From the NCBI GenBank assembly GCA_043812975.1, contig JBDRLP010000019.1, forward strand, positions 1 to 23,215: 23,215 nt of DNA. The letters are read 5' to 3'. This DNA comes from Candidatus Iainarchaeum sp. Lineage in GTDB: Archaea; Iainarchaeota; Iainarchaeia; Iainarchaeales; Iainarchaeaceae. A program made the position numbers and the translations under genes. Shown one piece after another: positions 1 through 23,215 of the stretch (positions are counted from its first letter, which is position 1; every line of letters starts with the position of its first letter). The notes below the pieces were generated by a model. The model made no database searches. It had not been told where the DNA came from and worked only from the letters and a program-made list of their open reading frames with translations.

Positions 1-182
1 CCTATAGCTGTTTTAATAAAGTCTTTTGAAAGCTTAAACAAAATTCTTTTTTTTTCCTTCGCAGAAAGCGGTTTAAGTTCATGGATTACAACAAGTTTAT
101 CCCTTTTATTTCGTGGTTTTCCATTATGCCTGCCATGGCCATTCGAACCACTAGTACTTTTTCGAAAAGGTAAAATAACCAT
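1..182 (-). CDS. Hypothetical protein, N-terminal part (runs off the left edge of the window)
   Basis: Hand translation from ATG at 182 is open to the window edge: MVILPFRKSTSGSNGHGRHNGKPRNKRDKLVVIHELKPLSAKEKKRILFKLSKDFIKTAI. TATA-like TTTTAATG (210-203, minus strand) starts 28 nt upstream of the ATG, the same spacing as other leaderless genes here. Not in the ORF track. Confidence 0.7.
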   Translation of the reverse strand, partial: MVILPFRKSTSGSNGHGRHNGKPRNKRDKLVVIHELKPLSAKEKKRILFKLSKDFIKTAI

Positions 183-217
183 GTTACTAAAAAGACTTTT
201 AGCATTAAAATAGTTTT

Positions 218-919
218 TCATTTAGGTACAAGGCTTTTTTTCACAAGAGAATCTATTTTCGTACCTTCAAATAACTCTAATTTTAATTTATTGAAAATAT
301 AGGTTTCTAAAAACCTCAAATCCTGCTCTGGGAACTTATCTGTAAGTATTTTTTTGAAATCGGCTTCATTAAGCTTTATGTAATTCAAACCATTGATTTT
401 TTCAGGCAAAGGTTGGTTTCTTTCACTGATACTTTCATTCAGAATAAAAAAATCCATACCTGAAAAACGCATACAATAAAAACCATCAAGCCAAATATCG
501 TGGCAGATTAAGGCTGTGTTTTCTCTTGTTATTTTTCCTTCAGCAACAAAATCCATTAACACACGCTGTTTGAAAAACTCGTCCACAAAATCAGGATCCT
601 TATCAAGGTTAGCAAGGTGTCTTTCCCTGTCAATTTCTTCTTTTCCTTTAATGTATTCATGAGTAACAAAAAACATGTTTTCCTTTCTGAAAAACTTATC
701 AACACCAAATTCTTTAATTTTTTTAATTGCGTTTTTTTCATCCTGACCCACAAGCAAGTAAAGGCTGATTAAACCGTCTTTTTCCAATGGTTTCAGAAAC
801 TTAAATAATTTATTTACTTTAAACTTTGAAAGCTTCTTGTTAACAGGCCCAGAAACAAGGACATCTTCAATAGAAAAGAAAATGTTCTTTCTTATAATTG
901 CTCTTTCATTCAGGTTCAT
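218..919 (-). CDS. Hypothetical protein, possibly a degenerate HAD-fold protein
   Basis: 233-aa ORF with TTTAAACC 28 nt upstream of the ATG. NIFFSIEDVL resembles HAD motif I (hhhDxDGxL) and ALICHDIWLD resembles motif IV, but the catalytic Asp residues of motif I are substituted. Confidence 0.75.
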   Translation of the reverse strand: MNLNERAIIRKNIFFSIEDVLVSGPVNKKLSKFKVNKLFKFLKPLEKDGLISLYLLVGQDEKNAIKKIKEFGVDKFFRKENMFFVTHEYIKGKEEIDRERHLANLDKDPDFVDEFFKQRVLMDFVAEGKITRENTALICHDIWLDGFYCMRFSGMDFFILNESISERNQPLPEKINGLNYIKLNEADFKKILTDKFPEQDLRFLETYIFNKLKLELFEGTKIDSLVKKSLVPK

Positions 920-972
920 GGATTAATTGAGGTGGAAAAGGTTTAAAGGCAAAGCACAAAAATTAGTTAAAA

Positions 973-1197
973 TTATGAATGTCTTTTTCTTTGCTTTCTA
1001 ACAGCCCTATCTATTCTTCTTTTTCCTAATTTTGCAAGACCTTGTTCATGTGCATTTGGAGCAAGATGTACAACCGCAGATCTTGTCCTGGCTGATCCTT
1101 TTGAAGGCGCATTAATTTTCTTTTTCACTGGAAGATACACAGATCTTCCGGTTATTGTTATTGTTGGTTTTCTAGTAATAGGCTTCTTAGCAGGCAT
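973..1197 (-). CDS. Small, very basic hypothetical protein (74 aa)
   Basis: Fills the intergenic gap; TTTATATA about 30 nt upstream of the ATG; 21 K+R versus 2 D+E. Confidence 0.7.
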   Translation of the reverse strand: MPAKKPITRKPTITITGRSVYLPVKKKINAPSKGSARTRSAVVHLAPNAHEQGLAKLGKRRIDRAVRKQRKRHS

Positions 1198-1210
1198 GGA
1201 AAACTAAGAG

Positions 1211-1230
1211 CGAAACAACTATATAAAACT
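1211..1230. promoter_or_regulatory. TATA box in the divergent promoter between the basic small protein and prs
   Basis: TATATAAAA at 1220-1228 reads as a TATA box on both strands; A-rich BRE-like gaaacaac precedes it on the plus strand. Confidence 0.55.
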
Positions 1231-1261
1231 TACACACATATTTAATTAGGGCGAAAAAAAC

Positions 1262-2206
1262 ATGGTAAAACGAGATTTGGCTATTTTTTCAGGTTCAAGC
1301 AATCCTGAACTTGCAAAAGAAATGTCTGCTTATTTGAAAATACCTCTTGGTAAAGTAGAACTCAAAAAGTTTGCTGACGGGGAAACTTATGTTAATTACA
1401 ATGAAACCGTCAGGGGAAAAGACGTTTATTTAATCCAGAGCACCTCATATCCGGTTAATGATAATTTAATGGAACTTTTGATTATGATTGATGCTGCAAA
1501 AAGAGCTGCGGCAGAAAGGATTACCTGCATTATTCCATTCTATGGTTATGCAAAGCAGGAAAGAAAAGCAAGGGACAGAGAACCAATAACTGCAAAGTTA
1601 GTTGCTGAACTTTTACAAACAGCAGGAGCTCATGCAGTTATAGTAATGGATTTGCACGCTGACCAGATTCAAGGATTCTTTGACATCAGAGCAGACTTTT
1701 TGTATGCTTCAGGACCACTTGTAAAGTTTTTCACAAAGAAAAAACTCAATAATTTAGTTGTTGTTTCTCCAGATGTTGGTTCATCAAAAAGAGCAAGAGC
1801 TTTTGCAAAAAGACTAGGCGCTAGTCTTGCAATTATAGATAAAAGAAGACCAAAACCAAATCAAAGCGAAGTAATGCACCTGATTGGAGAAGTTAAAGGA
1901 AAAACCGCAGTTATAGTTGATGATGAAATTAACACAGGCGGAACAATTGTTAATGCAGCACAAGCAGTTATTGACCACGGTGCAAAAGAAGTTTATGCAA
2001 TGGCTTCACACGCAGTATTTGCAGGAAATTGTCTGGAAAAAATTGAAAAAAGTGCTTTCAAAGAAGTAATTGTAACAAACAGCATTCCTTTGAAAAAGAA
2101 AACCAAAAAAGTAACTGTTGTTTCAATAGCACCTTTACTTGCTGAAGCAATCAGATGCACTAATGAAAATAAATCTATTTCAAAACTACTTAATCCAGCG
2201 AAGTGA
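1262..2206 (+). CDS. prs: Ribose-phosphate pyrophosphokinase (PRPP synthetase), class I-like
   Basis: Motifs FADGETYV, PFYGYAKQER, MDLHADQIQGFF, VVSPDVG, IIDKRR and the PRPP-binding loop IVDDEINTGGT; 314 aa. Confidence 0.97.
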   Translation: MVKRDLAIFSGSSNPELAKEMSAYLKIPLGKVELKKFADGETYVNYNETVRGKDVYLIQSTSYPVNDNLMELLIMIDAAKRAAAERITCIIPFYGYAKQERKARDREPITAKLVAELLQTAGAHAVIVMDLHADQIQGFFDIRADFLYASGPLVKFFTKKKLNNLVVVSPDVGSSKRARAFAKRLGASLAIIDKRRPKPNQSEVMHLIGEVKGKTAVIVDDEINTGGTIVNAAQAVIDHGAKEVYAMASHAVFAGNCLEKIEKSAFKEVIVTNSIPLKKKTKKVTVVSIAPLLAEAIRCTNENKSISKLLNPAK

Positions 2207-2210
2207 TTCA

Positions 2211-2795
2211 GTGAGCTGGCTCTCAAGACTTCTTGGAGAAATGCCGGAAGAAACAAAATACAAATCAACAAGCTCATTCAAAGTAAAGGATTCAGGAGAC
2301 GGAGTTCTGGTTACAAGCCAGCCAATTAAAAATTACCAAAGTGAAAATGTAGCAAAAAATTTTATTAATAAATACAGAGAAAAGCCTGATGATGCTGATG
2401 AACTAACCACAACCGCAGAAAGTCCCGCCGCGACCAAAGGAGGGGTCCATAAGAGTACTGGGGAAGAAAAACCCGCAAGCCCACTAGAGGTCTTATTTTC
2501 AAGCCCTCATTCAGAAAACAGTTTAGAAGATTTAATGAAAACTCTGAACAATGCTGAAAAAGAGATAAGACCTATGGAAACACTACCTATGACTAGTGAA
2601 AATCTTTCAGGAATGCTGTCAAAACTTGCAATAGGAGCAGTAATCTTTTTTATACTAATATTGGGGTCGATTTTTTTCTTCACAGGACAGGATTTTAGCT
2701 CAATATTCTCTATACTATTCTGGATATTTATAGTCATAATTTTTTCAGCAGGAAAGAAAAAAACTCTAAAAAATTTAACCGATTCACGTAAATAA
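2211..2795 (+). CDS. Hypothetical membrane protein with two C-terminal TM helices
   Basis: In frame with track ORF 2139..2795. Start reassigned to GTG at 2211, 4 nt after the prs stop and preceded by RBS-like aagtga, which avoids a 68-nt overlap with prs. Begins MSWLSRLLG (amphipathic), then a polar linker and two hydrophobic segments. Confidence 0.8.
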   Translation: MSWLSRLLGEMPEETKYKSTSSFKVKDSGDGVLVTSQPIKNYQSENVAKNFINKYREKPDDADELTTTAESPAATKGGVHKSTGEEKPASPLEVLFSSPHSENSLEDLMKTLNNAEKEIRPMETLPMTSENLSGMLSKLAIGAVIFFILILGSIFFFTGQDFSSIFSILFWIFIVIIFSAGKKKTLKNLTDSRK

Positions 2796-2818
2796 CTTTA
2801 GAACTATGCAAAGTTTCA

Positions 2819-2836
2819 GAAAACCATTTATATAAG
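2819..2836 (+). promoter_or_regulatory. Orphan BRE/TATA promoter (gaaaacca-TTTATATA)
   Basis: Strong TATA box TTTATATA at 2827-2834 with an A-rich BRE. Predicted start about 2855-2856 using the 28-nt spacing seen at leaderless genes. No long ORF follows. Confidence 0.65.
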
Positions 2837-2855
2837 AAAGATCTCAATAAAGATT

Positions 2856-2970
2856 GAGGAAAATAAAATGGAAAAAGCCTCTATGAAGGTTGTTTGGGAT
2901 TAGGCTCACTCGGCGTATAGAGAAAAACAATAAGCTAAGATTGTTTTGTAATCCCGAACACCTCTCAATT
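2856..2970 (+). ncRNA. Candidate structured small RNA containing an 11-codon ORF (2868-2903, MEKASMKVVWD)
   Basis: Long stem 2888-2902/2949-2962, inner perfect 8-bp hairpin 2924-2931/2940-2947, possible pseudoknot 2879-2885/2916-2922. The wobble pairs are G-U on the plus strand but C-A mismatches on the minus strand. Has its own upstream TATA box. Confidence 0.5.
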
Positions 2971-3059
2971 AAATTATTGATTTTCAACTATATCTGGTTC
3001 TTAGGTTTTTTGCTAACAATTTCAAAACCTGTTTATAAATCAGCGTACACAGTTTGTGC

Positions 3060-4205
3060 ATGAAGAAGTTTTTGATTTTAATCGGAATTGCATTACTGCT
3101 TACTTTTTCACAGATGAATATTGCTTTTGCAGCACAAAGCGATGGTTATGTTCACAAGAACCATTACTACGCTGTTTCTTTTGACGGCGAAGGAGACGCA
3201 ATAGTAAGGGTTCAGATTGATATTGAAAATACTTTAAACCAGCCGCGTAAGTGGATTGATCTGGAGATTCCGGGACAGGTTGTTGTTTACAAAGCAGTTC
3301 AGGAAAGTCCAGTGAGAAGCCCTATTGAATATTCAAAAACCCTTACTTCCAGCGCAACCATACTTCATTTGGAATTAAAAGAATCAATCCAGATGAACAA
3401 CACAGGAACAATAGTTTTGTTTTACAAAATACCAAGGTATGCAGAGAAAGATTTAGTTGGAAACTATAATTTTGATTTTAAAACAATAATTGATAAGGAC
3501 GCAATTCTTATTGAAAACCTCAGAGTGGCTGTTAATGTTCAGGAAGGATTATTTATGAAAGGCGGGGAAGCAAAAGTTGATTACAAACCAAACATAGGAT
3601 TCATGGGAGAAATGGCAATGGCCAAGGCAATGGATGTTAGTGTTGAATCACCATACTACAAAGATTATTATTACAGCATTAGGAATACACAGGGTTTGGT
3701 TAAAACTGCAACTAATTTAGATCCTTTTGAAAGTTTTCACGTGAAAGGAAATTATGGAGAAAACTGGATTGGACTTTACTTCTTTGACATGATTGCAGGC
3801 ATTATCGGGGCTGCAGTTCTGATTATTATTTTAGTTTTGGGTTTTAGAAAAATCAAAAAAGCACTTAAATTTAAAGAAACAAAAGGAAACGATTATGTTC
3901 AAAGCGCTCTTGTTGGTTTTGGTTCAGCAGTAAGCATTGTGATAATTAGTGCAGTTTTATTCTTCATAGCTGCATTAGTAAGCGAATTTAGTTATTCTCT
4001 GCAATGGATTTCGCTCCTAATTGGTTTGCTTGGGATTTTGATATCGTTTGTGTTGCTGTTTTTACCAAGCCTTTATGTTTCCTCAAAAAAAGGAATCATT
4101 CAGGGAGCATTAACCTTTTTCCTGACCATATTTTTCCTGATTGCAATCAGCATTTTCCTTGGAATCGCTTATAATGTCCTTTTTCCGCCCAGAATCTACT
4201 ATTAG
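3060..4205 (+). CDS. Hypothetical secreted/membrane protein: signal peptide, beta-rich extracellular domain, four C-terminal TM helices
   Basis: ATG at 3060 (MKKFLILIGIALLLTFSQMNIAFA, signal-like) lies 28 nt after TTTATAAA (3032-3039), so it is preferred over the track TTG at 3054. Hydrophobic C-terminal third. Confidence 0.85.
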   Translation: MKKFLILIGIALLLTFSQMNIAFAAQSDGYVHKNHYYAVSFDGEGDAIVRVQIDIENTLNQPRKWIDLEIPGQVVVYKAVQESPVRSPIEYSKTLTSSATILHLELKESIQMNNTGTIVLFYKIPRYAEKDLVGNYNFDFKTIIDKDAILIENLRVAVNVQEGLFMKGGEAKVDYKPNIGFMGEMAMAKAMDVSVESPYYKDYYYSIRNTQGLVKTATNLDPFESFHVKGNYGENWIGLYFFDMIAGIIGAAVLIIILVLGFRKIKKALKFKETKGNDYVQSALVGFGSAVSIVIISAVLFFIAALVSEFSYSLQWISLLIGLLGILISFVLLFLPSLYVSSKKGIIQGALTFFLTIFFLIAISIFLGIAYNVLFPPRIYY

Positions 4206-4207
4206 AG

Positions 4208-4223
4208 CGATTTTAGAAAATCG
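4208..4223. repeat. Inverted repeat cgatttt-ag-aaaatcg, with a second cgattttag copy at 4265; possible operator
   Basis: Perfect 7-bp arms immediately upstream of TATA-like TTTATTATA (4228-4236). Confidence 0.4.
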
Positions 4224-4340
4224 ATAATTTATTATATTTCAAAAGCACTAATATTAACGATACACGATTTTAGGATTTTTTTAATACGGATTCTCTCGGA
4301 ATAAAAGAAATTTTGAAAGTGAATAAAGAGGTGATAGAAA

Positions 4341-4451
4341 ATGATGCAATTCAATTATTGCAATGAATGCCACGAGGTATTCGAAGTTAGTAGTGTTGAT
4401 TCAGCACAAATAGTCAGTGGTTCGCACAAAAATTTTTGCAACCACAAGTAA
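4341..4451 (+). CDS. Zinc-finger microprotein (36 aa; CxxC...HxxxCxH)
   Basis: MMQFNYCNECHEVFEVSSVDSAQIVSGSHKNFCNHK*. RBS GAGGTGA at 4328-4334, 6 nt before the ATG. Stop lies 3 nt from the stop of the convergent gene. Below the ORF-track length cutoff. Confidence 0.8.
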   Translation: MMQFNYCNECHEVFEVSSVDSAQIVSGSHKNFCNHK

Positions 4452-4454
4452 TTT

Positions 4455-5657
4455 TTAATTTTTCCTCAAGCGTTTGAGGACTGTGTTTACAACTTTATTA
4501 TTGTAACCTTTATCCTGCATAACATGAATCAAATCTTCCTTAGAATAATCATGAGTTTTATCTTTCAGCAAATCAACAAGCTTCTCAACCTGACTTGTTT
4601 CACTCATAGTTAAAACCCCAGAAATTACGGGCTTAGACTGAACTTGTTTTTCGACTGATTTTTCAGCTTGTCTTTGAGCAACAGCTCTTCTTCGATTAAA
4701 TCCCTGACTACTCTGACTTGAAATATTCTGAGATGGAAGAGATACTTCACTAGGTTGTGCTTTTGGTTCACTGGAAGGAACCTGATTTTTTAATTGAGCG
4801 TAAATGCTTGGGTTAAGGAACTGTTGCATTACGCTAAATAAAAGCTGAAAAACAAGATTAAACACTACTGAAATTAAAATACCTATACTAGCAAGACTTA
4901 GAATAGTGAATAAAAATTCAATCCCGAACTGGATGATTATTAACCCAATGGCAATTACAAAAAATATAATACTAACAATAACATTTGCCACAAAAATTTC
5001 CACAACCTTACCAGTACTCAATTCCCAGGATTCCCTTACAGAATCTATAATACCCTGATCTTTCTGGAGATAAATAGCGTTTCCTAATGAAAGCCTTATT
5101 GATGTGTAAATCATAACAAAAATATAAGGAAAAAACATTAGCAGAGCCAAAAGTGACAAAAGTGCAATAGGCGGGAACAAAAATGCTCCTATCAGGCTAA
5201 AGAATCCGAGCAAAAACATTACAATAAAATAAATCCTGAACTTGTCATGATACCAGCTAGTGAGAATCACAAAACAAGTATACAATGACAGGAGAAATAA
5301 TGTTTTGAGAAATTTAACAAAACCAAAAGGAGCAGTCTCAAAACCAACTAACTGTAATGCCCTGACCTCAATTTTATAAAGCTGAAAAACAAGGTACAAC
5401 ATAAAAAGTATGAACAGTGGTACCAGAACAACAAAAATAATCAGAACAGCGGAACCCAACTGCGCTATAGACTGAGGATTTACAACATTAGTTATATCAG
5501 TGGTTCCTGCCAAAAGCAAAATAAGAGAAATAACAACAACAGCTGTCACCACAGTAAACAATACCGTAAGCCCAAGAATAACAAAGAAACGTTTAAAGGT
5601 TTCACGATCCTTAAACCAGAGAGTCAAAACATTCAAAATAATTTTTTCATAATCCAT
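4455..5657 (-). CDS. Polytopic membrane protein (DUF975 / GDPD-membrane-domain-like) with Q/S-rich linker and small C-terminal helical domain
   Basis: Multiple TM segments and the motif IRLSL...IYL...GIIDSVRESWELSTGK, typical of this membrane-domain group. ATG at 5657 (MDYEK) preferred over TTG at 5675. Confidence 0.8.
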   Translation of the reverse strand: MDYEKIILNVLTLWFKDRETFKRFFVILGLTVLFTVVTAVVVISLILLLAGTTDITNVVNPQSIAQLGSAVLIIFVVLVPLFILFMLYLVFQLYKIEVRALQLVGFETAPFGFVKFLKTLFLLSLYTCFVILTSWYHDKFRIYFIVMFLLGFFSLIGAFLFPPIALLSLLALLMFFPYIFVMIYTSIRLSLGNAIYLQKDQGIIDSVRESWELSTGKVVEIFVANVIVSIIFFVIAIGLIIIQFGIEFLFTILSLASIGILISVVFNLVFQLLFSVMQQFLNPSIYAQLKNQVPSSEPKAQPSEVSLPSQNISSQSSQGFNRRRAVAQRQAEKSVEKQVQSKPVISGVLTMSETSQVEKLVDLLKDKTHDYSKEDLIHVMQDKGYNNKVVNTVLKRLRKN

Positions 5658-5802
5658 TAAAACCGAAAATAACAAGGATTTAGAGCTATTTAAAGATTGC
5701 TGTTGAACTTAATTTGCTTTGAATTGTAAAGAATAGTTATTTTAAAACAAAAAAAACAATAGTGCTTTTGATTAAAAAAAGAATTGACCTAAACAACAAG
5801 AC

Positions 5803-5891
5803 TTATTTTTCTTTTTTGTTGCTTTTTCTGTAAATGTAAAACCCAGCAATTAATGCTACAATAAAAACAATTAAATACTCTTAGCAGGCAT
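5803..5891 (-). pseudogene. Frameshifted or remnant single-TM micro-ORF (MPAK / EYLIVFIVALIAGFYIYRKSNKKEK*)
   Basis: 5880-5803 translates to a hydrophobic helix plus basic tail and stop, but is preceded by an in-frame TAA. An ATG at 5891 would join this frame with one extra nucleotide. Confidence 0.4.
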
Positions 5892-5971
5892 ATTTTTAGT
5901 ACTGGAAAAGTAAATTTCTGGATTTTTCTAGAGGTCTTATTCTCAAATCTTTTCTCAATTTTCAATTCTTA

Positions 5972-5990
5972 TAATAATGTTTAAATACTT
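5972..5990 (+). promoter_or_regulatory. Putative pyrG promoter (TTTAAATA 5980-5987) giving a leader of about 68 nt
   Basis: TATA consensus; GGGGA RBS-like sequence at 6066-6070 before the ATG at 6076. Confidence 0.5.
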
Positions 5991-6075
5991 CCTCAAACCT
6001 AACATTAATCTGTTTTTAGAATTTTTAAAAAAAATTTTAGATGAAATTTTGCATTAGACATGAGTGGGGATTTAA

Positions 6076-7779
6076 ATGGATGAAAAGTTTTTAGGAAAAG
6101 TGGCAGATAAAAGTAGTGAAGAACAATATTCTCCATTCCCAGAAGGATACAAAATCGGAAAAACCAAATATGTTATTATTACAGGTTCTGTAATCAGCGG
6201 AATTGGAAAAGGAATTTTCTCATCAGCACTTGGAAAAACACTTCAGGACAGAGGATTAAAAGTTGAGCCGATAAAAGTTGAAGCATACCTTAATGTCGAC
6301 TCAGGAACACTAAGCCCTTACAGACACGGAGAAGTTTTTGTGTTAGATGACGGCACAGAAACTGACATGGATTTAGGAAGCTACGAAAGATTTTTAGATT
6401 TAGAACTTACAAAAGAAAACTTTATTACTCCTGGACAGATTTACCAAAAGTTAATTGAAAAAGAACGAAAAGGAGATTATAATGGCAGAGATGTGCAATA
6501 CATTCCGCATGTTACTGGCGAAACAAAATATGTACTAAGAAATCTTGCAATAAAAAGCAAAGCAGATATTGTTCTTGTAGAAATCGGCGGAACTGTAGGG
6601 GATTTTGAAAATTTATTTGCAATGGAAAGTACAAGACAGATGATTTATGAAGAAGGCCCGGAAAATGTGTGCCTTGTAAACCTTACTTACATTGTTGAAC
6701 CTAATCATTTAGGAGAATTCAAAAGCAAAGCAGCACAACTAGGGTTAAGAGAACTAATGAGACTTGGATTGCAGCCTGACTTAATTGTATGCAGAAGCCA
6801 ACACCCGGTTACTGAAACAATAAAGGAAAAAATTTCTATGAACGCTAATGTCCCTATTGAAAAAGTATTCAATACATTTGATGTCGACAACATTTACGAA
6901 TTACCCTTATTCTTCAGAGAACAGGGAATTGACCAAGCAATAATGGAAATTCTGCAATGGGAAAAAAAATACAAAGCGAATGGAAGTCATAGTTTAAAAG
7001 AATGGACTGAAAAAAATGTTGTGGAAAAGAAAGGCGAAATTACGATAGGGATTGCCGGAAAATACACTGGAACAAGTGACACTTACATTAGTATTGTAAA
7101 AGCATTAGAACATTGTTCAACCAAATTGAAAACTAATATTAAAATTAAGTGGATTGAAACCACGAGTATTGAAAAAGGAAAAACCAAAGTAGAAGAAGAA
7201 ATGAAAGGAGTCAACGGAGTAATTATCCCAGGAGGCTTTGGAACTCGCGGTATTGAAGGAAAAATATCAGTTGCAAAGTATGTTCGTGAAAATAATGTAC
7301 CTTTCCTGGGGATTTGTTATGGTTTCCAGATGGCAGTTGTTGAATTCGCAAGGAATGTCTGCGGAATAAAAGATGCCTCCACTGAAGAAGTAAAAAAAGA
7401 TGAGGATACTAACGTTATCTGTATACTTCCTGAACAGGAAGAAGTAGAGGGTTTGGGCGGAACACTAAGATTAGGTGGTTTTGATATTAAGCTGAAAAAA
7501 GACACCAAAGCATGGGAACTTTACGGAAAAAAGGATTCTGTGAGGGAAAGATTCAGACACAGGTTTAATGTTAATACAAAATTCATTGATAAATTAGAGG
7601 GATGCGGTTTAATATTTTCAGGAATGGCTCCGAAAAAAAGAATCATGCAGATTCTAGAACTTAAGGATCATCCGTTCTTTATCGGAACCCAGTATCACGC
7701 TGAATTTACTTCAAGGCCTCTGAACCCTAACCCTATTTACTTTGGTTTAGTGAAAGCTGCTATTGAAAATAAGAAATAA
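6076..7779 (+). CDS. pyrG: CTP synthase
   Basis: KYVIITGSVISGIGKG, YLNVDSGTLSPYRHGEVFV, DMDLGSYERF, EIGGTVGD, PGGFG, nucleophile GICYG, ERFRHR, QYHAEF. Confidence 0.98.
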   Translation: MDEKFLGKVADKSSEEQYSPFPEGYKIGKTKYVIITGSVISGIGKGIFSSALGKTLQDRGLKVEPIKVEAYLNVDSGTLSPYRHGEVFVLDDGTETDMDLGSYERFLDLELTKENFITPGQIYQKLIEKERKGDYNGRDVQYIPHVTGETKYVLRNLAIKSKADIVLVEIGGTVGDFENLFAMESTRQMIYEEGPENVCLVNLTYIVEPNHLGEFKSKAAQLGLRELMRLGLQPDLIVCRSQHPVTETIKEKISMNANVPIEKVFNTFDVDNIYELPLFFREQGIDQAIMEILQWEKKYKANGSHSLKEWTEKNVVEKKGEITIGIAGKYTGTSDTYISIVKALEHCSTKLKTNIKIKWIETTSIEKGKTKVEEEMKGVNGVIIPGGFGTRGIEGKISVAKYVRENNVPFLGICYGFQMAVVEFARNVCGIKDASTEEVKKDEDTNVICILPEQEEVEGLGGTLRLGGFDIKLKKDTKAWELYGKKDSVRERFRHRFNVNTKFIDKLEGCGLIFSGMAPKKRIMQILELKDHPFFIGTQYHAEFTSRPLNPNPIYFGLVKAAIENKK

Positions 7780-7843
7780 TTTTTATTCGACAAATTAACT
7801 TTATAATATCAAGCATTCAGAATTTAGTGTAGAACTTGGTATA

Positions 7844-9157
7844 ATGACTGTTTTAAAGAGAAGCAGTTCTGGAATGGAACTGGAACTTCAGGTTTTAGAT
7901 GAAAGGGGAAAAATTTCTAATAAATCAAAAGAGTTAATAGCAGAAGTAAAAAAAAGAAATAAAAAAATCGATTTAGTTCACGAAGCAACTAAAAATACTG
8001 TTGAATTAAAAAGCCTGCCAAAAGTTAGACTAAAAGATTCTTTTCCAAGATTGTTTGAGGATCTTGAAACAACAATAGAAGCCGCAGATTCTCAGGGGCT
8101 GAAAATATTTGGTTTAGGAACTTATCCTGGAAGCTTTAATGTTGAACAAGTTCCAAAAAAAAGATATAAGCTTCAAACAGCAATATTCAACAAAAAAGAT
8201 ATATTTGCTTGGGGTCACTGCGCAGGATTCCACTACCATTATACACTTCCATGGGGAGTTTTTGACTCTAAAAAAAAGTTTCTAAAAAAACTAGTAAACT
8301 CCAAAACTAAACAAAGTCTTTTGGACAGTCATAACTTGTTAGTGGCAATTGATCCGGCAACAAGCTGTTTAATGCAATCAAGTCCTTTCATAAACGGGAA
8401 TTTTCTTGCGAAGGATTCCAGAATGCTGCAAATAAGGAATCCTGATGAATTGGATTACCAAAAAGGGTTATTTACAGAACTTGAAGAATTTGGAGAACTG
8501 CCAGATTACATGTGGACCATGCAGGATTTGAGGTATCGACTTCTTTCAATGGATAAAAAAATGAAAAACATAATAAAGAAAACAAGATACAAAGATGAAG
8601 TTAAGAAAAAACAACTTCTGGATTTTGTATGGACTGTAATAAAGATTAACAAACTTGGTACTTTAGAATACAGAGGCTGTGACATGAACCATCCAAAATA
8701 TTTTGCAGGAACCGCAATACTACTAAAATCAATTCAGCGAGTTATTCAACAGGAATTCTACAAGGTTGAAGTTTCAGATGTTGGAATAAAAGAACCATTC
8801 AAAATAGAAGGGGAAACAATTTACATCCCCCCTGAAAGTTATGTGAAACTAAAATTGCAACCTGCAAGTGCATACAAAGGATTTGAGGATAAAGAAGTAT
8901 ATACCTATGTGAAAAGGTTTTTCAATTTTGCAAAAAAACATGCTAACAAGGATTACCTGAAACTCCTTACCCCGTTAAAAAATTTGATTGAAAGAAAAGA
9001 AACTGTTTCGGATATACTCATAAAAAGAGTGAAAAAGAAAGGATATTCATTAAATGATTACATACCTCAAAATATCTGTGCAGAAATAGCATTAAAGCAT
9101 TCCGCGCAGTTTGTAAAGGAAACTTATAGGATAAAAGACAGGATACCGAGTGATTAA
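7844..9157 (+). CDS. Glutamate-cysteine ligase family 2 (GCS2/YbdK-like) carboxylate-amine ligase
   Basis: Motifs GMELELQ, VELKS, GFHYH, SSPF..G....DSR and GTLEYRGCD. Own TATA-like TTTATAAT at 7800-7807. Confidence 0.85.
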   Translation: MTVLKRSSSGMELELQVLDERGKISNKSKELIAEVKKRNKKIDLVHEATKNTVELKSLPKVRLKDSFPRLFEDLETTIEAADSQGLKIFGLGTYPGSFNVEQVPKKRYKLQTAIFNKKDIFAWGHCAGFHYHYTLPWGVFDSKKKFLKKLVNSKTKQSLLDSHNLLVAIDPATSCLMQSSPFINGNFLAKDSRMLQIRNPDELDYQKGLFTELEEFGELPDYMWTMQDLRYRLLSMDKKMKNIIKKTRYKDEVKKKQLLDFVWTVIKINKLGTLEYRGCDMNHPKYFAGTAILLKSIQRVIQQEFYKVEVSDVGIKEPFKIEGETIYIPPESYVKLKLQPASAYKGFEDKEVYTYVKRFFNFAKKHANKDYLKLLTPLKNLIERKETVSDILIKRVKKKGYSLNDYIPQNICAEIALKHSAQFVKETYRIKDRIPSD

Positions 9158-9159
9158 AA

Positions 9160-10074
9160 ATGAAAAAAATTGGTTTATGGATTCCATCACGAAAAAATTA
9201 TTCTTCAGTTTCAATTGAACAACCAGGCTACTTCATCCAAAACTTCAAAGAAGACATAATGAAAATTTTAAAAAATCAAAAAAATGTTGAAATAATTGAG
9301 GATCTTGATTTTAGAAAAGCAGTTGTAAAAAACAGCGATGTTTTTCTCAGGGATTTTTGTTTCTCTGAATTAGATGTTTTCTTTTGGTTAGGGGAAATAG
9401 ACCGAAGTCCAACAAGTTATCATATAGAAATACTTGAAACAATAGCTAAAAAAACAAAAGTAATAAACAACCCTAGTGCACTGAAAATTGGTTTGGATAA
9501 GTATCTCTCACAATTAACTTTAAAACAAAATAATATCCCTGTTCCCGAATTTATGCTTGCTTCCCCAGATAATTTGGAAGAAATTAGAAAACAAGTTGAA
9601 AAGAAAACCTTTATTATAAAACCAAGATTTGGGAGTTTTGGTTCAGGCATAATGAAGATTGCTGATTATCAAAACCTTGTAGATATAGTGGATTATTCAG
9701 AACAAAAAAGCCATTTTCTCGAGGAGTTCATAGAATTTGATTTTGAAAACTGGATAGGAATCAATGTAATCGGAGGAAAAATCATTTACGGTTATGGAAA
9801 AGAGAAATCAAAAATTTCAGGCTGGAAAGTTTTTGACAGAGAAAGAAAAGGAGGAAAAATGATTCTTAAAAAACCTTCAAAAGAACAGGAAAAAATAGCT
9901 TTACAGGTTGCAAAGGCAACAGGCCTTGATTTTTTCGGCGTTGACATCATTAAATCCAAACAAGGTCAAAACTACGCCATAGACGTAAACACATTTCCAG
10001 GATTATACCCTGAAATGTTTGCAGAAGCAAAAGTGAATGGCGCTGAACATCTAGTAAAATTAATTTTAAAGTAA
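9160..10074 (+). CDS. RimK-like ATP-grasp peptide/amide ligase, divergent active site
   Basis: INNPSAL...DKY, IPVPE, IIKPRFGSFGSGI, EEFI, GVDII, IDVNTFPG. Starts 2 nt after the GCS2 stop, consistent with an operon. Confidence 0.88.
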   Translation: MKKIGLWIPSRKNYSSVSIEQPGYFIQNFKEDIMKILKNQKNVEIIEDLDFRKAVVKNSDVFLRDFCFSELDVFFWLGEIDRSPTSYHIEILETIAKKTKVINNPSALKIGLDKYLSQLTLKQNNIPVPEFMLASPDNLEEIRKQVEKKTFIIKPRFGSFGSGIMKIADYQNLVDIVDYSEQKSHFLEEFIEFDFENWIGINVIGGKIIYGYGKEKSKISGWKVFDRERKGGKMILKKPSKEQEKIALQVAKATGLDFFGVDIIKSKQGQNYAIDVNTFPGLYPEMFAEAKVNGAEHLVKLILK

Positions 10075-10650
10075 TTATTTTGCTTTTTTGAACGGATCAA
10101 ATTCTTTGATATACTGAATCGTACTTTTTTCTTCGGAAATATCCTCTTCCTCACTAACTTTTCTAACATCCTCAATTGAATAAAACACTTTTGAATTAAT
10201 ACCATTTACAATTTTTATTACTTTTTTTATTTTCTTTCTATCCGTCAACAAGGTTATTATTTTTGCAGTATCTCTTTTGTAATCTGCAGTTACAACAGTT
10301 AAACGATAGCCCTCCTTCTCCAATGCATCCATTACCGCAATATAATTTGTCCTAATAACAAACCGAATCCTTGCTTTTCCAAGAGAAATTTTTTCTTCTA
10401 ACCATATTCCTGAAAACGTTCCAGCAGCAAATCCAAGCCCATAAACAATAATCAACCAAGTATTGGTTATGTTCAGTATTATCTGCGAAATTGCTAACAA
10501 CCAGATTACTGATTCAAAAAAACCAACAATAGGAGCATAATATTTGAAACCTTTTGCAATAAAAATCACTCTTAAAGTACCCATGCTCACGTCTACTATT
10601 CTTGCAAGGAATATGAACAATGGCAATGCAACCCAAGAAAAAAAATCCAT
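10075..10650 (-). CDS. UPF0316 (DUF5698/DUF2179) membrane protein
   Basis: FIFLARIVDVSMGTLR...GFFESVIW...YGLGFAAGTFSG; three TM helices plus a soluble C-terminal domain; GGAG RBS. Confidence 0.88.
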   Translation of the reverse strand: MDFFSWVALPLFIFLARIVDVSMGTLRVIFIAKGFKYYAPIVGFFESVIWLLAISQIILNITNTWLIIVYGLGFAAGTFSGIWLEEKISLGKARIRFVIRTNYIAVMDALEKEGYRLTVVTADYKRDTAKIITLLTDRKKIKKVIKIVNGINSKVFYSIEDVRKVSEEEDISEEKSTIQYIKEFDPFKKAK

Positions 10651-10683
10651 TATAATCTCCTAAAAAAAGAAAAGGAAAAAAAA

Positions 10684-11634
10684 TTATTCATCTTCTTCCG
10701 ATTCTTTGAAAGCCCACTTGTTTCCGCCTGAAAGAATTTCTTCAGCAACTTCATTGTCTTCTTTAGAAAGAGGCAAACCATGCTCATCTTTTTCATTTGA
10801 ATAAATTGAATCAAGTCTTGGCAATCTGTCCTTTGCAATAAATGCAACAATTCCAAGGACAACAATAATTACGATAAATGCAATCGGCAAAGCAAGGCCT
10901 TTTGCCAAATTAAACATGCCTGTAATTGGAGAATTCTTTTGAGCTTCTTCATCTGCAAGGCGAGCTGCTTCTTCATCTGCAAGTTTTTGAGATTCTATTC
11001 CTTCAAGAGAAGCAATTCTTTGTTCAAGAGAACTTGTTGTTGAACTTAAAGAACTTGATGTTGAATCAACCTTGGATGAAACTGAAGAAACATCATTGCT
11101 CAATGAAGAAAGACTTGAATCAAGGGAATTAGCAAGAGCTTCAGTTGTGTTTAATTTATCCCAGAAACCCTGAAAGTCAGCTTCAATGTTTTTTAATTTC
11201 TGATCAAACTCATCCAAAGGAGCCAGTTTTTCCTCAACTCTTGCATCAACGCTTGCCAGAATATCGGATTCATTAGGAAGATTGATTGCAGTAATTTCTT
11301 TCGAATCAGAACCGCCTGAGGAGTCGGCAATTATTGTGTGGATTCCTTGACTTAAGCCAACGTGATAAACAACAAGATCGTCATTGAACATAAAAGCATT
11401 GGAAACTTTAGGAGAAAATGCTTCATAAACAACTGCACCGCTTGAGTAAACCTCAACTATTTTTGTACCATCTATTTCCACAGTGGCTGTCGAGCCGGAA
11501 CCAATATTAGCACTAAAACCCCAGGAAACATCTTTTGGTATTGTTGATGGGGCATCAATAGAAACCGCACCGGCTACGCCGGCAAGAGAAGCAAGAATTA
11601 ACAAAATTAATCCAAAAATTAAACTCTTTTTCAT
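10684..11634 (-). CDS. Cell-surface protein: signal peptide, beta-rich domain, Ser-rich coiled coil, C-terminal TM anchor, acidic tail
   Basis: MKKSLIFGLILLILASLAGVAGA signal; heptad-like S-rich stretch; TM LALPIAFIVIIVVLGIVAFIA; TTTATTAA 29 nt upstream. Confidence 0.85.
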   Translation of the reverse strand: MKKSLIFGLILLILASLAGVAGAVSIDAPSTIPKDVSWGFSANIGSGSTATVEIDGTKIVEVYSSGAVVYEAFSPKVSNAFMFNDDLVVYHVGLSQGIHTIIADSSGGSDSKEITAINLPNESDILASVDARVEEKLAPLDEFDQKLKNIEADFQGFWDKLNTTEALANSLDSSLSSLSNDVSSVSSKVDSTSSSLSSTTSSLEQRIASLEGIESQKLADEEAARLADEEAQKNSPITGMFNLAKGLALPIAFIVIIVVLGIVAFIAKDRLPRLDSIYSNEKDEHGLPLSKEDNEVAEEILSGGNKWAFKESEEDE

Positions 11635-11643
11635 GTATAGAAT

Positions 11644-11692
11644 AATTCACGGTTATTAATAAACTTTTTCCAATTCACGGGTGTTTTTAACA
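11644..11692. promoter_or_regulatory. Divergent leaderless promoters with two direct repeats of AATTCACGG
   Basis: Repeats at 11644-11652 and 11672-11680; TATA boxes at 11663-11656 (minus) and about 11685-11692 (plus). Confidence 0.55.
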
Positions 11693-11714
11693 AGAACTAT
11701 TCTTTTTTTACTTC

Positions 11715-12866
11715 ATGCTTGAACGAGTAAAGCTTCCGGACAAGGAAATCATTCTTTTGGGTACTGCGCATATTTCCCAGGATAGTGTGAATGATGTCAG
11801 AGAAGCCATTGAAAAAGAAAAACCTGATGTTGTCGGAGTAGAGCTTGATTTACAAAGGTTCAGGCAGCTTAAACAGGGAAATAAATGGCAGAATACCAAT
11901 ATCGGAAAAATAATTGGTTCAGGGCAAACTTACTTGTTTCTTCTTACGTTATTGCTTTCAAATATTCAGAGAAGTCTGGGGCAGAAAATAGGAATGAAAC
12001 CCGGAATGGAAATGATTGAAGCAATTAAAATTGCAGAAGAAAAAAAACTCCCGATTGTTCTTCTGGATAGAGAAGTTAACATTACTCTGAAAAGAGCAAT
12101 GCAAAAAATGACTTTCGTGGAAAAGCTCAAACTATTTTTTTCAATTGTTTCAGGTTTTTTCGGAGAAGATGATATTAAAATTACCCGTAAAAGCATTGAG
12201 AAATTAAAACAGAAAGATGTTATGACACAGCTGATGCAGCAGCTTTCAAAAGAAATGCCTTCAATCAAAGAAGTTCTTGTTGATGAAAGGGACGCATTTA
12301 TTGCAAACAGTATTACAAAAAGCCCAGGGAAAAAAATTCTTGCGGTTGTTGGAGCAGGGCATTTAGCAGGGATAAAAAAATTATTAGGAAAACCTGTTAA
12401 TATTGCGGAAATTTCAAAAGTTAAAAAAGGAAAAAGTTATGTGAAAATGCTCGCGTTCATAATCCCGTTACTTTTTGTAGCATCAATTGTGTACTTGTTT
12501 TTTACCAAAGGAGCTGATGTATCATTAACAGCAGTTCTGTACTGGTTCCTTGCAAACGGAATACTTTCATCATTAGGAGTACTGATTGCAAGAGGTCATC
12601 CTTTTTCAGTTTTAACTGCATTTATTGCCGCACCACTTACAAGTTTACATCCTTTTTTAGCAGCAGGGTGGGTCGCTGGTTTTGTGGAAGCAAAAATAAA
12701 AAACCCAAAAGTAAAAGATTTTGAGAACCTGAAGAACCTGAATTCAGTAGGGGATTTTACCAAAAACCAAGTAACAAGAATTTTACTTGTGGTTGCACTT
12801 GCTAACCTTGGATCTACGTTAGGAACAATAGTTGCGTTTCCGCTTATAGCTTCGCTTTTAGGGTGA
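11715..12866 (+). CDS. traB: TraB/PrgY (GumN/Tiki superfamily) protein with C-terminal TM region
   Basis: IILLGTAHIS, VGVELD...R, KPGMEM, LLDREVNITLKR, LVDERD, AVVGAGH, and the TM region AAPLTSLHP. Confidence 0.92.
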   Translation: MLERVKLPDKEIILLGTAHISQDSVNDVREAIEKEKPDVVGVELDLQRFRQLKQGNKWQNTNIGKIIGSGQTYLFLLTLLLSNIQRSLGQKIGMKPGMEMIEAIKIAEEKKLPIVLLDREVNITLKRAMQKMTFVEKLKLFFSIVSGFFGEDDIKITRKSIEKLKQKDVMTQLMQQLSKEMPSIKEVLVDERDAFIANSITKSPGKKILAVVGAGHLAGIKKLLGKPVNIAEISKVKKGKSYVKMLAFIIPLLFVASIVYLFFTKGADVSLTAVLYWFLANGILSSLGVLIARGHPFSVLTAFIAAPLTSLHPFLAAGWVAGFVEAKIKNPKVKDFENLKNLNSVGDFTKNQVTRILLVVALANLGSTLGTIVAFPLIASLLG

Positions 12867-12946
12867 GGTTTTTGATCAAACTTTTTTTCTAAAAAGTTTG
12901 TGGAACAATAGTTGCGTTTCCGCTGATTGCATCCTTACTTGGATGA
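12822..12946 (+). repeat. Direct duplication of the traB 3' end (12822-12866 and 12902-12946); attL/attR-like scar
   Basis: 23-nt identical core ggaacaatagttgcgtttccgct. Both copies encode GTIVAFPLIASLLG*, with 9 differences, all synonymous. Confidence 0.9.
12871..12900. repeat. Palindromic spacer: tttgatcaaa palindrome overlapping a 10-bp hairpin caaacttttt-ttct-aaaaagtttg
   Basis: Perfect arms 12877-12886 and 12891-12900. Lies between convergent genes, so it may also act as a terminator. Confidence 0.75.
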
Positions 12947-13573
12947 CTTCTTCAAATAAGGAAGAACATTTCCTTTTTGCTCAGCTTCTTCAATTAGTTT
13001 TTTTGCGAAAAAAATTCTTTGCGCGGAACCAATGAAAGCGATTATTGCGATTAACCACAATGAAGCTTCAAGCACAGGAAACCCAAAATAATTAAATGAA
13101 AAAATTGACAGGAAAATTCCAGCAAGCAAGAGAAGCATTCTTTCGGAGTGCTCTCCCAATCCAGGCCAGTCGCGGTTGTCAGTAATAATTACAAGAGCAA
13201 CTCTTGGTTTTGCATAACTATTCAGCAGGGAAAACGCAAGTGCAAAAATAGCTGCTATCGGGTGCAGGAAAGCAACCGAAATGAACAGGATTATCTCCAC
13301 GACCTTGTCAATCATTGTTTCGAAATAGTTTCCGAACAAAGAATCCTTTTTCTGCAAACGTGCTACAGAACCATCAAACATATCAATTGAAATCGCAATT
13401 AGAGTGAGCACAAATGCTTCTGCAAACTTTTCCTGCAGAATAAAAAAACCAGCATAAAGCGCAAATAACGGACCTAAAAGAGTAAACAGAGTTGGAGGAA
13501 AGCCTATTGCAGCAAAAGGTCTTGCAACAGCCTCGGTAAAGGCTTTAGTGTGCGGTCTTAATGATCCAAGCAT
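12935..13573 (-). CDS. CDP-alcohol phosphatidyltransferase family protein (archaetidylinositol-phosphate-synthase/PgsA-like)
   Basis: DMFDGSVAR-x8-GNYFETMID matches DxxDGxxAR...GxxxDxxxD with one D-to-E change; multiple TM helices; SYAK.R and GEHSER motifs. Confidence 0.88.
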   Translation of the reverse strand: MLGSLRPHTKAFTEAVARPFAAIGFPPTLFTLLGPLFALYAGFFILQEKFAEAFVLTLIAISIDMFDGSVARLQKKDSLFGNYFETMIDKVVEIILFISVAFLHPIAAIFALAFSLLNSYAKPRVALVIITDNRDWPGLGEHSERMLLLLAGIFLSIFSFNYFGFPVLEASLWLIAIIAFIGSAQRIFFAKKLIEEAEQKGNVLPYLKKSSK

Positions 13574-13656
13574 AGAAATTACCCTATATATTATTACATT
13601 TATATAATAATGAACTATATTAAAAGAAATATAATACTAATAAATATGGGGTTAAC

Positions 13657-14871
13657 ATGATTTCAGAAAAAATTCGCGAAGATTTTCCAGTTCTGCAGAA
13701 TAACAAAGGACTTGTTTACTTTGATAATGCAGCAACATCTTTGAAACCGATTCAGGTTATTGAAGCAGTGAACCATTATTACAAAAACCTAGGGGCCAAT
13801 GTTCACAGAGGAAACCACCATCTCTCTCAGCAGACCACGCAGCTTTATGAAGAATCAAGAAAAGAAGTTGCAAAATTCATCGGTGCAAAGGAAGAAGAAT
13901 TAGCTTTCACAAGAAATGCAACCGAAAGCATTAATGCGATTTGTGTTGGATTGGAAAGGCAAGGTTATTTTTCAAAAGGAGATGAAATAATTATTTCTGC
14001 TCTGGAACACCACGCAAACATTGTGCCTTGGCAGGAACTCTGTAAAAGAACAGGAGCTGTTCTGAAAATTGCAGAACTTAATGATGATTTTACGATTAAT
14101 ATGCAGGATTTAGAAGAAAAAGTAACTGGAAAAACAAAACTTGTTTCAGTAGCACACGCTTCTAATACGGTTGCAACTATTTTGCCAGTAAAAGAAATCG
14201 GGAAAATTGCTCATGATAATGGTGCTTTATTTTTGGTTGATGCAGCACAGAGCGTTCCGCATTTTGATGTGAACGCAAAAAAGATTGATGCTGATTTTTT
14301 GGCAATAAGTTCTCATAAAATGTTAGGTCCAACAGGGGTCGGAGCTTTATATGGAAAAAAAGATTTATTAGAGAAAATGCCTCCGTATAATTACGGTGGA
14401 AGCATGATTAGCAAAGTTTCTTACGAAAAAACTGAGTGGGCTCCTTTGCCTGAAAAGTTTGAAGCAGGCACAATGCCAATCGCAGAAGTAATTGGTTTTG
14501 GCGAAGCTGTTAAGTACTTGAAAAAAATTGGAATGGAAAATGTTCACAATCATGAAAAGAAATTACTCTCACATGCTCTGAAAAAAATGCAGGAAATTGA
14601 GAGAATAAAACTATTCTGTCCGCAGGATGTAGAAAAACAAGGAGGCATCATTTTATTTGAGGTTAAGGGAATTGATGCTGTTGATTTGGGAGTAGCCCTT
14701 GATGAGAGTAAAAACATAGCAACCAGAAGCGGAATGCACTGCGCAGAACCAATAGTGAGCAGCTTAAATCCTAAAGGTTTAGGTAGAGCTAGCTTTTATT
14801 TGTATAATACTATTGATGAAATCGATACATTTGTTGATGAGGTCACCGCCATCTCACATGCATTCAAGTAA
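13657..14871 (+). CDS. sufS: Cysteine desulfurase, SufS (group II) type
   Basis: YFDNAATS, NVHRG, LEHHANIVPW, DAAQS, PLP lysine in SSHKMLGPTG, FEAGT, catalytic Cys in RSGMHCA, RASFYLYNT. Confidence 0.93.
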   Translation: MISEKIREDFPVLQNNKGLVYFDNAATSLKPIQVIEAVNHYYKNLGANVHRGNHHLSQQTTQLYEESRKEVAKFIGAKEEELAFTRNATESINAICVGLERQGYFSKGDEIIISALEHHANIVPWQELCKRTGAVLKIAELNDDFTINMQDLEEKVTGKTKLVSVAHASNTVATILPVKEIGKIAHDNGALFLVDAAQSVPHFDVNAKKIDADFLAISSHKMLGPTGVGALYGKKDLLEKMPPYNYGGSMISKVSYEKTEWAPLPEKFEAGTMPIAEVIGFGEAVKYLKKIGMENVHNHEKKLLSHALKKMQEIERIKLFCPQDVEKQGGIILFEVKGIDAVDLGVALDESKNIATRSGMHCAEPIVSSLNPKGLGRASFYLYNTIDEIDTFVDEVTAISHAFK

Positions 14872-14929
14872 AACGCATTCAAGCATAAAAATTCTTTATT
14901 CAAGTAAAGTTGAAGCGAGCAAAAACGCC

Positions 14930-14948
14930 GAGAAACCTTTTTAAATAA
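14930..14948 (+). promoter_or_regulatory. Promoter of the A-type ATP synthase operon
   Basis: gagaaacc-TTTTTAAATA BRE/TATA; GGTGA RBS at 15003-15007 before the first gene. Confidence 0.6.
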
Positions 14949-15011
14949 TTCTTAAGAGCAGTTCTTTATAACAGGAAAAATAAGAAAAGTCCTAGCAAAT
15001 TTGGTGAGTAA

Positions 15012-15335
15012 ATGGCTAAGAATGATTTGAAAATATTAACTGAATTGAAACAATTCGAACAAAAAAACATAAAAAATTTGGAAAAAGCTCAGAAGGAATC
15101 TGAGAAAAAAATCTTATCAGCACAAAAAGAAGCTGAAGAAAAAATCAAGAAAGCCAGAGAAGATTCTGAAAAACTTATTAGTGAAGAAGTTAAAGAAGCT
15201 GAGAAAAAAGCTAAAGCTGAATCAGCAGCTTCATTCACAGAATACAGACAGCTCGAAGAGAAACACAAATCTTATTTTTCTAAGAACAAATCAAAAGCTG
15301 TTGACGCGGTTTTCGAAGAACTGCTAAAAGGATGA
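15012..15335 (+). CDS. atpH: A/V-type ATP synthase subunit H (peripheral stalk)
   Basis: 107-aa E/K/A-rich coiled coil in the first position of the operon, before subunit I. Confidence 0.85.
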   Translation: MAKNDLKILTELKQFEQKNIKNLEKAQKESEKKILSAQKEAEEKIKKAREDSEKLISEEVKEAEKKAKAESAASFTEYRQLEEKHKSYFSKNKSKAVDAVFEELLKG

Positions 15336-15341
15336 AAAAAA

Positions 15342-17285
15342 ATGTTTAGAAGTGCAACAATATTTCACGCAAAAGCAATTGTGCCAAAAAGCAAAGCAAA
15401 CGAACTCATTCTAAAATTACACGAAACCGGCATAAGTGAACTTAAAAAGACTGATACAGAACATAAAGAGGAATTTATAATCAAGGAAGAAGAATCTCTT
15501 AACACATCAAATGTCAGAGAAACACAAGCTAAGCTTAATGATTTACTTACAAAAATTGATTCTTACAGGGAAATTGTGACAGCAGATAATATGTTGAAGC
15601 AATTATTTTTCCCAAGTCCGCCAGAAAAATACAAAATTGACTTGTTATCAAATGAAGAAATTGTGAATGAGGTTAATGAAAATCTTGAAAAAATAAAACC
15701 AAAAATAGACGCAAAACTTTTAGAATTAGATGAAACCAAAAGCAAAATTGATAACAATAATTATTTGATTTCAAATTTAGGATTGCTTCCGGAACAACAG
15801 ACTAATCTTTTTGAATCAACAGAAAATCTTAGTGTTCAGATTGGAATAATTAACCCAAAATCAATTGAGTTGTTTAAAGAAAAATTAAAGAAAACAGTTG
15901 TTTCAGTAAAGGAAAAAAATGAAACACAGGCTTTTGTGTATGTTGTTTCAAGCACAGAAAATAAAGGAGAAACAGATAAAGTACTGCACGAAGTTGGTTT
16001 TGAAAGTATTAAAGTTCCTTTTGAGAATAAAGCACCAAAAAAAATTATTGAAAACTTAAAAAAAGAAAACAAAACTCTTGAAGCAAAAACCAAAACAATT
16101 GAGCAGGAAGTTAAGGAAATCACAAGAACCAATGCAAAAAGACTTGATATTTTAACAGAAGAACTTGATATAGCAATCCAGAGGATTGATGCATACAACC
16201 AGATACAAGATTTTGGATCAACAGCAATAATCGAAGCATGGGTTCCTGAAAAAAACTTTTCTGAATTCAAAGAAGTGCTTAAGGAAAAAGCAGGGAATTT
16301 TTATTTAATGAGCAAAGAAAGAGAAGATGCTCCAACACTCTTTAACCACTCCAAACTCATTGAACCGTTTGAAATTATTACTGAACTTTACTCAGTGCCA
16401 AAATACAAAGAATTTGATCCAACGCCGATAGTGGCTATTTCGTTTGCAGTGTTTTTTGGATATATGCTGACAGACTTTGTATACGGAGTAGTGTTATTTT
16501 TATTAGCATTTTTCATGTACAATGGATTAGGTAAATACGAACCAGGATTAAGGAAATTCTCGGCTTTACTGATGATTGGAGGTATTTCAACGGCTTTACT
16601 AGGAGCATTTTTCAAATCTTATTTAGGGGACTTTTTCCCCAGAATAGGCATTGAATTGCCGGGGGTGCTGGACCCTTTAGCACAAGTTTTGGAAATTATT
16701 ATTTTATCACTCGCAATTGCATCAGTGCATCTATTCATTGGATTAGTAATTGGTTATTATGAAAATGCACGAAAAGGAAAAATGATAGATGCATTAGGAT
16801 TGCAGGGAGTATGGTTGTTCTTATTAATTGGTGGAATTTCTGTTTTAATTGGTGAAGGCATATTCCAAATGATTGGATTTGCACTGGTTGGATTAGCAGT
16901 AATAACCCAACTTGCTTACAACTACATTCAAAACGGACCGATTATTTCAGTTCTTTCAATTTTCAATATTTCAGGATTCTTAGGAGATGTTTTTTCTTAT
17001 GCAAGGCTAACAGCATTAGCAATTGGCACTGCCGGAATCGCGTTGGCAGTGAACTTCATGGCCTTAATGGTTGTAGACATGGTACCAGTTGTGGGAATTG
17101 TCTTTGGAGCAATGATCTTCATAGGCGGCCACATCTTTAACATGGTCATGAACGGAATGGGTGCATTCATACATGCACTCAGATTACACTTCCTTGAGTT
17201 TTTCTCCAAGTTTTATGACGGAGGAGGAAAACTTTACAAGCCATTTTACGCTTTAAGGAAAAAAAACTATACGGAGGGAAAATAA
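15342..17285 (+). CDS. atpI: A/V-type ATP synthase subunit I (a)
   Basis: AWVP, DAPT, YSVPKYKEFDPT, FFGYMLTD..YG, essential Arg in DVFSYARL, HALRLHFLEFFSKFY.GGG. Confidence 0.97.
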   Translation: MFRSATIFHAKAIVPKSKANELILKLHETGISELKKTDTEHKEEFIIKEEESLNTSNVRETQAKLNDLLTKIDSYREIVTADNMLKQLFFPSPPEKYKIDLLSNEEIVNEVNENLEKIKPKIDAKLLELDETKSKIDNNNYLISNLGLLPEQQTNLFESTENLSVQIGIINPKSIELFKEKLKKTVVSVKEKNETQAFVYVVSSTENKGETDKVLHEVGFESIKVPFENKAPKKIIENLKKENKTLEAKTKTIEQEVKEITRTNAKRLDILTEELDIAIQRIDAYNQIQDFGSTAIIEAWVPEKNFSEFKEVLKEKAGNFYLMSKEREDAPTLFNHSKLIEPFEIITELYSVPKYKEFDPTPIVAISFAVFFGYMLTDFVYGVVLFLLAFFMYNGLGKYEPGLRKFSALLMIGGISTALLGAFFKSYLGDFFPRIGIELPGVLDPLAQVLEIIILSLAIASVHLFIGLVIGYYENARKGKMIDALGLQGVWLFLLIGGISVLIGEGIFQMIGFALVGLAVITQLAYNYIQNGPIISVLSIFNISGFLGDVFSYARLTALAIGTAGIALAVNFMALMVVDMVPVVGIVFGAMIFIGGHIFNMVMNGMGAFIHALRLHFLEFFSKFYDGGGKLYKPFYALRKKNYTEGK

Positions 17286-17771
17286 ATGGTCGTTGTGACA
17301 ATGGGAACAGCATTCGCAGTAGGCGGAGCAGCCTTGGCACTCGCAGGTACAGGAATAGCAACAGCTATTGGTGTAGGTGCGGCAGGTGTAGCAGCTGCAG
17401 GAGCAGTCGCTGAAGATAAAGAAAACTTCAAAAACGCTCTTGTATTCCAGGCATTGCCTCAGACACAAACCATCTACGGCTTCATCACCGCATTATTCAT
17501 AATAATGGGTGCTGGATTACTAGGAACTGCTACAGAATTAAGCACAGAAGCAGGACTTGTAATGCTAGGAGCAGGTTTGTTAGTGGCTTTGACAGGAATT
17601 TCAGCAATATTCCAAGGACAAGTTTCAGCTGCAGGAATAGCTGCGTCCTCAAAGAACCAAGACGCATTTGTTCCGGGAATAGTATTCTCAGGACAGGTAG
17701 AAACACCAGCTATATTCGGTTTTATCGCCGCACTAATAGTATTAGTAGTTGGATTAGGAGTCTTGGGTTAA
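17286..17771 (+). CDS. atpK: A/V-type ATP synthase subunit K (c), four-TM duplicated form with Na+-binding signature
   Basis: 161 aa, two helical hairpins; LPQTQTIYG, SAIFQG, QVETPAIFG. Confidence 0.96.
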   Translation: MVVVTMGTAFAVGGAALALAGTGIATAIGVGAAGVAAAGAVAEDKENFKNALVFQALPQTQTIYGFITALFIIMGAGLLGTATELSTEAGLVMLGAGLLVALTGISAIFQGQVSAAGIAASSKNQDAFVPGIVFSGQVETPAIFGFIAALIVLVVGLGVLG

Positions 17772-17793
17772 AACCCCTTGACCCTTAACCCAA
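17763..17793 (+). other. Stem-loop at the end of atpK (ttgggttaa ... ttaacccaa)
   Basis: Perfect 9-bp inverted repeat 17763-17771/17785-17793 at the longest intergenic gap of the operon. Confidence 0.6.
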
Positions 17794-17812
17794 ATTAAGG
17801 AGAGTGAAATAA

Positions 17813-18361
17813 ATGCAAGTGTATGGAGATATACAAGGATTAAAACAAGAGATTGAGTCAAAGTACGACAAACAGGCTAAAGAAGCTGAGTTCGAGGCCG
17901 GCAAGCAGATAAAAAAAATTAATGAAGCTGCTGAAAAAGAAATAGAATTGATTAAAGAACAGGCCAAAACTGAAGCTGAATCAGCTGCAAGAGAAGCAAT
18001 GCAAAGAGTACTTAACGAAGAAAAATTAAAAGCAAAAAAAGAATTTGAAAGTAAAAGAGAAGAACTAATTCAAGAAGTAATGAAAGAAGTTCAAAAACAA
18101 GCAACTAAGATTTCAAAAAGCAAAGAGTATTTAGAATTTTTGAAAAAGAATTCCCCGAAGGATAAAGATAAAGGAACTCAGGTTTTTGGAAGCGAAGCTG
18201 CATACAAAAAAATATTTTCAAAAATGAAACCAGATAAAGAAATAACAGGAGTAAAAATAATTGCAACAGATGCAGTGTACGATTTTACACTGGACAACAT
18301 GATCAGAGCAAACGAAGAACTTGTCAGGAGAACAATCACAGATAAATTATTCACGGAGTAA
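17813..18361 (+). CDS. atpE: A/V-type ATP synthase subunit E
   Basis: Charged N-terminal coiled coil, C-terminal ITGVKI...YDFTLD...LF, position between K and C, GGAG RBS. Confidence 0.88.
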   Translation: MQVYGDIQGLKQEIESKYDKQAKEAEFEAGKQIKKINEAAEKEIELIKEQAKTEAESAAREAMQRVLNEEKLKAKKEFESKREELIQEVMKEVQKQATKISKSKEYLEFLKKNSPKDKDKGTQVFGSEAAYKKIFSKMKPDKEITGVKIIATDAVYDFTLDNMIRANEELVRRTITDKLFTE

Positions 18362-18367
18362 ATAAAC

Positions 18368-19468
18368 ATGGCTTTAGAAACACTTGGAATTCTGGGATTA
18401 AGTGCAGGGGGTTTAGCAGCAGTGCTAGGAATTACTTACATGAGAGTAGCTCCAATAATACCATTCCTGTACTCAAACGCAAGAATAAACGCAAGGGCTA
18501 ATTACATGCTTTCAGGAACCAAAATAGATTCTCTGGCTGAATCCAAAACAACAGGAGAAATGGTTAATTCTATGACTGACAGTGACTATGCTCAATACAT
18601 TGAAAGCACAGAAGACATATGGGAATTGCACGCTTCGATAGAGAAAGGTTTTTTAGAATCAATAAAAGAATTACAAAAAAGTTCTCCCGAGCAAATCCAC
18701 GGAATCTTTAATTCTTACATGGGTTTCTGGGAAGCAAAAATAATCAAAACTTTTTACAGACAAAGGTTTACTCAAAAAGATTTTGAACAAATAGATAAAA
18801 CAATTGTTTTTCCAGTAGGAACATTAACAGTTGACAAAATCAAAAGACTGAATGAAACAAAAACAATAGCAGACATGAAAGTTGTATTAGGGACAACGGT
18901 TTATTCAAAAGCGTTTGATAAAGAATATGATTCTTTGGAAGAATTTGAAATTGCAATTGATAATATTGTGTTTGATGAATTTGTAAAATCGGTGCAGGAA
19001 GCAAAAATTGCTGATAAAAATGTAATCATTAATTTGTTTAATACTAAATTTGATATTCTGAACTTACTTGTTTTGCTTAAGTGCGAAGCAAGGGATATTG
19101 ATGAGGATAAGAGAAAAAGATTGTTGATTCAAAACAATTCAGCATTATTTGGAAGAGTTGATGATCTTGTTTATGCAAAAGATGTAGCTGATTTAGTTGA
19201 AAAAACTAAAGGTTTGCCTTATTACAAAGTGCTTGAAGAAGCATTGGAAATTTATAATAAAGATAAGAGTTTAAGCAATTTTGAAAAGGGCCTTTTGAAA
19301 TACTACAAAAATCTGGTTGAAAGCCAAGAGTTAGCACACTTTCAGGGGCCATTTCCATTGATTGCTTATTTAGTGAAAAAAGAACTTGAGCAAAGAAACC
19401 TTTTGGTGATTAGTAAAGGAATAGAAGCTGGTTTCACAAGTTCTGAAATAAAGGAGCTGATAGTGTGA
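18368..19468 (+). CDS. atpC: A/V-type ATP synthase subunit C (d)
   Basis: FLYSNARINAR, DILNLLVLLK, YLVKKELEQRNL; operon position. Confidence 0.92.
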   Translation: MALETLGILGLSAGGLAAVLGITYMRVAPIIPFLYSNARINARANYMLSGTKIDSLAESKTTGEMVNSMTDSDYAQYIESTEDIWELHASIEKGFLESIKELQKSSPEQIHGIFNSYMGFWEAKIIKTFYRQRFTQKDFEQIDKTIVFPVGTLTVDKIKRLNETKTIADMKVVLGTTVYSKAFDKEYDSLEEFEIAIDNIVFDEFVKSVQEAKIADKNVIINLFNTKFDILNLLVLLKCEARDIDEDKRKRLLIQNNSALFGRVDDLVYAKDVADLVEKTKGLPYYKVLEEALEIYNKDKSLSNFEKGLLKYYKNLVESQELAHFQGPFPLIAYLVKKELEQRNLLVISKGIEAGFTSSEIKELIV

Positions 19469-19743
19469 TTGTATTAGGAAATCCTGAGTTTGCATTAGGA
19501 ATGAAACTTGCAGGAGTAAAAGATAGTTTTGCAATTAAAAAAAGAGAACAAGGCCTTGAGATTGTAAAAGGTTTGAACAAAGATGAATTCATTATAGCTA
19601 ACAACAGCATTGCTGAATTAATCCCAGAACTCAAAGAAATGGCGAACGTGGTCACAGTGCCGGATTCTGCCGAGGGTTTTGGTTCTATTGATGACTTAAA
19701 AGACATCATTAAATCTGTCGTAGGAATTGAATTGGAGGTATAA
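19465..19743 (+). CDS. atpF: A/V-type ATP synthase subunit F
   Basis: GTG start overlapping the atpC stop (GTGA); IVLGNPEFALGMKLAGV and IKSVVGI. Confidence 0.92.
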   Translation: MIVLGNPEFALGMKLAGVKDSFAIKKREQGLEIVKGLNKDEFIIANNSIAELIPELKEMANVVTVPDSAEGFGSIDDLKDIIKSVVGIELEV

Positions 19744-19746
19744 AAA

Positions 19747-21528
19747 ATGGTCAAAGAGATAATAACAGGGAAGATATCAAAAATATCAGGGCCGGTTGTA
19801 ATAGCAAGCGGAATGAAAGGAGCAAGGATGTATGACATTGTAAGTGTTGGTACAGAAGAACTGCTTGGAGAAATAATCCAGCTCAGAGGAGAAAATGCAG
19901 TTATACAGGTTTATGAGGAAACCGCTGGAGTAAAACCAGGAGAAAAGGTTGTTTCATCAGGAGCACCATTGAAACTTGAACTTGGCCCGGGTTTGTTAAC
20001 CTCAATCTACGACGGAATTGGAAGACCATTGAAAGATATAGCAGCACAGTCCGGAGACTTTATTGCTAGAGGAATCCAGGCTGATACTCTTGACCACAAA
20101 AAGAAATACGATTTCAAACCTACGGCAAAAAAAGGAACAAAAGTAAAAGAAGGCACCATAATCGGAACAACAAAAGAAACAGGATTAATTGAACACAAAA
20201 TAATGGTTCCAAATGGAATTGAAGGAGAAATAATTTCAATTTCAGCAGGAAACTATACAATTGATGACACTGTCGCAACAGTGAAAACCAAAAAAGGAAA
20301 AGTAAACTTAACAATGAAACAGGAATGGCCAGTGAGAGTTCCAAGGCCTTTCTTAAAAAAACTTGCACCACAAGTGCCGTTGATTACAGGACAGAGAGTA
20401 TTCGATACTTTCTTTACTTTAACAAAAGGAGGAACAGGAGCAATCCCAGGTCCTTTCGGAGCTGGAAAAACTGTTTCACAACAGCAATTAGCAAAGTGGT
20501 CAGATGCTGAGGTAATTGTTTACATTGGATGCGGAGAAAGAGGAAACGAAATGACAGAAGTACTAAACGAGTTTCCTGAATTAAAGGATCCAAAATCAGG
20601 AAAGCCTCTGATGGAAAGAACCATTATGATTGCTAACACATCCAACATGCCGGTTGCAGCAAGAGAAGCTTCTGTTTATGCAGGAGTAACAATTGCTGAA
20701 TACTACCGAGACATGGGTTACAATGTTGCATTGATGGCTGACTCAACTTCTCGTTGGGCAGAGGCAATGAGAGAAATTGGTGCTCGTTTGGAAGAAATGC
20801 CTGGAGAAGAAGGATACCCAGCATACCTTGCTTCAAGACTTGCTCAGTTCTATGAACGAGCAGGAAGAGTAAATGCATTAAGTGAAACTACAGGTTCAGT
20901 AACAATAATCGGAGCTGTAAGTCCGCCAGGAGGAGACTTCTCAGAACCTGTTACACAGAATACTTTGAGAACAACCAAAGCATTTTGGGCATTAGATGCA
21001 TCTCTTGCATACAAGAGACACTTCCCATCAATCAACTGGTTAACCTCATACACGCTTTACAAAGACACAGTAGCAGATTATTTCAACAAAGAAGTAGCAA
21101 AAGACTTCACAGAACTTAGAGATAAGGCAATGAGGCTATTGCAGAAAGAATCCGAATTACAGGAAATTGTTCAACTTGTTGGACCGGATGCACTTCCGGA
21201 AGAAGAAAAAGCAATTTTGTTCTCAACAAAATCTATTAGAGAAGATTTCCTGCAACAAAATGCATTCCACGAAGTTGACTCATATTGTCCTTTGGAAAAG
21301 CAATATGCAATGCTCAAAACTATTTTGAGTTTCTACGATAAAGTAGTTGATGCAATTGGCAAAGGAGCTAAAGTCAACAAGATTTCAACTTTAGCAGTAA
21401 ATGAAAAAATTGCAAGAATGAAATACGAAAAAGATTTTGCAAAAGAATCTAAGGAAATTGAAAGTGATATTGACAAGGAGTTGGCTAAAGTAAGCAAGAA
21501 AGAAGTGGCAACAGAGGTGAAAGCATGA
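19747..21528 (+). CDS. atpA: A/V-type ATP synthase catalytic subunit A
   Basis: Walker [48 protein letters not shown]; no intein. Confidence 0.99.
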
Positions 21529-22904
21529 TTAAAGAATACACATCAACAAGCTCTGTTACCGGGCCTTTAATGGTTATTGAAAAAGTAAAAGATGTAGCTT
21601 ACGCAGAATTAGTTGAAGTTACAATATCAAGCGGAGAAAAAAGATTAGGACAAGTGCTAGAAATAACTGATGACAAAGCAGTTGTGCAGTTGTTTGAAGG
21701 AACTTCCGGAATTGATACAAAAAATACTAAAACAAGATTTGTCGGAGAAACAATGAAAATCGGGGTTTCCAAAGAAATGCTTGGAAGAATTTTCAACGGA
21801 GTTGGAAAACCAATAGATGATGCTCCTCCAATAGTAGCTAAGAAAAGATTGGATATTAATGGACAGGCAATAAATCCTTACACAAGGGAAATGCCTGCAG
21901 ATTTTATTCAAACTGGAATTTCAACAATTGATTTGAACAACACTCTTGTTAGGGGTCAGAAGCTTCCGATTTTTTCAGGAGCGGGACTTCCACACAACCA
22001 GTTAGCTGCTCAGATTGCAAGGCAAGCTAGTGTTCTTGGAACAAAAGAAAGTTTTGCTGTTGTGTTTGTTGCAATGGGAATAACAAACGAAGAAGCACTA
22101 TTCTTTCAAGAAGAATTCAGAAGAACTGGTGCGTTTGAAAAAACAGTAATGTTTTTGAACCTTGCAAATGATCCTGCAATTGAAAGGATTATTACTCCAA
22201 GAATAGCACTAACAACAGCTGAGTACCTTGCTTACGAGCAGGACATGCACGTACTGGTAATAATGACTGATCTCACAAATTATTGTGAAGCTTTGAGGGA
22301 AATCTCAGCAGCAAGAAGTGAGGTTCCGGGAAGAAGAGGTTATCCAGGATACATGTACACAGACCTGGCTAACCTGTATGAAAGAGCTGGAAAAATAAAA
22401 GGAAGAAAAGGTTCAGTAACCCAGATTCCTATTATTTCAATGCCGGATGATGACATAACACACCCGATTCCAGACCTAACCGGATACATTACAGAAGGGC
22501 AATTCGTACAAAATAGAGGTTTACACCAACAGGGAATTTATCCTCCAGTTGATGTGCTTCCTTCACTTTCAAGGTTAATGAGTAAAGGAATTGGCTCTGG
22601 AAAAACAAGAGAAGATCATGCAAATGTTTCAGACCAGATTTATGCTGCCTACGCAAGAGGAAGAGAAATAAGAGATCTTGTAGCAGTAATAGGAGAAGAA
22701 TCATTGGATGACGTTGATAAAAAATATCTGAAGTTTGCGGATGAGTTTGAACAAAAATTCGTAAAGCAAGGGTATGATGAAAATCGATCTATTAAGAAAA
22801 CTCTTTCCTTGGCTTGGGATTTGTTAGCAATAATTCCTGAAGCAGAATTGAAGAGAATAAAAAAAGAGTTTATTGAGCAGTATCATCCTGCTCATAAAAA
22901 ATAA
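21525..22904 (+). CDS. atpB: A/V-type ATP synthase subunit B
   Basis: [58 protein letters not shown] overlap with atpA. Confidence 0.99.
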
Positions 22905-22921
22905 TTTTAAGGGTTTTAAAA

Positions 22922-23215
22922 ATGGCAAAGCAAATAAAAGCAACAAGAATGGAATTGCTCCTGCTTAAAAAGAAGCTTAAATTAGCTAATAAAGGACACA
23001 AGCTTCTCAAAGAAAAAAGAGATGCTCTTGTGGGAGAATTTTTCAAAGCTCTTAAAGAAATTAAGGTGCTTCGTAAGGAAATTGGTTCCAATTTGGTTGA
23101 TGCTCAAAAAGCTTTGCACAAAGCTCAGGCTATTCAGGGAGAAATTGATGTTGAAAGATTCGCAATGGGTGTTTCTTCCGGAGTGAATGTGGATTTTTCT
23201 ACACGAAAAGTAATG
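22922..23215 (+). CDS. atpD: A/V-type ATP synthase subunit D, N-terminal part (truncated by the window edge)
   Basis: Hand translation MAKQIKATRMELLLLKKKLKLANKGHKLLKEKRDALVGEFF matches the (P)TRMEL...GHKLLK.KRD.L signature; follows atpB. Confidence 0.95.
   Translation, partial: MAKQIKATRMELLLLKKKLKLANKGHKLLKEKRDALVGEFFKALKEIKVLRKEIGSNLVDAQKALHKAQAIQGEIDVERFAMGVSSGVNVDFSTRKVM

Follow-up and report, generated by a model that had tools for sequence, protein, structure and literature searches.

A doubled traB 3' end around a short palindromic cassette in a Candidatus Iainarchaeum genome

The doubled end of traB

The window analysed here is the whole stretch of 23,215 nt that makes up positions 1 to 23,215 of contig JBDRLP010000019.1 (assembly GCA_043812975.1, Candidatus Iainarchaeum sp.; this genome is referred to as G000). 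Within it, a gene of the TraB/PrgY/GumN family (traB) converges on a CDP-alcohol phosphatidyltransferase gene, and the 3' end of traB is present twice, on either side of a short palindrome. The features of the locus are as follows.

11715..12866, + strand: traB, an ORF of 383 aa (TraB/PrgY/GumN family, PF01963, E = 3.1e-38) that ends in copy 1
12822..12866, + strand: copy 1, the translated final 14 codons and stop codon of traB (45 nt)
12822-12844, + strand: identical core, the first 23 nt of copy 1
last 22 nt of copy 1, + strand: recoded tail
12867..12901, no strand assigned: inserted cassette of 35 nt, a T run followed by a palindrome
12877-12886 and 12891-12900: arms of the 10-bp cassette stem, with a 4-nt loop at 12887-12890
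12902..12946, + strand: copy 2, the displaced, untranslated traB end
12935..13573, - strand: CDP-alcohol phosphatidyltransferase gene, an ORF convergent with traB (PF01066, E = 1.5e-9)

The two copies are 45 nt each, lie 80 nt apart from start to start and are identical at 36 of 45 positions. A first-pass annotation, made from the letters alone, had described a synonymously recoded duplicate of the traB end with an identical core, and our comparison bears this out. The 23 core nucleotides are the same at both junctions, and the nine differences that follow, at repeat positions 24-42, affect every one of the seven remaining sense codons. All nine are synonymous, and both copies encode the same 14 residues and stop. 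When nine substitutions were placed at random, the peptide and its stop were retained in none of 100,000 simulated trials, and the confinement of all nine differences to the last 22 of 45 positions has a probability of 0.00056. With up to two mismatches allowed, the 23-nt core has only two sites in the 1.24-Mb genome, namely copies 1 and 2.

Copy 2 begins 1 nt after the cassette, lies in a frame other than that of traB and has no start codon. Its final 12 nt are the complement of the last four codons, stop included, of the convergent phosphatidyltransferase gene, an overlap that had been noted before and that the ORFs confirm. As this gene extends into copy 2, it is three codons longer here than in relatives. 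The 35 nt between the copies contain no ORF; their stem is perfect over 10 bp, and oligo-T runs are found on both strands.

The tails of the two copies give mixed signals as to which is native. In copy 1, the last 24 nt hold seven changes that are unique to this genome, compared with 82 in the 1149 nt of the gene, and against a genome of the same genus (G001) this tail is the most divergent seven-codon window of traB (1 of 336 windows). Six of the seven codons differ between the copy 1 tails of the two genomes, where about 30% would be expected. The translated tail of G000 therefore looks foreign or unusually changed, and its excess of lineage-specific changes suggests later allelic recombination. 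The copy 2 tail of G000 is native-like, as two of six comparable codons differ, by eye, from the single-copy tail of a further relative (G003). This agrees with the earlier proposal that copy 2 is the original host end; in G001, however, it is copy 1 that is nearer to the G003 tail (by eye, and at few sites). Copy 2 retains the full peptide in both genomes. Its tails differ between them at six positions, all of them synonymous or stop-to-stop, and only 30-44 of 100,000 random trials were equally silent.

The locus in relatives and metagenomes

Orthologues of traB were found in 55 of 61 related genomes. G001, whose TraB is 89% identical, has the same architecture with the same two junctions, and its cassette is interrupted by a further 54 nt of hairpins, which makes the spacer longer. 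In G004, G005, G014 and most of the family the site is empty, with a single-copy traB end directly adjoining the phosphatidyltransferase gene. Such empty sites had been predicted, as had versions of the locus with a large integrase-bearing insert between the cores. The latter were not found: of the traB loci of 28 further relatives in which the tail could be read, not one holds a large insert flanked by cores, and the 23-nt core had no match in viral contigs. Nor, among the loci compared, does any relative have traB followed by the cassette without the duplication.

The converse arrangement exists in G002, where the traB end is duplicated in tandem over 27/28 nt, the copies lying 1 nt apart and the cassette being absent. 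One indel and one substitution have already damaged the second copy. This means that the duplication may precede the cassette or be independent of it. The junction between traB and the phosphatidyltransferase gene is also a hot spot: G001, G003, G010 and G015 each have a different gene inserted there.

A metagenome scan with TraB returned 18 loci, of which the three close ones were 99.98-100% identical to the loci of G001, G014 and G010; as it yielded no new close relatives, sampling of this lineage is thin. Contigs from groundwater metagenome runs hold 10-21% of the sampled words of the window and match parts of 12300-13500 at 100%. None of these contigs covers the duplication, and the cassette (12869-12900) is covered on its own, by unrelated contigs. 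The run search returned no RNA run that holds the window.

Two families of small elements

The spacer at 12867-12901 corresponds exactly to a single intact T-rich palindromic cassette, a sequence with a dispersed distribution. Among 196 genomes of the order, 11 have exact or near-exact copies, at 20 places in all; for the phylum the figures are 96 places in 29 of 215 genomes, and genome_contigs has no fewer than 123 such loci. Reversed-pattern controls gave no matches. Across the 215 genomes the number per genome ranges from 0 to 16, and exact-pattern copies reach 16 in G182 and 14 in G073; G000 has one close copy and ten variants. The cassette is also found in bacterial genomes, and viral contigs gave no match to it. 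Rfam holds no family for the spacer of G000 or G001 and, when 20 cassette loci were searched, identified tRNAs only. One flanking ORF was extracted for each of 116 cassette loci, and a Pfam search of 64 of these returned only unrelated housekeeping families, with no consistent neighbour such as a transposase.

Of 93 cassette contexts, 17 have a tRNA 5' end no more than 2 nt from the end of the cassette, and further loci show the same arrangement. Four of the 93 contexts lie inside tRNA introns, where the 54-nt hairpin companion of the cassette is found as well. Other copies form arrays or are flanked by duplications of other targets. These include a 21-nt direct repeat of a tRNA-Leu 3' end, a 46-nt repeat inside an ORF of G054 that is read through in frame, and repeats of 27 and 31 nt at further targets. 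In a tRNA-Arg case, the downstream copy gives a worse tRNA, with one mismatch and one wobble. The protein region around the in-frame cassette of G054 is too variable to align for an empty-site comparison. In G193, a second protein gene has its 3' end in three stacked copies, all of which run to the stop codon and show synonymous differences alone; its sister G188 has the cassette after a stop codon without duplication.

At another gene junction, empty in G003 and G002, the cassette occurs in G004 together with a duplicated ribosome-site/start region, and at the same junction G000 and G001 carry a GC-rich element with a duplication of its own. The two families thus inserted independently at one junction in different species. 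In the examples read, the gap between the cassette and the downstream repeat copy is 0-1 nt. Several independent duplications have their right edge precisely at a stop codon or a tRNA end, a coincidence that survivorship alone explains poorly.

The GC-rich, structured family has 35 matches in G000 and no counterpart in Rfam. Direct repeats of 14-49 nt flank 16 of the 35 elements, seven of these repeats being perfect, and in 15 of the 16 pairs the downstream repeat starts 0-3 nt after the element. Single-copy empty sites are present in the sister genomes G001 and G005, which shows that insertion itself makes the duplication in this family. In six repeat pairs at gene 3' ends we counted, by eye, about 15 synonymous or stop-to-stop differences against two non-synonymous ones. 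More generally, among 1819 ORFs of 100 aa or longer, 11 have their last seven residues and stop repeated within 300 nt downstream, and none upstream, in a peptide-based scan that by design favours synonymous differences. At two loci of G000 the duplicated gene ends are separated by spacers of only 7-8 nt.

Two known kinds of mobile sequence were considered and rejected. REP/BIME sequences mobilised by a RAYT transposase would call for a Y1 domain (PF01797), which has no match in G000 (about 94.5% complete). The same genome has no match to a reverse transcriptase (RVT_1), and the nine mismatches between copies 1 and 2, read by eye, involve all four bases rather than being adenine-specific, which argues against a diversity-generating retroelement.

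Origin of the doubled end

We favour insertion of the cassette at the stop codon of traB, accompanied by a target duplication of 45 nt, the cassette belonging to a class of small non-coding elements that this lineage carries, and give this joint reading a probability of roughly 0.6. The 35-bp T-rich palindrome would have inserted directly behind the stop codon and brought with it a direct duplication of the final 14 codons and stop (45 bp). The upstream copy would then complete traB, and the displaced downstream copy would still supply the phosphatidyltransferase gene with its 3' end. Two genes that once abutted or overlapped would now be parted, and traB uncoupled from its convergent neighbour, by a hairpin with oligo-T on both strands that may plausibly act as a two-way terminator. 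By analogy, the traB event probably arose like the other duplication-making insertions, and the class as a whole would create long target duplications of variable length (14-49 nt). As a duplication at a gene end keeps both genes intact, such elements would survive mainly at extreme gene ends and junctions.

The synonymous recoding is not fully explained by insertion and duplication. A target duplication is identical when made, and a dead copy would be expected to decay at all codon positions, so the conserved copy 2 counts against the reading that we prefer. Further points against it are the position of the right edge in the independent cases, the single close copy of the cassette in G000, the lack of any transposase, reverse transcriptase or other enzyme linked to it, and the cassette-free duplication in G002. 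Two additions might account for the synonymous-only differences. Recombination with a diverged allele of traB may later have replaced one of the tails, or the insertion may have spread between lineages by recombination at the core; under either, each copy would have been a working gene end until recently.

Could the doubled end instead be the junction of two diverged traB alleles, formed by homology-facilitated illegitimate recombination without any mobility of an element? A relative's traB and cassette DNA would have recombined homologously within traB, with illegitimate joining of its far end just upstream of the resident tail, so that the native end came to lie behind a foreign one. The foreign-looking copy 1 tail and native-like copy 2 tail of G000 fit this scenario, as do the hot-spot character of the junction and the pair formed by G188 (cassette without duplication) and its sister G193 (stacked ends). 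It also gives a natural reason for the similarity to end at the stop codon, where constraint ends. Yet we consider it unlikely: G000 and G001 share an identical illegitimate junction although their copy 1 tails differ at far more codons than expected, the intermediate with traB and cassette but no duplication is absent from the relatives compared, and the seven perfect duplications around GC-rich elements, with their empty sites, point to duplication at insertion.

The first-pass annotation had seen traB as the attB site of a provirus or integrative element. Here, a classical tyrosine-integrase element with an attP made of the 23-nt core and a replacement traB tail would have integrated into traB and later lost its interior, perhaps when cassette copies at its two ends recombined, to leave attL and attR 80 nt apart. 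The order of core, replacement end and displaced native end is what such an element leaves, the copy 1 tail of G000 looks foreign, and an element-borne replacement end predicts a repeat edge exactly at the stop codon. The genome also has four Phage_integrase matches and at least one ordinary integrated element, beside tRNA-Thr. However, those matches lie on contigs C20, C26 and C27 and none on C19, and the ordinary tRNA-Thr element has an att repeat of 14 nt and lacks the cassette at either end. The spacer is one intact canonical cassette rather than a random remnant, and the same cassette is flanked elsewhere by duplications of many unrelated targets, which is impossible with a fixed attP. 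Taken with the lack of core-flanked large inserts at the 28 readable loci and of the core in viral contigs, and with duplication on insertion in the GC-rich family, this makes an integrase origin quite unlikely. The reading as a collapsed provirus is thus only partly supported: an insertion with its own working gene end does seem to have displaced the resident end, but the evidence runs against its having been carried by an integrase element. The annotation's other suggestion, a minimal non-autonomous element mobilised in trans, comes close to the insertion that we favour.

The G002 tandem duplication, which lacks a cassette and has a damaged second copy, and the two G000 loci with spacers of 7-8 nt raise the prospect that slippage made the duplication first, that it was kept for uncoupling overlapping convergent genes, and that the cassette later entered the only neutral spot. 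Two independent events would hardly produce the tight spacing seen after cassettes and GC-rich elements, and empty and occupied sites differ by element and repeat together; this order of events is very unlikely. Selection on both copies as translated parts of an RNA device, with the unit from copy 1 to copy 2 acting as a bulge-helix-bulge (BHB) intron or alternative 3' end, would explain why both keep their coding sense in two species, and the cassette and its 54-nt companion do occur in tRNA introns. It is nevertheless highly improbable. A scan for the 3-4-3 arrangement (helix, 3-nt bulge, 4-bp helix, 3-nt bulge, helix) found no motif at a splice distance of 80 (G000) or 134 (G001), by which we rejected an archaeal BHB intron; the unit folds only weakly better than shuffled sequences (z of -1.7 to -3.2), which gives little support to a strongly structured RNA; and the downstream tRNA-Arg copy makes a worse tRNA. 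The contig belongs to a metagenome-assembled genome, and an assembler might have joined the traB ends of two strains into one. G001, another species that was assembled independently, shows these junctions too, along with a longer spacer and tails of its own, and many analogous structures exist across this and other genomes, so that an artefact has next to no likelihood.

Going beyond the preferred insertion, we offer a broader and distinctly more tentative proposal. The AT-rich cassette and the GC-rich element could represent two families of undescribed, tiny, non-coding mobile elements of DPANN-like archaea that insert at the ends of transcription units, the cassette being common, nearly letter for letter, to methanogens and some anaerobic bacteria. 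Their duplications of 14-49 nt would keep flanking genes whole and uncouple overlapping ones, and spread by recombination at the duplicated core would leave displaced ends recoded rather than decayed. The cassette may also double as a fixed-distance promoter or terminator for leaderless tRNAs. Should this class prove real, it would illustrate how insertions can be tolerated by very compact genomes whose genes overlap, in that a long target duplication restores the two gene ends and places between them a hairpin with T runs. Such elements would also be a simple source of recoded pseudo-ends downstream of genes, which can be mistaken for att sites or assembly errors, of promoter and terminator turnover at tRNA genes, and of some large tRNA introns in DPANN archaea.

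Comparison with known systems

Replacement gene ends carried by prophages are known from icd of E. coli, the target of e14 and phage 21. As at traB, a functional and synonymously diverged end lies upstream, the native end is displaced downstream, and an identical core marks where the versions meet. There, however, a prophage of several kilobases with its integrase lies between the copies and attP is fixed, whereas only 35 nt separate the traB copies, the cassette's targets are unrelated and no integrase is linked. The IS1634 group consists of autonomous DDE transposons with inverted ends and long, variable direct repeats. Its target duplications resemble those described here in being tens of bases long and variable in length, but no DDE gene or inverted ends were seen at the cassette. 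Rickettsia palindromic elements are inserted in frame in genes, as are the G054 cassette and its 46-nt duplication, which are read in frame within an ORF; the traB cassette, in contrast, follows a stop codon and is untranslated.

The sections of PMC11602168 available to us describe MITEs and REP-like palindromes that, like the cassette, are short, non-coding, palindromic, intergenic and patchy in distribution and lack a transposase of their own. They are also multi-copy, as the cassette is in G182 and G073, while G000 has its one close copy and ten variants. The MITE target duplications given there measure 2-10 bp, compared with 45 nt at traB and a variable 14-49 nt in the class, and the cassette has no separate terminal inverted repeats around an internal segment; by duplication length we rejected an assignment to MITEs. 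Duplications so much longer may point to an undescribed insertion mechanism. REP-like repeats differ further in that no transposase of the Y1/RAYT type was found in G000. In the literature, the cassette string matched a single, unrelated paper, the cassette is absent from 'Satellites in the prokaryote world', and the accessible parts of the works on mobile promoters, MITEs and archaeal introns contain no description of such an element class.

In the portion of PMC10100707 that we could draw on, leaderless tRNA genes of Nanoarchaeum equitans have a promoter at a fixed distance, with a spacing of 26-27 nt, and in 17 of 93 contexts the upstream T run of the cassette is placed similarly, about 24-31 nt ahead of the tRNA. 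In these contexts the T/A-rich box of the cassette keeps a constant spacing to tRNA position +1. The likeness to the promoters described in that portion is one of spacing only, and the cassette is found in other settings too: behind stop codons, within introns, in arrays and in bacterial genomes.

In the atp6 gene of Allomyces, in fungal mitochondria, a mobile endonuclease ORF brings a foreign C-terminal segment and leaves the resident one as a downstream relic. Unlike this system, the traB insert has no ORF and no linked endonuclease. The resemblance lies in the arrangement, with a foreign-looking, recoded end upstream and the resident end downstream, and in the proposed spread by recombination between alleles.

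The recoded traB end and its junction in relatives

The genome that carries the window (G000) comprises 1.24 Mb in 68 contigs, with a completeness of 94.5%, and the window is its complete contig C19. The features around the duplicated traB end are as follows.

12822-12866: copy 1 (45 nt), the 3' end of a 383-aa TraB/PrgY/GumN ORF
12867-12901: cassette (35 nt), a T-rich palindromic spacer
12902-12946: copy 2 (45 nt), in another frame and without a start codon
12935-12946: final 12 nt of the convergent CDP-alcohol phosphatidyltransferase ORF, shared with copy 2

The copies are direct repeats with starts 80 nt apart. The first-pass annotation's description of a recoded duplicate of the traB 3' end was confirmed: the copies are identical at 36 of 45 positions, differ only synonymously and encode the same peptide of 14 residues followed by a stop. 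The core (the first 23 nt) is identical at 23/23 positions, and all nine differences are confined to the last 22 nt of the repeat (P = 0.00056 for their clustering), altering each of the seven non-core sense codons. In 100,000 trials of nine random substitutions, the peptide and stop were never retained. The core does not occur elsewhere in the G000 genome. The phosphatidyltransferase ORF lacks its usual stop and is three codons longer than in relatives, extending into copy 2, where the extension is codon-for-codon antiparallel to the traB frame. The cassette consists of a T run and a perfect palindrome with a 10-bp stem, with T runs on both strands.

TraB was detected in 55 of 61 related genomes, and traB 3' ends were inspected at 30 loci (the one in the window and 29 others, one of which ends before the tail, the part of the repeat that follows the core). 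Among these, only G001, from the same genus and with a TraB that is 89% identical, has the arrangement of the window: copy 1, the same 17 nt past the stop, 54 additional nt, the same 18 nt and copy 2. The additional nucleotides form two hairpins that split the cassette (L004 2652-2740) within its T run, and they match sequence elsewhere in the family at 77-80%, also within a 135-nt tRNA-Leu intron. G001 belongs to another species, was assembled independently and has tails of its own, so strain mixing during assembly is a very unlikely source of the duplication. Contigs from the metagenome runs listed match parts of the window, and none spans both copies. The usual gene order in the family is traB convergent with the phosphatidyltransferase gene. 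G004, G005, G014 and others have a single traB end, a few to ~35 nt from the phosphatidyltransferase end, and thus provide the empty sites that the first-pass annotation had expected. G002 (L347, G002:C62 ~500-600) carries a 27/28-nt tandem duplication of the traB end without a cassette; its copies are 1 nt apart, and the second has one indel and one substitution. A metagenome scan with TraB yielded no new close relatives.

This junction is unstable, a recombination hot spot with a different inserted gene in each of four relatives. As identified by eye, these are a 137-aa ORF beyond copy 2 in G001 (L004), a toxin-antitoxin-like, HicA/HicB-like pair in G003 (L005), a 242-aa ORF in G010 (L008) and a 197-aa ORF in G015 (L011).

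Two families of small elements with long target duplications

The cassette is widespread. At a tolerance of three mismatches, 11 of the 196 genomes of the order contain it, at 20 places in all. When the 215 genomes of the phylum were searched for the exact pattern, with the loop left variable, 29 of them had it, at 96 places, most often G182 (16) and G073 (14), and reversed-pattern controls gave no matches in the phylum genomes. When one genome per species was scanned, at least 123 loci carried it, with at least 136 matches (L103-L225). Among the matches listed, the record titles name methanogens, several DPANN lineages and a thaumarchaeote, and on the bacterial side Clostridia, Cloacimonadota and Desulfobacterota. 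In these same matches the pattern is near-identical across archaea and bacteria, methanogen cassettes often form tandem arrays (up to five units in Methanosarcina), and a GC-rich hairpin comes after the cassette in bacterial records. Pfam searches of 64 ORFs flanking cassettes showed no recurrent neighbour, Rfam holds no family for the cassette, and literature string searches found no description of it.

Flanking repeats were sought for 122 cassette copies among the matches listed in the one-genome-per-species scan. A significant direct repeat joined the flanks of 30 of these, many being arrays. In several others, one cassette had a copy of the local sequence on each side: a tRNA-Leu 3' end (21 nt, one mismatch), a promoter region (27 nt, perfect), the first 31 nt of a gene, and a ribosome site with the start region. 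In G054 (L308, G054:C3) a lysine/glutamate-rich ORF continues in frame through a cassette that has a perfect flanking repeat of 46 nt. In G193:C13 (L286 / L320), a protein gene has three stacked copies of its 3' end (the last 8-13 codons) that differ only synonymously, each with a stop codon as its precise end. The members of the first pair enclose the cassette and have three synonymous differences in 39 nt; the third copy has three recoded codons and adjoins the native T run and a convergent gene. In the sister genome G188, the cassette lies past the stop without a duplication. The cassette and a further hairpin lie between the stacked copies, and the gene appears, by eye, to be proteasome-assembly-chaperone-like.

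A second family emerged from a scan of G000 for downstream copies of gene ends (last seven residues and stop, within 300 nt, ORFs of at least 100 aa), which by design favours synonymous differences. Such a copy followed 11 of 1819 ORFs, and the same search on the upstream side gave none. A GC-rich structured element is common to six of the 11 spacers; its stems covary, as judged by eye from the alignment, and Rfam has no family for it. A profile built from those six spacers had 35 matches in G000, 25 of them at E ≤0.005; the six match by construction. The element measures ~50-110 nt and is present on C1, C21, C27, C64, C23, C40 and other contigs (e.g., L350, L355-L358). Direct repeats of 14-49 nt, which duplicate the ends or starts of genes or the end of a tRNA, flank 16 of the 35 matches, and seven of these 16 are perfect. 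The downstream repeat copy starts 0-3 nt past the element in 15 of the 16, and the upstream copy terminates 0-34 nt ahead of it. The element lies immediately past stop codons (13 cases), a few codons inside genes whose ribosome site and start are duplicated, at the 3' end of a tRNA-Arg, or immediately ahead of tRNAs.

Empty sites were also found for this family. At two loci, G001 and G005 each have a single gene end without the element, and G000 has copy, element (~92 nt) and copy, with repeats of ~44 and ~42 nt. In G003 the same stop codon is followed by an independent insertion, whose repeat is shorter. The comparison of empty and occupied sites therefore shows that insertion of these small elements generates long target duplications of variable length. 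One overlapping-gene junction was reached independently by both families: G000 (C57 ~13104-13203) and G001 (C1; L378, L376) hold the GC-rich element with its own duplication, G004 (G004:C57, L237) holds the AT-rich cassette alongside a duplication of the start region, and the site is unoccupied in G003 and G002. At gene ends and junctions the duplication restores both genes, and it is there that such insertions are retained.

By its architecture, the traB feature is a member of this class, as the cassette lies directly past the stop, copy 2 follows 1 nt past the cassette, the repeat measures 45 nt and relatives have empty sites. A small palindromic cassette would have inserted at the traB stop with a 45-nt target duplication, such that traB would terminate in copy 1 and copy 2 would still provide the end of the convergent phosphatidyltransferase gene. 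Both transcripts could terminate at the hairpin with its T runs on either strand.

Alternative origins and the synonymous tails

The first-pass annotation had taken traB for an attB site and the 80-bp unit for a collapsed provirus or a minimal element mobilised in trans. A collapsed provirus is not supported, given the absence of a large insert between two cores at any of the relatives' readable traB loci, the absence of the core from viral contigs and the presence of the cassette at many different targets. The variety of duplicated targets flanking the cassette is beyond what a fixed attP can yield. Classical integration is also unlikely: the four integrase matches of G000 all lie off contig C19, and an ordinary integrated element at tRNA-Thr (G000:C26; ~6.2 kb, with a boundary at 9102 formed by 14 nt repeated from the tRNA-Thr 3' end) has no cassette at its ends. 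In the regions 5364-6929 and 9102-15463 of that contig, tRNA-Tyr and tRNA-Thr each have an integrase gene immediately downstream. Mobilisation of the IS200/IS605 or RAYT type was set aside, with no Y1 transposase found in G000, as was a diversity-generating retroelement, with no reverse transcriptase and mismatches that are not adenine-specific. A BHB scan, weak folds and the tRNA-Arg case led to the rejection of an intron.

The tails are harder to explain, and three observations on them do not fit simple decay. Between G000 and G001, 103 of 342 same-residue traB codons differ; as this is only 30%, synonymous sites are not saturated. The copy 1 tails differ at six of seven codons, the most divergent seven-codon window of traB (1 of 336 windows). 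Seven changes unique to G000 fall in the last 24 nt of traB, versus 82 in 1149 nt overall, and G001 has no unique changes in those 24 nt. By eye, the G000 copy 2 tail and the G001 copy 1 tail are each near the single tail of G003 (two of six comparable codons differing), and the G000 copy 1 tail is nearest to that of G014, from a different genus (4 nt differences). The copy 2 tails of G000 and G001 have six differences, all synonymous or stop-to-stop, as matched in only 30-44 of 100,000 random trials, a pattern not expected of a dead relic from the common ancestor. The tails are most simply explained if, in each genome, at least one of them still functioned as a gene end until recently. Either the insertion (or the tail beside it) could have passed between diverged lineages by recombination at the identical core, or frequent conversion between the copies could have exposed copy 2 to selection. 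The recoding is the weakest part of our explanation, and here the att-like logic of the first-pass annotation keeps its force. The feature itself is real, occurs in two species and marks an insertion, but that insertion was no provirus. It fits best within a genome-wide class of this lineage, as a small palindromic cassette whose insertion brought a long target duplication.

Cassettes beside tRNA genes

In the phylum, 17 of 93 distinct cassette contexts have a cassette end at most 2 nt from a tRNA 5' end, with two more within 3 nt. Four of the 93 lie within tRNA introns, and the remainder include sites before ribosome-binding sites and arrays. The neighbouring tRNAs are Ala, Leu, Val, Ser and Cys (loci L244-L307; G180, G182, G188, G192, G073 and others). 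The tRNA-Tyr on G000:C26 has a 120-nt intron containing a cassette variant. Composites akin to the split cassette of G001 lie in a 135-nt tRNA-Leu intron (L037) and a 240-nt tRNA-Ser intron (L043), and another follows tRNA-Pro (L038), ahead of a degenerate copy of that tRNA's 3' end.

At L240-L242 and L313 (G160, G165, G167), the cassette is directly followed by an apparent tRNA 3' half only (T arm and acceptor strand), where ARAGORN called no tRNA. These may be split tRNA genes with their own putative promoter. In the excerpted text of PMC10100707, the leaderless tRNAs of Nanoarchaeum equitans have promoters at a fixed placement, which the spacing between cassette and tRNA appears to resemble, as a likeness of spacing only.
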